The notes under the pieces: model-generated | Told to the model about the DNA's origin: nothing | Seen by the model: only the letters and a program-made list of their open reading frames with translations | Database searches by the model: none | Made by a program: the position numbers and the translations under genes | Shown here: one piece after another, positions 1 to 64,000 of the stretch | How the letters are laid out: every line of letters begins with the position of its first letter | Numbering within the stretch: position 1 is the stretch's first letter | Virus record (IMG/VR): IMGVR_UViG_3300032053_000002 | Coordinates: 1 to 64,000 of that record | Length of the DNA: 64,000 bases | Strand: one strand, 5' to 3'

Positions 1-324
1 CGTGAATGTCTCCTTTTATTAGTGCAGCGGAAGCTGTTATCTGACCGTTACTCCAAAGAATTAATTGTGCGTTTGAACTAGATATTGAACCGGAACTTAC
101 ACTAAAACCGGCAATATATCCAGAACCAGTTGCTATTATATTTGCAGCGTATAAGTTATTAGCGTGAATGTCTCCTTTTATTAGTGCAGCGGAAGCTGTT
201 ATCTGACCGTTACTCCAAAGAATTAATTGTGCGTTTGAACTAGATATTGAACCGGAACTTACACTAAAACCGGCAATATATCCAGAACCGGTTGCGATTA
301 TATTATTTGCATATAAATTAACCG
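1..324 (-). repeat. 162-bp (54 aa) tandem repeat; further copies at ~3100-3420
   Basis: cgtgaatgtctccttttattagtgcagcggaagctgtt... starts at 1 and again at 163. Confidence 0.9.
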
Positions 325-3300
325 CGTGAATATCACCACGAATCAAAGAGTTTGATGCGGTTATTTGACCGCTGTCTCCGCGAAGAATTAATGTAGAATT
401 TGCACTAGTTATGGCATTAGATGATATTGAAAATCCACCTATTGTACCGGCCGTAGCGTTTAAAGAACCCGTGATTTGAAGAGTTGATATTCCCGGATTC
501 CAAGCCATTCCATTATTAGCATCTCCGACAGAAAAATATCCGTTATCAAACCAGTGATTATATCCGTCGATCCACGAACCGCTTCCCTGAATGAATTGCG
601 GGAATCGGCTGCTCGCGCCAACGTTTTTACCGAGTCGCATTCCACCAGCATGAACTACTCCAGTGAATGAACCAGTTGTCGCAGTTACTTTCCCAGAAAA
701 ATATCCGTTTTCAGTATAGATACCATATCCAGGAGAAGTATCGCCATAAAGATACGCCGGTGACAATCCTTTTAAGTCCCCAATTCGTGCTTTCAATAAT
801 ACATCAAATACCCCGCTACCTGTTCTTTCTATTATATCCATAAATGGTGCGTATGGGTCTCGGGGATTAGCATTTAATTTAATAAATCCGCTCCCACTTA
901 TTCCAGTGGAAACCAGAACCTGACCCGGCTCATAAGAACCGGTTACAGACCCAGTATAATTGACTAACGGGATTCCCAACGAATCGACTAATTGCGGATG
1001 TTGCCATACTTTGTTGCTTTGATAACTTCTGGAAACGTAAAGTTTTCCATTAAACGTGTTGGAATTGTCGCTATCAAAAGACCAACTTGCCACTCTTACA
1101 TATTCAGTAGAAAATCCGGTATCACTTACTTTTTTAACAAGAATAATTTCGCCGACTGCCCAACCACTTGCATTTTCTACGCTCCACGTAGCAAAAGTTG
1201 GGTTAGTAGGATTCGAACTTGATGTCACACTTCCACTCAATACAGTAGAATTTGCAATCCACAATTCGCCTCCGACTGCATTAACACTTTCTTTTTCAAA
1301 AACCGTGGTTCTTAACGTTCCTCTAATTTTCGCATTCTCAAATTCTGCGAAACCGTTGAAATCGCTAGTTATTCGCCACCCAACCAAATTACTTACATAA
1401 TTAGCAGATTGAATTGTTCCATTACTGTTGATAATTATATTACTTGCGGTTATTTGAGCATTATCAAAATACCAACCGCCAATTTTATTTGTTGACCCCA
1501 ATTGAAATGATGTATTACCCCCGCCAACTCCTATAATACCCCAATTGGTTGCGTCAGTATAATGCATCTTAACATAGTCTGTCGCAGAACTGCTTACTTG
1601 AATGTATCTATTGAAAGAGTTTAATTCTACAGACCCAGATGATAAAGAAGTAGGCGAGATTCTCCAGCCACCGATTAAACCGCTTCCAGTTGCTATTATA
1701 CTGTTAGCGTATATGTCCCCGCGAATCAACGCTGACGATGCAGTTATTTGACCACTATCACCACGAAGAATCAAAGAATTATTTGAACTAGAAATAGCGG
1801 TTGGTGTTATTGAAAATCCACCTATTGTACCAACAGTAGCATTTAATGAGCCGGTAATTCTTAATGTTGTTGCTCCAGGATCCCACGATAATCCGCTACT
1901 AGCATCTCCGACAGAAAAATATCCGTTATCAAACCAGTGATTATATCCATCAATCCATGAACCTGTGCCTTGAACGAATTGTGGAAATCTGCTGCTTGCA
2001 CCGACATTCTTTCCTAGTAACATTCCACCGGCATGGACTCTACCAGTAAATGAACCGGATGTGGCGACAATCTTTCCAGAAAAGTATCCGTTTTCAGTAT
2101 AGATACCATGTCCCGGACTAGTGTCACCAAAAAGTAATGATGGCGACAATCCAGTTAAATCTCCAATTCGTGCTCGTAGCCGTACATCATATACTCCACT
2201 ACCTGTTCTTTCAATTATATCTATGTATGGAGTATACGTGTCGCGAGGATTGGCATTCAATTTAATGTAACCGCTTCCGCTCAATCCAGTAGAAACTATT
2301 ACCTGTCCTGGTTCATAAGAACCGGTTATAGAACCACTGTCATGCACCAGTGGCGGGCCTCCAGGAATTACTAGTTGGGTATGTGCCCATTGAATATTGC
2401 TTTGGTAACTTCTGGAAACATAAAGTTTTCCGTTAAACTTTGTCAACCCATCTGATTCGAGCGACGAACTTACTATTTTTACATATTCTGTAGTGAATCC
2501 AGTATTGCTTACTTTTTTAACTAACGCGATTTCTCCAACTGCCCAACCGCTTGCATTATCCACACTCCAAGTAGCAAAAGTCGGAGATGTTGGGTCTGCA
2601 CTAGCAGTTAAACTACCGCTCAAAACCGTAGAATTAGCTATCCATAGTTGTCCACCAACAGCATTTACCGTTTCTTTTTCAAATACAGTCGTTTTTAATG
2701 TTCCGCGAATTTTAACGTTTTCAAATTCTGCATAACCATTGAAATCACTAGTTATTCGCCAACCGGATAAATCACTGACATAATTAGCGGTTTGCAAAGA
2801 ACCGTTGGAATCTATAATTATATTACTTGCGCTTATTCTAGTATTATCAAAAAGCCAACCGCCAATTTTATTAGCAGAACCGAGTTGAAACACCGTAGCA
2901 TTTCCGCCAACTCCTAATAAACCCCAATTGGTTGCGTCAGTATAATACATCTTTGTATAATCAGTTACAGAAGAACTTACCTGAATGTATCTATTGAAAG
3001 AGTTTAATTCTACAGACCCAGATGATAAAGAAGTAGGCGAGATTCTCCAGCCACCGATTAAACCGCTTCCAGTTGCTATTATACTGTTAGCCGTTATATC
3101 ACCTTTTATTAAAGCAGCGGAAGCTGTTATCTGACCGTTACTCCAGAGAATTAACTGCTGATTTGAACTAGAGATTGAACCGGAACTAATACCAAATCCG
3201 CCAATAATTCCGCTTCCAGTTGCGATTATATTAGCAGCGTATAAATTATTGGCGTGAATGTCGCCCTTTATTAAAGCGGCGGAAGCTGTTATTTGACCGT

Positions 3301-6300
3301 TACTCCAGAGAATTAACTGAGCATTCGAACTAGAAATTGAACCGGAACTTACACTAAAACCGGCGATATATCCAGAACCAGTTGCGATTATATTATTTGC
3401 ATATAAATTAACCGCGTGTATATCTCCGCGAATTAAAGCATTGGAAGCGGTAATCTGACCAGTGCTTACTATCTGACCGGTACTCCCGCTTAAATATACC
3501 GCACCATTAACACTGGTAAGAGCATCAGCCGCGATTTTCCACCCGCCAATTGTTCCAACTACGGCATTCAATGAACCTGAAATCTGTAACGTTGCCGTTC
3601 CAGGATTCCAAAACAACCCGCTATTAACATCTCCAACAGAAAAATATCCGTTATCAAACCAGTGGTTGTATCCGTCTATCCACGAACCTGTGCCTTGAAC
3701 AAATTGCGGAAATCTACTGCTTGCACCGATGTTTTTACCAAGCCGCATTCCACCGGCATGAACTACTCCCGTGAATGAACCGGTTGTCGCAGTTACTTTC
3801 CCAGAAAAATATCCATTTTCAGTATAGATACCGTGTCCTGGACTGGTATCTCCATAAAGATATGCCGGCGACAGTCCAGACAAATCTCCAATTCGAGCCC
3901 TAAGTAATACATCGTACACCCCGCTTCCGGTACGTTCTATTATGTCTATGTATGGAGTATATACATCTCTCGGGTTAGCATTTATTTTGATATAACCGCT
4001 TCCACTTATTCCAGTAGAAACAATTACTTGGCCTGGTTCATAAGAACCGGTTATAGAACCACTGTCATGAACTAGAGGCGGCCCGCCCGGAATTACCAGT
4101 TGTGGATGTGCCCATTGTAGATTGCTTTGGTAACATCGTTGTACATAAAGTTTTCCGTTAAACTTGGTTGAACTATCAACGTCGCGAGACGAACTCATTA
4201 TTCGAACATATTCAGTAGAAAATCCGGTATCCGTTACTTTTTTAACGAGCGCGATTTCTCCAACTGCCCAACCACTCGCATTTTCTACGCTCCAGGTGCA
4301 AAATGATGCGACGGATGGGTCTGAACTGGCAGATATGCTTCCACTTATAACAGTAGAATTTGCTACCCATAATTGTCCTCCGACCGCATTAACCGTTTCT
4401 TTCTCAAATACGGTCGTGCGAAGAGTTCCTCTAATTTTCGCATTTTCAAATTCTGCGTAACCATTGAAGTCGCTAGTTATTTTCCACCCAGTCAAATCAC
4501 TAACATAATTGGACGTTTGAATAGTTCCATTACTGTTCAGAATTAAATTATTACTATAAATTGTCGAAGGCGAAATTGACCATCCACCAATAGATGCAGA
4601 TCTAAATAATGCGTATCCATCTGTATCAATGGAAGAACTTGCGTTTTCTCTGGTTGATGGAGAACCCGCAATAGTTGCCGGAGTACGTATAGAATTAGCA
4701 GTAACAGAACCTAAAATAGTAACATCTTCAGTAATCGTTCCACCAGTAAAGAGTACATGGCTCGCGGTTATATCTCCGTCCTTACTCACAAAAAAGTGAG
4801 AAGAAGAAATCGTTCCGTCGCCAGACAATACAAGCGTGCTTCCCGGAGACGATAAAGACGCACTATTTATATTCCACCCACCAATAGAACCGGACATGAA
4901 ATGAACATACCCTTGTTGAGTTATCGCGGCTCGATAATAATTTCCAGAATTCGGATCATAATACGCACTAGCCGTTTCGTCACCAGTTATTCCACCAAGC
5001 GGAACTAAAATTCTATTTGCTTCGATACCACCAGAAAAATAACCATCCGTTGCGTAAATAGAACCAGTAATTTCAAGACGACCGGTATCAGTCCTAAAAC
5101 GAAGCGCGTGCGTTTCGCCTCTTCCAGTAGACGGATTTATCGCAGACGCACTTCCGCCATGAAGTTCAAGTCCAATTCCCCGATATAGTCCGGTACTTAA
5201 ATCATCCAACGCCGAACCGCTCCAAATCATGAAACCGCCCGGACCGGTTCCATCTGTCGCTCTATAATATCCTTGATATAACACATCTTTCAAATATGAT
5301 GCGCGAGTTCCGTCCGATGCGCCAACCGAAGTAAGTTGAATTCCGCCATCAATTCTATTACCAACAAAAATTGAACCGGTTAATAGATTGTCTTCACCGG
5401 AGATATAAACATTTCCTCCTTCATAAAATACTTCAGATGATGTAGCAAACAGAGTCGCTCTATCTCCTCGATAAGTGTAAAACTCCGTCTTAAATTCTAA
5501 AGTATCTTGCCTTTGCCAAGAAGGGGTCGGAATAGTGAATGACGCCAAATCAGGAGAAAATCCGGTTTCTTGCGAAACTCTCAATGAAACATCACTAATA
5601 TGCCAGTCGCCAGAGTCAATAACAAATCTAATGTGCCCATCCCCGTCTTTGTCGGCTATAAAGTTGATAGAAACTTTACCAAAACTTCTTTCGGCTACAT
5701 TATCCGTATCCGTTAAATTTATTTCGCGAATACGTTTTCCATTTCCGGAAAACTCGATAAATCCACCACCCGCCGCCATTGAGGTTGGAAGCTCAGTAAA
5801 TGCGGATCCGGACACAAAAATTAGTAATCTTGCGCTAGGAACGTCTATCATGCGCGTGATGGCGACTCTTTTATATTTTTTTATTGCGTATAACTTTACG
5901 TCTAGAGAATACTCGACATCTTTGTAAAAATTCGTTTTCTGAAGCGGATAAACGGTATAATAATCGCGATACAATCTAATACCCGAACTACCCGTAACAT
6001 ACATAGCGTCTAATAATTTTTCACTGGTATGTGTTAAGGATGGGCCGGTCATACTAGAAGTTGACGATAATACGGACGCCGTCCAGAAACTATCTATTGT
6101 ACCCTGACCATAAAAATATCCATATCGTTCATTTGTATTTACAGATTCAGAATCAATCATCAATTCTTTGGACTCAAGTACTGATTCGCCTATCAATTCA
6201 TAATCCCGTTCAGAACCAACGGATTTAGCATATAATTTTATTGAGTAGACATCTCCAGAAAAAACACTCATATTCGCAACAGTTGCTTTAACAAAAGACC

Positions 6301-7168
6301 TATAATTTTCTGTTAGAGAATATGTAGGCGCGGTTTCATACACTAAAGTATATGGACTCGCATTAAAATTTTTGGAGCCATAAGTATTAACACCCATTAT
6401 CGTACTAGTATACACTTGTGGATAAAGTCTATAATCTTCCGCAGTTGGTAAATATGGATTTTGTGCAACCGCCGTATATGCATTAGTAATAGATCTAATT
6501 CTAGTTACATACGATTGACTATTTCCATATACAACATCAGGTATTGGAACTGTTAATAATCCACCAATCATTTGATAATTAAATTGAGCCCCCGCCCACA
6601 TTGATATATTATAGTTGGAACCGACCGCTCTACCTATTACAAGGCCTGAACTATAAGTAATTGTTTCTGGACTAGAACTGGTGGAGTATGTTCGGACTAG
6701 ATATGGAGTAAAAAGTTCTTCGGTGATTACTCTAGGAAGTGAATAAAATCTAATCGGCGAAGAATTTCGCAAAGATGGGTTGACCATAATGCTTTTTTGC
6801 CATCTGATATTGGGAATTCCTTGCCATTCAATTGGAACATTTTTAGCTTCACCGACAACAGTTATAAGACCTTCACCATATTCTTCATCGGGATATACAT
6901 AAACGGAAACAAAACGAGACGCTCCTTCAACATAGTCGGGATATTCAGAATAGATTACTTTTCCGTTTTCATTTAAAACTTCCACATGAACTTCGGAATT
7001 AAGTTTTAATAAATCAGAACCATTTATACGAAACGCGGTTTTCCCAGCGGGGAAAATCTCAGGAATGTCAAATATTCTAAAATATCTAGAATTTGAATCA
7101 TTGTCAATTATGTATACAGGTATTCGCTCCAACCCAACATAATCGTTGTGTTTTTTCAAAACGGACAT
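1..7168 (-). CDS. Giant repeat-containing tail fibre/virion structural protein (>2380 aa, truncated by window edge)
   Basis: Not in the ORF track. ATG at 7168 follows GGAG RBS and ATATTTATA motif (MSVLKKHNDYVGLERIPVYII...). The same frame was open wherever I translated it (7168-5000, ~4550-3550, 1-100); I did not check every codon. Gly/Ser/Thr-rich beta-type repeats (VFEKETVNAVGGQLWVANS, RARIGDLSGLSP, NGQITASAALIKGDIHA). Confidence 0.85.
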   Translation of the reverse strand, partial: MSVLKKHNDYVGLERIPVYIIDNDSNSRYFRIFDIPEIFPAGKTAFRINGSDLLKLNSEVHVEVLNENGKVIYSEYPDYVEGASRFVSVYVYPDEEYGEGLITVVGEAKNVPIEWQGIPNIRWQKSIMVNPSLRNSSPIRFYSLPRVITEELFTPYLVRTYSTSSSPETITYSSGLVIGRAVGSNYNISMWAGAQFNYQMIGGLLTVPIPDVVYGNSQSYVTRIRSITNAYTAVAQNPYLPTAEDYRLYPQVYTSTIMGVNTYGSKNFNASPYTLVYETAPTYSLTENYRSFVKATVANMSVFSGDVYSIKLYAKSVGSERDYELIGESVLESKELMIDSESVNTNERYGYFYGQGTIDSFWTASVLSSTSSMTGPSLTHTSEKLLDAMYVTGSSGIRLYRDYYTVYPLQKTNFYKDVEYSLDVKLYAIKKYKRVAITRMIDVPSARLLIFVSGSAFTELPTSMAAGGGFIEFSGNGKRIREINLTDTDNVAERSFGKVSINFIADKDGDGHIRFVIDSGDWHISDVSLRVSQETGFSPDLASFTIPTPSWQRQDTLEFKTEFYTYRGDRATLFATSSEVFYEGGNVYISGEDNLLTGSIFVGNRIDGGIQLTSVGASDGTRASYLKDVLYQGYYRATDGTGPGGFMIWSGSALDDLSTGLYRGIGLELHGGSASAINPSTGRGETHALRFRTDTGRLEITGSIYATDGYFSGGIEANRILVPLGGITGDETASAYYDPNSGNYYRAAITQQGYVHFMSGSIGGWNINSASLSSPGSTLVLSGDGTISSSHFFVSKDGDITASHVLFTGGTITEDVTILGSVTANSIRTPATIAGSPSTRENASSSIDTDGYALFRSASIGGWSISPSTIYSNNLILNSNGTIQTSNYVSDLTGWKITSDFNGYAEFENAKIRGTLRTTVFEKETVNAVGGQLWVANSTVISGSISASSDPSVASFCTWSVENASGWAVGEIALVKKVTDTGFSTEYVRIMSSSRDVDSSTKFNGKLYVQRCYQSNLQWAHPQLVIPGGPPLVHDSGSITGSYEPGQVIVSTGISGSGYIKINANPRDVYTPYIDIIERTGSGVYDVLLRARIGDLSGLSPAYLYGDTSPGHGIYTENGYFSGKVTATTGSFTGVVHAGGMRLGKNIGASSRFPQFVQGTGSWIDGYNHWFDNGYFSVGDVNSGLFWNPGTATLQISGSLNAVVGTIGGWKIAADALTSVNGAVYLSGSTGQIVSTGQITASNALIRGDIHAVNLYANNIIATGSGYIAGFSVSSGSISSSNAQLILWSNGQITASAALIKGDIHANNLYAANIIATGSGIIGGFGISSGSISSSNQQLILWSNGQITASAALIKGDITANSIIATGSGLIGGWRISPTSLSSGSVELNSFNRYIQVSSSVTDYTKMYYTDATNWGLLGVGGNATVFQLGSANKIGGWLFDNTRISASNIIIDSNGSLQTANYVSDLSGWRITSDFNGYAEFENVKIRGTLKTTVFEKETVNAVGGQLWIANSTVLSGSLTASADPTSPTFATWSVDNASGWAVGEIALVKKVSNTGFTTEYVKIVSSSLESDGLTKFNGKLYVSRSYQSNIQWAHTQLVIPGGPPLVHDSGSITGSYEPGQVIVSTGLSGSGYIKLNANPRDTYTPYIDIIERTGSGVYDVRLRARIGDLTGLSPSLLFGDTSPGHGIYTENGYFSGKIVATSGSFTGRVHAGGMLLGKNVGASSRFPQFVQGTGSWIDGYNHWFDNGYFSVGDASSGLSWDPGATTLRITGSLNATVGTIGGFSITPTAISSSNNSLILRGDSGQITASSALIRGDIYANSIIATGSGLIGGWRISPTSLSSGSVELNSFNRYIQVSSSATDYVKMHYTDATNWGIIGVGGGNTSFQLGSTNKIGGWYFDNAQITASNIIINSNGTIQSANYVSNLVGWRITSDFNGFAEFENAKIRGTLRTTVFEKESVNAVGGELWIANSTVLSGSVTSSSNPTNPTFATWSVENASGWAVGEIILVKKVSDTGFSTEYVRVASWSFDSDNSNTFNGKLYVSRSYQSNKVWQHPQLVDSLGIPLVNYTGSVTGSYEPGQVLVSTGISGSGFIKLNANPRDPYAPFMDIIERTGSGVFDVLLKARIGDLKGLSPAYLYGDTSPGYGIYTENGYFSGKVTATTGSFTGVVHAGGMRLGKNVGASSRFPQFIQGSGSWIDGYNHWFDNGYFSVGDANNGMAWNPGISTLQITGSLNATAGTIGGFSISSNAITSANSTLILRGDSGQITASNSLIRGDIHAVNLYANNIIATGSGYIAGFSVSSGSISSSNAQLILWSNGQITASAALIKGDIHANNLYAANIIATGSGYIAGFSVSSGSISSSNAQLILWSNGQITASAALIKGDIH
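440..4540 (-). repeat. Three ~1 kb near-identical modules within the giant tail gene (~4540-3560, ~2815-1820, ~1430-440)
   Basis: Highly similar DNA and protein modules at offsets of ~1725 and ~1386 bp. The three antisense shadow ORFs 1056-1400, 2493-2735 and 4164-4460 are paralogous. Confidence 0.9.
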
Positions 7169-7264
7169 AAAAAAATCTCCAATAATATACATATAAATAT
7201 AAAAAAATAAATGTTTTTATCGCTCTTTTTTATATTTATATAAAGGACAATAAAGGAGAATAAA

Positions 7265-7414
7265 ATGTTAAAAAACAGGAAAAGAGTTAGTTATTCAATC
7301 AGTAAAGATATATTGAAAAAATTTAACGAGCTTGGAAAAAAACTTGGCTCAAATAAATCTAAAGTGGTTGAGATTTTAATAGAACGATGGATAAAAGAAA
7401 ATGATAATAAATAA
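7265..7414 (+). CDS. Ribbon-helix-helix (CopG/Arc-like) DNA-binding protein, 49 aa
   Basis: Below ORF-track cutoff. MLKNRKRVSYSISKDILKKFNELGKKLGSNKSKVVEILIERWIKENDNK, AAGGAG RBS; alternating beta strand then helix-G-x-x-KS-helix pattern. Confidence 0.75.
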   Translation: MLKNRKRVSYSISKDILKKFNELGKKLGSNKSKVVEILIERWIKENDNK

Positions 7415-8114
7415 ATGGAAAAGAAATTGCCCTGAATGCAATAGAATTATTAAATATTCTACCAAATACTGTTTTAATACGGCCGTAAAGAAAAAAACAT
7501 CGTGCATTTCTTGTTCATTAATTGGTCATATTGTTTCAGATGCAACTCGTAAAAAAATAAGTAAAAAAAGAATTGAGTTAAAATTGGGCGTCGGAAACAA
7601 TAATCCGGCTAAACGAAACGATGTCCGCAAAAAAATTAGTAAGGCTCTTACGGGCAGAAAACGCAACCCATTTAGTCAATCATGGAAAGAAAACCTTAGC
7701 AATGCTCAAAAAATATGGAGGAAAAATCATCCAGAAGATAGAACGGGGAAAAATAGTCCTTTTTATGGAAGACACCACACAGAAGAAACAAAAAGAAAAA
7801 AACGGCTAATCGCGATAGAAAATATAAATAAAAGAAGTGGCCATCCCAGACCAAATTATAATCCAAAGTCTATCTCAATTTTGGAAGAGAAAGCAAAGGA
7901 GCTTGGAATAACGGATCTTCAACACGCTGAAAACGGTGGCGAGTTCTATATTAAAGATTTGGGATATTGGGTAGACGGTTACAGTAAAGAAAAGAATATA
8001 GTTATTGAGTATTATGAAAAACGCCACAAAACGCGGAAAGATCGTGACGAAAGAAGAAGATTGGAAATAACAGAAAAATTAAAATGCAATTTTATAGAAA
8101 TACGAGAATATTAA
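7401..8114 (+). CDS. Putative homing endonuclease: Zn-finger + NUMOD3 repeats + C-terminal Vsr/DUF559-like nuclease
   Basis: CPEC...CISC; NUMOD3-like HTEETKRK and SPFYGRHH; HAENGGE...YWVDGY...IVIEYYE..H; paralogous to 58582-59187. Confidence 0.75.
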   Translation: MIINKWKRNCPECNRIIKYSTKYCFNTAVKKKTSCISCSLIGHIVSDATRKKISKKRIELKLGVGNNNPAKRNDVRKKISKALTGRKRNPFSQSWKENLSNAQKIWRKNHPEDRTGKNSPFYGRHHTEETKRKKRLIAIENINKRSGHPRPNYNPKSISILEEKAKELGITDLQHAENGGEFYIKDLGYWVDGYSKEKNIVIEYYEKRHKTRKDRDERRRLEITEKLKCNFIEIREY

Positions 8115-11100
8115 TCCATAATAATTTTACTGAAGCCGTTTTCTTTTTGAATTTCCAATGATATATCTACAAGATCTTTTACATAATAAAGATGCGAAAT
8201 CACAATAACAAAATCAAATTGATTTTTGAGATAGTCGAGCATCCGATAAAGATTATTGGCATTATCTGAATCCAGTGAACCGAACCCTTCATCGACCACT
8301 AGAAAATTTGGTCGGGGTAAACTGGTTATACTTAGTAATGCGACTCTCAATGCAACGGACGAAATGAACCGTTCCATTCCGCTAACTAGCTCTATCGGCC
8401 AGATATCCGTACCGCCATACGAAATTTTTGCGAAAATATCTTTTTCCTCGTTATCGACGCTTAAAATAATTCTGAAATCAACTACTTGCGACAGAATATT
8501 ATTTACTTCATTTTCTATTTGTGGAATGACGCTGGAGATCAATTGGAATGGGACTCCATCTCGTTCAACCGATTCCATATAATATTTATACGCATCATAA
8601 TTCTTTTCCAATTCCCGAACATAATCTATTTCTTCGTCCATTTTTCGCTGTTTTTCTTTATTGACTTCTATTTGTGCATTCAAACTCATAACTTCTTGTC
8701 CAACTTCATTGATTCTGGTTTCCACCATTCGCAATTTGCTCTCCCAATCATCTATTTTTGTTTGAACGATAAAGTTTTTTTGGATAATTTGTTTGTTGGT
8801 GTGATATAAAGAAATATTATTTTTAGTCTCTTCTATTTTTTTATTCAATAGTTGAAAATCTTTTTCAGATTGTATTATATTCGACTGAACCAAATTTATT
8901 TTGCTCTCCATATCCAAAAGTTCTTCTTTTAATCTATTGTATTCCGCATATTTTTCTTTGGTTTCTTTTTCAGATGCCAATTTGGTTTCAAAGTTTTTAA
9001 GTTTTTCCTCAAACCCCCGAACAACCAGTTTATCTCGATCAATATCTTCTTTTGTTTTAACTTTGCTTTTTATGAAGTTCTCATTTTCGGTACAACTGTC
9101 GCAAGAAGGATTGAAAACCAATTTTCCGAAATCTCCCAGTTGTTTCAACGCCGCATCTAACTTTATTTTATATTTATCATACGTGTGTTGAGTTTCGTCA
9201 TTACTTCTTTCCATTTCCTGATACATCACATACTTATCAACGATGTTCGAATCAATCATATTTATTTTATTTATCAATCCACTCTTTTCTACTGACAAAG
9301 ATTGCAAAGATAATTTTATATCATTCAATTGCATCTCTTTTTTCGGGAGCAGTTGGATATATTGTTCTAAATCGCTTTCTAATCTTTTAATGTCCGTGAT
9401 AGAAATGTCAATCTTGATCAGATTTTTAGTGAGATTTTTTATTTCCTCATTTATTTGTTTGTATAGTACGTCGCACTCATTTTTTATTCTATTTTTGTTT
9501 TCATATTCTTTTTCCAATCGCGCCAATAAAACTGATATTTCCGCCAAATCCTTTCCAAAATCCCTTTTTTCAAAATCCTGAAGAACCATACTTATTTTTT
9601 TCATTTCGTCGTTCGCGATATTATATAAATCCTGGCACACAAACAAATCTAAGAATCTCATTAGCAAAATCTTCCTATCAACCTGCCGCATGGATATGAA
9701 ATTATTTTTATCGGTTTGAGGCATCAGAGCGGTTAAAGAAAAATCATCAAAGTCGCCCAAATAATTTCGTATAACGATGTTTGTCGAGCTTCGTCTATCA
9801 CTGTTCAGAGATATTTTATCACCGTCGTCTTTCATGTAAAAATTGACATCAACATTTACGTCGCCGTTTTTATTCTTTTTTCCAAGCCGTTTTAATACGA
9901 ACTCTTTATCGTCAATCAAAAAATTCAGCTTTGAACTGAAATATGATTTTTTATTATTCAATACATTTATTGCTTTCCACGCTCTTGGCGACTTATCAAA
10001 TATAGAAAAACACAACGATTCGATAACATTGCTTTTCCCGTATGTATTCGGCCCGAACAATCCAACTATGCCTCTTAATTTCGTAAAATCTATTTTATTA
10101 TGATCCCCATAAGAAAACATATTCGAGAACTCAAAACTTTGCGGTTTCCAGACTATATTACGTTGTATATCCCTTTCGGGTAATTTCAGATTCATTTGTT
10201 CATTTAATTCAAATATACGATTCAGTAAATCTTCTTTAATATTATATTTTTTTTCTAAATATTCTTTAATCAGTTGATTCTGATAATTTATATCTCGTAT
10301 GTCGCCGATATCGATTCGTTTGGATTGATTTGAAGTGGATTGTATTAAATCACCGACTCTCATCTCGATAATTTCTTCTATACATGGGTATTTCTGGCGA
10401 ATCTTGGATATTATTTCGGCAACTTGCGTTACCGATGTATTTCGAATCATCAGACGAATTCTCGCCTTTGAAGGCAAATCACTAATATCTGGCATCGAAT
10501 TGGAGTCAACAATAAGAGTCACGTAGCCATAATCATTTTTAATTTCTATAAATTCTGATTCTCTATTAGGAATATTCCATTTTAGTATGCCGTGCTTTAA
10601 ATCCTCGCCAAAGCTTTGCTGCATTAGCGAACCGCAATATCCAACCGTCTTTTCTTTATTCAAATACTGATGCTTATGAATATCTCCCAGTATAACCATA
10701 TCAAATTCGTCAAAAATCTCCATTTTTATTTTTTCACTGTGAAGGCGAAAACCGGTATCAGATATGGCCTGGTTCACGATTCCGTGATAAACCGCTATTT
10801 TATTATTTCCTAATATTTTATTGGCAGTAATATATTTACTGGGCGAGTCAAAAATTGACATTACACTGAGTTTGATGTCCGCAATTTCATATACATCAGA
10901 ATTTTTCAAATAAAAAAGATTTTTATTATGTATATTTTTTATTACTGGACTAATGACATCCAGTCTAGTGGGATTTGCTAAATTACAGTCGTGGTTACCG
11001 GCGATTACTATGGTTGGAAGAATACCTGACATTTGTTTTAGGAACTCGAAAGTTAAATCAACTTGTTCAGGCGACATTTCCAATTTCGCATGCGCAATAT

Positions 11101-11263
11101 CTCCCGCAATAATTGCGATAGCATTTTGCGTATCTTTTTTTATCACATCGTATAATCGCGCAAATACTTCCCGATACTCTCGATGTCGCCGTAAATTTCG
11201 GATATGAATATCCGCCATGTGAAATACGGTTTCTACTTTATCTAGCCCAACATCTAATCTCAT
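8111..11263 (-). CDS. Fused Mre11/SbcD nuclease - Rad50/SbcC ATPase (gp47-gp46-like)
   Basis: DIH, GD, GNHD, GDIH phosphoesterase motifs; Walker A GPNTYGKS; coiled coil with CDSC zinc hook; signature VSGME; Walker B/D-loop VVDEGFGSLD; ISH. Confidence 0.92.
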   Translation of the reverse strand: MRLDVGLDKVETVFHMADIHIRNLRRHREYREVFARLYDVIKKDTQNAIAIIAGDIAHAKLEMSPEQVDLTFEFLKQMSGILPTIVIAGNHDCNLANPTRLDVISPVIKNIHNKNLFYLKNSDVYEIADIKLSVMSIFDSPSKYITANKILGNNKIAVYHGIVNQAISDTGFRLHSEKIKMEIFDEFDMVILGDIHKHQYLNKEKTVGYCGSLMQQSFGEDLKHGILKWNIPNRESEFIEIKNDYGYVTLIVDSNSMPDISDLPSKARIRLMIRNTSVTQVAEIISKIRQKYPCIEEIIEMRVGDLIQSTSNQSKRIDIGDIRDINYQNQLIKEYLEKKYNIKEDLLNRIFELNEQMNLKLPERDIQRNIVWKPQSFEFSNMFSYGDHNKIDFTKLRGIVGLFGPNTYGKSNVIESLCFSIFDKSPRAWKAINVLNNKKSYFSSKLNFLIDDKEFVLKRLGKKNKNGDVNVDVNFYMKDDGDKISLNSDRRSSTNIVIRNYLGDFDDFSLTALMPQTDKNNFISMRQVDRKILLMRFLDLFVCQDLYNIANDEMKKISMVLQDFEKRDFGKDLAEISVLLARLEKEYENKNRIKNECDVLYKQINEEIKNLTKNLIKIDISITDIKRLESDLEQYIQLLPKKEMQLNDIKLSLQSLSVEKSGLINKINMIDSNIVDKYVMYQEMERSNDETQHTYDKYKIKLDAALKQLGDFGKLVFNPSCDSCTENENFIKSKVKTKEDIDRDKLVVRGFEEKLKNFETKLASEKETKEKYAEYNRLKEELLDMESKINLVQSNIIQSEKDFQLLNKKIEETKNNISLYHTNKQIIQKNFIVQTKIDDWESKLRMVETRINEVGQEVMSLNAQIEVNKEKQRKMDEEIDYVRELEKNYDAYKYYMESVERDGVPFQLISSVIPQIENEVNNILSQVVDFRIILSVDNEEKDIFAKISYGGTDIWPIELVSGMERFISSVALRVALLSITSLPRPNFLVVDEGFGSLDSDNANNLYRMLDYLKNQFDFVIVISHLYYVKDLVDISLEIQKENGFSKIIMD

Positions 11264-11264
11264 A

Positions 11265-12224
11265 CTACCCCAATCCCAACTTAAATTTCATCAAACTTTG
11301 AAAATCTATTTTAACAGAATTATTTTTTATTACTTCATTTATTTTTTCGAATCCGACTATCGATGGATCTTTTTCTCCTAACTTAACAATATAAACATAC
11401 AACCCCTCCGATAATAATTTCTCGGTTATTTTAATCGAATTTTTTATCGCGTCTTTATCCAACGCGATATAAACCGCCGGCGGGTGTTCCATTACTATTT
11501 TTTCATATAACTTATCAGAAACGGTTTTTCCAAAAAGCGGAATGGCGTTCCTTTTTATGGCTATCGCGTCAAATACGCCTTCGCATAATATAATCTCACT
11601 TTGCCAGTTTATGAATAGATCAAACCCAATTACATTTCTCGACGCTGATGGATTTATATATTTTAGTTTAGTGTCTTCAAAAAATGCACGAGCGGTAAAA
11701 TAATTTAATTTTCCACTATCATCAAACGATGGAACTATTATTCTATTTTTATATTTTCCTTCGGCACAAAATCCTATTTGATATTTTAATATATCGTGAA
11801 GAGTTACTCCCCGATTTTTCAAATATAATAATGCGTGTTTTCTTTCGATTATATTGTTTTTCGCCCAAAGCGGAATATATTCTTTTGGCAAGTTGACAAC
11901 AATTGACGTTAATACGTCTTTGGAATCTGAATGGCGTCCAAAACTTTTTTCTCCGAGAATCTCTTTTAATAAACTTATCTGCTCGGGCGACGCATCAAAT
12001 CTTTTGAACAGTGCGTAGAGACTTTTCCCCTTTGTTCCGTGTATATCCTGGCAGATCCAACAGTGCCACGATTGAAAAGTTTTATAGTTCGGATCTAGTT
12101 TTATTATCAGTTTTGGCTTATAGTGATTACATGCCGGGCAGTGAAAAAGGTATTCTCCGCGACCCTGTTTTCTACCATTTCCTAATAAAGATTCTAAAAG
12201 CGATAGTAACCTTGTTTCATCCAT
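11265..12224 (-). CDS. DNA primase (Zn-binding + TOPRIM)
   Basis: CPAC...HCWIC; RIIVP; KYIN; CEGVFDA; DKDA. Confidence 0.9.
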   Translation of the reverse strand: MDETRLLSLLESLLGNGRKQGRGEYLFHCPACNHYKPKLIIKLDPNYKTFQSWHCWICQDIHGTKGKSLYALFKRFDASPEQISLLKEILGEKSFGRHSDSKDVLTSIVVNLPKEYIPLWAKNNIIERKHALLYLKNRGVTLHDILKYQIGFCAEGKYKNRIIVPSFDDSGKLNYFTARAFFEDTKLKYINPSASRNVIGFDLFINWQSEIILCEGVFDAIAIKRNAIPLFGKTVSDKLYEKIVMEHPPAVYIALDKDAIKNSIKITEKLLSEGLYVYIVKLGEKDPSIVGFEKINEVIKNNSVKIDFQSLMKFKLGLG

Positions 12225-12227
12225 ACA

Positions 12228-12410
12228 TTATATTAGTTTGTCTTCTTCTTTAACTAACCTATTGATAATAAGTTCCATCAATTTCTCGAATTCTATTATC
12301 GCATAATTCTTTGAACGATTTCGATGAAAGACCACTAAAGGTATCCGATTTGGTTCGGAATTTTCTTCGGCTTGCTGAATAGCTTGCCATGTATTAAAAG
12401 ACTTATTTTT
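12228..12410 (-). pseudogene. Orphaned duplicate C-terminal half of the resolvase gene
   Basis: FNTWQAIQQAEENSEPNRIPLVVFHRNRSKNYAIIEFEKLMELI aligns with FNRNSAIKQSELNSSEGRISLVVFKKNYSKTYAIISLEDLINLM of 13322-13657. Confidence 0.8.
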
Positions 12411-12432
12411 AATATAAACAACATCAAAAATA

Positions 12433-13263
12433 TTATTTATTTTTAATTCTTCGTTTATTGGATTCTCCAATTGCATTACTCCCTGCTTTTGACATATCAT
12501 GTTTTTTTCCTTTTAATGCTAAACTTAATTTAATTTTTGTTTCTTCTTTGCATGGACTTCTTTTTCTTCCAATAGCTAGTTTTCTAATTTTATCCTTTGT
12601 TTCTTCGGTTTGTTTTCTTCCCTTGTTTAGTCCTGGGTGTTTCTTTCCATAATTACCGTTATTTCTGCCCACCTGCCTGTTTGGGTTTTTTCTATAATAT
12701 TCTAATTGAGAATTTCTTATTTTGTTTTTGGTTTCTGCTGACCGTTTTTGGCCTAACATAGACTTTCTTTTCTTTTCTAATATCTCTAGTGTCTTGACTT
12801 CGCCGTATTTTTCGATATATGAAAGTCCTTTTTGCCACCTACTTTGTTTTTCTTTTGATTCGTTTTTATGTTTTTTTCCAAACATAGGATTTTTTTCACC
12901 GGTTCTATTTTCAGATTGTTTTTCTTTTATTTGTTTTGCTTTACTTTCACCAAAACATTCTTCATAAGTTTTACCTTCCATACCATTACCACCATGCCCA
13001 CCATTAGCAATGTTGTAATTGCCAAATGTAATCGAACTATTAAATTTTTTTATATAATATTTTTCTTTTTTATCTAATTCCATTCTGTCTTTACATTCGC
13101 ATAATAATTCAACTTTAAAATTATTTGTTCCATATTTTTTAATAGATTTATTTAATATTTTTCCAGACCCATAATAGTTTTTATCAAACTTCCCTCTCTT
13201 TTGTCCGATATAAATTTTATTATTAATTAAATTTATAGTTTTATAAATATATCCAATATACAT
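12433..13263 (-). CDS. GIY-YIG homing endonuclease with NUMOD3 repeats (Seg-like)
   Basis: GYIYKTINLINNKIYIGQ...YYGSG...E..YI...YNI; repeated NPMFGKKH, SAETKNKI, TEETKDKI. Confidence 0.9.
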   Translation of the reverse strand: MYIGYIYKTINLINNKIYIGQKRGKFDKNYYGSGKILNKSIKKYGTNNFKVELLCECKDRMELDKKEKYYIKKFNSSITFGNYNIANGGHGGNGMEGKTYEECFGESKAKQIKEKQSENRTGEKNPMFGKKHKNESKEKQSRWQKGLSYIEKYGEVKTLEILEKKRKSMLGQKRSAETKNKIRNSQLEYYRKNPNRQVGRNNGNYGKKHPGLNKGRKQTEETKDKIRKLAIGRKRSPCKEETKIKLSLALKGKKHDMSKAGSNAIGESNKRRIKNK

Positions 13264-13321
13264 AAAAATCTCTTCAAATGTTGAATTATTCTTAATATTT
13301 ATAAATATAAAAAAGAAAAAA

Positions 13322-13657
13322 TTATTTCATTAAATTTATTAAATCTTCTAAAGAAATAATAGCATAAGTTTTACTATAATTTTTTTTAAACACGACTAAT
13401 GATATTCGTCCTTCAGAAGAATTTAGTTCAGATTGTTTTATTGCAGAATTTCTATTAAATTTTTCAACATTTTTACACTCTATCGCGAAAGGGATGACTT
13501 TCTTCGCTGCAGGTGAAAGTTTAATATCTACCCCCGATTCAGACATCATGGCCGGTTTTATATCTCCGGGTTCTAATTGAGAATATATTTTATAAAGGTA
13601 TTCCGTAACTTCATTTTGCAAACGGACGCCTTTATTTTTGGCGGATCGAGGTTTCAC
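13322..13657 (-). CDS. Putative Holliday-junction resolvase (PD-(D/E)XK)
   Basis: SAKNKG.RLQ, GVDI, FAIECKN, LVVFK motifs. Confidence 0.75.
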   Translation of the reverse strand: MKPRSAKNKGVRLQNEVTEYLYKIYSQLEPGDIKPAMMSESGVDIKLSPAAKKVIPFAIECKNVEKFNRNSAIKQSELNSSEGRISLVVFKKNYSKTYAIISLEDLINLMK

Positions 13658-13660
13658 AAT

Positions 13661-13879
13661 TTAAGACCAGAATAAAAAACATATCAGATAATAAAGAAAA
13701 TTGGCCGGTGGAATAAAAAGATTTCCGACTATGAGAACGGAAAAATATACTAAAAACGTTTTTATCGGAGACCATTCCCAGCCCTTTCTACCAAAAACTA
13801 ATCGATTCCCGATAAATACAACAACGGCCATGATAAATGACATTATAAATAAAACTTTAAGCATAAATAAAACAACCAT
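13661..13879 (-). CDS. Small membrane protein
   Basis: Two hydrophobic segments, GGAGG RBS. Confidence 0.6.
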   Translation of the reverse strand: MVVLFMLKVLFIMSFIMAVVVFIGNRLVFGRKGWEWSPIKTFLVYFSVLIVGNLFIPPANFLYYLICFLFWS

Positions 13880-13903
13880 TGATATTCTCCTCCATTTTAT
13901 ATA

Positions 13904-13931
13904 TTATACTCTTTTATATGAGAAAAGTTCC
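13904..13931 (-). promoter_or_regulatory. ECF-sigma-type promoter GGAACTT-N15-GTATAA
   Basis: Identical boxes and spacing at 34016-34043 and 60256-60283. Confidence 0.75.
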
Positions 13932-13932
13932 A

Positions 13933-14841
13933 TTATAAATCTAATCTGACAACAATGGTAAGTGGTAAATCGGGGTCGTTTCGAACCGGCTGGGCAAGTT
14001 TGCCAATCGCTAATAGATTCAGATAGCTATCATATAAACCAACCGTAGTAACATATGGGGCGAAATTAGAACCAGTAACGAATCGGAGAGGTTCAGTAGT
14101 GTATAAGGAACGACTAACTCTTGCGCTCGGATTCATAGTCATATTAAATTCACCTTCTTTTACAATGCAAATTGCTTCTATTTCATGTATCTTTTCCGTT
14201 CCGCGAAATTTAACCGTATAAGTATTCGACCCAGTTCCAAAACTTAAATAATTATGGGGAGAAGAACCTGTATTCGTAATAACCATATTTCCGTGTTCAT
14301 AAAAAACATTACCTAACGTATATGTCGCCTTGTTCGCGGCGAAACTTGCCGAACTGTCCGCATCATATAGATTTCCGTATCCGTCGTCCACCAGAGTAAA
14401 TCCAACCGTTACGTCTTCCAGGTAAACCGATTTCGGTTTTATCGTATACCCAAAAAGATTTTGCGGAACCGAAATAACTTTACAACTATCGTGGAAATTT
14501 CTATACATCAATCCCTTTCCGCTTAATCCAAAGTTAAAATATGGTTCATAAAATTTATTGACTGACCACGAACCGGTTTCCGCCGGATTTGTATAAGAAC
14601 CCGTATATTCAGAAAGACTGGTTAAATTATAATACAGATGTTTTACACTGTCATAAAGAGTTCTGTTATAAATGTCGCCCGAAGCGGTTGGTTCTAACCA
14701 CCAATAGAATGCGGAATTCTCCACTTTCATCGCATACATTACTAGTGCGATACCATCGGCCTGAGTAAGTACCCATTCCTTGTATGCGTAAATTTCCCTA
14801 TAACTAATATCGTCGCCAGATAATTCTTTGTATATCGCCAT
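13933..14841 (-). CDS. Virion structural protein, paralog of 14977-16215
   Basis: Shared C-terminus YVTTVGLYD...LLAIGKL.QP...VRLD (tail-collar-fibre-like). Confidence 0.65.
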   Translation of the reverse strand: MAIYKELSGDDISYREIYAYKEWVLTQADGIALVMYAMKVENSAFYWWLEPTASGDIYNRTLYDSVKHLYYNLTSLSEYTGSYTNPAETGSWSVNKFYEPYFNFGLSGKGLMYRNFHDSCKVISVPQNLFGYTIKPKSVYLEDVTVGFTLVDDGYGNLYDADSSASFAANKATYTLGNVFYEHGNMVITNTGSSPHNYLSFGTGSNTYTVKFRGTEKIHEIEAICIVKEGEFNMTMNPSARVSRSLYTTEPLRFVTGSNFAPYVTTVGLYDSYLNLLAIGKLAQPVRNDPDLPLTIVVRLDL

Positions 14842-14900
14842 CTATAATATGTCCTTTTAGTATAAATATGTTAAAGAGAAATTATTTATCGAGCAAAATA

Positions 14901-14931
14901 AAAATGGTCGCGATTAAGCGACCATTTTTTT
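14901..14931 (-). terminator. Intrinsic terminator (possibly bidirectional)
   Basis: aaaatggtcgc-gattaa-gcgaccatttt. Confidence 0.8.
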
Positions 14932-14976
14932 AATATTTCTTTTTAACTCTTACGTAACTTATTATTTTTATTGATG

Positions 14977-16215
14977 TTACCAATCCAATCTTACTTTTAT
15001 CAGTGCCTCGCGATCAAAAGCTTTTAATATTGGTTGACTTATCTTCGCAACTGCTAATAGTTGGTTCGAATCATCATATAATCCAACCGTCGTAATATAA
15101 ACTTTCGGATCCCCGATAAAAGTTGATATTTTTATTGAACCGTCAGAAGATGTATAAAACGTCGGGTTGTTACTAAAATTATATTCTCTATTTTTTACTC
15201 TAACAAAATATGTCGTAGAAGAAACGACTTCTTCGTTCCTTGCGGCGAAATACGAACCTGATTGAAGCATTCCAACAAGTTGCCGATGATTATTTTGCGC
15301 AGATCCAGAATCCGACGTAACAAAAGATAATCCGGCCAAATGCCCCGCCAAAGTTAATGGACTAAGAATTATAATTCCTCTATCAGGATAGAACAACCCA
15401 AATCCGCCCGGTGTTTCACTGGCCGCCGGTGTGAGCACTCCATTTGCAATACTACCGGTAACTACGTTATATCTTCTACCAGATACACCAGATAATTTAT
15501 CAAAATTGTCGCCACTATCATCTATCAACTTTACAGTATTCGCACCATATTTTAACCACAATTCCCAGTTACCAGGATCCATTTTTTGTTTCAATCTTGC
15601 TCTATTGATGTTTATCGCTAAAATCTGATCACTGGAATAACTTCCCGCAAATGTAAATTTTGTATCTTCCGGATCCAATAAAATATTTCTATATTGCGCA
15701 TAAATTGCTTTAGTAGGCTCTTTGGAAGTATTTTTGGTTGTTACGTTTGGATAACCGCCACCGTTGATTTCGCCGTATGCAACTGAAAATTGAACTTCCG
15801 CACTATCGTCAGTATTCGGATCTAAATTATAAACATCATAATACCAGTCGCCCGTGCTGCCAGATTGAGATGTTCCTATATAAAAATTGGCTAAACTTCC
15901 AGTGTCTCCACTCCACATTCCGGTTGTAACTCTTCGCGTCATATTATCTACCACATCATCAGTAGTAAAATGTGTATAGGTTTTCATTACTGTTGCCGTT
16001 GGTGTACCACCCGCTGCCCCCGCAACTCGGGTTTGAGATGGGTATCTTTGTAATATCAAATTTCTCGTAGCGGTATCCAACGCTGCCCACTCCGCCGCAG
16101 TTAGCACAGCCCCGGACATTAGTTGATTACCTCTAGCGGTGCCAACTACAGATCCCAAACCGGCTTTCATGAAATAATCATCTAATAAAGTTAAAAAATC
16201 AGTCGTCATTGCCAT
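14977..16215 (-). CDS. Virion structural protein (tail/baseplate-associated)
   Basis: YITTVGLYDD.NQLLAVAK...VRLDW C-terminus; lies in late operon. Confidence 0.65.
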   Translation of the reverse strand: MAMTTDFLTLLDDYFMKAGLGSVVGTARGNQLMSGAVLTAAEWAALDTATRNLILQRYPSQTRVAGAAGGTPTATVMKTYTHFTTDDVVDNMTRRVTTGMWSGDTGSLANFYIGTSQSGSTGDWYYDVYNLDPNTDDSAEVQFSVAYGEINGGGYPNVTTKNTSKEPTKAIYAQYRNILLDPEDTKFTFAGSYSSDQILAININRARLKQKMDPGNWELWLKYGANTVKLIDDSGDNFDKLSGVSGRRYNVVTGSIANGVLTPAASETPGGFGLFYPDRGIIILSPLTLAGHLAGLSFVTSDSGSAQNNHRQLVGMLQSGSYFAARNEEVVSSTTYFVRVKNREYNFSNNPTFYTSSDGSIKISTFIGDPKVYITTVGLYDDSNQLLAVAKISQPILKAFDREALIKVRLDW

Positions 16216-16232
16216 TTTTTAATCTCCTAAAG

Positions 16233-17151
16233 TTATGTTGCGGTTGAACCACCCGCGAAAATTCTATCCGTATATATCGTCACCGGAACTGTTCTAGTTA
16301 CTCCCGTATCGTTTCCGATAATGGTTATAGAAGTTTGCACATAAGTTGTCGTATAAGGAGAAACATCTTTACTAATCAGTGTAAAAGATTTTCCAACTTT
16401 TACTATTGATTGATTAAGTTCGGTGTCACCCAAAAACGATGGAACTACGGCGACAACTGACTGGTTGGTTTGTTCTTTTACCTGCAAGTCCGCATAGTTT
16501 GAATTATGCAATATTGCGGTATACCCATATGCGTCGCCTTCGTAATATCTAGTTTTTGGCTGGATAACAACTTCGTCTCCCTGTTTTCCCAATTGAATTG
16601 ATGCGAATCCAATTGTAAGAAGAGGCATTTTTGTTGTCGTTTTTGGTAGTGTAATAAGTTTATATCTCATTGTTTGAGTTTCATCGGGACACGCCTCTAA
16701 AACGGGCATCCCTTCAATCGCCGAACCATAATAGTCCGTTCCCAATGGATGCGATTCGTCCCACAAAGTATAATCAACTTCATCATCAGCCAAAGCAAAT
16801 TTTGTTATGCCTAACTTGCCGCCTTTCGATAAAACCTCACGTCCCTTTTTTGTCAGTCATTTTGTTATCTTATTAGTTTTTTATCTAATAACTCTTACGA
16901 TTTCTGTTTTTCGTAAGTTCGGCATATATTTTCAACCACTTGGGTTGTTGGACACTCTTGGAAAGATTATTGTTGGATCTCACTTTCTATGCTCTACACT
17001 ACTTGTTCTACATTATCCCGAACAAGTTAGCACGGTGTTAGCATTTCAGCCTTTCACCGTTTTTGCCCAAATTATTACCCAGACATTGCTATCTGGGACG
17101 ACACTACTTTATCGCCTCCACAACCGTGGTGGTGCTGGTTAAATATCCCAT
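16233..17151 (-). CDS. Intron-split virion protein, exons 17151-17111 and 16857-16233 (221 aa spliced)
   Basis: Splicing gives in-frame MGYLTSTTTVVEAI|LTKKGREVLSKGGKLGITKFALADDEVDYTLWD...; GAGGAG RBS before ATG 17151. Confidence 0.88.
16858..17110 (-). ncRNA. Group I self-splicing intron (253 nt, no internal ORF)
   Basis: 5' splice site after U paired to G in P1 (GGCGAU/GUCGUC); P2 CCCAGAUAGCAAUGUCUGGG; P3 UUGGGCA/UGUCCAA; P4 ACGGUG/CACCGU; P7 G(A)GCAUA/UAUGCC; terminal omega-G; removal restores frame. Confidence 0.9.
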
Positions 17152-17899
17152 AAAGCATCTCCTCAACTTGTTTGGTCATCTTTTCAAAATTATTGTGTAC
17201 TTTCGAATGACAACTTCTACATAAATAAATTAAATTATTCTCGTTATTATTTCTCTTATCTTTATCTATATGATGTAAGCACAAATCATTATTGATGGCG
17301 CATAATAAACACCCATTTTTTTGCCTTTCCAACAGATGTTCTCTAAATTCTTTATTATAAAATTCATCTCCATATCTATCATTTTTATTCGGATTCCATA
17401 GATAATGGTTTTCTCCAGACCATTTTCTTATCCGTTCATCATTAAACCTAGATTTATTTTTATTCCAAATATCAGGATATATTCCTAACATTTTTTTAAT
17501 ATTTTTCGTTTCGTTTGATTTGGAAACTATTTTATTATAAATATCATCCACTTCGGTTTTATTTCGTGTATTCACATAATGATTCTTTGATAAAATACCA
17601 TTTTGAGATTGTTGTTTTTTAGTTTCTCTCATTTTATCCATTATATTATTAAAATATTTCGGATTTTCTTTTATCCAACGTTTTCTTCCTGCGGATATGT
17701 TTTTTATATGAGAATCTGATTTTTTAACTCCCTTTGTTACCGTTGATACAGATTTACTAATTTTACTAACTATCTTTTTATATTCTTCAGACTCTTTATT
17801 ATATTTTAATTGCCAACTACCACCACCACTATGACCATATAAATATCTATTGGTTTCTTTAACAACTTCTTTCCCGCAACCACATTCACAAAGTCTCAT
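17075..17899 (-). CDS. HNH homing endonuclease
   Basis: N-terminal CECGCG; C-terminal CLLC...HHID.DKRNN...NLIYLCRSCHSKVH. Confidence 0.88.
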   Translation of the reverse strand: MRLCECGCGKEVVKETNRYLYGHSGGGSWQLKYNKESEEYKKIVSKISKSVSTVTKGVKKSDSHIKNISAGRKRWIKENPKYFNNIMDKMRETKKQQSQNGILSKNHYVNTRNKTEVDDIYNKIVSKSNETKNIKKMLGIYPDIWNKNKSRFNDERIRKWSGENHYLWNPNKNDRYGDEFYNKEFREHLLERQKNGCLLCAINNDLCLHHIDKDKRNNNENNLIYLCRSCHSKVHNNFEKMTKQVEEMLYGIFNQHHHGCGGDKVVSSQIAMSG

Positions 17900-17949
17900 G
17901 ATATTCTTCCTTTTATCTTATCTATAAATATAAATATAATAAATTTATT

Positions 17950-20900
17950 TTATTCTACTAAAATTTTACTAGGCCCCATATCCGTTGTCATCAATCTATT
18001 CGGATTAGTATAAAATACTTCTACAGGTTCTTTTCCATCAATTGATGTTTCGGTAGTATTTAATGTCCCTGCGTAGTATAATCTATTTCTAAGACTTCTA
18101 GCTTCAGACGTCCACGAACCGGATGGAAACATATCCTGAATTGGATGAATCATTTCTATATACCCATCATAAATGATCGAATCTTCAAATGCAAAATTTA
18201 TTGCGGAATTGTACTCTTCAAATGCTCCTTCATATGTTGGATCGATTTGAAGTATTTCGGATTCATACTTTGGAAGAGTTGAACTCATAGTACAGTAATT
18301 ATTAACATAGATATTAGTTTCTTTATCTATTCTCTCATGCACTAAATCTCGCCATTTTATCTTATGGCGTTCCAATATGGTTGGTTCTATCAGAACTCCT
18401 ATTACAGGTTTCGCCCGAGCAGGAATCAATGATCGCAGTTGATTAAAGAACGATGCGTCATAGTGTTTAAGAACGCGAATAAATTTATTAAAATCTGGGC
18501 GACTTTTATATTTTCTCCAGTACGCCAGTGACAACTCATCCAAATCATCGTATGAATCATTAAATCTGTCGCGAGGGTCGCCAATATATCCGCTTAAATC
18601 AAGTCCCGCATAAGTAGCTATTATGTCTCTGTTGATAGATTCTATGGGCGAAAAATAAATACCTAATTTCGGAGAATCCAATGGCGCTCTATCAAAAGAA
18701 GATTTTTCCACTCTTTTCGCCACACTTAAATGCCCATATTCTATTTCATTATCTTCTAACCTGATTTTAGTATTTATGTACCTGCCGCCCCCCATTTGTA
18801 TAGTAAGAGCTGCAAATTCTTCTGTTCTCGGAGAATAACTAATGTGGCTACCAAAATTGGTAGCGGTTCCGACGGTCGTCCACGATTGATTTGCTTTTAT
18901 GTCACTAACGGTCGTAGTTGTTGCGTGATTTACCGGATTGTCAAGTGAATATCGTAATACCAAATCATAATAGGTGCGAGTGGGCGTATTGGAATTATAT
19001 GATTTTGGCCATCGCACATGATTATCAAATGCCGATTCCGAAAGAGCGGATTGATACAGTTTAAATTCTTGAAGCGAACCGGTAAATTGCACTCCCCACG
19101 TATAACCAGCATCTCCACCGATATAAAGAGTTGATGTATTAGTCCACGATGTAAGAATATTAGCATTGGTTGTTAAATTCGCCGATGAATGCCATATAAT
19201 TCTGTCACTTTCCGCTTTCTTCACAAATAATTGAAGTTGGTTCGCCGCGGCGGATGCGCTATACCTAACCATAACAGAATTAAACTCATTATCATAATAT
19301 CGGTATTTATCAGTTTTTATTGAACTCACTGTCGCGCCATTAGTAATAATAAATTCCACAGCTCCATATCCAGACCCAGAGTCTAAAAGTCTAATTGCCC
19401 AATCATCCGCAGAAACTAATGATTGCGTCGGCTTTCCGCGTCCTAATCCGACACTACTTATCGAATCGTAAAGTGTTGGAGCAGACGCAAAGCGAAACTC
19501 TATCGTATCCGGTTTTTTACTTTGAGTGAGATCGCTCCAGGAAAATGAAATACTCTGACTTCCTTCAAGATTTAATGCGTACACAAAATCATCAAATATA
19601 TATGAAGATTTTTGGTCTATTTCAGAATAATCTCTAGGATCCGGGCCTCCATATTCACGAATTGTTAGCAAAGAAGTTGGAATTCCATAGCATGCTAATA
19701 ATGCACGGATAGAACGTTCCGTTCCTTTGGTTTTTAATAGATATGATAAGTTATTTAATATTCTTCGCCAGATTTCCTTTGATACATTTTCATGGGACAT
19801 ATATTGATATTTATCACCACTGGAACCGCTCACTGACCCGACATAATAACTTCCCGTTGCATCATATCCAAACGCATATCTCCATAACTCCGAATTATCT
19901 CTACCATTAAATAAATCAAACCCTAAAGATTTGGCGACATGATAAGTTAAATCTTTCGCCATCCCTTCAAAAATAGATTCATCCCGATTATGGATTTTGG
20001 TTAAATGTTTTGTATATGCCCAAAACATATCAAAGTATTGCCCCATCATATAAATGAATGCAAGATAATCCCCGTTATTTTCGTCGACGGTCAGATAATC
20101 AGGAATATTGCTAACAAAGTTGTAAATATTATCCTTATCATATTCTTGCGCAATTGTTAATTGGTCTTCATACCAGGAAGTCACGTTTGAAGAAGTTAGC
20201 CGATATAAAATAAATGGCTTTGTTTTATTTTGCTTCGGCCATTCATTTATCGCGTTAGTCAAATATTTTCCAGTTATCGTAGAACCGGAATATTGCGATC
20301 CGGATGAATAATATAAATGCCGTTCATAGGAATCAAGCCCATTAACTAAAACTCTTTTTTTGTTTTCATAATTTCCGATACTGGAAGACGCGATTGCTGA
20401 GCCCGACGAGCTCGTATTTCGCACTTTCAGTATTTCTTCATTATATGCATCTATTAGTTCCATCTTGTACTTGAAGTTGGCGAGTCTTTCTTCCGCCGAA
20501 CCAAAATGAACAAATTCAGAATAATCTCCATAATTTATATTTAACGAAATGTCGCCTACTTCCGGATTTGATGCGCTTATAAATTCGTCTAATAATGCCT
20601 GAGATGTTGACGGATATGTTGAAAGCAAAGTATCCCACGTCTCATATCCAGTTGAACGTCCCGTTATTCCTGCAACATTTATATCCCAGTTGGCCGGTTC
20701 AAGGATCAGATAATCTTCTTCTCTTTCGGCTTCGAGTAAAAATGCTTTTTCTATAATGGAATAAGTTATTTTTTTAGAAACCCATAATTGATCGTTTTCT
20801 TTAAAATCTTGCGGAAGAGGCTCGTATAATTTTAATACTATTGAATTGGGATATTCTGGGTATTTTACAGAATCCTGCGCCCAATTTACTATAAAATAAT

Positions 20901-21750
20901 TTTTACTATTTCCAAAGTTAATATAAAAGTCCGCCGACCTATTCGAAGGACTATAAAAAACAAGGGTTTTGATAAATTCTTCCCACCGAATATAAACACG
21001 CATCGTTGTACCAGACTGATCAAATCCTTCGCCAAAAACAATAGTGAATACTTTTTCGGCGACACTTGACAATCTTTGTTGATCTTCATACTGAAGAATA
21101 TCTTTCGCTTCTTTTTTTGCATTATTGTAAACTTGATTAATTGTTTCTCCGACCAACGTAGTAAATTTTGCAGATAATTCTTCGTATTCAGAAGATTCGA
21201 CATCCGAGAAAAAATCTTTTGCGGTGTATGTGTTTAATTTATTTCCAAACAATCTTGCGAAAGATTTTGTTAGTATTCCATTTCTTCCAAAATTAACAAA
21301 GTCAGAATTAAATTGAATATTATTATTTTCATCCGTTGTTTTTACTGGTAATACTCTAATTTCTTTTCGCGATGGAGAAATTTCTTCTATAAAAAGTTTA
21401 TTATCGTTAAACCCACCCAAACTATTTCTGAAAAATTCGTATACTACTCGATATTGCCCACGTTGGAAGCCGAATAAACGTAAATCGTTCCCGGGTTTTA
21501 AGATTATTTTATTTGGCGAAACTTTGTCATACATTTCATAGGGAGGGGGAACAATCGCCCACTGAAGAAAATTATCGTCCATATCATAGACGGATAACTC
21601 TACAGTATCTTTTCCATCGGAATAATTATAGGTTTCTTCGCTATCCTTATTGAAATAAAATAAAGTTAGGTCTTTTGTGTCAATTCGCTCGCCACGAACC
21701 TGACCAACGGATTCTTTTATTTCATTATAATTTTTAAAGTCTTTTATCAT
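17950..21750 (-). CDS. Large baseplate/virion protein (P2 gpI-like segment and LamG-like region)
   Basis: LLKTKGTERSIRALL motif; FTGSLQEFKLYQSALS LamG-like motif; position in baseplate operon. Confidence 0.6.
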   Translation of the reverse strand: MIKDFKNYNEIKESVGQVRGERIDTKDLTLFYFNKDSEETYNYSDGKDTVELSVYDMDDNFLQWAIVPPPYEMYDKVSPNKIILKPGNDLRLFGFQRGQYRVVYEFFRNSLGGFNDNKLFIEEISPSRKEIRVLPVKTTDENNNIQFNSDFVNFGRNGILTKSFARLFGNKLNTYTAKDFFSDVESSEYEELSAKFTTLVGETINQVYNNAKKEAKDILQYEDQQRLSSVAEKVFTIVFGEGFDQSGTTMRVYIRWEEFIKTLVFYSPSNRSADFYINFGNSKNYFIVNWAQDSVKYPEYPNSIVLKLYEPLPQDFKENDQLWVSKKITYSIIEKAFLLEAEREEDYLILEPANWDINVAGITGRSTGYETWDTLLSTYPSTSQALLDEFISASNPEVGDISLNINYGDYSEFVHFGSAEERLANFKYKMELIDAYNEEILKVRNTSSSGSAIASSSIGNYENKKRVLVNGLDSYERHLYYSSGSQYSGSTITGKYLTNAINEWPKQNKTKPFILYRLTSSNVTSWYEDQLTIAQEYDKDNIYNFVSNIPDYLTVDENNGDYLAFIYMMGQYFDMFWAYTKHLTKIHNRDESIFEGMAKDLTYHVAKSLGFDLFNGRDNSELWRYAFGYDATGSYYVGSVSGSSGDKYQYMSHENVSKEIWRRILNNLSYLLKTKGTERSIRALLACYGIPTSLLTIREYGGPDPRDYSEIDQKSSYIFDDFVYALNLEGSQSISFSWSDLTQSKKPDTIEFRFASAPTLYDSISSVGLGRGKPTQSLVSADDWAIRLLDSGSGYGAVEFIITNGATVSSIKTDKYRYYDNEFNSVMVRYSASAAANQLQLFVKKAESDRIIWHSSANLTTNANILTSWTNTSTLYIGGDAGYTWGVQFTGSLQEFKLYQSALSESAFDNHVRWPKSYNSNTPTRTYYDLVLRYSLDNPVNHATTTTVSDIKANQSWTTVGTATNFGSHISYSPRTEEFAALTIQMGGGRYINTKIRLEDNEIEYGHLSVAKRVEKSSFDRAPLDSPKLGIYFSPIESINRDIIATYAGLDLSGYIGDPRDRFNDSYDDLDELSLAYWRKYKSRPDFNKFIRVLKHYDASFFNQLRSLIPARAKPVIGVLIEPTILERHKIKWRDLVHERIDKETNIYVNNYCTMSSTLPKYESEILQIDPTYEGAFEEYNSAINFAFEDSIIYDGYIEMIHPIQDMFPSGSWTSEARSLRNRLYYAGTLNTTETSIDGKEPVEVFYTNPNRLMTTDMGPSKILVE

Positions 21751-21756
21751 TGTTTA

Positions 21757-23259
21757 TTACCCAACATCTTTAATAAGAGTGCTTCCACCACCACCGGTAT
21801 TGCCTTTGTCTTCATCGTCAATAACTATGGCTCCAGATCCGCCATCCCCAGTATCTTTAATTTCAGTATCTATAATAAATCCTGCCAGTATTTCAATATT
21901 AAGCTCGGTTAGTGATATTTCCAACGCAGAACTTGTGCTTATAAGATTATATTTTCCAGCATCATTTTTTCTATACCATCCAACAAAAGTTCCATATAAA
22001 AAGTTTTCTTTAATGAATGTTATTTGTAACTTATTTCCAATATCCGTCTTTATTATAATAGGAATTGAATTATTAACATCTTCTTTAATAAGTTGTGTTC
22101 CTTTCAATATCTTATATGTAAACCAATCATCTACCGGAAAAGAAGGATCTTCTGACCTAACCCCGCTAACTCCATAAACATCGGCGACATCTCCGATGTG
22201 AACTTTTGTAACAGATTGTGCTGGAAATTGCTCTTGTGGTGATTCATCCTTATATCCAGACGCAATTATATACTGATTCGCATCTTCTAAATATTGAAGT
22301 TCAGGTCTATATCCCTTTCTGGGAACAAAATAAAATCTAATCTTTTTTTCTTCCGATACTTTTTCCCACTTTGATAATGTTTTATCAAATAACCACCACC
22401 CAATCCAATTTGTCGCGGAATTTACCAATTCCAGAATAACGTCATATTTACTATTATCTGCCGGAAAAGGCTTCCCCCGTTTATCCGTTCGAATGAAGCG
22501 GTCTGTTAAAATGTCCCCTTCCGAATATATTGCGTCAGTATTCCTATCGACTATATAATATTTTATTTCTACCATTGGTTTTACTGTTGTTTCAGTAACA
22601 ACCTTTAAATTTATAGTATCATATATCAACGATGTTAGTAATAAAGACATAACAGAAGTAGATTCTGAAAATTGACCATAATCAGGAAGATTTGTTATGA
22701 CCGTCGGGAATCTTGGGTCTTTTTCGCCAGTACCGCCGCCTCCGCCATCTCCCCAAGTAGCTTTTATTTCGGCCAGTAACTTTTTTAATCTTTCTATTTC
22801 ATCCAACAATCTTTGTCTCTCACTTACCGGAAAAAAAGCGGTTGGGTCTTTAGCATTTATAAGCGCTTCAACGGATTTATCTCCATAATTCGGTATAGAA
22901 TCTTTTATCTTCGCGTAAAGCGCGAATAACTCATTTATCAATTCCAACATAGTTTTTTGCGATTTATACAGTTCTCGCAATTCCAAATCCAGAACTTTAG
23001 TCATTTCTTTATAGTCATAAATCCTGCGAAATAATTCGACCGACACAAACTGGTTTGCGCTGACAATATTTTTTTGTTCGTTATATTTGTCCTCGTAGAG
23101 CAAAATATTTCCAATATTATCTCTTAAAGTAGGCACCTTTCCATGCAAAATACTGATTGTATTTCCACTGCTGATAGTCTGTTCTTGCTGAGATAATTGA
23201 CCGGAATCCATTCCCAGAGAATCTTGTTGTTTTTTAATTTCGGAATGCCACTTTGCCAT
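21757..23259 (-). CDS. Hypothetical virion protein
   Basis: 500 aa ORF in structural operon with Gly-rich linkers. Confidence 0.55.
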   Translation of the reverse strand: MAKWHSEIKKQQDSLGMDSGQLSQQEQTISSGNTISILHGKVPTLRDNIGNILLYEDKYNEQKNIVSANQFVSVELFRRIYDYKEMTKVLDLELRELYKSQKTMLELINELFALYAKIKDSIPNYGDKSVEALINAKDPTAFFPVSERQRLLDEIERLKKLLAEIKATWGDGGGGGTGEKDPRFPTVITNLPDYGQFSESTSVMSLLLTSLIYDTINLKVVTETTVKPMVEIKYYIVDRNTDAIYSEGDILTDRFIRTDKRGKPFPADNSKYDVILELVNSATNWIGWWLFDKTLSKWEKVSEEKKIRFYFVPRKGYRPELQYLEDANQYIIASGYKDESPQEQFPAQSVTKVHIGDVADVYGVSGVRSEDPSFPVDDWFTYKILKGTQLIKEDVNNSIPIIIKTDIGNKLQITFIKENFLYGTFVGWYRKNDAGKYNLISTSSALEISLTELNIEILAGFIIDTEIKDTGDGGSGAIVIDDEDKGNTGGGGSTLIKDVG

Positions 23260-23263
23260 TGTA

Positions 23264-24925
23264 TTACCTTATTACTTTAAAAGTATATTTTTCGTCATAA
23301 ATCGTTTCAACATTATTACTTTGCGAAACCTTGAATAATATTCTGTAGAATCTCTCGGGCTCAACGCCATTCAAATATAAATTAAAATAACTCCCCGTTG
23401 AATCTACAGATATCTGACTATAATCAGAAAACGGAATGACTTCTTCTTCAGTCCACGCATCCCTAATCGAATAATAAGAAGTTATCGGTAAAAAACTTTC
23501 ATCTCTATTATATGACCAACTACCAGTCGTATATGTCTTTTTCGGGTATCTTTCTCTTGCACGTATTCTAAATCTGACCTTTGAATCCTGTCGGTATTTA
23601 TCTAGCATATTAGTTAGGTGAATAACAAAATCTTCGCCGCCTATCGCGAACATTGTTTGAGTTGACGTACTATTAGTTGTATATCCAGTAATACTGGAGC
23701 TTAAATATGTATAATTTGCGGTAACCGCAGTAAAACTCTGACTATAATAATATCCACCTCCCGGAACATATGTCCATACAGCGTCGCTCGAAGTTGCGGC
23801 GGCAATAGAATATGAAACATTTGCAGCATTTGATGCGGAAAAATCGCTGCCCAAACTCGCGGTGTAAAAATCCGTAACGGTTGTGGCCGCAGATACTAAA
23901 CTATAACTTATGATAGTATTACTTCCGCTCGTATATGTATATCCTAAATATGTTGAACTAGTTACGAAACTAGAACTATGATATAATCCGACGCTCCCAG
24001 TCCATGAATAAATCGAGTGTGTCGCATAATAATAACTCTCTTTATACCAGGTAGTAGAATCGTCACTTTGAGTAAAATATCCGAAGTTATATCCTATTCC
24101 GCTTCCGGTGTAAGAAGTAGCAACAGTATATGAAATTACAGGATTATACGACATGGAAAGAATAGACGTTGCTTCAGAATAACTATAACTTACAGTTGTT
24201 CTCGGGCTATTTGAAAAATCTTTCCAAATGGCTTCCAATCTTGGGCGATAAATTGTATTGGTCTCGTTGGAATAAAATCGAATAGTTCCCTGGTTCAAAT
24301 CATTCCGTTCGTCCGTAACAGTTCTTCTAATTAAAAATCCATAATTAGGAATGTCGCCTCTAAGCCATGCTAGAACTGTATTAGTTACGTCCATATACAA
24401 ATCCGTAGTCTGAAATTCAAATGATTGCGACGATTCATATATTCCATATCCAGACCCGGATAGATAATCACTTCCAGTTGTTACCCACGTACTACCAGTA
24501 ATTCCGGATATAGTAACTCCATCTCGTATTTCCCAACTAACACCGGTCTTGGTTGCGGGAACGCTCGACCGTTTCCCATTTCCCATTTCCCACGATTGAG
24601 ATACCGGATATGCGCAGATAGTATATGAAAATGGTATTTCCAATGCTTCCGCCGTATACATATTCAAATAAAATTTCATACCACTTCCAGATAATTCGCC
24701 CGATGCAAAAGAAGATGAGTAATCATCCAAATCAAATTCAATCAGAATTCTGGAATTATACGGCGCATCATCGTAGCTATGAACTATTTGTTTTTGTAAT
24801 TCTACCAGTTGGTCAAGCCCCGTATTCATATGAATACTGTCTTCATAAATCGTACTATCTTTTTTAGCAAACAAAAAATAATGCGCCATTAATTTGCTCC
24901 CATTTTCTTTTTTAGTTTTCGCCAC
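23264..24925 (-). CDS. DNRLRE-like domain virion protein with Ser/Thr/Tyr-rich insert
   Basis: DSTIYE...SRILIEFD...NYGFLI...FYSNE...RPRLE; true start may be 24889 (MAHYF). Confidence 0.6.
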   Translation of the reverse strand: MAKTKKENGSKLMAHYFLFAKKDSTIYEDSIHMNTGLDQLVELQKQIVHSYDDAPYNSRILIEFDLDDYSSSFASGELSGSGMKFYLNMYTAEALEIPFSYTICAYPVSQSWEMGNGKRSSVPATKTGVSWEIRDGVTISGITGSTWVTTGSDYLSGSGYGIYESSQSFEFQTTDLYMDVTNTVLAWLRGDIPNYGFLIRRTVTDERNDLNQGTIRFYSNETNTIYRPRLEAIWKDFSNSPRTTVSYSYSEATSILSMSYNPVISYTVATSYTGSGIGYNFGYFTQSDDSTTWYKESYYYATHSIYSWTGSVGLYHSSSFVTSSTYLGYTYTSGSNTIISYSLVSAATTVTDFYTASLGSDFSASNAANVSYSIAAATSSDAVWTYVPGGGYYYSQSFTAVTANYTYLSSSITGYTTNSTSTQTMFAIGGEDFVIHLTNMLDKYRQDSKVRFRIRARERYPKKTYTTGSWSYNRDESFLPITSYYSIRDAWTEEEVIPFSDYSQISVDSTGSYFNLYLNGVEPERFYRILFKVSQSNNVETIYDEKYTFKVIR

Positions 24926-25140
24926 GAAAGTATGTCCCGAACATCAATCACCGTTGATTGTGTCGGGTACGCGCCCATAACATTGGTCAACACTACAAAT
25001 TTGTTCCCCCGCGTATCGTTAAAAAACTTTTCCAGTTGCCCTCCAATTTTTTCAAATTTTGGATTACCGGTTTCGAATTCGTAGAATCCACCTTCTTCGA
25101 AATCTTCTTCTTCCACCATCAAATTTTTTAACTGCGTCAT
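24889..25140 (-). CDS. Small hypothetical protein
   Basis: GGAGAG RBS; in operon. Confidence 0.55.
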   Translation of the reverse strand: MTQLKNLMVEEEDFEEGGFYEFETGNPKFEKIGGQLEKFFNDTRGNKFVVLTNVMGAYPTQSTVIDVRDILSWRKLKKKMGAN

Positions 25141-25153
25141 TTCAGTTCTCTCC

Positions 25154-27052
25154 TTATAGAGCCCTTCCTATTATATCACTATTTGTAAATTTAATACAAA
25201 AAATACTCGGATCTAAACTCGGATAAATTATATTGTCTTTTGTCGCCGATTTCATATCATAAAAGTTTCCGGAATATCCATCAGATGTTTTATAACGATT
25301 TTCTATTTGAATATTAGTTACTGCTTGAACTCCTTCTACCGAAAACAACTCTGTATGAATGTCGGATATAATAATTGGCTGATTAAATTGCCATTTATCC
25401 AAGTTAAAAAAGTCTTTCATTTTCTGAACGCAATTTAGCAAAACCTCTCTTTTATTATAATTTTTGAAAACAACTATATCAAATAGTACGGCAATATTTA
25501 CTATAAATCCGTCTTTAATATTTATTGCATCCGTTAACATTCGGTATTGGGACAAATATGTTTTCAAATTTGTTTTTACCGCTTTATTCGCCGTGGTCAG
25601 TGTTTTAGCGTTGTTATATCCCAACACATATAAATTTATCGCGAGTGGATTCGCAACTCTACTATTTCCACTACCAAATCCAGAGGTATCTGGCGACAAA
25701 CTCAACTGATCATCCTGAACAACATAAGCTTTCGCAATAGACCCGTATTTAGCGGGCATAGAATATACCCGACTAATAAAATCTTCTTTGTTTACCATTC
25801 TAAGTTGCGTTGGAAATTCCGCTAAAGCATTATACCTAACTTCTTCAACAGTGTCGCCGTCTCTCCCGCCGACCGCCGCGATTGGATTGTTCACCGCTAA
25901 AGAAGATTCTACTTGAGACAATACAGATGCGTTTAGTGCATCATCGTCAATTGAAAATACCACGTCCTTAACCTTTGTCAGAGAGTTCTGATTCACGTTT
26001 GACTTCAATCCCCCACCCGCGACATACTTGATAGTGATAGTTGTATTATGAGGCGACTGCCCATACGTTCTAGTATGCAAAAAATTGGCGGGATCTATTG
26101 GGTTATCAGAAAACTCCACCGACCCGAACACGTTTGAACCGATGTTGGTTGGGTTCGGAATAATCAACTCGTCGGGATTATCAGATACGCCAGACCCGAA
26201 TTGTACCTCTACTTTTTTATCACTTAAAATACGAGAAGTAAAACGTCGAGCGGACTTCTGAAGTTTTAATAAATACGGAGTTTCATTGCCATATTGCGCT
26301 AAATCGGTTTCGTTGGCCGCAATATTTTGAATGTCAGTAAAAACAGTATCCTGCGCGAGATACGGGACGTGATACCATTTGTTCCCATCAGAATCAGTCC
26401 CATACAATATTTCAATTATATTATCGTCGGCTATCGTTCTCTTTGCAAATTCTACCGGATCTGTAAATGATAACTCCGTTTCTTTTATTTCTCCCGCCGC
26501 CGCATCAACTGATTTTTTCAGAACAAAAAATGTTGGATTTCCGCTGCCATCCACTTCATATACCGCGGCACTAGTTGGATTTTCCGAACTGGAATACGCA
26601 AAGTTTATATCTTCAACGGTTCGAAATATAACAGTATTATCATCTTCGCTAGAAACTTGCATCCCGGAATTAACTATTAGCGCATATCTATAATCAGGGG
26701 CAGAACTACCACCCGTTCCCGCCGCCGGAACTATTTGATAAACATCTAAGGTTACTAACGCCGGATACGATAAACTCGGTCGATACCCCAACGACTGCGC
26801 AATTGCATAAATGTTTTGATTCTCTTCCGCATAATACAACAAACTTTCTTTTAACGCGCTATCTATGTAATAACTTAGCACGTCGCCAACGTAAGACGCC
26901 ATTTCAATAAACATTTGCCCGACTGAAGCTTCGTTAAAATTTCTGTAAGTGGTAGGGTAATAAACTTTCGCGAAGTCCATCAAATTTTGTCTTAATGTTG
27001 AGAAGTCCCTTCCTAAATATCGTATTTCTTTATTTTTTGTTATTTCGGCCAT
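25154..27052 (-). CDS. Baseplate wedge protein (T4 gp6/J-like)
   Basis: RDFSTLRQNL...FNEASVG.MFIEM.SYVGDVLSYY; FG.G; GG.D.DT.EEVR.NA...Q.R.V..ED. Confidence 0.88.
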   Translation of the reverse strand: MAEITKNKEIRYLGRDFSTLRQNLMDFAKVYYPTTYRNFNEASVGQMFIEMASYVGDVLSYYIDSALKESLLYYAEENQNIYAIAQSLGYRPSLSYPALVTLDVYQIVPAAGTGGSSAPDYRYALIVNSGMQVSSEDDNTVIFRTVEDINFAYSSSENPTSAAVYEVDGSGNPTFFVLKKSVDAAAGEIKETELSFTDPVEFAKRTIADDNIIEILYGTDSDGNKWYHVPYLAQDTVFTDIQNIAANETDLAQYGNETPYLLKLQKSARRFTSRILSDKKVEVQFGSGVSDNPDELIIPNPTNIGSNVFGSVEFSDNPIDPANFLHTRTYGQSPHNTTITIKYVAGGGLKSNVNQNSLTKVKDVVFSIDDDALNASVLSQVESSLAVNNPIAAVGGRDGDTVEEVRYNALAEFPTQLRMVNKEDFISRVYSMPAKYGSIAKAYVVQDDQLSLSPDTSGFGSGNSRVANPLAINLYVLGYNNAKTLTTANKAVKTNLKTYLSQYRMLTDAINIKDGFIVNIAVLFDIVVFKNYNKREVLLNCVQKMKDFFNLDKWQFNQPIIISDIHTELFSVEGVQAVTNIQIENRYKTSDGYSGNFYDMKSATKDNIIYPSLDPSIFCIKFTNSDIIGRAL

Positions 27053-27065
27053 TCAATTTCTCCGA

Positions 27066-27311
27066 TTATTTTTTCTTTTTTGCTTTCTTAACCATATCTT
27101 CATACGGCGTTAATACTTTTCCGGCCGGAAGTGGGTGCCATTTCATCCCCTCAACACTTTTCACGGTTCCATATGGCATATGAGTTCGTTCATGCCAAGT
27201 CATTTCAACGAAATCTTCAGTACCATCTTTATATCTTACCGCATAAAGAACTTTTTCTTTTTCTTCATATATTTTACTCATTTCAAGCAATTTCATTATA
27301 CTTATAGGCAT
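27066..27311 (-). CDS. Small hypothetical protein
   Basis: Translationally coupled in operon. Confidence 0.55.
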   Translation of the reverse strand: MPISIMKLLEMSKIYEEKEKVLYAVRYKDGTEDFVEMTWHERTHMPYGTVKSVEGMKWHPLPAGKVLTPYEDMVKKAKKKK

Positions 27312-27817
27312 TATCTTATTCCTCGTCTATCCATTTCTGCTCTGACGGACGCCATACATAGTCGCCCATGAAATGCCAGATCTCCCCGGTGTCTTCCATA
27401 TTTCTCTTCATAAACGTCTTTTATATAATATATTTGTGCCTTCAAGTCTTCGTCCGACAAAGAATCGAGTTTTTCTTCATAGTGGGGATCATATACTGAT
27501 ACATATTTGAATTTTTCATGGTTGTTTTTGTCTACATATATTGTTTTCCACTCATTTATTTTTTTTGTCTCCGATGTATTTTCTTTCAGCGGTTTTAAAT
27601 CTTTTGGCTTAAACCAAGAAATAGTTCGTTTTTCGTCATAAACATATAACGAAAATAAATTTTTCATGTCTTGACCACCACCATATTTTTCATAATACGT
27701 TCCTATTATTTTCGCTTTCCTTCCTTTATTTACGCCCGTTACTATCAGAACGGCATCCCCTCTTTTAAATTTTTGGCGAGAAGGCATTATTTCAAATAAT
27801 TTTTTTAATTTAATCAT
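27311..27817 (-). CDS. Hypothetical protein with KOW-like motif
   Basis: FKRGDAVLIVTGVNKGRKAKII. Confidence 0.55.
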   Translation of the reverse strand: MIKLKKLFEIMPSRQKFKRGDAVLIVTGVNKGRKAKIIGTYYEKYGGGQDMKNLFSLYVYDEKRTISWFKPKDLKPLKENTSETKKINEWKTIYVDKNNHEKFKYVSVYDPHYEEKLDSLSDEDLKAQIYYIKDVYEEKYGRHRGDLAFHGRLCMASVRAEMDRRGIR

Positions 27818-27834
27818 ATGTTATCTCCATCAAA

Positions 27835-28221
27835 TTAAACCTGAAATACAATTTGAATTTCGTCGTATAGTTTTAAATCCCTTTTCAACCCAAAACTAAT
27901 AGCGATTTTTATTTTATTGCTGTCTATATTTTCCTGGGACGCGTCCACGTCAATATTAAATATTTCGACATACGGAAGCCAGGTTTTTATTGCTTCCTCA
28001 ACGTCCTGTTTTATCTTCGGCCCCAAATCGTATGTGTTCTGATCAAACAAGCGATTATAAATATCCGTTCCGAAATCGGGTTGCATAACTCTTTCTCCTT
28101 TTTTAGTCAGAAGAAGATTTAACAGATTAGATTTCGCCTCTTCTAAAGAAGAAAAAGTTTGCTGAAAATAGCCGGTGTTGCCCATAGCAATCGGTATTCT
28201 TATTCCTATCGGAATCGCCAT
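27835..28221 (-). CDS. Baseplate wedge subunit gp25/GPW
   Basis: NLLLTKKGERVMQPDFGT...I..AIKTWLPYV. Confidence 0.92.
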   Translation of the reverse strand: MAIPIGIRIPIAMGNTGYFQQTFSSLEEAKSNLLNLLLTKKGERVMQPDFGTDIYNRLFDQNTYDLGPKIKQDVEEAIKTWLPYVEIFNIDVDASQENIDSNKIKIAISFGLKRDLKLYDEIQIVFQV

Positions 28222-28868
28222 TATCTAACTCCCGCCGCTTTAATACCTTTAGCCTTCTCGTCCGCCTTTTTTAATATACTTTTATAATTTTTGGATAAGT
28301 TCAGTATTACAGTATTAGGAACCGCTGACAAATTTAATGGTTCACCTTCCGGCCCGACCGTTGGTAAAAGTATTTTTTCTGGCACTTCTTGACTAACCAT
28401 TTGTTTTTTCGACGCAATTTCGTTTCCTCTCGATAAATTTTTAACTTGCGCAGGAAGAGTCGCAAGATTTTGAGTATTTAACCTTATTTCGGCTTGTTCG
28501 TTCATCGCACCCAAAACCATATCAGGCCGATATCCAGTTCCGGTAACAACCTCTTCCGCCGTTTTATTTAGTATGTCGTAAATAGTTCCTTTTTTAGTGA
28601 ACGGTTTTTTTATCAGAACAGGTTCTTTCGACTCGGCAATTTCTTCTTCTTGCAATATCTTGGTTAAAGAATAATTATTTTCTTCGCCGTTTCCGAGAAC
28701 ATTTTTGGAAGATTTTTCTAGAATCAAATGTAATTGTTTTTTAATCGTCTCTTTTATCAACGGGCGAATTTCTTCTAAAAACAATTTTCGTAATTCGTTT
28801 CTAACCACTTTGGAAATCATTAGTTCAAATTGTTTTTTATCCATAGTTATTTCACCTCCGCAATCCAT
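28221..28868 (-). CDS. Hypothetical virion-associated protein
   Basis: Probable start MDKKQF (28844) after GGAGG. Confidence 0.55.
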   Translation of the reverse strand: MDCGGEITMDKKQFELMISKVVRNELRKLFLEEIRPLIKETIKKQLHLILEKSSKNVLGNGEENNYSLTKILQEEEIAESKEPVLIKKPFTKKGTIYDILNKTAEEVVTGTGYRPDMVLGAMNEQAEIRLNTQNLATLPAQVKNLSRGNEIASKKQMVSQEVPEKILLPTVGPEGEPLNLSAVPNTVILNLSKNYKSILKKADEKAKGIKAAGVR

Positions 28869-29236
28869 TTATTTATTTTTATAATTGCATCATCTACACT
28901 TTTCGCCCGAACTTTTCTAAATCTTTTCTTTGCGCCCATAAATTGATGGATCAACTCGATGTCCCCGTCGTTTTCAAAATGTAACTTTACATACCTAGAA
29001 TTATTTACGATACCATTTCCCCATTGGTCTTCTCTATCCAAAGAGAAATTTATTAAAATCGATACGTGACTTTCGCCACCTAATGTGGAATGATATACTT
29101 TAGCATACGGCGCATTTATCTTTTTCTGTAATTCTTCAACCGCACTATTTACCGTGGTAATGTCGAAAACTTTACTGTCGTTGGCTTCCATCAAAGAATT
29201 TTTTCTCAGTAGTTTTTGCCATTGCTTTAAATCCAT
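28847..29236 (-). CDS. Hypothetical protein
   Basis: ORF with RBS in late operon. Confidence 0.55.
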   Translation of the reverse strand: MDLKQWQKLLRKNSLMEANDSKVFDITTVNSAVEELQKKINAPYAKVYHSTLGGESHVSILINFSLDREDQWGNGIVNNSRYVKLHFENDGDIELIHQFMGAKKRFRKVRAKSVDDAIIKINKWIAEVK

Positions 29237-29300
29237 TCTATTTCTCCCATTCTTTTATTTCTATGAATTTGCAACCCAAGTATTCAACTATTTCTTGCTA

Positions 29301-29879
29301 TCATCCATATCCCCCCCATAAAAATGGTGTCGGAATCGGCGCACCAGACGGTGTGGGCACTAGCGCAGTCGTGATTCCCGATAATGTTGATAAATGTTGT
29401 CTAAAAAATTTTATTAAATTATTTATAAATTCACTCTTATTTTGCGTGCCGTCTTTTCGCATACTGAGTATCGGAATCGGAGTTCCCGGCGAAGTAACCA
29501 TATTGGAAACTACACCAACCGTTCCCGGTGGCGGAACTAACAGTGCTAAACTTGCACCACTCCAAAATTGTATCAGTCCATTAGAGATCCCAGTTCCCAT
29601 CAAAGTCGGCACCATTTCGCCCATCGTTAAATTTTTTAATTGTTTAAATAGCGTTTTCAACGCGCTCTTCAATCCGGGAGAGTTATACGATGTCACCATA
29701 TTTCCATACATCATATCCACTCCCATTAAAACGGCTATTTCGTATTGTGTCGCCAGAAAATCCGCTGCGTCGTCTTCCTTTTGGGCGACAAAATTGTCAA
29801 AATACATCTGTAAATTATTTCCAAAAGTGTTCCAGTTTATAGCCACTATCTTTTCCCATTTAAAAAATCGGTTTCGCAT
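29301..29879 (-). CDS. Putative baseplate spike-associated protein
   Basis: Pro/Gly-rich C-terminus, adjacent to spike/hub gene. Confidence 0.45.
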   Translation of the reverse strand: MRNRFFKWEKIVAINWNTFGNNLQMYFDNFVAQKEDDAADFLATQYEIAVLMGVDMMYGNMVTSYNSPGLKSALKTLFKQLKNLTMGEMVPTLMGTGISNGLIQFWSGASLALLVPPPGTVGVVSNMVTSPGTPIPILSMRKDGTQNKSEFINNLIKFFRQHLSTLSGITTALVPTPSGAPIPTPFLWGGYG

Positions 29880-30127
29880 TGATCTAATTCTCGTTGAGTT
29901 TTTGGATCAACCTTCTTCAAATAATTCAGAAATTCAGAATAATCTTTTGGTAAATAAATCGTTGTCGGTGGGCGACCCGCGCTCGTTTTCAATGCATATT
30001 TCGGAAAAATTATTCCGTACGGGCTGCCGGTTTTATACTTAACGTTAATTGGTCTTATAAGTTTTTCCCAATCGGTTCCTTCGTTAATAATCGTCCGAAT
30101 CATTTCCCTAAGTTCTGATTTTTTCAT
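29846..30127 (-). CDS. Small hypothetical protein
   Basis: MKKSELREMIRTIINE leader. Confidence 0.55.
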   Translation of the reverse strand: MKKSELREMIRTIINEGTDWEKLIRPINVKYKTGSPYGIIFPKYALKTSAGRPPTTIYLPKDYSEFLNYLKKVDPKTQRELDQCETDFLNGKR

Positions 30128-30142
30128 TTTTATTTCTCTCTC

Positions 30143-31348
30143 TTATAATGTGTAATTTTGTTGAGACAATGCTTGTTCCAATTTCTGTTTTATGCTAATA
30201 AATTGCGAAGTGTTGATAGGTGGCCCGGAAGGCCCGGTTCCTGTTGGCACTGTTAACTTCGTAATCGCATCTATCAATTCTTCCAGCAATTTTTTTAATG
30301 TCGTTCCTAATACTACTTGCTCTTTTGCGTCTTTGCTACCCAAATAAATCTGGGGAGTGTTGACTATCACCTTATTGGAACTATTTATTATCGTTTCGCC
30401 GACGGCGTCTATCGTAAAAATTCCGGAACTGACTAAATTTATCGCCTTTTTGGCGAAACCCATTATCTCATTCTGTCTTGCATTTAAAACGACTCTGTCG
30501 CTATTAATAAATAGTTGATTGCCGATAAATGTTGGTGGTTTATTCGGATAAAACTGTAAATGAACATCCGAATCCAATGTCGCAGGATTAAACCCGATTT
30601 CTTCATCAGATGTAATCCACAATGAATTCGGGTCGTCATTTATATTTTCCTCTATCAGCGCTAAAAACTTATTCGGGACTTCCTCCGGATGCCCGACTTT
30701 TATTTTCATATTCGGAAGATGGGTTTTAGGATTCGAACCGAACTTAATTGACTGACCGAATCGCCCTTCGTAAATGATGTCACCTTCAAACGGTTTTATC
30801 GGTTTAATATTTTTATTGGTAGAAAATATTTTTCCTAAAGAAAATGCGGATTGATCGTTTTTTTTATTTGGAGACCCCGATGTAGAGATTTCGTTGTATT
30901 CTTTAGCACTTCCTTTCCCACCGCTACCTTTAGTCTGCAAAGACGGCAAGCTGACTCCGGGGTAAGAGTTTTCGTTTGGATTATTAAATATATTCATTCT
31001 CTGAGTATAATATAAATCTCCCAGATAATTTACTGCAATAACAACTTCGTGCACTAAAGGATAACTTTTAATATTGGAATCTAATGGTTTTGCGTAAGTT
31101 AAAACTTCCGAGCTCATCCCATTTTGACTGGTAACAAACCTAACTTTCGCCTTTCCTATGTCGCGATAATCTTTAAATTGCGGATGGTTTTCGTCCAGAA
31201 TAATATCGAGAACTTCCGCTGGCTCTAACTCGTAAAACTCTATTTGAGATGCATTTGCTCCACGACCTGGAGAAGATTCCGCCGACAGTAATCCGAACCG
31301 TTGATTGAATTGAGAAGACCCTTTGTTTTTTTCTTTATATATGGCCAC
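30143..31348 (-). CDS. Baseplate hub/central spike protein (gp5/gpV-like)
   Basis: N-terminal OB-like YPLVHEVV; EGD.I.EGRFGQSIKFG; beta-helix-like strands; LG...A.E.VVLG..L; TVPTGTGPSGPP tip. Confidence 0.7.
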   Translation of the reverse strand: MAIYKEKNKGSSQFNQRFGLLSAESSPGRGANASQIEFYELEPAEVLDIILDENHPQFKDYRDIGKAKVRFVTSQNGMSSEVLTYAKPLDSNIKSYPLVHEVVIAVNYLGDLYYTQRMNIFNNPNENSYPGVSLPSLQTKGSGGKGSAKEYNEISTSGSPNKKNDQSAFSLGKIFSTNKNIKPIKPFEGDIIYEGRFGQSIKFGSNPKTHLPNMKIKVGHPEEVPNKFLALIEENINDDPNSLWITSDEEIGFNPATLDSDVHLQFYPNKPPTFIGNQLFINSDRVVLNARQNEIMGFAKKAINLVSSGIFTIDAVGETIINSSNKVIVNTPQIYLGSKDAKEQVVLGTTLKKLLEELIDAITKLTVPTGTGPSGPPINTSQFISIKQKLEQALSQQNYTL

Positions 31349-31350
31349 CG

Positions 31351-31788
31351 TTATTCTCCAGTACTACCACTAAATGAACTTGAAAACTCCGATTTAAATC
31401 TTTCAAGACTATCGCTTATCACTTTTAATTTTTTGTCTTCGTTTTTCTTTTCTTCTTCATAACTTTTTACTTCTGATAACAATTGTTCTTTCTCATGTTC
31501 TGTCAGCAACCCAACATCCGTAACACTCTTTTTATCTTCCCGAATTAACCTTTGAACTATATCCGCTAACTTAACCAGATGCTCATCATTTTTAACACCG
31601 ACTTCCAGATATTCTTTTATCAATGGAACTATTACCGCCGCGTCACTTAAATGTTTCACAAATGGCGTTAATTGTTTAATCAATTCGTTTATTTGCCCCT
31701 TTGTTTTAGAAGAATTTTTGTATATGTCCTCAAATAACCCGCTTAAACTTTTACCATTAAACAATTCGTATAATTTTTTATCGTCCAT
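31351..31788 (-). CDS. Conserved hypothetical late protein
   Basis: First gene after late motif; VPLIKEYLEVGVKNDEHLVKLA. Confidence 0.55.
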   Translation of the reverse strand: MDDKKLYELFNGKSLSGLFEDIYKNSSKTKGQINELIKQLTPFVKHLSDAAVIVPLIKEYLEVGVKNDEHLVKLADIVQRLIREDKKSVTDVGLLTEHEKEQLLSEVKSYEEEKKNEDKKLKVISDSLERFKSEFSSSFSGSTGE

Positions 31789-31815
31789 ATTTAACTCCCT
31801 AAATCTGTATTCATT

Positions 31816-31824
31816 TATAAATAT
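31816..31824 (-). promoter_or_regulatory. Putative late promoter ATATTTATA heading the baseplate operon
   Basis: Same sense-strand motif at 7192-7200(-), 7232-7240(+), 13300-13308, 14861-14869, 17923-17931, 34059-34067, 63282-63290. Confidence 0.7.
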
Positions 31825-31845
31825 AAAAGTTTTCGTTTATTAAAT

Positions 31846-31875
31846 AAAAAAGGCCCGTATTTTAACGAGCCTGAT
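31846..31875 (-). terminator. Intrinsic terminator after late sigma gene
   Basis: aggctcgt-taaaat-acgggcct-tttt. Confidence 0.75.
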
Positions 31876-31927
31876 TTATTTACCGAAACCATCTATGCAC
31901 TGGATGCTTCATAGTACCGGATTTCAG

Positions 31928-32641
31928 TCAAAGAAAGTCATCCAAACATTCATCAACGTCGAATATTCCAACAGTGTTATATTTATTCAGCAATATTTCG
32001 TTGTGTTCTTTCATCTTATTTACTACGGCGGTTATGTATTGCGTTCTAAGACCCGTCATTTCCCGTATTAAAAGATATAATGCTTTTTTATTATAATTTT
32101 CTATATTTTGCGACATTCTAAATAAATTTAAAACGGCATCCGCTATCATAATCTCCTGTCGTTTAGTGAAAACTTTGCTAAGATTGTTTTCCCAATATTC
32201 TATCATCAGTCGAACAAATTCCGGTATATCATCATTTGCTAATCGTTCTTGCGCTTCATCTACAATATCAACGGTATGGTCAGGATTAATCTGATCAATT
32301 CTTTGTTGAATTTTTTTATATTTGTATTGTTCGTTGTTTCCGAGTATTAAATAATTTTTCGCCAAAATGGAAAAATAAGAAAATGCTTTGCCTTTGTTTT
32401 GGTCGTATTTGTTTATATTTAAAACTAAAAAGGATACCACGTCAAATTGTAAGTTTTCTTCCACTTCTTTAAAATATGGGAATTTGAATCTGTTGATAAC
32501 GTTTTCGGCCAATTTATTAAACGATTTCGATATTTTGTTTTTATAAATATTCGATTTAACTTTTACGCAAGTTTCTGTATTATAAGAAACTATTGCGTCC
32601 TCGGTTTCCTGAGTAAAATAATTTTTATTTTTCAAATCCAC
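31928..32641 (-). CDS. Late-transcription sigma factor (T4 gp55-like)
   Basis: NYFT...KLAENVI..FKF...KYD..KGKAFSYFS..AKNY resembles sigma region 2 of gp55; GTG start. Confidence 0.7.
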   Translation of the reverse strand: MDLKNKNYFTQETEDAIVSYNTETCVKVKSNIYKNKISKSFNKLAENVINRFKFPYFKEVEENLQFDVVSFLVLNINKYDQNKGKAFSYFSILAKNYLILGNNEQYKYKKIQQRIDQINPDHTVDIVDEAQERLANDDIPEFVRLMIEYWENNLSKVFTKRQEIMIADAVLNLFRMSQNIENYNKKALYLLIREMTGLRTQYITAVVNKMKEHNEILLNKYNTVGIFDVDECLDDFL

Positions 32642-32752
32642 GTCTCCCCCAATCCAAGAATGCGCATATTATTATAGTCGCGTATGTTAAAAATATTATT
32701 AAGGAGAGTTTAAGGTTTAAAGTTATCGGTGTGTTAAAAGTTTAAAATTTAT

Positions 32753-33241
32753 TTATGGTGTAGATTGTGAGCCTTTTTGTATATCTTCTATTTCTATATT
32801 AGGATTTTTCCGTTTCAATATTCTTTTTTTAATTTCTCGCTCCCGAGCATACATCACAGGCGAAAGAATTTCCTGTTTTTCTTTTTCCCCTTCTTCGATA
32901 ATTCCGTATACAGACAACCTTTTCAGTATAGAATACATCGCCTGATAAAAAAATCCGACTTCGTCATCGGATCTAAAAGTTCCGGCAGCATCTATGTTAT
33001 TCAATTCCTGGTCTACTGTTTGAACTGTTTTTGCAAATCCGTCAATCCACGTTTCATATGTTTCAATGTAATCTTCATATCGTATGACCTGTAAATACAG
33101 ATTCTTAATAACAAATGCCATTATTATAATACACAAAAATAAAAATAATATAATAAAAAGTTCCATATTGTTATTCTTCCATTTTTTTATCATTATTAAA
33201 TTCGCCGAATATCTTATTAAAGTCATCAATCGAAAGCGCAT
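32753..33241 (-). CDS. Membrane-anchored hypothetical protein
   Basis: Likely start MELFIILF (33166); N-terminal TM; GTFRSDDEVGFF. Confidence 0.55.
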   Translation of the reverse strand: MRFRLMTLIRYSANLIMIKKWKNNNMELFIILFLFLCIIIMAFVIKNLYLQVIRYEDYIETYETWIDGFAKTVQTVDQELNNIDAAGTFRSDDEVGFFYQAMYSILKRLSVYGIIEEGEKEKQEILSPVMYAREREIKKRILKRKNPNIEIEDIQKGSQSTP

Positions 33242-33980
33242 TTGGTTCGGCGCTCTTAAATGATTGTTCCAATGTTTTTTTCGGCTTATTTACTTTCTTT
33301 TGATATGTGTCGCCATTTATTCCTTTCAGGAATTTTTGCCCATCCAGACTATTCTCCCACTCATAATATTCCTTCTTAAACGCCATCATATCCGCCCAAT
33401 GCGCAATATATGGGAGCATCGATCTTAATCTATATTTTGGTTCGTATGTAACAAGGTATGCTTTATTGCCTTCGTCGTAAAGACCATCGTGGAGTTTTAT
33501 AGATACAAATTCATTTTCAGTCATTTTTATCCCGAAATGTTGTAATAAAAATATTGACCTATCCTGAGTTTTCATATATGGTAGTTCCTCAGTAAAATCA
33601 AATTGTGTTCCCTTTTTAATTTTCCAATCATCCGTCGCAGGAATATAATACTCGTAATCCAAATTCCCTATTTTCCCCAGGTCATGATTCAACGTAACAA
33701 AGTTTAATTCCTCGTCGGTATAATTCTTGACTCCGCTAAACGAACTCCACAAGTCAGAGACCTTTTTTCCCGCCTCAATAACATTCAGAACGTGATATAC
33801 ATATCCACCCACGAAACACGAGTGAAAGTTGACTCTATTCGATGCTGGCGACAAGGCGACTCTCTCTGAAAAGGTATCGTATAGTTTCAATAACCTTTCT
33901 CGTCTTTCGCCGTTAAATGTGTTATCAATAAAGTTAATTATTCGTTGATAATTATCTTGTATTTGTTGTTCGGTTAACAT
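33171..33980 (-). CDS. HD-domain phosphohydrolase
   Basis: H..F.GG...H; HDLGK; HDG; ADMM. Confidence 0.85.
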   Translation of the reverse strand: MLTEQQIQDNYQRIINFIDNTFNGERRERLLKLYDTFSERVALSPASNRVNFHSCFVGGYVYHVLNVIEAGKKVSDLWSSFSGVKNYTDEELNFVTLNHDLGKIGNLDYEYYIPATDDWKIKKGTQFDFTEELPYMKTQDRSIFLLQHFGIKMTENEFVSIKLHDGLYDEGNKAYLVTYEPKYRLRSMLPYIAHWADMMAFKKEYYEWENSLDGQKFLKGINGDTYQKKVNKPKKTLEQSFKSAEPNALSIDDFNKIFGEFNNDKKMEE

Positions 33981-34015
33981 AAATGCCTCTTCCCTTTTTA
34001 ATCGACTTTAATTAT

Positions 34016-34043
34016 TTATACTAAAAAAAAGGAATAAAGTTCC
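34016..34043 (-). promoter_or_regulatory. ECF-sigma-type promoter (HD protein - late sigma operon)
   Basis: GGAACTT-N15-GTATAA. Confidence 0.75.
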
Positions 34044-34082
34044 CTAATATACAATAAATATAAATATTTAAATAATTAAAAT

Positions 34083-34106
34083 AAAAAAGGGCAGTTAATG
34101 CCCTTT
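34083..34106 (-). terminator. Intrinsic terminator
   Basis: aaagggca-ttaac-tgcccttt-ttt. Confidence 0.8.
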
Positions 34107-34114
34107 GAAATTCG

Positions 34115-34876
34115 TTATCCTTTGTTTTCCAGTCGTTTCTTATACTTCACATATACTTTGTTCAGTGCGTCAGCCTGTTTTTGAGTAAAAATGTTTTTAT
34201 TAACCGCTCCATTATAAACACTCAACACAAACCAGTATGCGGAAAATCTTGGTGCGGCGGGGTGAGTTATTCCATCCACTTTGCAAACCAAATCCAATAT
34301 CATCTTTATTTTTGGAATGGTAACTTCAGTAAAATGTTTTAAATGGTCGCCGAACTTGGAAACGTCGCCATGTTTAGTCATAAACCTATCGCGAACTCGA
34401 ACCAGCGCGTTTACCATATTTATCGTAAATGGACGACTCCCAGTATCGAGAATGGCTTTCATATCGCGAACAAAACTATTTGCGGAAAGATAATTTTCCG
34501 GTAAACCATTCGTCCAATCAATCAGGTTTTTATATTTGATAGCGTATTCGGCTTTTCTACGGCTAGCGGCTGCGTCTTCTTTAAGTTGTTTTATACTGGT
34601 CGATGCGGAATTATATCCGGCCCAACGAGTTCCCAACACTAAAGTCAGGCAATCCATACCGATTTCATGTTTTATCGCCTTACCTATCGTATCAGACGCG
34701 CTTCCAAACCCATCAATCACGGCGACATACTGAAGATTATTACCGCAAAATTCGCACTTGGTCGCTTTATTGTGACGATGAAGCGAATCGTAACATTCGT
34801 TTAACTTGAAATCGTACTTACCGGCAAGTTCTTTTATGTCGGTGTGCCAGCGTTTTGAAACATTATTCTTATTCAT
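34115..34876 (-). CDS. Early hypothetical protein with Zn-finger
   Basis: CEFCG...IGMDC; own sigma70 promoter and terminator. Confidence 0.6.
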   Translation of the reverse strand: MNKNNVSKRWHTDIKELAGKYDFKLNECYDSLHRHNKATKCEFCGNNLQYVAVIDGFGSASDTIGKAIKHEIGMDCLTLVLGTRWAGYNSASTSIKQLKEDAAASRRKAEYAIKYKNLIDWTNGLPENYLSANSFVRDMKAILDTGSRPFTINMVNALVRVRDRFMTKHGDVSKFGDHLKHFTEVTIPKIKMILDLVCKVDGITHPAAPRFSAYWFVLSVYNGAVNKNIFTQKQADALNKVYVKYKKRLENKG

Positions 34877-34903
34877 ACTTTAAAACCTTTTTATTATCAA
34901 TAT

Positions 34904-34932
34904 AATATAACCAAAAGAAACGTTTCAGTCAA
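34904..34932 (-). promoter_or_regulatory. sigma70-type early promoter
   Basis: TTGACT-N17-TATATT. Confidence 0.8.
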
Positions 34933-34978
34933 CTGGTATTTTCAACTATCTTTGGAATGGTGTACAAGTGTTCACCTA

Positions 34979-35680
34979 CTAGCCGGGGTTCTTCTGGTCG
35001 TAAAATTCCTTTAGCACCGCATAATACACTTCCGAATCAATTTTATACATCAGAACGTTCCGATAAAAAAAGGATTTTTGCCCAGGAGTCAGCAAGATGT
35101 CTATCCACTGAGTATACCGTTCATTCATAGTATCTCTGACCTGATAAATCCCATCATAACTTCCACTCGGAGTTCCCTTGATTAAAACGAAATCTCCGAA
35201 TCGTATGTCGCCGCCCCATCTCTTGAGCAAGTCTCTGGACAATGCAACATAGTGATAATCACCGGCAGTTTTTATATCAAATACCGTTCCGTCGGCGGTA
35301 ATATTTGGAGTGTCATCCGTTTGTGATTTAAGTGGGTGATAACCGGTCAATTTCGTTTTATAAACTTTTTCGCTGAACAGATGCTTAACGAAATGTTTAA
35401 CCTGCTCTTTCTTGTCGTACATATTATTTATAACCGAATCTTGTTCCTGTGAATAATGCGCTAACTCAGCATATTTGTTTTTCAGTTCGCCGTACATAAG
35501 TTGTTTTTCATACAACTCGTTTTTCAACACTGCACCCTGAGCGACCATAAATAAAAATAAAATAAAAAAAATTCCAAGTACAAATTTCATCATATCAATA
35601 TCCGTCAAACTTTTATACCATGTCCTAATTAAACAAATTTTACTTAGAAAATAGTATTCAATTTTGGCAAATGCGTTCAT
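34979..35680 (-). CDS. Membrane-anchored 3D-domain (lytic transglycosylase-like) protein
   Basis: TM + coiled coil + TGY...TADG...ALSRD...VRDTMN...IDIL. Confidence 0.8.
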   Translation of the reverse strand: MNAFAKIEYYFLSKICLIRTWYKSLTDIDMMKFVLGIFFILFLFMVAQGAVLKNELYEKQLMYGELKNKYAELAHYSQEQDSVINNMYDKKEQVKHFVKHLFSEKVYKTKLTGYHPLKSQTDDTPNITADGTVFDIKTAGDYHYVALSRDLLKRWGGDIRFGDFVLIKGTPSGSYDGIYQVRDTMNERYTQWIDILLTPGQKSFFYRNVLMYKIDSEVYYAVLKEFYDQKNPG

Positions 35681-35735
35681 TCTAACTCTCCCGAAGCAAT
35701 TAAACTTACCAACAACTAAAAAACGGCAAAAAAAT

Positions 35736-35806
35736 AGGCATCATAACGGATTAAAACCTGTATCTTCGCCTCTTTTGGCGACGTGCTGACTTGCACCAAT
35801 GATGTC
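35736..35806 (-). ncRNA. Degenerate tRNA-like cloverleaf (71 nt)
   Basis: GACAUCA/UGAUGCC acceptor (one mismatch); GUGC-AAGUCA-GCAC; UCGCC-AAAAGA-GGCGA; imperfect T-arm GGUUUUAAUCC. Confidence 0.5.
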
Positions 35807-35812
35807 TACCTG

Positions 35813-36118
35813 TTAGTCTATGCGTCCCTGACTATTAACTATCTTTACTATTTCGCGAACCTCGTTTTTTTCTCTTTTCCTTTTTCTTCTCCTATTCATT
35901 TTTTTTTCATACAACATTAATCTGCATATTCCGTGATGGTCACAAGAAACGGAATGATGATGTTTAAAAAACCCATATCCATTTCCATCATTTTCATCTG
36001 ACGTATAAAGAGTTCTATTTTCGTCTTCGTCTTTTTTATACGCCCAATACCAGCCCATTATTTTCCACAATTTTCGCCGAGAATCTAATTTAGCTTTTTC
36101 TTTTGGTCGTAGTCTCAA
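35813..36118 (-). CDS. Basic hypothetical protein
   Basis: GGGAG RBS, TTG start. Confidence 0.5.
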   Translation of the reverse strand: MRLRPKEKAKLDSRRKLWKIMGWYWAYKKDEDENRTLYTSDENDGNGYGFFKHHHSVSCDHHGICRLMLYEKKMNRRRKRKREKNEVREIVKIVNSQGRID

Positions 36119-36140
36119 TCAATTCTCCCAATACAATTAG

Positions 36141-36489
36141 TGGAGTCGGCGGGGAATCGAACCCCGCGTCCGAAATAGTTCCAAAATCAACATCTACAAT
36201 TATAGTTTGTTTTTATTTTATATCGCGAAAACAAACAAAACATGATAACAACTTTCTTTTAATTCTATGTTGTGAAAGAATGGAGGCCTGACCGAATGGT
36301 CATTCCGGCTACCAGTTGATATGACACCGCTTTTCCCACTATCAACGTCATGGAGCGATGGCGACTTAAATAGTTTTAAGCCGCGTAGGCAAGTGAATAG
36401 TTGCCATTTATTTTTGTTTTTGGTTTTTAACGTCACCCCGACGAATTGCAGTTAATCTTCTACCTACCCCGTCGAATCCGTGCGACCCC
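36141..36489 (-). ncRNA. ssrA: tmRNA; tag (A)GNYSLAYAA at 36405-36376
   Basis: 5' GGGGUCGCACGGAUUCGAC; 3' GCGGGGUUCGAUUCCCCGCCGACUCCA; G3.U alanine pair; 349 nt; tag ORF ends AA-stop after AUAAAU. Confidence 0.95.
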
Positions 36490-36716
36490 AATGTAGTAAC
36501 AACATCATCATGGCTCAGAAACTTTGTTGATTGAGCATCTTTAGCACCCGAATACCATCTATCTCTACTACCGAGTGCGTTTTCAAACGCGTTTAAACAC
36601 GCCATTAAATATTTCGCCAGAATAAAATCTGGAGTGTTCGAACCGTTTTCAATACTGTTTCTGTTAATTAAAGTTTCCAATTCTTTCATAAATTTTGTTT
36701 TCGCCATTGTTTTCAT
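36408..36716 (-). CDS. Conserved phage hypothetical protein overlapping tmRNA 5' end
   Basis: LINRNSIENGSNTPDFILAKYL. Confidence 0.6.
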   Translation of the reverse strand: MKTMAKTKFMKELETLINRNSIENGSNTPDFILAKYLMACLNAFENALGSRDRWYSGAKDAQSTKFLSHDDVVTTLGSHGFDGVGRRLTAIRRGDVKNQKQK

Positions 36717-36755
36717 TTCCTTTTAATAAATATACGCAAATTTTATTAATATACT

Positions 36756-37799
36756 TTATTTTAACAGTAAATGTGGTTGCGCTTCAATTTGCCCAGCGGA
36801 AGTAACTCTTACGAAATCAACTTTTGCGCGAAATTCGTCTAAAGTTCTGGCACCGACATAACTCATGGAAGACTTTAATCCGTCCGTAATAGCCTTTATT
36901 ATTCGTTCCACCTTGCCTTTATAAGCGACAATTTTGCTATTACCTTCGATGTTATCCGTGTTTTCATTTCGATCCATTTTCGCCGATTCCGATGCCGATC
37001 CCTTATATTGTTTATACAATTGCTCGTCAGGAAAGTTCCCTATTCGGATAAACTTCCCAGGGGTTTCCTTTGTTCCAGCAAGAAGTGAACCCAGCATCAC
37101 AAGGTCGGCTCCAGCTCCAATCGCTTTAGCAACATCTCCTGGTGTCCTTATACCGCCATCCGCAATAATTATATTTTTTCCCTGCGTCGCCTCGTAAACG
37201 TCCATTATGGCCGTGAGTTGCGGAATACCGATTCCAGTACGAATGCGAGTTTCGCAAAGAGAACCGTTTCCTTGCCCAACTCTCAGAATATCCACCCCCC
37301 ACTCCAGTTGGTCTGTCGCCGCTTCTTTGGTGGAAATACTACCACCGATAACGATGATGTCTTTTAACTCTTGGCGAAGAGCCTTCATTACGTCTTTCAT
37401 ATGTTTGGAATGCCCATGCGCAATATCAACTATAAAAGTTCTCGCTCCATTCAGATACAATTGTCTAACCCGTTCCAAATAATCACCTGTTGCGCCAACG
37501 GCAAATGGAGTTGCTTCAATTCCCTTATCTCCTATGTATTGTATTTTAAGAGATTGTAGTTGTTCCAATTGCTTATCAATAGGCATAAACCGATGAATAG
37601 TTCCTATTGCTCCCAGTTGATATAAAATTTCAGCCATTTTATATTCTGAAACGGTACTCATTGGCGACGATATTACCGGAACGGAAAGAATTACGTGATC
37701 AGTTACCCACTTTGTTTCTAAAGAGCATTCGCCTCTAGACTCCATATCCGAGTATTTCGGAGCTATTTGCACATCATCGTAAGTCAGACATTCTCTCAT
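36756..37799 (-). CDS. IMP dehydrogenase/GMP reductase family (no CBS domain)
   Basis: LTYDDV; SSPM.TV; DIAHGHS; VG.G.GSLC.TR; [21 protein letters not shown]; EG. Confidence 0.9.
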
Positions 37800-37811
37800 G
37801 CGCCCTTCTTT

Positions 37812-38165
37812 CTAAAATTTTTTATAATCAGGATTATTCATAATAATGTTTTTCCCGAGATCAAGATATAACGTATCTTTACCAGAAAACCTTCTAGTAG
37901 CTGGGAAAAAAATATCCCATACTTTGAGTTGATTAGTTCCGCGTTCCCAATGTCGGCAATAACACCTAATCTCATCATCGCCTTGATAAAATACTAAAAT
38001 ATATTGATAAGTTTCGCCGACCTTATATGTTTCGGCCAGTGGTTTCTTATTCGACAATATTTCAGTTTGAACGGTATTATGAATTCCATAAAATATCAAA
38101 AAAACAAATATCAATGAAATAAAAAATATCCACGGTACACCGGCGTGATTTTGTTTTTGGTTCAT
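37812..38165 (-). CDS. Membrane-anchored hypothetical protein
   Basis: N-terminal TM. Confidence 0.5.
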   Translation of the reverse strand: MNQKQNHAGVPWIFFISLIFVFLIFYGIHNTVQTEILSNKKPLAETYKVGETYQYILVFYQGDDEIRCYCRHWERGTNQLKVWDIFFPATRRFSGKDTLYLDLGKNIIMNNPDYKKF

Positions 38166-38181
38166 TACATCATTTCCTTTC

Positions 38182-38994
38182 TTATTTTATTATAAAATCT
38201 TTAGTGTTTGAAACTTGCACACCCATCGCTACCATCGACTTAATGAAATCGTCTTGAAGTTGTTCGAATCCGCTAACGGGACTCATACCATCTTCCAATA
38301 ATACAAGTTTTTCTGGTGAGATACCATCAAGTAAAAACTCGGATACAATATCCTTTACGGTATTGGCGACGCAATGCGAACCAGCTTCACCGACCACAAG
38401 AACCGAGTCGCAATCCTCCAGCGTTTCGATAAGTTTAATGTTTGTCAGGGTTGATGGGTCGTTCATGTCAGGAACGTCGGCTTTAATCGCTGAATAGTGC
38501 TCAGTGAAAGAATTACTCCCTTTGGTGATATAATTCACGTTTGTCGCATATTTTTGCTCCCACTCTTTTAACGTGTCGAATAGTGGTTGCATAACGGCCT
38601 GCCCATCACTTCCAATCAGACAGTGCGGAGGCCAGATACATAATGGGTAACGTTTGTTCTCTTCCAATGATTTTATGTAGTGCAAAGCCTGTTTGAATGT
38701 ACCTGGAATGAAGGGCAACCAGGTTGCTGCCAATACATCTTCCAATTTAATAATAGTATACGGGAGCGGGTGATTACCATTAACATCCACCCAGAAAATC
38801 GGATGTGCAATATGAACGGTTTGATGCGTATCTAGAGTTACGTGAATATAACGAAGTTTTTCGCCAATCCGTTTAATTAAGTCCGATATTCTTTCTATAT
38901 CCTTTTCTGCATTCTTCACATATAAAACGTTTTTTATCGGGTCGCAAAAATCTACTTGCGGATCGATGATAAGTAAATCAATTTTTTTATTCAT
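38182..38994 (-). CDS. pncA: Nicotinamidase (isochorismatase family)
   Basis: IIDPQVDFC; D.H; WPPHC; KG; YSA; GEAGSHCV; next to pncB. Confidence 0.85.
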   Translation of the reverse strand: MNKKIDLLIIDPQVDFCDPIKNVLYVKNAEKDIERISDLIKRIGEKLRYIHVTLDTHQTVHIAHPIFWVDVNGNHPLPYTIIKLEDVLAATWLPFIPGTFKQALHYIKSLEENKRYPLCIWPPHCLIGSDGQAVMQPLFDTLKEWEQKYATNVNYITKGSNSFTEHYSAIKADVPDMNDPSTLTNIKLIETLEDCDSVLVVGEAGSHCVANTVKDIVSEFLLDGISPEKLVLLEDGMSPVSGFEQLQDDFIKSMVAMGVQVSNTKDFIIK

Positions 38995-38997
38995 AAT

Positions 38998-40161
38998 TTA
39001 TCGTCCTTTAATTTCTTGTAATGCGCGTTTAATCATATCTTTATTTCCCGTATATTTTGTTTTCGAGTCGCTCAACTTTATCGTCGGTATCCATTTACCG
39101 TTTCCATCTGGATCCGCTGCGGTCATTTTGATTACCATATTCAGAGGTTTAACTTCAGGAATATCATTCGTAAGATAAGTGCCGATGCCGTAAGAAGTCT
39201 TGATGCGACCATTAACATATTTTTCTATTTTTTTCACAAAGTCGTAGTTTAGGCCGTCCGAAAATACTATTGTTTTGGAAAGCGGATCGATTCTCAATTT
39301 TTCATAGTGTTTGATTGCTTTATCTGCGAACTCAAACGGCGAACCCGAATCCTGTCGTACACCGTCAAACAATTTTGCGTACAGGGTATCAAATGACCGA
39401 AAGAATTCGTCGGACGTGAACGTATCAGTTAACGCGATTCCGAGATTACCGTGATACGCATCCACCCATCTACCCAATGCAACTCTTGTCGCCATTTTGA
39501 AACCGTATTTAGCGGCGTGAAACATATACCACTCGTGAGCCTGAGTTCCTATCGGAGTTAAATCATATTTGTGCGCAAGACTAACGTTGCTGGTTCCGAC
39601 AAAGTTTTTATTGGGAGAAAATGTACTAACCATCAGGTTTTGATACCAATACGCATAACGTCGGCGTGTTCCAAAGTCGGCGAATTTTATACCAAGTGCT
39701 TTAAACTTTTCGGATTTTTTATTGATAAGTTCCGTAACTTTACCGAATTCACCGGTCATATCAACATTTTTACGAACCATTGCATAATTCAATTCACTAA
39801 TCATCGCCATCAACGGAACTTCCCAGAGAATTGTGCGATACCAGTACCCCTCGATAACTACTTTTAAGTCGCCACCATTCTGAGTTATTTTGACTTCGTT
39901 CGGGTCGTATTTATACCCTTCGAGTAAATCTAAATAAACGGGGTCGAAGAAATAGCACTTATCTCTTAAAAACTCTTTTTCCGACTTTAATAGTGATGGT
40001 ATTTTCCGCAATTCATCTTTTAATTGTGCTCCCAAATACTTTGGAAATCTGTGTTTTCCGCGATTGATAAACTCATATCGAACTTTCGCGTTGGGATATA
40101 ATTTCGCGACAGCTAGTTGCATCGAGAATTTATACAAATCAGAATCGAGAATTGAAATCAT
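38998..40161 (-). CDS. pncB: Nicotinate phosphoribosyltransferase
   Basis: SILDSDLYKFSM; DFGTRRR; GTSNV; GTQAHEW; LTDT; GVRQDSG; VFSDGL; GIGT.LTND; KLSD. Confidence 0.95.
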   Translation of the reverse strand: MISILDSDLYKFSMQLAVAKLYPNAKVRYEFINRGKHRFPKYLGAQLKDELRKIPSLLKSEKEFLRDKCYFFDPVYLDLLEGYKYDPNEVKITQNGGDLKVVIEGYWYRTILWEVPLMAMISELNYAMVRKNVDMTGEFGKVTELINKKSEKFKALGIKFADFGTRRRYAYWYQNLMVSTFSPNKNFVGTSNVSLAHKYDLTPIGTQAHEWYMFHAAKYGFKMATRVALGRWVDAYHGNLGIALTDTFTSDEFFRSFDTLYAKLFDGVRQDSGSPFEFADKAIKHYEKLRIDPLSKTIVFSDGLNYDFVKKIEKYVNGRIKTSYGIGTYLTNDIPEVKPLNMVIKMTAADPDGNGKWIPTIKLSDSKTKYTGNKDMIKRALQEIKGR

Positions 40162-40177
40162 AACTTATCCTATTTAA

Positions 40178-40411
40178 TTAAAATAAAATTTTCATAAAAA
40201 CCGTGACCAAAATAAACCATATAGCAAATGAAAACATCATACCGCATGCCATTAGAAATAATATACTATCCCATTGTTTGCTGGTATGCGCAGAAAAATT
40301 TGTATCCAGTTTTTTATCGATTTCATCACTTTGTTTTTGCCAAAATATAGCCAATCCTGCTCCAGAAAGTATAACAACCAAAACCCAAAGTAATCCTTTA
40401 AGAAAAATCAT
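40178..40411 (-). CDS. Small two-TM membrane protein
   Basis: Hydrophobic segments, GGAG RBS. Confidence 0.5.
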   Translation of the reverse strand: MIFLKGLLWVLVVILSGAGLAIFWQKQSDEIDKKLDTNFSAHTSKQWDSILFLMACGMMFSFAIWFILVTVFMKILF

Positions 40412-40619
40412 AACTTCTCCTATTTTTATTCATAATTCTTTAATATATAATCTATTTCATTTAAAAGTTTTTTCATTTTTCTTTTATATTGGTTTATTTC
40501 ATTTTTGGTGTCTTCTCTACGTATCATTGAACGTAATGTATTAGCATACTTTAAAGCATCAAACGCACAACTATATAAATAATCGTATGCGATTTTTTCA
40601 TTAAGATTTACTGGTAAAC

Positions 40620-41561
40620 TCATTCTATTTCTTCCTTTATCAATTTTCTTCTTGAAATATTATACGGATTATTTCTTTTAAATTCCGATTTTAAATGTCG
40701 CCGAATAACTGAGTGGTCTTCATCTACCTCGCGACCGTGAGTATAATCACTTAAAATTTCATCAACTTCTTCGTATGTCTTTGCTCCCAATTGTTCCAGA
40801 TCAGAGTTTGTTATTCCTAACCCATCAGTCGGAACGGCATCTATACATAACCGCATGGCTTCCGCTTTTTTAAAATCCTGGTTGCATCCAGACGAGTAAT
40901 CATTTAAAAGGTATTTTGATAATGTATACACTTCGGTTTTCCAGAGATTCTGTATCATACCAAAGTCACCCACGTCGCCGTGAAGTGTCCAGAATCCGAG
41001 TAAATACTCGGTATAATTGTCAGTACCCAAAACCATTCCTTTATTAGTATACGCAAGATTATACAGGTAAATCATTCGCAGTCGTGCTTTGATATTTCCC
41101 CTACGTATTTTTTCTTCCATCTCATTCGCCATCAGAACATATTTTTCAGTAACATCCATTTCCACATTAAAAAAAGTAGCGAGCAAATCTGTATTTTCCC
41201 TAAAATCAGTACAAAACGCTTCGCCGGTAGCAATCGCCCTTTTTTGTTCTTCGTCCGTGTTCGTTTCAATCGGCAAACTGCGACCAATCAACGGAATACC
41301 TAAATGTCTGCAAACCGGTTCGGCTATTGCACAACATAACGCACTGTCTATACCGCCAGATACACCGATGATCAGTGATTTTATTTTGTTGGTTACGATA
41401 TAAACATCGAGCATATCCTGAATAGTTTTAATAACCGACGCGGCTTCTTTTTCTGTTATAAATGTCGCCTCTTTTGCTAATACTTTTTCGGTGGCGTCCA
41501 TCACTTCTTTCAATGTTATTCCGATAGTCATTACTTCTCCAATGCTTTTAAAGTTTAACAA
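40620..41561 (-). CDS. nadE: NH3-dependent NAD+ synthetase
   Basis: GVSGGIDSA; GNIKARLRM..LY; GTDN.TE..LGFWTLHGD; KTEVY; PTDGL; no glutaminase domain. Confidence 0.92.
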   Translation of the reverse strand: MLNFKSIGEVMTIGITLKEVMDATEKVLAKEATFITEKEAASVIKTIQDMLDVYIVTNKIKSLIIGVSGGIDSALCCAIAEPVCRHLGIPLIGRSLPIETNTDEEQKRAIATGEAFCTDFRENTDLLATFFNVEMDVTEKYVLMANEMEEKIRRGNIKARLRMIYLYNLAYTNKGMVLGTDNYTEYLLGFWTLHGDVGDFGMIQNLWKTEVYTLSKYLLNDYSSGCNQDFKKAEAMRLCIDAVPTDGLGITNSDLEQLGAKTYEEVDEILSDYTHGREVDEDHSVIRRHLKSEFKRNNPYNISRRKLIKEEIE

Positions 41562-41850
41562 TACTATACATGGCAGCTAAGGTTTTCCATTTATCTATTA
41601 TACGATTTTTTTGAATACAAATTTTCTTGTATTTACTATCAAGTTCTTTTTTTGTAGGAACTTTAATGTATTTATATCCATAAGTAACATAGTTGTCTGA
41701 ATGCTTCCATGCACCGAATTCAGAACACCATTTTTCGAGATGATATTTTATATCTTCTTCAGTAAAATCTTTTGAAATGCGAAATATTCTTTTTTCCTCC
41801 GTTCCACGATTTGATTTAATCCAAAACAAAACATACGTTTTATTTTTCAT
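41548..41850 (-). CDS. Hypothetical protein
   Basis: Coupled ORF in early operon. Confidence 0.5.
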   Translation of the reverse strand: MKNKTYVLFWIKSNRGTEEKRIFRISKDFTEEDIKYHLEKWCSEFGAWKHSDNYVTYGYKYIKVPTKKELDSKYKKICIQKNRIIDKWKTLAAMYSIVKL

Positions 41851-42028
41851 TATTTCTCCAATATATTATTTTTCAAATTTAAATGCCCGTTTTTACATAT
41901 TCGTATATTCTCCGTAGAAGCCCCACAGGTTATTTCTTCTGTAAAATCTCCGCATATTCCACAAAGACAATCCTTGTCTATAACCAAATCATATATTGCG
42001 TTCATTAATATTTTCTTTTCATCTTCTT

Positions 42029-42301
42029 TCATTGCTTCTCCAACGCATCTATCTTTTCAATAAATTCATTAACAAAATGAATATATTTGGGATGCTCAAG
42101 TGCAACTAGAGCGAATGCTTTTTTAACATCGTCTATATATTTTTTAATTGCGCCTTCTAACCGGTTATTGTCGGCTTCTAGATCGCTGATGGTTTCTATA
42201 AAATTCATTATGGTTTCTCCCCGAATATTTTGTACGCTATTCAAGCCGTGTTCGGCGACAACCTTTCTCCATCGTTCAATTTCTTGTTTATCCAATATCA
42301 T
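42029..42301 (-). CDS. Hypothetical protein
   Basis: First gene behind sigma70 promoter; GGAG RBS. Confidence 0.55.
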   Translation of the reverse strand: MILDKQEIERWRKVVAEHGLNSVQNIRGETIMNFIETISDLEADNNRLEGAIKKYIDDVKKAFALVALEHPKYIHFVNEFIEKIDALEKQ

Positions 42302-42330
42302 AACTTCTCCAATATTTTATTTACTATAAT

Positions 42331-42359
42331 AATATACGAAATTATATTCAGAAAGTCAA
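42331..42359 (-). promoter_or_regulatory. sigma70-type early promoter (NAD operon)
   Basis: TTGACT-N17-TATATT. Confidence 0.8.
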
Positions 42360-42931
42360 GAACTTTTTATTATCACTATCACTCTACCGCTTTTCGCCGT
42401 GTAGATGAAAACCTTATGTGAAGAAAATACCGCTTTCCAGTCTATCAGAACTTCTGTATGGCCGGGGTCTCCGTAAAAAGTTTTATGCACCGGTGTCGGA
42501 TATGTGAATACGGCGTTTTCGCAAACTCTCATTATTTCTTTCGCCGCATTTTCTTTTAACTCAGGCGAAACGTGTTCAATAGTTTCTGCACACCATCCCC
42601 AGTGCCATTGTTTATCAGAAAATATATTTAGGTCGCAAACATCGGCGACATAATTGACGTTAGCACCGGGTCTAATATCTAACGCAGCGTATTCCAGTGT
42701 CCGTTTTCTCAGGTTTCCGCGATAAGGTGTTTTAGTTCCAGAACCGATATCGAGTATTGACCTGGCGACAGTCTTGCTATTGAGATTAGCAGTTCTGATA
42801 TAATTTCTTCGCCAGTGATATGAACCGTCTTCAGCAAAATATACCGGCGGAAGAAAGTTCAGGTAAAAGCGAATAACTTGCTCTTCGTTGTGATGGTTAT
42901 TAATTGGGATCATTTTCAAAAAAGTGCTCAA
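42356..42931 (-). CDS. Class I SAM-dependent methyltransferase
   Basis: SILDIGSG; ALDI; ADVCDL; ETIEHV; EIMRV. Confidence 0.8.
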   Translation of the reverse strand: MSTFLKMIPINNHHNEEQVIRFYLNFLPPVYFAEDGSYHWRRNYIRTANLNSKTVARSILDIGSGTKTPYRGNLRKRTLEYAALDIRPGANVNYVADVCDLNIFSDKQWHWGWCAETIEHVSPELKENAAKEIMRVCENAVFTYPTPVHKTFYGDPGHTEVLIDWKAVFSSHKVFIYTAKSGRVIVIIKSS

Positions 42932-42944
42932 AATTAATCATTTC

Positions 42945-43652
42945 TTATAAAATTTTAATTTTCGAATTCCATTTTTTCAACTCATCACGTGCCGCAAAAA
43001 TCGCTCCACGCATTGTATAAATCCTGACTCCGCTACCTTTATATTTGTCAATAGTTGTCTGATTTACGCCAGTAAATCCTAAAATATAGTTATCATGGTG
43101 TGGGACGGTTTGATTGATAATTTTTTCAATCATTTTTTCGTTTGAAAGTTCTCCGTGAAAAATCCATAAAATACCAACAATAGGTTTTTCTGGCAAGGAA
43201 TAAACTCGTTTCATTATTTCCTCCACCCTCGGCGCGATTCCATACCATCGCCAACATCTCTCATATGCATTTTGCTCACTTAATTGGTTTTTAACTTCGA
43301 GCATGAAGTGATTAAAAAAATTTTCATCGGTAGAAATTAGTGCTTCCGGTTTAACCGATCCCCCGTTTAAAGAAACTCCGTTGTGAACTGACCCCCCACA
43401 ATATTGAGCGCAAAGATTCCCATATTGACCATAAATACGATGCCATAACCCAAATGGGTCGGCGGTCTTATTTGAAATTACTAAATCAGAAACTTCCTTG
43501 ATTGCTCGAATAGTTACATCTTCTGCAAGACTACCGGTTACGCCGGCTTGTGCCATCCCTGTAGGATCCAATTTTTCCGTAAAAATTTCTGGTGAAACAT
43601 CCTTATATTCTTCATAATCAAAAAAGTCTTTTTTCATATTTTTCTTATTCAT
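42945..43652 (-). CDS. Hypothetical protein
   Basis: 235 aa ORF, no motif recognised. Confidence 0.55.
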   Translation of the reverse strand: MNKKNMKKDFFDYEEYKDVSPEIFTEKLDPTGMAQAGVTGSLAEDVTIRAIKEVSDLVISNKTADPFGLWHRIYGQYGNLCAQYCGGSVHNGVSLNGGSVKPEALISTDENFFNHFMLEVKNQLSEQNAYERCWRWYGIAPRVEEIMKRVYSLPEKPIVGILWIFHGELSNEKMIEKIINQTVPHHDNYILGFTGVNQTTIDKYKGSGVRIYTMRGAIFAARDELKKWNSKIKIL

Positions 43653-43654
43653 TC

Positions 43655-44668
43655 TCAGTTATAAAGTAATATCTCTTTTGCCAGTTTTGCGTCATAACTT
43701 GGGGATTCATCATACCCATCCGATTTGTCAAGTTTAACATATTCATTTTCTTTTCTTTCGGTCTTCTTTCTTCTACCCGCCGTATAAATAACCTCAAATC
43801 TTTTCAAGTTTAACGATCCTTTATACTTTTCAAAAAACCCATCATCTTCATCTCTATTACATAAAAACACTTTTGAATTTTTTAACCGTTTGCAAAACGC
43901 GACCACTTCTATTTGTTTGTCATCATCAAAATCTTGCCCATATTTAGTAAATCCTCCTCTATATGGCGGATCTAAAAAGAAAAACGTATTGTTATCCTCG
44001 ACTCTATTTACACAATCTCTCCAATCTTCGGAATAAATCTCAACGTTTTCTTGTAGAATTTCCGACCACATCATAACATTATTTTTATCATAAATATTTA
44101 CTACTTGATTTAGTAATCCAGACGGAGTACCAAATCTACCATTGGTATTTTGATTCACTTGCCAAATACCATTAAACCCCGTCTTCATTAAAAAATATAA
44201 ATGGGCGGCTTCTATGCTCGGCGTTTCTCTCCATTTTTCATAATCAAACGCGTGTTCGTAACGAATCTCAAAATATAATTTTTTTCTTTCTTCTTTATTC
44301 AATCGAATATATTCGCCTTCTAGTCTGTCCATCTCGTGAATAAAAGTATTAACATCATTTTTTATCGAGTTATATATACGAATAATACCATCATTAATAT
44401 CATTGATTACTATTCTTTTTAAGTTGGGATTCTTTACTAAAACTCTTAATAGCATAGCTCCACCACCAAAAAATGGCTCACAATAATTTTCAAATTCTAA
44501 ATTTGCCATTAGTGGAATATAGTGTTTTAACATTTTATTCTTACCGCCGGCCCATATGAAAAGTGGTCTTATTTTTCGTTGTTTGTCTTTATTTTTTATT
44601 ATCGGATATTCTTCTTCCAAAATAAAATAATCTTTGTTAGCCATACCTAAAAACCTCTCGTTTAACAT
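43655..44668 (-). CDS. D12-class N6-adenine DNA methyltransferase (Dam-like)
   Basis: WAGGK; EPFFGGGA; INDIN; FNG; FLDPPY; probable start 44644. Confidence 0.92.
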   Translation of the reverse strand: MLNERFLGMANKDYFILEEEYPIIKNKDKQRKIRPLFIWAGGKNKMLKHYIPLMANLEFENYCEPFFGGGAMLLRVLVKNPNLKRIVINDINDGIIRIYNSIKNDVNTFIHEMDRLEGEYIRLNKEERKKLYFEIRYEHAFDYEKWRETPSIEAAHLYFLMKTGFNGIWQVNQNTNGRFGTPSGLLNQVVNIYDKNNVMMWSEILQENVEIYSEDWRDCVNRVEDNNTFFFLDPPYRGGFTKYGQDFDDDKQIEVVAFCKRLKNSKVFLCNRDEDDGFFEKYKGSLNLKRFEVIYTAGRRKKTERKENEYVKLDKSDGYDESPSYDAKLAKEILLYN

Positions 44669-44675
44669 TTCTATA

Positions 44676-44703
44676 TTAAACGTTGGCGAATAAAATAAGT
44701 TCC
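44676..44703 (-). promoter_or_regulatory. ECF-sigma-type promoter variant before Dam
   Basis: GGAACTT-N15-GTTTAA. Confidence 0.6.
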
Positions 44704-44711
44704 TTAATATT

Positions 44712-45224
44712 TTAGAAAGTGGGATAAATTTTCGCGACTATTTTCTGTTCAATTAGTTTTTTCCAGGGGCAATAAATATTATAAGTTATTCCAAAACCTT
44801 TAGTAGTATAATCCAATTTGAAAGTTCTGTATTTGGGTGACTTATGCGCGTCATTATAATGCAAATCAACGATGTATTTTTTTAGTTCATTCCACTTGAC
44901 TAAATACACAATAGTTGGGCATTCTTTGTCTTCTCCATCATAATAACCATAAACCAATGCATTACACCATATTAACTTACTCCACCATCCGTGATTATTT
45001 GTTTCCAAATCCTGTTCAACCTCGATAACCATATCAGAATGCAGATAACTGGACGATTTTTCGTCTATATATATTTTTGTTCCATCGGTTCTAAATAACT
45101 TCTTATCACCATATTTTTCTTGTTCTTCTTTTGAAGTGATGTGTTCAACGCGATGTCCCAACCCCTTATATATAACACCATCACAAAATAGGGAAAACTT
45201 CTTTTCTAAATCAAAAGTATTCAT
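44712..45224 (-). CDS. Putative PD-(D/E)XK nuclease
   Basis: Q..YGD...IYIDEK pattern. Confidence 0.45.
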   Translation of the reverse strand: MNTFDLEKKFSLFCDGVIYKGLGHRVEHITSKEEQEKYGDKKLFRTDGTKIYIDEKSSSYLHSDMVIEVEQDLETNNHGWWSKLIWCNALVYGYYDGEDKECPTIVYLVKWNELKKYIVDLHYNDAHKSPKYRTFKLDYTTKGFGITYNIYCPWKKLIEQKIVAKIYPTF

Positions 45225-45237
45225 AACACCTATTATA

Positions 45238-46227
45238 TTATTTATTTGAAGATTTTTTCTTCAGGTATATTTTCACATACCCATCAGCAACCGCATTCGT
45301 ATCTCCGCCTCGACTGAACACGGGATTGAACTTCAGGGTGTTTGATAAAAAACGTTTATCTTCAAAGTTGGAAATAAAAACTAATCTATTATCTTCATCG
45401 GGCAGAATAATCGACGCTATACCTTTATTTTTCACATAGATTCTAAGTAGTTCAATACCCAAATATTCTTTACAATATTCGACATCATGCATATTTCCCG
45501 CCATATGAGTCGCCCAACGTAACCTGATATTATCTGTAAAATCAGTACATATTTTTTCCGGATATAGGTCATCAAAAAATCCTTTAAATTTTGTTTTAAC
45601 TTCATCTGTCGTCATTCCAGCAAAACAGTCGTCGTGTTCGTTCTTTTTTGAAGATAATGGATTCAACCCACCAAACCATTTTTCTAAAGCGTTATCACCG
45701 ACACGATGTTTATTACCTTCTTTAATAACCGGACTAAAGCACGCGCCACTACCACTTTTAACTTCACCTTTCTTTATTTTTATTTCATTATTATCATCTA
45801 AATCTCTAATCAATAAATCATCAACGGAAGAAAATATTGTATTGGAAAATAGAAGTATCAAAGCCAACTCTCCGGCTCCCCTACCTTTACCTTTAACTTG
45901 AAATAATCTTTTTATGACATGATTAAAGGTTTTATTTGCTTTCAATGATTCAGGAATCAACTCAAAAATAGTAGTATCTGAATTTTCAGTTGGAAATGGT
46001 GGCAAATCACCATTCGACGTTAGGCAGTCAATCATTTCCATACCGTCGTGATTATATCGTTCATGACCATACAATCCGGATTCAAGAAGAGTTTGCCTAA
46101 ACTCATTAAGGATAACTATTTCCTTTGGTGACAAAAATCTTTTCTTAATAAGTTCATCAACTTTTTTCTCGAATTCTGATAAAAAATTCGCTGGATTTTT
46201 TACTTCTTTGTTATTATCTTTTTCCAT
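45238..46227 (-). CDS. Putative restriction-endonuclease-like protein
   Basis: GAGE.AL...DL...GEVKSG pattern. Confidence 0.4.
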   Translation of the reverse strand: MEKDNNKEVKNPANFLSEFEKKVDELIKKRFLSPKEIVILNEFRQTLLESGLYGHERYNHDGMEMIDCLTSNGDLPPFPTENSDTTIFELIPESLKANKTFNHVIKRLFQVKGKGRGAGELALILLFSNTIFSSVDDLLIRDLDDNNEIKIKKGEVKSGSGACFSPVIKEGNKHRVGDNALEKWFGGLNPLSSKKNEHDDCFAGMTTDEVKTKFKGFFDDLYPEKICTDFTDNIRLRWATHMAGNMHDVEYCKEYLGIELLRIYVKNKGIASIILPDEDNRLVFISNFEDKRFLSNTLKFNPVFSRGGDTNAVADGYVKIYLKKKSSNK

Positions 46228-46261
46228 TTATTACTTAAACCTTTGTTTATCTTATACTATA

Positions 46262-46290
46262 AAGATAATCATATTCGGCTTACCTGTCAA
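46262..46290 (-). promoter_or_regulatory. sigma70-type promoter
   Basis: TTGACA-N17-TATCTT. Confidence 0.65.
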
Positions 46291-46351
46291 ATTATATTTT
46301 ATTTATTTTTAAAGTTTGTGAAAAATTTCACAAGGCGGCAATCTGTAACTA

Positions 46352-46969
46352 TTAAACGATTTCCCATCCCTGTTCCAGATAGGCTTCTGCCTTTTTGTAT
46401 TTGATTTGTTCTATAACCTGATCTGTAACATTATTCTTTATATTCACTTTCTCGTTCCGACCATATTTGAACGGATTTTTAATCGTCTTGAAAAAGTCTA
46501 TCATAAGTTTACCATCCAGATGTGCTATCTCATGCTGCACGCATATACACTCTAACAACCCGCTATCGTTCATAGAAAATTCGTTTTCGCCAGTGATTGG
46601 ACAAAATATCATCTTACTCAGCCAGTTATCGGCTTCAACCGTGATTAAAGTATGTCTTATTGTTCTCGCCGTTTTTCCGGGGAAACTCAAACAACCTTCT
46701 GAATATACAATCTCGCCTTCGGCTTCAATGATGCGCGGATTGACCAGATAAAACGGCTTGTCCTTAACTTTTATGGCGACAACTCGTTTCAGAATACCAA
46801 TCTGCGGTGCAGACAGTCCAATACCGTCTTCGTGCTCAGACAATACCTGTAACAACTTTTCGCCGATTTCTCGCCCCTCTTCTGGAGTGGCCGGTTCGCT
46901 GATTTGCCTTAAAAACTTTTCGTCTTTAATTATTTGCATTTGCCTTCTCGATTGTTTTCCAGTACGCAT
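46352..46969 (-). CDS. def: Peptide deformylase
   Basis: GIGLSAPQIG; EGCLS; QHEIAHLDG. Confidence 0.95.
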   Translation of the reverse strand: MRTGKQSRRQMQIIKDEKFLRQISEPATPEEGREIGEKLLQVLSEHEDGIGLSAPQIGILKRVVAIKVKDKPFYLVNPRIIEAEGEIVYSEGCLSFPGKTARTIRHTLITVEADNWLSKMIFCPITGENEFSMNDSGLLECICVQHEIAHLDGKLMIDFFKTIKNPFKYGRNEKVNIKNNVTDQVIEQIKYKKAEAYLEQGWEIV

Positions 46970-47163
46970 CTACTGCGACTCTCGTGGTTTGTCCTAAACA
47001 ACTTTTCATAATATCACATTTTGGATGACCCATATCAAAAGAACTCTGCGCACATTTTCTATGCACGGGGCACAGCCTAAATATCCAATACTTTGAAGTG
47101 AACCACTTGTCTTTGAATAAATACCATTTATTGCTCCACCAATACCATTTAAATATTTTCATT

Positions 47164-47463
47164 TTATCCCCACCATTTTATTTCTTTTAATGGAATATCC
47201 CCAACGCTCCCATGATGAAACACCTTTTCCAGAAGATATTGCGGAATCGCGATATACAATAACATCAACGCAAGCATGATTAGTGTAGCAAGTATAACAA
47301 CCGGAAAGATCACGAACTTCATTTCCAGTGATTGCCCCCAGTTCGCTAACATAAAATCCGCCCAATGAAAAACTCTATCTAAAAGCGGAAACGATTTAAC
47401 GAAAAGATAAAGTTGAAAATAAAAAACTAAAAAACGTATAAAGTATCCGATTGCTTTTATCAT
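47164..47463 (-). CDS. Small membrane protein
   Basis: Hydrophobic segments; ATGA coupling. Confidence 0.5.
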   Translation of the reverse strand: MIKAIGYFIRFLVFYFQLYLFVKSFPLLDRVFHWADFMLANWGQSLEMKFVIFPVVILATLIMLALMLLYIAIPQYLLEKVFHHGSVGDIPLKEIKWWG

Positions 47464-48086
47464 ATGATTTCGTCCACCATTTTATATTTCAAGCAGGTTT
47501 CTGCATCGAAGAACAGATCATGCAACAGGATTTCATCCAGTTTATCGGCAGGTATTTCAGTATACTCCGCATACACTTGTTTGATAAGTGTCATAAAGCG
47601 TTCCAGATTCTGCATCTCATCTTTATGCTCGGAGAACTTGCCCCAAAAAACAGATTGTAACTCATGAATGAGCATGAAAGAGTGACGCGAAATCTGACGT
47701 TTCTTACCGACTACCGACAAGAATGTCGCCGCGGATGCACACACACCATCCACGATGGTAATCACGGGCGACTGACATTTCAATATGTTGTCCATTGCGG
47801 AAAATCCAGAAAAAATACTCCCGCCATAACTATTGATATGCAAAAATATTGGATCTAAAGTTTCACGACCATGAATTTGCTTATCACTTATGTTCGTGTT
47901 ATCGATCTCTTTCAATTCCTTATTCAATTTGAGAACCTCTGCGCGGTCTATATCGGAGTAGAAAAAAATTCGGTTGTTGACAACTTCAAGAATATCCGGC
48001 TCTTTGATGAAAATTTCATCTTTCGGTGGCTGAACAGGTTGATCATTTTTTCCGTTTCGTATATCCCATGCACACATATCACACAC
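47460..48086 (-). CDS. clpP: ClpP-like protease subunit
   Basis: LHINSYGGS; GVCASAA; MLIH; DLFFDAE...YKMVDEII. Confidence 0.88.
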   Translation of the reverse strand: MCDMCAWDIRNGKNDQPVQPPKDEIFIKEPDILEVVNNRIFFYSDIDRAEVLKLNKELKEIDNTNISDKQIHGRETLDPIFLHINSYGGSIFSGFSAMDNILKCQSPVITIVDGVCASAATFLSVVGKKRQISRHSFMLIHELQSVFWGKFSEHKDEMQNLERFMTLIKQVYAEYTEIPADKLDEILLHDLFFDAETCLKYKMVDEII

Positions 48087-48096
48087 TCCTTTTTAT

Positions 48097-48624
48097 TTAC
48101 GCGAAAAACTTATTTTTAATTTTTTTGTCGCCACTCTTTTTTACGTCTTTTTCCGCAATCTCGAACTTTTCCTTTTTCCTATCCTCGCGCTTTTTCTTTT
48201 TTTCGAGTTGTTCCTTTTTCTTTTCATAGCGTTTGGCGAGTTTTTGTTCGTGTTCCATTTTCTTTTGTTGACGCTGAAATGAAGAAAGTTTCTTTTTCTC
48301 TTCGATAACTGTTGGTGGTAACGTTCCCTTTAACTCCGGTTGTTCTACACCCTTGTGATAAACATTCAGTTCTGCGTCTACGTATACCTTCATAAATCGC
48401 CATCCACGCGGCTTTCGCGGAGCTGTGTCTTCGGTCTCTTCTTTCGGCTTGAGCTGATGCGGTATCTCTACCATTTTCTGGCAACACAACCAGCAAATCG
48501 CACCTTCGGAATCCGAATCTACTGAAACTTCGTTGACGTTGCAGGTCGAACAAACGACGAACTTGCGATTTGATTTTCTAACTTGAAAGTCCACATCTTT
48601 ACTACTCATCTTTTTGCGCTTCAT
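48097..48624 (-). CDS. Zn-finger protein with basic coiled-coil tail
   Basis: CSTC...CWLC; KPRGWRFMKVYVD. Confidence 0.55.
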   Translation of the reverse strand: MKRKKMSSKDVDFQVRKSNRKFVVCSTCNVNEVSVDSDSEGAICWLCCQKMVEIPHQLKPKEETEDTAPRKPRGWRFMKVYVDAELNVYHKGVEQPELKGTLPPTVIEEKKKLSSFQRQQKKMEHEQKLAKRYEKKKEQLEKKKKREDRKKEKFEIAEKDVKKSGDKKIKNKFFA

Positions 48625-48940
48625 TTGGTTCTCCTATGTTTGGTGAAAACATTAAATTCTTCGCCGTTGGCGACTTTGATAATATCGCATCCAATTTTTT
48701 GAATAGTGAATCCATCTCCCCTTTGATATTTTTGAAGTCTACTTTAAAAACTTCTCCATCTTTCTTTTTCTTGAAATCGTCGGTAATCTCAAACACGTCC
48801 ACCACAGTATCTTCAAAGTTTTTGCTTATATTATCTTCAATGACGTGCCTCTCAACTTCAGACCTATTATCTGCGAAAAGATAAGTGATAATCTTTCCAT
48901 CAGTATCTTTAAACGACTTCTCCACCTGATAAAATTTCAT
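48602..48940 (-). CDS. Hypothetical protein
   Basis: ORF with GGAG RBS. Confidence 0.5.
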   Translation of the reverse strand: MKFYQVEKSFKDTDGKIITYLFADNRSEVERHVIEDNISKNFEDTVVDVFEITDDFKKKKDGEVFKVDFKNIKGEMDSLFKKLDAILSKSPTAKNLMFSPNIGEPNEAQKDE

Positions 48941-48942
48941 TT

Positions 48943-49530
48943 TTATTCTCTCCGTTTAATTACTATGATTTTTCTATACGCCACGTGTATTATCTTTTCA
49001 ATACTATACTTCTGAGATATGGTATTCTGTAATTCTTCCAATCCAATGCCAAAGCAATCTATTTTATTAAACGGCTTCGCGTTCTCTTCTGCCCAAGAAA
49101 TGAAACACCGTCCGTTCTTTGTTAAACACTACATCCACGAATCGAGCGCTTTATTAAAGTCGTAACAGTGGTCTATACTATTTGTATAAATAAAATCAGT
49201 CGCGTCTATCCATTCCGGTTTCGTATCGTGAAAATCGTGAACAATCATATTTGGTATTGTCGCCGCGGTTTCAGATATATCCGTGCCTATTATATTATCA
49301 CTGTTCAACGATTCTCTAAACTTTCGCACTTCATATCCATTTCTGGCTCCATGACATATTCCAAAATTAATTTTTAATCCAAGTTCCTTAATATACTGAG
49401 AAATTTGGGTTATTTCTTCATCGTTTATCCATACCGCACCTAATTTTCTTTTGTTCTGACTTGTTTGCAGTTGAACATATTCTTGATAATTATCTGATTT
49501 AATATATTTAGTCATAATTATATGTGACAA
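48943..49530 (-). pseudogene. SAM methyltransferase-like gene interrupted by in-frame TAG (49129-49131)
   Basis: GICHGARNG; GTDIS; HDFH; IYTNSIDH; the frame continues after TAG: WM*CLTKNGRCFISW...IKRRE to TAA at 48943. Confidence 0.7.
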
Positions 49531-50468
49531 TCTATTATTGACATCATTATCTCAGGTGTTTTTTCCAATGGCTCCAGAAAGGTTGAGTAATAATTCTCTA
49601 CAAAATTTCTATACTCTTCGTCGCCTTCAGTAGAGCAACCGAACCATCCCATATCCCCAGGAGCATTCCATTCACCATCATCAGTAATTACCGCGTAAGT
49701 CGAAAACATATTCGTTAATTTAATAAAATTCTCTTTAGTTAAATATCGATCTAAATAATATTTCGGACTATAATATGTTTTTGCGTGATGTTTCGATATT
49801 TTCTTTTTTCGTTCTTCTTCCGGTAGAGATAAAAATTCTTCTGAAGTAAACGGCACTACGTATTGCTCCCACAATTTTTCTTGTTCTTTGATTGACCTTT
49901 GATTTGGTTTCGCAGAATTTTTCCAATCGATTAAAATAAACGGCGCGTAATCGACATATCCCTGTTTCGGAGGCGGGGTTTGAATTCCGAGGTGCCCCGT
50001 TCCGGAAAACTCATATAAATACCGATATTTTTTAGGCACTTTGGAAATTGGTTTTAACTTTAATTCTCCGCTCCATCTCCCACCAACCGAATACCAATCC
50101 CACTTGGCGTCTTCATTCGTATATCTTCCCCAGTTGCCATCATCATTTTGAGAATATCCACTCCAGTCGTTCATCAATTTTTCGTAATTGTTTGTTTTTA
50201 GATATTCCAGATATTTTACAAAATAATCTTTTTTCTCTATACTTCCATCTTTATTAAGCGTTTTTATTTTCCGCCGTTTGCCATCACGGTCATAAAAAAC
50301 ATTTTTTAGAATATAATTTCGAATATCGTCCTTCTTACATTCCATTATAAAAGACGCGCGTGGGTCGTCCTTTATTTCTTCTTGCGACAATGTACACTCT
50401 AATTCATGATAAGGATATAGCTTATTCTCAACATCGTCGCCGATAACTAAAACCGAAAAATGCGACAT
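49518..50468 (-). CDS. Conserved phage hypothetical protein
   Basis: MSHFSVLVIG; KWDWYSVGGRWSG; GDMGWFG; IDCHI. Confidence 0.7.
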   Translation of the reverse strand: MSHFSVLVIGDDVENKLYPYHELECTLSQEEIKDDPRASFIMECKKDDIRNYILKNVFYDRDGKRRKIKTLNKDGSIEKKDYFVKYLEYLKTNNYEKLMNDWSGYSQNDDGNWGRYTNEDAKWDWYSVGGRWSGELKLKPISKVPKKYRYLYEFSGTGHLGIQTPPPKQGYVDYAPFILIDWKNSAKPNQRSIKEQEKLWEQYVVPFTSEEFLSLPEEERKKKISKHHAKTYYSPKYYLDRYLTKENFIKLTNMFSTYAVITDDGEWNAPGDMGWFGCSTEGDEEYRNFVENYYSTFLEPLEKTPEIMMSIIDCHI

Positions 50469-50983
50469 TATTGTTTTCCCCCGTATTTATTCCATAATTT
50501 ATTTAATTTTTCAATCGACTCTTTTGATAATTTACATTTGTCTATAAAATCATCGTATATATCAACAAACTCGTCTACGTCGGCTTTCCACGATACCTCT
50601 ATTGAACTATCCCGTATCACTCTTCGCAATTTTTCCAACCTCTTTTTGATTTTTTGGTATTTGTCTACGTCTATTTTGTTCGCATCTCGTTTGACTTTCA
50701 GTACAGAAGTGTCGCGATATGAATATCCTTTATAAAGTTTTTTACGTTTCAATTCCACCCATTTATCAATCGGATATACTTTACGAGAAGGATTTTTGCA
50801 ATCTATTCTTCCCCATTCCGCAACTAAATGTTTAGCATCAAGTTGCGATATTCTATAAAATTTGAAATGATTATCGTTGGTGTTTTCTAAATATACGGTT
50901 TCTCTCATTTGATCCTCGGATTCCAAATCTTTTATTATTTCATCTAGCGCGGTTAACGCTTTTTTATACGAATTCTTTATCAT
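50468..50983 (-). CDS. WGR-domain protein
   Basis: NHFKFYRI...AEWGRI...KKLYKGY. Confidence 0.7.
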   Translation of the reverse strand: MIKNSYKKALTALDEIIKDLESEDQMRETVYLENTNDNHFKFYRISQLDAKHLVAEWGRIDCKNPSRKVYPIDKWVELKRKKLYKGYSYRDTSVLKVKRDANKIDVDKYQKIKKRLEKLRRVIRDSSIEVSWKADVDEFVDIYDDFIDKCKLSKESIEKLNKLWNKYGGKQ

Positions 50984-50988
50984 ATCTG

Positions 50989-51017
50989 AATATACAAAAT
51001 AAAACCATACCAGTCAA
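50989..51017 (-). promoter_or_regulatory. sigma70-type early promoter
   Basis: TTGACT-N17-TATATT. Confidence 0.8.
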
Positions 51018-51020
51018 CCG

Positions 51021-51314
51021 TTATATTTTTCTCTTTTTATTCGCCATTGGAATTTGTTCCAATTCTCGATTTCTTATCCATTTAACGTAATTTCGGACTT
51101 TTTCGTTTTTCAATAGTTTAGAAATTGAGTTATATTCTCTTTCTAATTGTTTGTTCGGAATCAACTTATGTACCATGTCTTTACACGATAAACATACCAG
51201 AACAACGTCCGATTTCGAGCCTCCGCGACTCTTTGGGGTAAGGTGATGTTTGGTTAGAGTATTCACCGTTCTCTTACAGAGTTCACACGTTTTTAAAGAA
51301 TCCGAGAATTGCAT
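51021..51314 (-). CDS. Small HNH endonuclease-like protein
   Basis: CELC...HHLTPKSRGG...VCLSC..MVH. Confidence 0.75.
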   Translation of the reverse strand: MQFSDSLKTCELCKRTVNTLTKHHLTPKSRGGSKSDVVLVCLSCKDMVHKLIPNKQLEREYNSISKLLKNEKVRNYVKWIRNRELEQIPMANKKRKI

Positions 51315-51322
51315 GAATATAA

Positions 51323-51649
51323 CTATTCTTTCGGTTTAATAGATTTTAAAACACGGTCAATATCGTCGCTCACTTCTTTTTTAAGTCGTTTCAGAGTTTT
51401 ATTTACAATTTTGACATACATTAAATAAAAGATGTTGGAAAAAAACAAAATGAATATAAATATAAAAATCACGACAAGTGATGGCGAAAAAAATGCAAAA
51501 TACAAAAATAATAATAAAGAAATAAGTATTGATAAAACTTCATTGATATTAAAAATAATATCCAGACGTTTCTCCCATTTTTCTATTAGGTTGTTATTCA
51601 ACCGTATTTTGTCGTTTAATAAATTCATATTTTTTAATATCTTCTTCAA
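51323..51649 (-). CDS. Membrane protein
   Basis: Two TM segments. Confidence 0.45.
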   Translation of the reverse strand: MKKILKNMNLLNDKIRLNNNLIEKWEKRLDIIFNINEVLSILISLLLFLYFAFFSPSLVVIFIFIFILFFSNIFYLMYVKIVNKTLKRLKKEVSDDIDRVLKSIKPKE

Positions 51650-52406
51650 ACCACACTTTTAATTCATAACCACGTCGCTTCACGGCATCCCATTTCAGTT
51701 TATCATTTTCTCTTTCATAACCTTTTGTCTCGATATAATAAAAATTTTCATCGTTATCAAGAACTTTAAAATCTAAAAGATAAAAATGCTCTTTTCCATC
51801 AACTCCAATATATTTTATTCGATCATTTGTATATTCCCAATCTTTTATATCTCCGTCCCGTTTCCACCTATCAAGTATTTTACAAGTTCTTAGTTCATAC
51901 GTTCCTTGTACTTTTATTTTTCCATGCGTTGTTTCTACTTCCACCCATCTAGTTATTCCGCCAAAAACCGGTTTTCCATTTTCATACGATTTTTTTACCG
52001 CAAGAGATAAATTTTTTCTCGTTTCATTGCTCACAAAATGTCCCATTAAGGCTTCGCGTATTTTTACTAATGTTTCTTCAGAATAAACATTCGTTCTTCC
52101 CCTATTCCACGGAACTTGCCCTCTATGATTATCACTTATTTTTTTTAATCTTTCGTCCGTTTCTTTAGTCAGTCCTTTATTCCACGGAATTCTACCTTTA
52201 TTCCACGAAATTCTACCCTTATTTCTTTCCATTAATGTATTACTAACTTTTTCGTTTATTTCTTGCCGCATCTCTTTCGTTGAATAACCTCGAGCGCATT
52301 TTTTTGAGCAAAATGTTCCATCCGAATATTTACTATACTTTACAACTTCATTTATATTACAATATTTACATTTCATTTTATTTGTAATTTCCCACTTATT
52401 TTGCAC
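51594..52406 (-). CDS. Putative homing endonuclease (NUMOD-type repeats + TnsA-like PD-(D/E)XK)
   Basis: CKYC..FCSKKC; WNKG repeats; YE...Y.LDF...YIETKG; probable start 52376. Confidence 0.75.
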   Translation of the reverse strand: MQNKWEITNKMKCKYCNINEVVKYSKYSDGTFCSKKCARGYSTKEMRQEINEKVSNTLMERNKGRISWNKGRIPWNKGLTKETDERLKKISDNHRGQVPWNRGRTNVYSEETLVKIREALMGHFVSNETRKNLSLAVKKSYENGKPVFGGITRWVEVETTHGKIKVQGTYELRTCKILDRWKRDGDIKDWEYTNDRIKYIGVDGKEHFYLLDFKVLDNDENFYYIETKGYERENDKLKWDAVKRRGYELKVWFEEDIKKYEFIKRQNTVE

Positions 52407-52452
52407 TCTCGGCAGGATTTGAACCCGCCCTATTCCGTTGCTCTACGAGAGC
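52404..52452 (-). ncRNA. 49-nt tRNA minihelix-like RNA (acceptor stem + T-arm only)
   Basis: GCUCUCG-UAGAGCAACGGAAUAGG-GCGGG-UUCAAAU-CCUGC-CGAGAGU-G-CAA. Confidence 0.6.
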
Positions 52453-52814
52453 ATTATTCCTTCTATAATATCATGGCTTATTTCGCGAAGATTTTCAAAC
52501 TCTCTCCAGCCTTCCCATTTCTTTTCCAATATCCGAAATTCTTCTTCGGTTTCGGCTAATGATATTTCGTGTATAAATTCGTGTAAGTTATTCTTATCAA
52601 ACAACTTATTTACATTTATCGCAGTATTTATCTTTTTTATTTTTCGCAACAAATTGTTTCCCACACTTTTTACAATCATTTATATGTCCGATAATATGAG
52701 GTTTAACATTGGGATTGCATATCGAGCACTGCATCCAATCCAATGAACCGGTATGCACGTGCCCGAAATGCGCATTTATTGAATCCTTGTTCATATTTTA
52801 TTCCTTTTAATTAG

Positions 52815-52895
52815 TATCCACGGCAGGATTTGAACCTGCGTTTTCAGCTCCGTACTACGGCTAATGCGTTCGTAGCGCATCCCGGCTACGTGGAC
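52815..52895 (-). tRNA. Non-canonical D-armless tRNA-like RNA, anticodon ACG (Arg), long variable arm
   Basis: GUCCACG/CGUGGAU acceptor; 8-nt UAGCCGGG linker; AUGCG-CUACGAA-CGCAU; 24-nt variable region; GCAGG-UUCAAAU-CCUGC; ends A-CUA. Confidence 0.75.
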
Positions 52896-52901
52896 ATATA
52901 T

Positions 52902-53123
52902 TTATTCTTTTACTTCCAACTCCGCTGCCGCTTCGGCTTTCACTTTCTTCTTCGGTTTATATTCAATTTCATTTCCACCGCTCAGTATTTCGCCGCACTT
53001 TGGGCAGGTTAGCCAAAAAAACAGTTCACCCTCTTCCTTTTTAGGAACAACCGACTTAAATTGATAATTCCTATCACAAGTCTCGCAATAAAAACCTCGT
53101 TTACTAGCCATTATATTCTCCAC
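52902..53123 (-). CDS. Small Zn-ribbon protein
   Basis: CETC...CPKCG. Confidence 0.55.
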   Translation of the reverse strand: MENIMASKRGFYCETCDRNYQFKSVVPKKEEGELFFWLTCPKCGEILSGGNEIEYKPKKKVKAEAAAELEVKE

Positions 53124-53138
53124 TTTTTATATGTACCG

Positions 53139-53167
53139 AATATACAAAAAAATAGAATCATAGTCAA
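53139..53167 (-). promoter_or_regulatory. sigma70-type early promoter (tRNA-like RNA unit)
   Basis: TTGACT-N17-TATATT. Confidence 0.8.
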
Positions 53168-53170
53168 GTA

Positions 53171-53575
53171 TTATTTTGAAAATAATTCCGTTTGTATTCG
53201 CAAAACTTCATGTATCAAGTTCATTTTCGTAAATGACGGGCAATCTCTGGCATGACACTCCGGAAAATTAAACGTTTTCTCCGCCGGATTCAAAATCGCG
53301 TCCGATGCTACTTTCCATCTGCTATCGAGTCGGCATACCTTTTCCGTAGAAATGAGCGATACGATATTAAACAATTCTTCTGAGCCAAATTTTGATTTAT
53401 CGAATATATGCACTATAACACTGCCCATATCAGGAATACCATGAGCGGATACAATCCTATCATCTATACGATAAATCGACATCAATATTTCTATTTTCTG
53501 AGATCTTGTTTTTACTTCTTCTTCCGACACCTTTAACTTCTCCACATCGAGTTTACTACCTATAAATATATTCAA
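53171..53575 (-). CDS. Hypothetical protein
   Basis: Coupled ORF. Confidence 0.45.
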   Translation of the reverse strand: MNIFIGSKLDVEKLKVSEEEVKTRSQKIEILMSIYRIDDRIVSAHGIPDMGSVIVHIFDKSKFGSEELFNIVSLISTEKVCRLDSRWKVASDAILNPAEKTFNFPECHARDCPSFTKMNLIHEVLRIQTELFSK

Positions 53576-54205
53576 TTATTTATTTTCCTCTATAATCATT
53601 TTTAAAAAGAAACGAACAAACTTTTTATTCATCGATACTCGTCTTTTAATTGGATTATATTTATATGTTTCCGTTGAGTATGCGTTTAAACTTCCGAATC
53701 TTCTGGCAAAAAAATCGCTCGAATCTCGATATTCTTTAGTTAGTGGCTGATATATGATTCCGACTTTATGTTGTCTGCAAAATTCTCTGAGATTGGATTC
53801 AACTGCTTCATTTTTGTTATCTAAACTCGACCATATAAAATCGTTAGCAGTATCTTCGGCAATATGCTCATGCATATCTAAAAATATTTCCGGTTTATAT
53901 TCTTTTATTATATCTTGTAATTCTTTCATAAATTTTAATTTTGTTCTCGCCCGATACTCACGATTTAAATTGAAATTTTCCTGAAGACCGTCGCGGGTTT
54001 TAATACCTGAATAAAATCTGTTTTCATCGGCGAATCCCTGTTTATTTAAACAGGATATTATCCACACATCATTTTTTAATTTCTTAGTCAAAATGGATTC
54101 TATCGCTATAACCGGTGCTTTCTCGTCTCCATGAGAACCCGCTACAATAAATAATCTTGGTTCTCCAAACTGATGTATTGTTACGCCGTTAGATAACCTC
54201 AGCAT
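53576..54205 (-). CDS. M14 metallocarboxypeptidase / desuccinylase-like protein
   Basis: AGSHGDE; NLNR; FLDMHE; C-terminal E. Confidence 0.75.
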   Translation of the reverse strand: MLRLSNGVTIHQFGEPRLFIVAGSHGDEKAPVIAIESILTKKLKNDVWIISCLNKQGFADENRFYSGIKTRDGLQENFNLNREYRARTKLKFMKELQDIIKEYKPEIFLDMHEHIAEDTANDFIWSSLDNKNEAVESNLREFCRQHKVGIIYQPLTKEYRDSSDFFARRFGSLNAYSTETYKYNPIKRRVSMNKKFVRFFLKMIIEENK

Positions 54206-54395
54206 ATATTTTCCTTAACAGTTAGTTTTATATTTTTTTACTTTCCCCGACCACCGCCGTACACATATCAGACACGTATTATTTATTTTTATTATTTTCC
54301 TAATCAGAAAACGTTTGTACACTTTTGAATTAGTTGTGTTTTTTATTGTTTCTTTCATCTTAATTTATTCGCCCTTTCCGAATTCTATAAACATA

Positions 54396-54869
54396 TTATT
54401 TCTTTAATATTTTAGTCGCCAGTTCTACCAGCTTTTCATTAAACCCATCCAACATATTCGTATGTAAAACATTATCAGGAAAAAACGGCCAAATATCGTC
54501 AACATCGTCGTCTAATATCAGAAATGATTTCACGTTTTCCTTATTGTTTTCCAACCATTGTGATATTTCTTTCCCGCGAATATCTTCCCGAGTCTTTGGA
54601 GTGAGCCCAATAACTTCCCAATTAACATTCTTTTTTTCAAATAGTTGTTGAAAATAGTCAATCGTCTTCCCGTATCGCCAACTTGAAGATATTACGATTT
54701 TGGAATCAGTCAAAGAGATAAGTTTATTTAACGCGATAATACAATCATCGTCCAGAGATTGTAAATCCCTTTCATCACTGGATAACTTTTTATCCCGTAA
54801 ATTTTCAATGCTCTTTCTAGTAACGAGAACCCCGTCTAGATCAAGAAAAATAATGTTAAACTTTTCCAT
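54396..54869 (-). CDS. HAD phosphatase (Swiss-army-knife RNA-repair type)
   Basis: IFLDLDGVL; KIVISSSWR; RGKEI..WL; ILDD. Confidence 0.85.
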   Translation of the reverse strand: MEKFNIIFLDLDGVLVTRKSIENLRDKKLSSDERDLQSLDDDCIIALNKLISLTDSKIVISSSWRYGKTIDYFQQLFEKKNVNWEVIGLTPKTREDIRGKEISQWLENNKENVKSFLILDDDVDDIWPFFPDNVLHTNMLDGFNEKLVELATKILKK

Positions 54870-54874
54870 ATACT

Positions 54875-54903
54875 AATATACCACCCCAGAAATTAACAGT
54901 CAA
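54875..54903 (-). promoter_or_regulatory. sigma70-type early promoter
   Basis: TTGACT-N17-TATATT. Confidence 0.8.
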
Positions 54904-54930
54904 CCGAATCTTTAAAGATTGTGAAACCTT

Positions 54931-56919
54931 TCACGAGCGACGACTCTTATTTTTTAACCACTGAAATACCCTGTCCACGTTGATTGATTTTTCAAAAATT
55001 TCTTCTTTATGCCCGATTACAGAATAAACATATTCGTCAATTGTATTTTCGCCCAAAAGATAATAGATATTTACAGGATTTTGTTGACCTATCCTATGCA
55101 ACCTATCTTCCGCTTGTGACAATAACGCCGGTGTCCACGGTAATTCAACAAACGCAATCTTATCGCAAATTCTCTGTAATCCATCGATACCTATTCCGGC
55201 CGATTGCAGCGAACCGATGAAAATCTTTATATCTTTTTCAGCTATGAATCGGTTTATAGTGTCGCTAACTTCATTCGCCATCCCGCCATACAACATCACC
55301 GAACAATTTCTGTATTTATTAAAAAGATTTTCTATTATGTCGCGATGATGAGCGAAAATAACCAACTTATCAACTTGCTCCAAAGTATCGTCAACCCATT
55401 CGAATATCGCGTCCATTTTGTACGTCGCCGTGGCCTGTCGTAAGTATTCTATTTTAACCATTTTTTCTGCGTATTCACTGCGAGTTGTTAGTTTTTCTTC
55501 AATCAACTCTTCTACTTCAATTTCAGATAGATTTTGTTTCTTTAACTTTTCTTCATACCAGTTTATAGAGTCATCTTCTACTTCTTTATATTTTTTGTAA
55601 TCAGATAAAGGCAAATAAACTACCTGTTTTATCTTGTCTGGTAATTCCTTTAACACGTCTTTTTTCATTCGCCGAATCATACAGGATTTTCTTAGTTCGG
55701 TCTGCAACTCTTCTTCATTCGCGGAAGTGTATATCGTTCCGAAACCATTAAATTGCGGCGGTGCATATCTGCGAATAAATCGTCTTTTCCCACCGAAGTG
55801 AGAATCCAAAACACCCAACAATTCCAACTGCGGCGCCAATTCTATTGTTCTATTCAGGATAGGCGTTCCCGTTGTTAAAATGCGATATGAAACATTTTCA
55901 AAATATTTTAATATTGCTATTGTGCGCTGGGAGTTAGATGTTTTCAAATAATGCGACTCATCTGCTATCAAACACTTCGGTTTTCTTATCATAAGTCTGT
56001 CGCCAACTTTGGAAATCATATTGTAACTAACCACGTAAATATCAGAGTTCGGAAAAACGCTGCTGTTGTCTATCTTTGATGCCGTCCGATGTGGAATCCA
56101 ACTTTCTATTTCTCTCAACCAATTTCTCACAATCATGGCCGGAACAACAATTACTGCGGGGTATAATTGGTGATATTCAATAATCGCCAATGCTTGAATT
56201 GTTTTTCCGAGACCCATTTCATCCGCGATTAAAATTCCGTTCCGATGTTTAGAATATTCGACGGCGACTTTCTGAAACGGATATAATCTCTCAAACATTC
56301 CTTTGAATTCATCTGATTCGTTTATAGATTCCATAGTTGACAGTATAAATAATTTTTTTTGTTGACCTACCTCTATTTTAGCTTTATTTATCGCCTTCTC
56401 CATTTTCTTTTCGTCTATGTTATAACCGATCTCTTTAATTAGCGGATTGTTCAGCAGTTCTTCGAAAATGTTTTCATCACGTATTACAGTAAACCATAGC
56501 GGATCAGAATTCTGGCGATATTCGAATTGTAAGTCCAAATCTTCTTTGAAAAATTTAATTAACGGCTCGAACTTGTTTCGCGGAAGCCATGGTAAACGAA
56601 TCTCTAATACGTTGTTATCGCCCATAATTTTTATTTCTATCGCCTGAAAAACCGGTCGACTTTCGCCTCCGCTTTTTTCTTTTTGGTATTCTTCCAACGA
56701 ATAATATTTTATTCCCAGACTTCTGAAATAATCATTGTACTTTATCAAAGAATCGTTTAGTAATTTTATTATTTCGTAATCCTTTATTTTTCCGCGAAGT
56801 AAATGACTAAACAACATCAAATCCGGAGGAGAAATACCTGTTATTTTTCCTTTAGCGGCATAATCCAGGAGCAACTTTACGAATTTTACGATGTAGTGAT
56901 TCTCAAAATTATTTGCCAA
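54931..56919 (-). CDS. SNF2/HARP-like helicase
   Basis: LYPFQ; ADEMGLGKT; DESH; TGTP; RR.K; QAEDRLHRIGQ. Confidence 0.92.
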   Translation of the reverse strand: MANNFENHYIVKFVKLLLDYAAKGKITGISPPDLMLFSHLLRGKIKDYEIIKLLNDSLIKYNDYFRSLGIKYYSLEEYQKEKSGGESRPVFQAIEIKIMGDNNVLEIRLPWLPRNKFEPLIKFFKEDLDLQFEYRQNSDPLWFTVIRDENIFEELLNNPLIKEIGYNIDEKKMEKAINKAKIEVGQQKKLFILSTMESINESDEFKGMFERLYPFQKVAVEYSKHRNGILIADEMGLGKTIQALAIIEYHQLYPAVIVVPAMIVRNWLREIESWIPHRTASKIDNSSVFPNSDIYVVSYNMISKVGDRLMIRKPKCLIADESHYLKTSNSQRTIAILKYFENVSYRILTTGTPILNRTIELAPQLELLGVLDSHFGGKRRFIRRYAPPQFNGFGTIYTSANEEELQTELRKSCMIRRMKKDVLKELPDKIKQVVYLPLSDYKKYKEVEDDSINWYEEKLKKQNLSEIEVEELIEEKLTTRSEYAEKMVKIEYLRQATATYKMDAIFEWVDDTLEQVDKLVIFAHHRDIIENLFNKYRNCSVMLYGGMANEVSDTINRFIAEKDIKIFIGSLQSAGIGIDGLQRICDKIAFVELPWTPALLSQAEDRLHRIGQQNPVNIYYLLGENTIDEYVYSVIGHKEEIFEKSINVDRVFQWLKNKSRRS

Positions 56920-57340
56920 ATGCTTGCTCCAGTATAGGAAGATGCCTATAAAACATTTTTTTCTCGGCTTCTTCTTTGCTCAAAAACCCCGCCCAATCAA
57001 CCTCTTCTTTTTGCAACAAATCACTCACAACAACCGGATATACAAATTCCGCGATTCGCGGATTAGTTATTTCAACTATGAAACAGAAAACTTTTTTATA
57101 CACCTTTCCTTTTTTATCGGTATATTCTATAATAATTGGAACATCGGACTTTATCATACCCCTTGAAAATCGCACACCGATTTCTTCTTCCGTTTCGCGA
57201 ATAGCGGCATCTATCACATCTTCACCGTTCTCTATTTCGCCTTTAGGAATCGAGTACGTCCCATTCCAGGATGCATTAGTCGGGTGGCATAACAAAATCT
57301 TATTATCGTAAATTATCGCGAGCCCGGCAGATTTTTTCAT
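56909..57340 (-). CDS. NUDIX hydrolase
   Basis: PKGEIENGEDVIDAAIRETEEEIG. Confidence 0.92.
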   Translation of the reverse strand: MKKSAGLAIIYDNKILLCHPTNASWNGTYSIPKGEIENGEDVIDAAIRETEEEIGVRFSRGMIKSDVPIIIEYTDKKGKVYKKVFCFIVEITNPRIAEFVYPVVVSDLLQKEEVDWAGFLSKEEAEKKMFYRHLPILEQAFGK

Positions 57341-58107
57341 TCCACTAACTCTCCGTCTTTTTTATAGATTATATTTTTTAGATAGTCGCGATTGTCGGCG
57401 AAAAACGGAACGTCATTATCAAGTACCCACTTTGACCTGAGAACTTTTTGCCCATCTTCGGTAACAATCTCATACATATATTTTTTTACGGTGAATCCCC
57501 ACTTCTGAGCACTGGGTAATTCTTCCCACTTTTCACCTTTACCTTTTAATTCACACATTTCTCTTAACTCGTCAGAATTTTTATTCAGTAATACTTTTTG
57601 ACTAAACATAGAATGCGCAAGAGATTGGATAGAATTTCTCTTTGCGTCAAATTGTCGCCAGATGAAAATGTTTTCCACTTCGTTTAGCGGAACATTAAAT
57701 ACCCGACAATCAAAGTATGCCAGTGAGTTGGGAAGCGCAATCACACTGTTGAAATTGGCAGTAAAAATAGATGCGATTACAGAAGAAACCTTTTGAATAT
57801 TTCCGCCAAACCACACCTGAGACTTTTCTCCACCCCAGACTCCACCACCCATTAAAAATGTCGCTTCATCTGATTGACTATATGCCATAGCGACAGACCC
57901 AATTTCTTTACAAGTTTCAACCGCCGCGATTCCCATTGCAGTAGACAACGCCCAATCAAACGGCCGTTTGAACTCATTTTTTCCAACCCAGGTATGAAAC
58001 GCTTTACCATCCACTCGAACAAAAATCGGAAGGTTCACGTCTAAATAGATTCTACTTTTTTCTTCGTACGCTTTTAGACGGTTTCCCATCTCGTCTTTTT
58101 TCTTCAT
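57337..58107 (-). CDS. tRNA-His guanylyltransferase Thg1-like 3'-5' polymerase
   Basis: RVDGKAFH; YSQSDE; FDCR; WRQ.DA.RNS. Confidence 0.92.
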   Translation of the reverse strand: MKKKDEMGNRLKAYEEKSRIYLDVNLPIFVRVDGKAFHTWVGKNEFKRPFDWALSTAMGIAAVETCKEIGSVAMAYSQSDEATFLMGGGVWGGEKSQVWFGGNIQKVSSVIASIFTANFNSVIALPNSLAYFDCRVFNVPLNEVENIFIWRQFDAKRNSIQSLAHSMFSQKVLLNKNSDELREMCELKGKGEKWEELPSAQKWGFTVKKYMYEIVTEDGQKVLRSKWVLDNDVPFFADNRDYLKNIIYKKDGELVE

Positions 58108-58313
58108 CAGAAATTTCCTCTTTTTTTGGATTATAGTTTATTTCTTTTATATCATATTCGGAACAGGCTTTATCCGCAATTTTATATAACCTATTCCACT
58201 CTTCTTCAGTTTCAGTAGAAACACTATTCTTCTGTTTTTCTTTTCGATATTTTTCGCAAATTTTCGCGAACGCTGACAGACTATCCATTAGTTCCGAATG
58301 TTTAGTCATATGA

Positions 58314-58496
58314 TTAGTATTTCTCGTTAAATACTTCGTCTTGACATTTCTGGCATAACCCACTTATCCGAAATTCTTTTTTCGGCAGTTCGTCGAGAAA
58401 ATCATTCTCGTTTACTGGTTTTTTGCAAAATGGGCAAATACCAATATCCTTCAGTCCGGACTCGATAGGAAACAACACTTCAACAGGTTTAGACAT
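58314..58496 (-). CDS. Small Zn-finger protein
   Basis: CPFC...EFRISGLCQKCQD. Confidence 0.6.
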   Translation of the reverse strand: MSKPVEVLFPIESGLKDIGICPFCKKPVNENDFLDELPKKEFRISGLCQKCQDEVFNEKY

Positions 58497-58526
58497 TTCT
58501 TAATTCCTTATAATAACACATAATTA

Positions 58527-58555
58527 AATATACGAAAATAAAGTACATAAGTCAA
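58527..58555 (-). promoter_or_regulatory. sigma70-type early promoter
   Basis: TTGACT-N17-TATATT. Confidence 0.8.
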
Positions 58556-58581
58556 CCGTTATTTTTAACACAAAAGGCGAC

Positions 58582-59187
58582 CTATTTATAAAGTTTTATT
58601 CTGATTACTTTATATCCCAAACTTTCTAAGTATTTTTGTTTTTCTATGTCTCGTTTTTTATAACTACCATCGAAATTAAAATGATGTTTTTCATCTATTT
58701 CTATTATTACTTTCTTTTCTTCATCAACCCCATCCGGCCAATAACCACCAATACACTTTTCTCCACCATTTTCGGCATGCTGAAAATCACAACCGTGTCG
58801 TTTTCCATATTCGTCTATAAGTTTGCACGCGTTTTTATTATAATTAGGCATTATTTGCCCGTATTTTTCTTTTATTTCTTTTATTCTTCTTATTCTACGA
58901 GATTTATTTAATTCACTTTGTTTTTTGTTCGCATATTCTTTTCCGTGTTTTTCTAACCACACATCATATACAGATCGACCATACATAGGATTTTTTTTAC
59001 CTAATCTTCCCTTACTATTCTTTTCTCTAGATTCTAAACTTTTAGACGGATGTTTATCTCCTTTAGCAATCATAGTTTTACTTATTTTTTCTCTAACTTC
59101 CAGACGTTTGGCCGGATTGTTATCTCCAAACATCTCTGGTCGTTTCTTACCAATCCAATATCCAATTCTTCTTTTTTTAATTTTCAT
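58582..59187 (-). CDS. Putative homing endonuclease (NUMOD3 + Vsr/DUF559-like), paralog of 7401-8114
   Basis: NNPAKR; NPMYGR; PNYN; QHAENGGE; YWPDG; IIEIDE.HH; LGYKVIRI. Confidence 0.75.
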   Translation of the reverse strand: MKIKKRRIGYWIGKKRPEMFGDNNPAKRLEVREKISKTMIAKGDKHPSKSLESREKNSKGRLGKKNPMYGRSVYDVWLEKHGKEYANKKQSELNKSRRIRRIKEIKEKYGQIMPNYNKNACKLIDEYGKRHGCDFQHAENGGEKCIGGYWPDGVDEEKKVIIEIDEKHHFNFDGSYKKRDIEKQKYLESLGYKVIRIKLYK

Positions 59188-59226
59188 TTTTTATCAACTT
59201 ATCAAAGTTTTATTGTATTATATATG

Positions 59227-59254
59227 AAAATGGGTGATTAAAAATCACCCATTT
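59227..59254 (-). terminator. Intrinsic terminator
   Basis: aaatgggtgatt-ttt-aatcacccattt. Confidence 0.75.
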
Positions 59255-59329
59255 AATGTAACTCGGAGGCATATAACGTAACCTATCTATCTATAATTAT
59301 ACAATTTTATTAAAAATAAGTTCCATTTT

Positions 59330-60136
59330 TTAGAATTTTTTTCCACAAGATGGGCAATATGTTTCGTTTTTTCTGCGTCTCCGACCACAATCAGAACAAT
59401 ATTCCCGAACATCCTGAATAGTGGCTGGTTTCTGAGAAACTGGGAGTATTTGGAATTGAATGGAATATGCACAATAAGTATCGAAATCCAGATAAACACT
59501 ATTAAATTCCTGATCAGATACAGACCCCTGTTCCACTCTTCCGGTTTCTATTTCTGTTTTATCCATATAATCAATGGACGCAACACCAACACCAGAAGTG
59601 AGAGTTGTATTATTATAACAAGTGGTAGTAATGGAACTTGATAGACCGTCATTCAGATTAGTATTTCCGGCGGTTGTATACCATGTATATTTAGGCCAGC
59701 AAGGATAATCGTCCCGTCTTTTTCTTCGTCCGCCACCGATGTAGATTGGGTTTATCGTTATCGATGATCGAATTTCTTTCTTTCTATAAAAAGAAATTTC
59801 CACCTTTCCATTGTTTCTAATAGCATTTGTTCTATCAGAATCTACGGAATACGTTTCAAACTTGAAACGTCTTTTGTTTCCCTGATTGAGATCCGGGGTG
59901 TCTAAGTACACTCGTTCTCCAGGTCGTAAGACTAATCCCGCATCAGAAACCAACTCATCATTCAACTTAATTTTAGCGAGCCATGTTTCATTTGTTGGAT
60001 TATCAAATTCTAATTGAAATTCCGTGTTGTTTTCCATAAAAAGTTTATTTCCCGGATAAACCTTAACACGATTTCTGTTTAATACGATGTGCGCATTTGG
60101 ATAATTGCCGGATTCGGCATAAGATACATTAGTCAT
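59330..60136 (-). CDS. Conserved phage protein with C-terminal Zn ribbon
   Basis: ATG 60136 after AAGGAG; GLVLRPGERVYL; ETGRVEQG; CSDCG...CPSCG. Confidence 0.7.
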   Translation of the reverse strand: MTNVSYAESGNYPNAHIVLNRNRVKVYPGNKLFMENNTEFQLEFDNPTNETWLAKIKLNDELVSDAGLVLRPGERVYLDTPDLNQGNKRRFKFETYSVDSDRTNAIRNNGKVEISFYRKKEIRSSITINPIYIGGGRRKRRDDYPCWPKYTWYTTAGNTNLNDGLSSSITTTCYNNTTLTSGVGVASIDYMDKTEIETGRVEQGSVSDQEFNSVYLDFDTYCAYSIQFQILPVSQKPATIQDVREYCSDCGRRRRKNETYCPSCGKKF

Positions 60137-60255
60137 AGTAAATCTCCTTATTATAGTTTGTTTGACTAAAACGTCCACCTTTTGATTCACGACTATTTTA
60201 TAAATCGCTCCAAAGTCTTGACGGCTCTCAACCGATGAACTGACATTTATATATG

Positions 60256-60283
60256 TTATACTTTTTAGTGTATAAAAAGTTCC
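60256..60283 (-). promoter_or_regulatory. ECF-sigma-type promoter
   Basis: GGAACTT-N15-GTATAA. Confidence 0.75.
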
Positions 60284-60301
60284 AATAGTAAATAGTAAAA
60301 A

Positions 60302-61213
60302 TTATATTTTTTTAGATTCTCTTTTCACAATAGACACTATAATAGAAATGATTAAAATAAAAAGAATAAACAACAAGGTAATGATTATCGGAATCTTATA
60401 CACCCAAATGAACATCATCTTTATTCCAATGAATATTAGAATGACAGAAAGACCTACATATAAATAATCAAAAAGTCTCATAAATCCAGACAACGCAAAA
60501 TAAAGAGCTCGAAGACCGAGTATAGCAAATATGTTGGATGTATATACTATAAAAGGATTCAATGTTATCGCTAAAACGGCCGGTATGGAATCTATCGCGA
60601 ACACAATATCACTAGTTTCTATCACTATTAAAACTATAAGTAAAGGAGTCGCCATAATTTTGCCACTTCTCTTAATAAAAAAACTTTCTCGCTCATATTG
60701 CGGAGTGATTGAAATAAATTTTCTAGCAAATTTAACGATCGGGTTTCTTTCTACTTTAATACCCCTTTCTTTATTAGTCAATGTCTTAATCCCTGTTAAT
60801 ATAAGAAATCCGCCAAAAATATAGATTATCCATTGAAACTTGTTTATCAAAGTTATTCCCAATACAATAAAAATCGCTCTCATTATTAGTGCGCCGATAA
60901 TACCCCAAAAGAGAACTTTGTGTTGATGACGAGTTTCAACCCTGAAATATGAAAAGATTATTAAAAAGACAAAAAGATTGTCGGCACTCAAAGATTTTTC
61001 TAAAAGATACGCAGTTAAAAATTCTAATGCGGCATCACTTCCAAACGAGAAATAAATTATTATATTAAACATCAACGCCAAACTTATCCAAACAAGAGTC
61101 CAGACAATAGCTTCTTTTAGTTTTATTTCGTGGGATTTTTTATTAAAGATGCCCAAATCAATAAAGAGCATTAGAAAAACAAAAGCATTAAATAATATCC
61201 AATATAAGTACAT
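60302..61213 (-). CDS. TerC/Alx family membrane protein
   Basis: EKSLSADNLFVF; QHKVLFWGI.GAL.MR; IE.SDIVFAIDSIPA; SNIFAILGLR.LYF. Confidence 0.93.
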   Translation of the reverse strand: MYLYWILFNAFVFLMLFIDLGIFNKKSHEIKLKEAIVWTLVWISLALMFNIIIYFSFGSDAALEFLTAYLLEKSLSADNLFVFLIIFSYFRVETRHQHKVLFWGIIGALIMRAIFIVLGITLINKFQWIIYIFGGFLILTGIKTLTNKERGIKVERNPIVKFARKFISITPQYERESFFIKRSGKIMATPLLIVLIVIETSDIVFAIDSIPAVLAITLNPFIVYTSNIFAILGLRALYFALSGFMRLFDYLYVGLSVILIFIGIKMMFIWVYKIPIIITLLFILFILIISIIVSIVKRESKKI

Positions 61214-61515
61214 TATAATAGCAATTTTTCTTCATTAAAGTCATCAAAAACTATATTTCCTGCGCTGAATTGCATCTTCCCATTCTTAAAGTATTTTATC
61301 CAATTATTATCAATGGTTTCGCCTTCAGCATACAAAATAAAAAGGTTCGCTGAATATTTTTTAGATAATTCTCGTAAATCTTTCTCGTGAGTTTCCCACA
61401 GTGATGGATTACCCTTTAATGCATATCTGGCTTCACTATTATTTTCTAATAGGTAGTCCATTATTTTCTGATCGAACGGTTCAATCTCCACTAAAAAAAC
61501 GCAATATTTTCCCAT
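61213..61515 (-). CDS. Hypothetical protein
   Basis: Coupled ORF. Confidence 0.5.
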   Translation of the reverse strand: MGKYCVFLVEIEPFDQKIMDYLLENNSEARYALKGNPSLWETHEKDLRELSKKYSANLFILYAEGETIDNNWIKYFKNGKMQFSAGNIVFDDFNEEKLLL

Positions 61516-61517
61516 AC

Positions 61518-63062
61518 TTATATTTCTCGACTTATTATAACACTGCCTCCCGGGGAGAACATCGTTGTTTCTATCTGCCCCGCCCGTTTCTCTTTAACCT
61601 CTTTAACCGCATTATCAAAATATTCTTTAATTTCATCAGATGTTATCGGGTGTTTGGATTTTGCGTCATCTGTAATTTCTTCTATTTTATCTGGAATAGG
61701 AATTTCGCCTTCGTGCTCTTCGTCAGGCTCAGGTATTTTATCATCCTCGACCGGTATTGTCTCAATTGGTTCTGGTATAACATCATTATCGATTTCTTCT
61801 TTATCGGGTTCAGGTAAAATGTCGTCTTCTTCTGTCTTATCTGGCTCCGGAATATCCGGTTCCAAAACTACTTCTTCTATTATTTCAGGTTCAATAACCA
61901 ATTGTGTCGACTTCGGATCAACTTCTTCGGCTACCACTGGGGAAGTAAACACCTGAGCGTCTTCCTTGTTCTGAGTTTCCATTTCTTCTTGATTAATGTT
62001 AATAGGTTGAATTATTTTTTCAGCTTCTTCGATAATAATGGGATTTTGTTCTGTCGCGGCAGCAGGAAGATTGAAATCATCCGGCGGTGATTGTAATAAA
62101 TCGGTTTCTTCTTTTACTACTATTGTTTTTTTTCTCCGCCTTTTTGGTTTTGTGAGTTCTTCCACTCGTTCAGTTTCATCACCACTTATAACCGTACTCA
62201 CGCTAACTACTCTTTGTTTTCCTTCAATACTAATTCTTTCTTCCTTTGATTTTTGTATAACCATATTCATGGCGATAATAAGAGCGATCGCCAAAGGATC
62301 GAATACAAAAATAATAATAAGAGTAAACCATTTAACGACCGTGTCCATACCAATATTAAACAATCTCGCAATATACAATAACGGCCCAACATCGGCTCCA
62401 GTATCAATCAACTCAAGTTTTTTGTCTGAGATTTCATTGCCTATTCTTGAAAGTTTTGCGTTCGTAGAATCCAAGTTGGCGACATACTTAGAAATGTTAT
62501 TATCTATTCTCGTTAGTTCTTCATCGTATCGCTTGTAGACCTGACTATTTCTCCAGGAGCGGTTTTTGATTGAAACGGAATCGATTGCTATATTATTGGC
62601 TGCGATTTCGCCATTTCTATTCTGAATCGTTGATTGCCGTTCATTTCTTAACGTTGATATATCGTTTATCAATCTTTCACGCTCCGCTACCAGATCACCT
62701 TTTCGCTGATCTAGAACCTGGTTCTGAGAATTGATTTTTTCCAATCCAATAGTAGAACCTTGATAAGAACTGGTTAAATATCCGAAAATACCGGCGGAAG
62801 TAAGTATCATTAAAATCAACAATCCGATAGTCAAATATACCTTTAACGACTTCGGAACGGCTTTCCAATAACGATATAAAAATGAGGCGGTGATAATTTT
62901 AGCGAATTCCAATCCACCCATCATTATGGCGACATAAACAAGAGAACCGGCGTATAACATCGAAACACCAGTAATAGAAAATACTGCTGCCATAGAAGCC
63001 AATAGCATTGCCGAGAAGCCTAATAGAAATGTAAAAAGCCGGCTATTCGTTTTTTCTAGCAT
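61518..63062 (-). CDS. Multi-TM coiled-coil membrane protein with acidic PEPD-repeat tail
   Basis: TMs; TSAGIFGYL; VGPL.YIA; IIFVFDPLA. Confidence 0.65.
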   Translation of the reverse strand: MLEKTNSRLFTFLLGFSAMLLASMAAVFSITGVSMLYAGSLVYVAIMMGGLEFAKIITASFLYRYWKAVPKSLKVYLTIGLLILMILTSAGIFGYLTSSYQGSTIGLEKINSQNQVLDQRKGDLVAERERLINDISTLRNERQSTIQNRNGEIAANNIAIDSVSIKNRSWRNSQVYKRYDEELTRIDNNISKYVANLDSTNAKLSRIGNEISDKKLELIDTGADVGPLLYIARLFNIGMDTVVKWFTLIIIFVFDPLAIALIIAMNMVIQKSKEERISIEGKQRVVSVSTVISGDETERVEELTKPKRRRKKTIVVKEETDLLQSPPDDFNLPAAATEQNPIIIEEAEKIIQPININQEEMETQNKEDAQVFTSPVVAEEVDPKSTQLVIEPEIIEEVVLEPDIPEPDKTEEDDILPEPDKEEIDNDVIPEPIETIPVEDDKIPEPDEEHEGEIPIPDKIEEITDDAKSKHPITSDEIKEYFDNAVKEVKEKRAGQIETTMFSPGGSVIISREI

Positions 63063-63067
63063 TTTGT

Positions 63068-63253
63068 TTATAATCGGTTATCAGTTTCGCGGACAATCAG
63101 GGATTGAATTTGACCTAATTTTGCTTGCAAATATTTTAACGTATCATAAACCTTTTCTTCGGTAATGGTTTTCTTTTCCATTCCAGTTTTAGCCATATCA
63201 AGTTGAGCTGACGCTTCCCCTAAATACTGATCCACTAATTCTTTGTATATCAT
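63068..63253 (-). CDS. Small hypothetical late protein
   Basis: AAGGAG RBS and late motif upstream. Confidence 0.5.
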   Translation of the reverse strand: MIYKELVDQYLGEASAQLDMAKTGMEKKTITEEKVYDTLKYLQAKLGQIQSLIVRETDNRL

Positions 63254-63294
63254 AAAAACTCCTTAAAATTTTGTTTACTCATATAAATATAAAA

Positions 63295-63324
63295 AAAAGA
63301 AAAAGGGGGACAATTTGTCCCCCC
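63295..63324 (-). terminator. Intrinsic terminator after Ro60
   Basis: gggggacaa-a-ttgtccccc followed by U-tract. Confidence 0.8.
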
Positions 63325-63330
63325 GTTGAT

Positions 63331-64000
63331 TTAGAATTTATCACTAATGAAATCGGACATTATTGTTGGAACGTTTGTATCGAAGCCAACTACATCGAGT
63401 GCGGAAGTATCCATCGGATCCGCTATCGTAAATTCGGTGCTCGTCATTCCGACAACAATAAGTTTCACGTCATGCCCAACTTGGTCTCTGTATTGTTTCA
63501 TTGCTTGAGTTGGATGAATTTTACCTGCCCAAGTTTCGCAATCCGTATAAATAACAATCGCGTCAAAATCCTTTTTGTTATTTTTCGCCCAAATTGCTGG
63601 CAATGCGCAATCAGTTGCTCCAAACGGTAATCCGTTAGTATAATCCGTTATTTCGTTCAAAGACATTCCTGAGTGAACCTTTAACTCGGCGACGTTTGAT
63701 TGCCCAGATAACCAATCTCCTCCAGTGAATCCGATAATAGCGTGATTCTTTTCAGTTCTCATCGTTACCAATGCGAGAGCCGCAGACGCTTCTCTCGGAG
63801 AAAGGTTTAGAATGTTAGCAACACCACCATTAGACATTGAACCGGATACGTCAAGAGCTAACAATATTCTTTTCCCGGTCGGTTCAACATATTTGAACGC
63901 TAAATAAAACGCATCGTTCAGCGCTTTAACAATTTGCGGAACAACATTCCATTGACCAGACCCGCGCATACCGTGACCAGATTCGTAAGTTTTCAGCGCC
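63331..64000 (-). CDS. Ro60/Rsr TROVE-vWA RNA-binding protein (C-terminal part; runs off window)
   Basis: KRILLALDVSGSM; TDCALP; YTDCETWAG.IHP.QA..QYR; KLIVVGMTS..FTIADP.D...LDVVGFD. Confidence 0.92.
   Translation of the reverse strand, partial: ALKTYESGHGMRGSGQWNVVPQIVKALNDAFYLAFKYVEPTGKRILLALDVSGSMSNGGVANILNLSPREASAALALVTMRTEKNHAIIGFTGGDWLSGQSNVAELKVHSGMSLNEITDYTNGLPFGATDCALPAIWAKNNKKDFDAIVIYTDCETWAGKIHPTQAMKQYRDQVGHDVKLIVVGMTSTEFTIADPMDTSALDVVGFDTNVPTIMSDFISDKF

What the first reader, a model, noticed from the sequence alone, without database searches (positions are those of the whole stretch)
52404..52452. 49-nt tRNA minihelix (acceptor + T-arm only) related to the D-armless RNA
Seen: it shares architecture with 52815-52895 (G1.U72, CG-UAG junction, GCRGG-UUCAAAU-CCUGC), but only 17 nt replace the D, anticodon and variable arms. 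It lies directly upstream of a homing endonuclease gene and overlaps the stop of the preceding ORF. Inference: either a top-half tRNA mimic (RNase P/Z processing signal or decoy) or the remnant of an endonuclease-targeted tRNA.
Basis: partly seen in the sequence, partly recalled or inferred. Interest (0 to 1): 0.6.

Follow-up and report, generated by a model that had tools for sequence, protein, structure and literature searches.

The report
Gutted tRNA-Arg relic beside homing endonuclease
The 49-nt "minihelix" is real, but it is most likely what is left of an unusual phage arginine tRNA gene that lost its whole anticodon half, and it travels with a selfish endonuclease gene whose relatives live inside phage tRNA arrays.

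Summary
On the minus strand, 52452->52404 forms a 7-bp acceptor stem, a 17-nt linker, a 5-bp T stem with loop UUCAAAU, and a discriminator G. Chance gives about 0.1 such hits per 293-kb genome.

The window is the start of a 292.7-kb jumbo phage from sediment. The 81-nt neighbour belongs to a widespread 80-nt phage tRNA-Arg family with a rewired D region, found in 42 IMG/VR contigs.

Two related lineages (61-62% SNF2 identity) carry a full-length tRNA-Arg(UCG) of this family at the syntenic spot. Its acceptor stem is identical to the 49-mer's, or differs by one compensated pair. So the 49-mer is an internally deleted ortholog with no anticodon. A full UCG copy survives at 83000-83079.

The gene 27 nt downstream encodes a NUMOD3 plus PD-(D/E)xK-type endonuclease. 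Nine of its ten homologues found elsewhere sit inside tRNA arrays. In three haplotypes the endonuclease gene is 100% identical, as is the 49-mer apart from one linker SNP in one haplotype, while flanking genes differ by up to 8%.

Best reading: a tRNA relic at a homing site. Whether it was the endonuclease's target, and whether the RNA is made and processed, remain untested. No RNA data exist.

The parts
52404..52452 (-). 49-nt acceptor/T-arm minihelix, an internally deleted tRNA-Arg(UCG) gene. Acceptor 5' 52446-52452; linker 52429-52445; T arm 52412-52428; acceptor 3' 52405-52411; discriminator 52404.
   Evidence: It is the positional ortholog of L095:10007-10086 and L096:9466-9546.
52815..52895 (-). 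Full-length 81-nt non-canonical tRNA-Arg(ACG), the first tRNA of the locus. It belongs to the parent family (model R1).
   Evidence: Rfam tRNA 37.4 bits; R1 85 bits; covariation in alignment A1.
51594..52376 (-). Free-standing homing-endonuclease-like gene (260 aa). It has an N-terminal Cys motif, NUMOD3 repeats and a C-terminal PD-(D/E)xK-type domain with invariant D202, E216 and K218.
   Evidence: Pfam NUMOD3 24.5 bits; phrog_945 endonuclease; alignment A3; fold matches to TnsA, Can2, Cas4-like and I-Bth0305I, all weak; homologues in tRNA arrays.
52443..52679 (-). Upstream ORF of 78 aa (73 aa from GTG at 52664). Its last three codons and its UAG stop are nt 1-10 of the minihelix. It is in the same frame as the endonuclease gene.
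   Evidence: All 4 polymorphic sites in its unique part are third codon positions. Five protein variants are on record.
52606..52794 (-). 62-aa Cys-rich ORF between the full-length tRNA and the 78-aa ORF.
52902..53123 (-). Zinc-ribbon ORF that marks the syntenic start of the tRNA pair in all lineages.
   Evidence: Homologues lie directly upstream of the first tRNA in L031/L095 and L096.
51590..52433 (-). Block that is 100% identical in three haplotypes: the endonuclease gene, the spacer and the 3' two-thirds of the minihelix.
   Evidence: Window versus L088 and L187. Flanking genes differ by 2-8%.

Best explanation
The 49-nt element is the relic of a non-canonical phage tRNA-Arg(UCG) gene that lost about 31 nt from its middle. 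The loss removed the rewired D helix, the whole anticodon arm and most of the D-loop-like segment. Only the acceptor stem, the T arm and a scrambled 17-nt linker remain.

It cannot decode. The loss is tolerated because a full-length UCG isoacceptor of the same family sits in the main tRNA array.

The relic marks, and now moves together with, the insertion site of a free-standing NUMOD3/PD-(D/E)xK homing endonuclease gene. That gene's family inserts 27-98 nt downstream of tRNA genes in phage tRNA arrays.

Shown: homology, positional orthology, the deletion, the endonuclease family's association with tRNA arrays, and the identical endonuclease-plus-relic block in diverged haplotypes.

Inferred: that the intact tRNA gene held the endonuclease's recognition site, that the deleted allele is the cleavage-immune allele, and that the transcript may still be cut by RNase P and RNase Z because the acceptor/T module survives.
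For: 1. Parent family. Forty-two IMG/VR contigs carry 80-nt elements (34 distinct sequences), and every anticodon is an Arg anticodon. The proposed structure is 95.5% paired, with 229 double-change cells against 58 in shuffles.

2. Family score. The 49-mer scores 28 bits on the family model, with 37 model positions replaced by 5 nt.

3. Synteny. The order Zn-ribbon gene, first tRNA, small ORF, second tRNA is kept in two other lineages. There the second tRNA is a full tRNA-Arg(UCG) with acceptor GCUCUCG/CGAGAGU (identical) or GCUCCCG/CGGGAGU.

4. Redundancy. The genome has four full family members (ACG, UCU, UCG, CCU), including UCG at 83000-83079.

5. Endonuclease context. Eight of 9 IMG/VR homologues and the one cultured-phage homologue lie between tRNA genes. 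The endonuclease gene is absent from this locus in the three other lineages.

6. Identical block. There are 0 differences in 859 nt (endonuclease gene, spacer, relic) against L088, where the locus average of 2.55% predicts about 22. There are 0 of 783 in the endonuclease gene against L187. Flanking genes reach 8%. The endonuclease protein is monomorphic, while neighbours have 2-6 variants.

7. Precedent. T4 SegB is a homing endonuclease inside a tRNA cluster whose 27-bp site includes the T stem-loop motif (PMC2330249).
Against: 1. All 12 base pairs and the T-loop consensus are intact, which a long-neutral pseudogene would not keep. The deletion may simply be recent, since it is seen only in strains with at least 97% identity.

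2. The 17-nt linker is not the product of one clean deletion. The family's invariant GGAGCUGAAAAY is replaced by GAGCAACGGAAUAGG.

3. A 95-nt tRNA-like RNA at 140107-140201 has a similar linker (GAGCAAGUAAUAGG). This hints at a shared motif that I cannot explain.

4. No endonuclease-free allele of this phage was found, so the target site is not defined.

5. Another partly deleted family member (L068:3131-3192) has no endonuclease gene next to it.

6. The metagenome contigs used for the haplotype comparison could be strain chimeras.

7. There are no expression data.
Confidence: 0.72

Rival explanations
1. Exapted processing module. The surviving acceptor/T-arm half is kept because RNase P and RNase Z still recognise it. 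Cutting there gives the endonuclease mRNA a defined 5' end with a 27-nt leader and uncouples it from upstream genes. This would be tRNA punctuation without a tRNA.
For: In all homologous loci the endonuclease ATG lies 27-98 nt after a tRNA or tRNA-like element on the same strand. In L079 that element is also a tRNA-like RNA without an anticodon stem. Exactly the half that RNase P, RNase Z and the CCA enzyme recognise is retained intact; that acceptor/T minihelices are substrates is established knowledge, not tested here. No convincing promoter lies between the upstream genes and the endonuclease gene.
Against: RNase P cleavage at nt 1 would remove the last three codons and the stop of the upstream 78-aa ORF, which is under purifying selection. 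The minihelix competes with a more stable local hairpin. The form is seen in one species only. There are no RNA data.
Confidence: 0.18
2. Stand-alone functional tRNA top-half mimic. It would act as a decoy or sponge for a host factor that binds acceptor/T arms, such as a defence nuclease, a toxin, EF-Tu or the CCA enzyme, or as a charged minihelix.
For: The stems and T loop are perfect. The one polymorphism seen is in the linker, not in a stem. A second RNA in the genome has a similar linker. Phage tRNA loci are known to be linked to anti-defence (PMC13096335, abstract only).
Against: It is lineage-specific, and relatives have a normal full-length gene. It lacks G3:U70 and any anticodon or A20-type Arg determinants. 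It has no encoded CCA, and the phage encodes no CCA enzyme and no ArgRS. No other such mini was found in 515 kb of related tRNA-rich loci or among the 150 listed of 285 matches in 34 related phage records.
Confidence: 0.07
3. Chance hairpins, a transcription terminator, or an integration-site tRNA fragment.
For: A terminator-like palindrome was flagged on the plus strand at 52439-52453.
Against: All genes are on the minus strand, and that strand has no U tract. Chance expectation is 0.1 per genome. The acceptor stem is identical to that of the syntenic tRNA in a relative. An attachment-site fragment would lack the 5' acceptor strand.
Confidence: 0.02

Closest known systems
tRNA pseudogenes and gene remnants in phage tRNA regions that hold free-standing homing endonucleases (T4 segB region; PMC2330249)
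   Same: An endonuclease gene lies inside or beside a tRNA cluster. It is present or absent between related phages. It is inherited together with flanking tRNA DNA. SegB's recognition site includes the T stem-loop motif.
   Different: This enzyme is a NUMOD3 plus PD-(D/E)xK-type protein, not GIY-YIG. The neighbouring tRNA is not merely absent or variant: it is precisely gutted to its top half. No cleavage data exist.
Synthetic acceptor-TΨC minihelices (own knowledge: minimal substrates for RNase P, the CCA-adding enzyme and some synthetases)
   Same: The same 12-bp coaxial acceptor/T architecture with a canonical T loop.
   Different: This one is natural and genomically encoded, and carries a 17-nt linker between nt 7 and the T stem that can fold back on the acceptor strand. 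No substrate activity was tested.
tRNA-like domain of tmRNA
   Same: An acceptor stem plus T arm without an anticodon arm.
   Different: There is no G3:U70, no mRNA-like part or tag ORF, and no Rfam tmRNA match. The phage's real tmRNA is at 36138-36489.
Arm-less mitochondrial tRNAs (nematodes; PMC7609411)
   Same: A strongly shortened tRNA-derived molecule.
   Different: Those keep the anticodon arm and lose the D and/or T arms, so they still decode. This one keeps the T arm and loses the anticodon arm.
The parent: 80-nt phage tRNA-Arg family with a rewired D region
   Same: Acceptor stem, U8-A9-G10, T arm, G1:U72 (14 of 33 family members), and position in the genome.
   Different: The 49-mer lacks the long-range helix, the anticodon arm and the invariant GGAGCUGAAAAY segment.

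Membership tests
tRNA (Rfam RF00005) | Score at or above the 29-bit gathering threshold | tested here: not met
   22.3 bits, E 0.14 on a 2-kb search. Not found by ARAGORN.
tRNA (Rfam RF00005) | 7-bp acceptor stem and 5-bp T stem with a GUUCRANYC-type loop | tested here: met
   7 of 7 pairs (one G:U) and 5 of 5 pairs (one G:U), loop UUCAAAU.
tRNA (Rfam RF00005) | Anticodon arm with a 7-nt loop, and a D arm | tested here: not met
   Only 17 nt lie between the acceptor and the T stem. The covariance model deletes these positions.
Rewired-D phage tRNA-Arg family (model R1) | Long-range helix (nt 10-14 with the segment after the anticodon arm) and an Arg anticodon NCK | tested here: not met
   37 model positions are replaced by 5 nt.
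Rewired-D phage tRNA-Arg family (model R1) | Descent: syntenic position and acceptor stem shared with full-length members | tested here: met
   L095 second tRNA has acceptor GCUCUCG/CGAGAGU. L096 second tRNA has GCUCCCG/CGGGAGU. Both have the same flanking Zn-ribbon gene and first tRNA.
Rewired-D phage tRNA-Arg family (model R1) | Invariant GGAGCUGAAAAY segment before the T stem | tested here: not met
   The linker reads GAGCAACGGAAUAGG, which is 4 nt longer and only partly alignable.
tmRNA (one- or two-piece) | G3:U70, a tag reading frame, and an Rfam tmRNA match | tested here: not met
   Pair 3:70 is U:A. There is no tmRNA hit here.
Intrinsic terminator | GC-rich hairpin followed by a U run on the transcribed strand | tested here: not met
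   The only terminator-like hit is on the non-coding plus strand.
Free-standing homing endonuclease (neighbouring gene) | Nuclease domain plus a DNA-binding module typical of homing endonucleases | tested here: met
   NUMOD3 is above the Pfam cut-off. D...ExK is invariant in 6 homologues. Foldseek's best rows are PD-(D/E)xK nucleases, all weak with E of 0.007 or more.
Free-standing homing endonuclease (neighbouring gene) | Presence/absence polymorphism between related genomes, and spread with flanking DNA | tested here: met
   Absent at this locus in the L031/L095, L096 and L092 lineages. The block is identical in diverged haplotypes.
Free-standing homing endonuclease (neighbouring gene) | Site-specific cleavage of the endonuclease-free allele | not testable with these tools
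   Needs purified protein and substrate DNA.

The most novel reading that the evidence does not exclude
The gutted tRNA is not dead. It is transcribed, trimmed by RNase P and RNase Z, and perhaps CCA-tailed into a stable RNA of about 50 nt. The endonuclease cassette carries it along as its own expression and processing signal, or as a decoy for host factors that bind tRNA top halves. That would make it a natural, mobile 'minihelix' RNA gene.
Probability: 0.2. Interest if true: 0.65.

Novelty: new member of a known kind. Interest (0 to 1): 0.42.

Why it matters
On its own the element is a tRNA gene relic, which is an ordinary kind of thing. It is useful for three reasons.

1. It gives a clean natural example of a homing endonuclease cassette bordered by a precisely truncated tRNA gene. 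That offers a direct guess at the enzyme's target, which can be tested with one protein and two DNA substrates.

2. Chasing it exposed the parent. This is an apparently undescribed, phage-centred family of 80-nt arginine tRNAs in which the D hairpin is replaced by a helix formed around the anticodon arm. This phage has no other kind of tRNA-Arg. Standard annotation missed it in cultured Brevundimonas jumbo phages.

3. It defines an uncharacterised NUMOD3/PD-(D/E)xK endonuclease family that is specific to phage tRNA arrays.

Tried and rejected
- **Pattern searches for the 49-mer.** Exact and degenerate patterns for its 3' half and its linker found nothing else in IMG/VR.
- **Other minis of this kind.** The structure scan of 515 kb of related loci found none. 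It found one 62-nt partial deletion (L068) and two likely chance hits. The R1 search of 34 related phage records listed no hit near 49 nt, but only 150 of 285 matches were shown.
- **RNA evidence.** No RNA run holds the stretch. Laying DNA contigs showed strain variants but no endonuclease-free joint.
- **Endonuclease-free allele.** All strain variants in ENA, Logan and JGI keep the order Zn-ribbon gene, full-length tRNA, ORFs, mini, endonuclease gene.
- **Relatives of the 95-nt RNA at 140 kb.** Searches by DNA, by the neighbouring gene in G001 and by IMG/VR found none.
- **Filler origin of the linker.** One other 12-mer match exists in the genome (166949-166960). It is probably chance (expected 0.035) and was not pursued.
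- **TAG recoding.** I asked whether the UAG inside the element is read through. TAG ends 32 of 213 long ORFs, and reading it as sense gains no more than the TGA control does, so code 11 stands.
- **Endonuclease identity.** PDB sequence and NCBIfam searches gave nothing. The fold model was of low confidence outside the C-terminal domain.
- **Promoter and terminator scan.** Hits were at background level.
- **Literature.** Six searches found no description of this tRNA form or of phage minihelices.

Full report
**Setting**

The window is the first 64 kb of a 292,723-bp IMG/VR virus record, estimated 91% complete. It comes from sediment metagenomes. Nearly all genes, the tmRNA (36138-36489) and 45 ARAGORN tRNAs lie on the minus strand. 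None of the ARAGORN tRNAs is a tRNA-Arg.

**The observation**

Read on the minus strand, 52452->52404 has these parts:
- a 7-bp acceptor stem, GCUCUCG with CGAGAGU, where G1 pairs with U72;
- a 17-nt linker, UAGAGCAACGGAAUAGG;
- a 5-bp T stem, GCGGG with CCUGC, and a T loop UUCAAAU;
- a discriminator G.

Rfam's tRNA model gives 22.3 bits, below its 29-bit threshold.

I ran a structure-only scan for a 7-bp acceptor stem, a 5-bp T stem and a TTCRANN loop. Over the whole genome and both strands it gave 43 hits: 40 tRNAs, this element, a 95-nt tRNA-like RNA at 140107-140201 and one A/U hairpin. Forty Markov shuffles gave 0.1 hits per genome with a linker of 30 nt or less.

So the element is real and not chance. 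One caveat applies. The linker's AGAGC can pair with the 5' acceptor strand. That alternative fold is 2 kcal/mol more stable, and the acceptor stem forms in about 47% of the ensemble.

**The neighbour is a real but non-canonical tRNA**

The element at 52815-52895 matches Rfam tRNA at 37.4 bits. Its anticodon loop CUACGAA gives anticodon ACG.

A pattern taken from its 3' part found 42 IMG/VR contigs, yielding 34 distinct sequences of about 80 nt. All carry UCU, UCG, ACG or CCU, and C35 is invariant.

These RNAs have no D hairpin. Instead:
- nt 10-11 pair with the GC of an invariant GGAGC;
- nt 12-14 pair with three nt just after the anticodon arm;
- a bulge that looks like a D loop (UAAYUGGA) is left over;
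- UGAAAAY leads into the T arm.

On alignment A1 this structure is 95.5% paired, with 229 double-change cells against 58 in shuffles. Slid controls fall to 34-47% paired. The long-range pair 13:38 shows GC 23, AU 7, CG 1, UA 1 and GU 1.

The phage has four full members: ACG at 52815, UCU at 77423, UCG at 83000 and CCU at 113018. It has no canonical tRNA-Arg, no ArgRS gene and no CCA-enzyme gene.

The family is phage-centred. There are 12 hits in 185,579 prokaryote genomes, mostly on MAG contigs. Cultured Brevundimonas jumbo phages carry a member that is left unannotated at the end of a tRNA array.

**What the 49-mer is**

With the family model R1 it scores 28 bits, E about 1e-5 genome-wide. 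The model keeps the acceptor stem, U8-A9-G10 and the T arm, and replaces 37 positions by 5 nt.

Related phages were found through the SNF2 helicase gene 2.5 kb upstream (61-63% identity). They show the ancestral state.
- In the L031/L095 lineage and in the L096-98 lineage, the order is Zn-ribbon gene, tRNA-Arg(UCU), small ORF, tRNA-Arg(UCG).
- Both tRNAs there are full-length family members.
- The second tRNA has acceptor GCUCUCG/CGAGAGU in L095, identical to the 49-mer. In L096 it has GCUCCCG/CGGGAGU, one compensated pair away.
- A third lineage, L092-94, has no tRNA there at all.

The 49-mer is therefore the positional ortholog of a tRNA-Arg(UCG) gene that lost its middle. The loss was not one clean deletion, because the surviving linker is 4 nt longer than the family's invariant segment and only partly alignable.

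The deleted form occurs only in near-identical strains. One other partial deletion of a family member was seen, the 62-nt L068:3131-3192.

**The endonuclease**

The ORF starting at ATG 52376 (260 aa) has these features:
- an N-terminal Cys motif;
- NUMOD3 repeats (Pfam 24.5 bits against a 20.4-bit cut-off);
- a conserved C-terminal domain with invariant D202, E216 and K218;
- a model whose best structural neighbours are PD-(D/E)xK nucleases: TnsA, Can2, Cas4-like and the I-Bth0305I catalytic domain. All matches are weak, and the model is confident only in this domain.

Of 9 IMG/VR homologues, 8 lie inside dense tRNA arrays, 62-98 nt downstream of a tRNA or tRNA-like element. The only homologue in cultured phages, in Acinetobacter phage AB-Navy97, also lies between tRNA genes. 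A second gene sharing the N-terminal domain abuts this phage's main tRNA array. At the studied locus the gene is absent in all three other lineages.

This matches the T4 SegB situation. SegB is a homing endonuclease inside a tRNA cluster, and its recognition site includes the T stem-loop motif (PMC2330249).

**Population signal**

Three haplotypes of this phage could be compared: the window, ENA contig L088 and JGI contig L187.
- Against L088 there are 0 differences from 51590 to 52499. That span covers the endonuclease gene, the spacer, the relic and 47 nt beyond. The locus average of 2.55% predicts about 22 differences in the 859 nt from 51594 to 52452.
- In the same comparison the Zn-ribbon gene and the 134-aa gene differ by 8%.
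- Against L187 the endonuclease gene again shows 0 of 783 differences. The only change in the relic is A19 to G in the linker.
- The endonuclease protein has a single sequence in the protein collection. Its neighbours have 2-6 variants.

This is what recent spread of the cassette into diverged backgrounds would look like. However, mosaicism is common here: the 209-aa gene is also identical against L088. Metagenome contigs can also be strain chimeras.

**Mechanism, with its status**

Shown: the element descends from a tRNA-Arg(UCG) gene, has no anticodon, is redundant, and is physically and genetically linked to a tRNA-array-specific endonuclease gene.

Inferred:
- The intact tRNA gene carried the endonuclease's recognition site. 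The gutted allele arose from faulty repair, or was selected as the immune allele, and is now copied with the cassette.
- Because the acceptor/T module is what RNase P, RNase Z and the CCA enzyme recognise, the transcript may still be processed. That would give the endonuclease mRNA a 27-nt leader.

Against efficient processing, the upstream 78-aa ORF ends inside the element, and its UAG is nt 8-10. That ORF is a real gene, since all 4 polymorphic sites in its unique part are third codon positions. RNase P cleavage would strip its stop codon.

**Limits**

No RNA data exist. No empty-site allele was found. The linker's resemblance to that of the 95-nt RNA at 140 kb is unexplained.

**Verdict**

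The 'remnant' reading is supported, and the 'mimic or processing signal' reading is open but less likely. The element itself is an ordinary kind of thing in an unusual setting. The parent tRNA family and the endonuclease family are the more novel by-products.

The operators' limits on read laying were kept (3,301 letters).

Noticed in passing
window 52815-52895 (-); also G000:77423-77502, 83000-83079, 113018-113097; alignment A1, model R1: A family of 80-nt phage tRNA-Arg has no D hairpin. Nt 10-14 pair with the strand after the anticodon arm, a D-loop-like bulge follows, and GGAGCUGAAAAY is invariant. It occurs in 42 IMG/VR contigs with Arg anticodons only and is supported by covariation. This phage has no other tRNA-Arg. 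I found no description in the paper library; one 2024 abstract (PMC11551756) says all known bacterial tRNAs are canonical cloverleaves.
   Followed up: yes
G000:79919-79995 (-), outside the window: A 77-nt tRNA-like element with anticodon loop CUGAUAC (GAU, Ile) scores 44 bits on the Arg-family model and is missed by ARAGORN. The rewired architecture may not be limited to Arg.
   Followed up: no
G000:140107-140201 (-) = L078:5108-5202: A 95-nt tRNA-like RNA lies in an intergenic spacer after an SPFH-like gene. It has an 8-bp acceptor stem, a canonical T arm and two inner hairpins. Its linker GAGCAAGUAAUAGG resembles the 49-mer's. No relatives were found.
   Followed up: partly
window 51590-52499 versus L088 and L187: The endonuclease gene shows zero divergence in three haplotypes while flanks differ by up to 8%. 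The left edge of the identical block falls within 5 nt of the endonuclease stop codon.
   Followed up: yes
window 52443-52445 and 51594-52679 (-); G000:74629-74702: The 78-aa ORF and the endonuclease ORF are in one frame, separated only by the UAG inside the relic. The phage encodes a tRNA with anticodon CUA. There is no genome-wide TAG recoding, so this is probably coincidence, but read-through would fuse the two proteins.
   Followed up: partly
window 56909-58107 (-): Thg1-like (PF04446, tRNA 3'-5' nucleotide addition) and NUDIX genes lie directly upstream of the SNF2 helicase gene. This suggests phage-encoded tRNA end repair. The Pfam hits come from the collection's precomputed table.
   Followed up: no
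L079:2570-2648 and L079:4050-4649 versus L080: A 79-nt tRNA-like element with acceptor, D-like and T arms but no anticodon stem lies 77 nt upstream of an endonuclease homologue. A GIY-YIG ORF is present in L079 and absent in the otherwise identical L080, between tRNA-Ala and tRNA-Asp.
   Followed up: partly
L047:1256-1380, L071:5308-5434, L051:5242-5353, L041:12034-12141: Elements of 108-127 nt in other phage tRNA arrays have perfect acceptor and T arms but large inserts. They may hold introns or be other non-canonical tRNAs.
   Followed up: no
G000:77422-77502; L082:391-476; L068:2799-2889: ARAGORN either misses the rewired tRNA-Arg genes, calls them 'tRNA-Asp(atc)', or calls them tRNA-Arg with shifted ends. 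Phage tRNA censuses therefore probably under-count Arg.
   Followed up: partly
G000:97406-99211 (-): A 602-aa frame is interrupted by a single TAG (longest uninterrupted piece 398 aa). It is a candidate for read-through by the CUA tRNA.
   Followed up: no

Follow-up and report, generated by a model that had tools for sequence, protein, structure and literature searches.

A probable tRNA-Arg(ACG) with a rearranged D-arm, from a phage-specific class of non-cloverleaf tRNA genes

The locus

The stretch of DNA analyzed here, referred to as the window, comprises the first 64 kb (64,000 nt) of a 292,723-bp IMG/VR virus record with a G+C content of about 35% and an estimated completeness of 91%. DNA of this jumbo phage is present in sediment metagenomes, and the sequencing runs listed for it are DNA runs only. 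An odd tRNA gene of 81 nt, including the discriminator A73, lies on the minus strand at 52815-52895. Position p of the RNA corresponds to window coordinate 52896-p. The parts of the gene, together with a promoter match upstream, are as follows; the assignments to a D-like stem are predictions from the family alignments described below.

52815..52895, minus strand: whole gene, non-canonical tRNA-Arg(ACG) (sequence; Rfam tRNA model 37.4 bits; class model R1 80 bits)
52889..52895, minus strand: 5' strand of the acceptor stem, G1-G7, pairing with 52816-52822, G1.U72 being a wobble pair
52883..52888, minus strand: U8, A9 and G10, C11, C12, G13, the last four being the predicted 5' strand of a split D-like stem (pair counts)
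52864..52880, minus strand: anticodon arm with a 5-bp stem and a 7-nt loop (five covarying pairs)
52858..52859, minus strand: C37 and G38, predicted first 3' segment of the D-like stem, pairing with G13 and C12 (compensatory changes from G-C to A-U, C-G and U-A at 13-37)
52849..52857, minus strand: 9-nt bulge UAGUACGGA with the putative D-loop signature, equivalents of A14, R15, G18G19 and A20 (conservation, and covariation of the R15 equivalent with the Y48 equivalent)
52847..52848, minus strand: G48 and C49, predicted second 3' segment of the D-like stem, pairing with C11 and G10 (10-49 and 11-48 covary)
52840..52846, minus strand: linker UGAAAAC, standing for position 26 and variable loop 44-48 (its final base and the R15 equivalent covary)
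52823..52839, minus strand: T arm GCAGG/UUCAAAU/CCUGC (five pairs, four covarying; GGTTCRANYC motif present)
52815..52822, minus strand: 3' strand of the acceptor stem (52816-52822) and discriminator A (52815) (sequence)
53139..53167, minus strand: tentative sigma-70-like promoter match TTGACT-17-TATATT (10 of 12 positions)

The acceptor stem, GUCCACG/CGUGGAU, has 7 bp with G1.U72 included. It is joined to the anticodon stem by 8 nt (UAGCCGGG), which consist of U8-A9 and the six bases GCCGGG. The anticodon arm is AUGCG/CUACGAA/CGCAU, with ACG at 52873-52871, and 24 nt separate the anticodon stem from the T stem. The 9-nt bulge of this copy contains one extra nucleotide, and its R15 equivalent is G with C as the partner. 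CCA is not encoded; the discriminator A is followed by CUA, which begins the trailer CUAAUU. A preliminary description of the gene, made from its sequence, had listed the 7-bp acceptor stem, U8-A9, the 5-bp/7-nt ACG arm and the T arm, and all of these are present. It had also pointed to an A-CUA end shared with the tmRNA, and the tmRNA of this phage (window 36140-36489, minus strand; tag GNYSLAYAA), which likewise lacks an encoded CCA, does end A-CUAAUU.

On the minus strand the promoter match is followed by a 73-aa zinc-ribbon-like ORF (52902-53123) and then by the tRNA gene. The upstream promoter proposed earlier is borne out tentatively by the sigma-70-like match at 53167-53139, at 10 of 12 positions, sites of this type being no commoner in the region than in shuffled sequences.

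It had been expected that tRNA finders would miss the gene or give it a low score. ARAGORN does not call it, and Rfam RF00005 gives it a weak pass, 37.4 bits against a gathering score of 29. The RF00005 alignment is a wrong cloverleaf, in which the anticodon hairpin is taken as an oversized D-arm. In an Rfam scan of the window copy with E-values up to 10, tRNA was the sole credible family.

A tRNA-like minihelix of 49 nt is found 360 nt downstream of the gene, between two small ORFs (window 52404-52452, minus strand). It consists of a 7-bp acceptor stem and a T arm joined by 17 nt, and has neither a D arm nor an anticodon arm. Its T arm is almost identical to that of the tRNA-Arg(ACG) gene; it scores 22.3 bits with the Rfam tRNA model and 25.1 bits with R1. 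It may be a deletion derivative or a mimic of substrates of the CCA enzyme or RNase P.

The arginine tRNAs of the phage

In the whole record ARAGORN finds 45 tRNAs and the tmRNA, by which all amino acids are served but arginine. The Rfam tRNA model adds a few sites that ARAGORN misses or miscalls, and four of these have the odd layout.

Record 52815-52895, minus strand: ACG copy, loop CUACGAA
Record 83000-83079, minus strand: UCG copy, loop CUUCGAA
Record 77423-77502, minus strand: UCU copy, loop CUUCUAA, miscalled Asp(atc) by ARAGORN
Record 113018-113097, minus strand: CCU copy, loop UUCCUAA

By their anticodons these four would read all six Arg codons, and they are the sole Arg tRNAs of the phage. 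The acceptor stem is nearly identical in three of the four genes, which suggests duplication inside the genome. A search of the phage genome for ArgRS, a CCA-adding enzyme and RtcB found none of the three. One frame of 266 aa contains a Thg1-like 3'-5' nucleotidyltransferase domain (window 57688-58083, minus strand), and another of 572 aa contains a TROVE/Ro60 homolog (63997-64938, minus strand) that extends beyond the end of the window. When the 3-kb neighbourhood of the gene was compared with GenBank phages by megablast, no match was obtained.

Two other tRNAs of the record are unusual in their anticodon loops. One (74629-74702, minus strand) has the anticodon CUA, is of the amber suppressor type and is labelled 'Pyl' by ARAGORN; the other (81704-81779, minus strand) has an anticodon loop of 8 nt (caga). 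Both are hints that this phage may read stop codons or decode quadruplets.

Distribution of the class

IMG/VR was scanned with a pattern consisting of the conserved non-helical bases, with the anticodon left as NNN. The pattern matched at least 117 viral contigs. Among the 122 matches listed, 121 were complete tRNA frames, every one with an Arg anticodon (TCT 73, ACG 30, TCG 14, CCT 4). Among the 121 frames there are 89 distinct sequences, 42 of them with an encoded CCA. When the scan was limited to CCT, it gave the four loci already known from the NNN scan, so the latter is probably close to complete. Variant scans, in which positions 13 and 37 were relaxed and complementarity was not required, added 34 new distinct sequences after filtering for acceptor and anticodon-stem pairing and for the T-loop motif; Arg anticodons were again universal (34/34). 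Where CCA is lacking among the 89 distinct sequences, the first base of the trailer is nearly always C (CTA, CAA, CTT, CAT).

In prokaryotes (185,579 species, one genome each) the pattern matched just 12 stretches; every one is on a MAG contig of 3-79 kb, plausibly phage DNA caught up in the binning. The class is specific to phages. Its cultured carriers are five jumbo phages of Brevundimonas and a large group of Vibrio phages of 114 kb, in which the copies lie in tRNA clusters with no annotation beneath them. According to the class model, Vibrio phage D419 (OZ195672, gene at 65929-66008) and Brevundimonas phage vB_BpoS-Kabachok (ON529852, 265039-265117) have exactly one copy each, both with ACG and an encoded CCA and both missed by ARAGORN. 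The locus tags of D419 skip from TRNA_0009 to TRNA_0011 exactly at the unannotated class member; curation may have removed a tRNA that had been predicted there. A typical UCU member had no match among GenBank phages by BLAST. ARAGORN calls overlapped 11 of 106 class members and only 4 were called Arg, so that about 90% were missed.

The preliminary description had allowed for the case that homologs possess a normal D-arm, the layout then being a private deletion. The odd layout is instead shared by more than 100 phage contigs, with strong covariation.

Structure from covariation

The first alignment, of 86 distinct sequences, was analyzed by mutual information; several of its conserved columns had been imposed by the search pattern. 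The acceptor, anticodon and T stems all emerge from this analysis. In the same 86 sequences there is a long-range pair, 10-49 (GC 54, AU 30, GT 2), and a second pair, 41-56 (AT 77, GC 5, GG 4). Position 56 is the base 5' of the T stem, which is position 48 of a normal tRNA, and position 41 falls within a conserved run U-A-R-N-N-G-G-A, which was read as A14, R15, G18G19 and A20. R15 is the Levitt partner of Y48 in tRNA.

A covariance model built from related phages had been suggested earlier as a check on the gene. In the model constructed here, R1, the pattern-fixed columns were set as unpaired because they had been fixed by the search pattern. R1 separates the class from canonical tRNAs: class members score 45-99 bits and the window copy 80 bits, compared with about 43 bits or less for canonical tRNAs in the same loci. 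The features of the gene are far beyond chance.

In the 34 variants, positions 13 and 37 are always paired, as A-U, C-G or U-A. For 126 sequences, 95.8% of cells are paired and the covariation score is 0.852; shuffles give 0.235, with none of 500 reaching 0.852, and slid partners give at most 0.145. The pair counts, which do not represent phylogenetically independent events, are given below for the 126 sequences.

Pair 10-49: GC 66, AU 52, UA 4, CG 1, GU 1
Pair 11-48: CG 110, UA 9, AU 2, UG 2
Pair 12-38: CG 125, UG 1
Pair 13-37: GC 85, AU 25, CG 13, UA 2
Pair 14-36: two thirds paired, with four Watson-Crick types

The Levitt-like pair between the equivalents of R15 and Y48 is AU in 109 cases and GC in 12. 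All seven pairs of the acceptor stem have compensatory changes in the family, with 98% of cells paired. U33 is present in 108 of the 109 Arg-type members and A37 in 109/109; the signature positions U, A, R, G, G and A are conserved in all or nearly all of them, and the A20 equivalent, the base after GG, is A in 109/109. The earlier argument that the intact stems of the window copy reflect selection is strengthened by these comparisons, since compensatory changes are found in every helix across the family.

The pair counts provide good support for a 4-bp D-like stem, in which positions 10-13 would pair with 37-38 and 48-49. Equally well supported by the alignments is the nesting of the anticodon arm within this stem, where it appears to substitute for the D-loop. 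The 9-nt bulge would then split the stem's 3' strand, and the D-loop signature would have been shifted to lie 3' of the anticodon arm, a placement that is again well supported. From there the equivalents of A14, R15, G18G19 and A20 may make tertiary contacts. With the anticodon arm inside the D-arm, standard tRNA finders would be expected to miss the gene.

The preliminary description had seen a D-armless tRNA with a hairpin in the variable arm. It was right in that no D hairpin precedes the anticodon arm, and it is amended by covariation, which indicates a split 4-bp D-like stem. That the D-armless fold is nevertheless the true one, with an 8-nt connector in place of a D-stem and a 24-nt variable hairpin as in mitochondria, is rather unlikely. 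The window copy can form a 4-bp hairpin, CCGU/ACGG, and the nearest-neighbour energy favours it, -24.5 kcal/mol compared with -18.2 kcal/mol for the split stem, in a model that ignores tertiary contacts and on a copy whose extra base lengthens the hairpin. The pairs of this hairpin are possible in 83-86% of the cells of the family. However, compensatory change is essentially lacking at pairs 36-46, 37-45 and 38-44, where 1 of 378 cells carries a double change; each of these pairs leaves 16-32 cells unpaired, and in neither of two alignments is the hairpin supported by covariation, whereas the competing pairs 13-37, 10-49 and 11-48 covary. The 13 variants with C13-G37 are telling: the hairpin pair 37-45 becomes G.G in these, while 13-37 remains Watson-Crick. 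The local hairpin would also bury the invariant GG. Folding of the window copy by itself gives a minimum free energy of -27.8 kcal/mol and a structure that is not tRNA-like, with a z of only -2.1, and single-sequence folding is therefore uninformative.

Two features vary within the class. G1.U72, which is unusual among bacterial-type tRNAs, is the commonest first acceptor pair (59/126). Some members of 89-91 nt have an additional insertion or hairpin of 9-11 nt in the linker that precedes the T arm, where type II tRNAs have their variable arm (L001:1173-1262, L035:13235-13323, L064:679-767, L067:6590-6680, L112:2274-2364 and L195:7170-7260, the L numbers denoting loci).

A sister class with Ile anticodons

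R1 also found weaker matches with the same nested plan and Ile anticodons. A pattern for the Ile form that was blind to the anticodon matched 11 viral contigs (GAT 10, TAT 1), with A73 in all. The phage has an Ile-form copy of its own (record 79919-79995, minus strand; GAU), which ARAGORN misses, and further loci are L135-L143, L089 and L114. The Ile form retains the inner two pairs only (CC with GG), and those of its members that were inspected have U following GG. One weak match, at L114:2702, possibly has the anticodon CAU.

Relationship to other tRNAs and tRNA-like RNAs

The class shares with canonical tRNA-Arg (RF00005) the 7-bp acceptor stem, the 5-bp T arm with its GTTCRANYC loop and the 5-bp/7-nt anticodon arm, together with U33, A37, Arg anticodons, N73, a CCA that is often encoded, and a location in phage tRNA clusters. 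Residues like U8, A14, R15-Y48, G18G19 and A20 are also common to both. Members of the class exceed the Rfam threshold and possess the acceptor stem and T arm, the anticodon arm and the core residues of tRNAs; what they lack is the D hairpin. In canonical tRNA-Arg this hairpin, 10-13 with 22-25, lies between the acceptor stem and the anticodon arm, whereas in the class the D-loop signature is placed 3' of the anticodon arm, in the bulge between the predicted 3' halves of the stem.

D-armless mitochondrial tRNAs, such as metazoan mt-tRNA-Ser(AGY) and those of nematodes, resemble the class in having a short connector for the D hairpin, and both are missed by tRNA finders. The mitochondrial molecules are short and have lost the contacts between D-loop and T-loop. 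In contrast, members of the class are 79-81 nt long, have GG and a canonical T loop, appear to keep a 4-bp D-like stem by long-range pairing, and occur in phages of bacteria. The class is not assigned to the mitochondrial type because the stem and the elbow residues are kept. Type II tRNAs (Leu, Ser, Tyr, Sec) and allo-tRNAs also have a long stretch between the anticodon arm and the T arm, to which a few members of the class add a hairpin. The D-arm of these tRNAs is normal, and the acceptor/T stems of allo-tRNAs are 8/4 or 9/3, whereas the class has 7/5 stems and Arg or Ile identity. The 7/5 stems and a variable hairpin unsupported by covariation set the class apart from both. The full anticodon arm distinguishes it from tRNA mimics (the tmRNA domain, YrlA, TLS and skipping-rope RNAs), and none of the Rfam models of tRNA-like mimics passes, with E-values up to 10.

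A catalogue of csRNAs from IMG/VR, published in 2023, contains tRNA-like motifs that only occasionally overlap ARAGORN calls, and one of them, DNAVirus_1850, overlapped a tRNA-Asp call once (PMC10690425). Compared by description only, this is reminiscent of the Asp(atc) call that ARAGORN makes on the UCU paralog of the present phage. The catalogue assigns neither an anticodon nor an amino acid, nor any such structure (PMC10690425), and it may hold the motif of the class under a number. Loss of the D-arm has been regarded as an oddity of animal mitochondria (PMC7609411). Phages go unmentioned in a 2020 review on non-canonical tRNAs, and a 2024 paper describes all known bacterial tRNAs as canonical. 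No description of the layout was found in the open-access literature. A preprint on bacterial tRNA mimics was considered as a prior description; it concerns other RNAs. The class appears to be undescribed and to be systematically missed by annotation.

Function

The anticodons of class members are informative with respect to function. At 16 loci with two to four members, an anticodon is never repeated. At 32 loci that also have canonical Arg tRNAs, the overlap in anticodon between the two kinds is 9, compared with 15.6 +/- 2.6 expected (P = 0.006). Paralogs with unrepeated anticodons that tend to complement the canonical Arg tRNAs favour decoding, since a decoy or an amino acid donor would need neither several isoacceptors nor complementarity. 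The main identity elements for E. coli ArgRS are A20 and C35. All anticodons of the class are NCG or YCU, and A follows GG, which fits the Arg identity rules (C35, G36 or U36, A20) if, as we infer, the base after GG is equivalent to A20. Judged from these sequences, the RNA would be processed, charged and used in decoding, and a decoding function is likely. We consider it probable that the gene encodes a functional tRNA-Arg(ACG) belonging to a phage-specific, structurally rewired class of tRNAs.

The preliminary description had offered a remodelled decoding tRNA or a decoy as alternatives, and the former is by far the better fit, the phage having these as its sole Arg tRNAs and their anticodons being unrepeated. 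A non-decoding mimic would be a decoy, sponge or substrate of a tRNA-directed enzyme, such as an anticodon nuclease, Ro60 or a Thg1-like repair enzyme, with the Arg-type anticodon loop kept only for recognition by that enzyme or by ArgRS. The TROVE/Ro60 homolog and the Thg1-like protein encoded by the phage could be cited for this reading, as could the 9 cases in which a class member stands beside a canonical Arg tRNA with the identical anticodon, and a non-canonical core that may not suit the ribosome. It is nonetheless improbable. Four isoacceptors tile the six Arg codons exactly in a phage that otherwise has no Arg tRNA and in which the other 19 amino acids are fully served; paralog anticodons are unrepeated and overlap those of canonical Arg tRNAs less than expected; and the acceptor stem, T arm, U33, A37 and discriminator are all retained, with CCA encoded in about half of the members. 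Ro60 and Thg1 had been singled out earlier as possible partners. Both genes exist here, but nothing links the RNA to them in particular, and most carriers of the class are other phages, which may or may not encode Ro60 or Thg1, with the gene in an ordinary tRNA cluster.

C35, an identity element of E. coli ArgRS, is common to all Arg anticodons, and the restriction to Arg could therefore reflect charging alone. This would be the case if the RNA were an arginine donor for a non-ribosomal reaction, charged without decoding and serving an Arg-tRNA-dependent transferase. One isoacceptor would be enough for such a purpose, yet phages keep two to four with anticodons that are all different, and Ile uses the same architecture; the donor reading is very improbable. 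Failure of ARAGORN and a low Rfam score would also be expected of a decaying pseudogene, or of a gene whose product becomes a canonical cloverleaf after splicing or permutation. More than 150 distinct sequences share the layout, and every helix has undergone compensatory changes, which speaks against decay. As for permutation, the gene already begins and ends with the acceptor strands. Removal of the anticodon hairpin by splicing would leave no anticodon arm, and on inspection re-ordering of the segments never gives a normal D-arm. There is hardly any likelihood of either origin. An intron-containing or permuted gene had been considered as a candidate and was rejected on the same inspection, no re-ordering of segments yielding a cloverleaf.

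For a decoding tRNA-Arg(ACG), the following pathway is proposed. The gene would be transcribed together with the small upstream ORF, and the tRNA would be released by host RNase P and 3' processing. As the phage has no CCA-adding enzyme of its own, that of the host would add CCA. TadA of the host, for which the anticodon arm would suffice, would deaminate A34, and host ArgRS would charge the tRNA by way of C35, G36 and the A that invariably follows GG, the presumed A20 equivalent. On the ribosome it would read CGU, CGC and CGA, the remaining Arg codons being covered by the UCG, UCU and CCU paralogs.

The persistence of such a fold may be due to escape from a nuclease directed at tRNA-Arg, or from some other factor of the host by which the canonical D-arm and core are recognized; this is speculative and is put forward with low confidence. 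More broadly, and as a doubtful possibility, phages may carry a second tRNA fold for Arg and, in the sister class, Ile, which is accepted by bacterial ArgRS and IleRS, EF-Tu and ribosomes and which is kept by escaping an attack, host or phage-inflicted, on canonical Arg and Ile tRNAs.

Significance

A conserved and covarying class of non-cloverleaf tRNAs is present in phages of bacteria, beyond the animal mitochondria. Inventories of phage tRNAs, and statements that a phage has no tRNA-Arg, are biased as a result of the ARAGORN misses and of the blanks in GenBank entries for Vibrio and Brevundimonas phages. If these RNAs are charged and decode, the bacterial translation apparatus tolerates a tRNA with a re-threaded core, and the class, if this is true, would be a natural scaffold for the design of orthogonal tRNAs. 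That only Arg and Ile are served in this way is a hint of some specific selective pressure in the conflict between phage and host, which is testable in culturable phage-host pairs.
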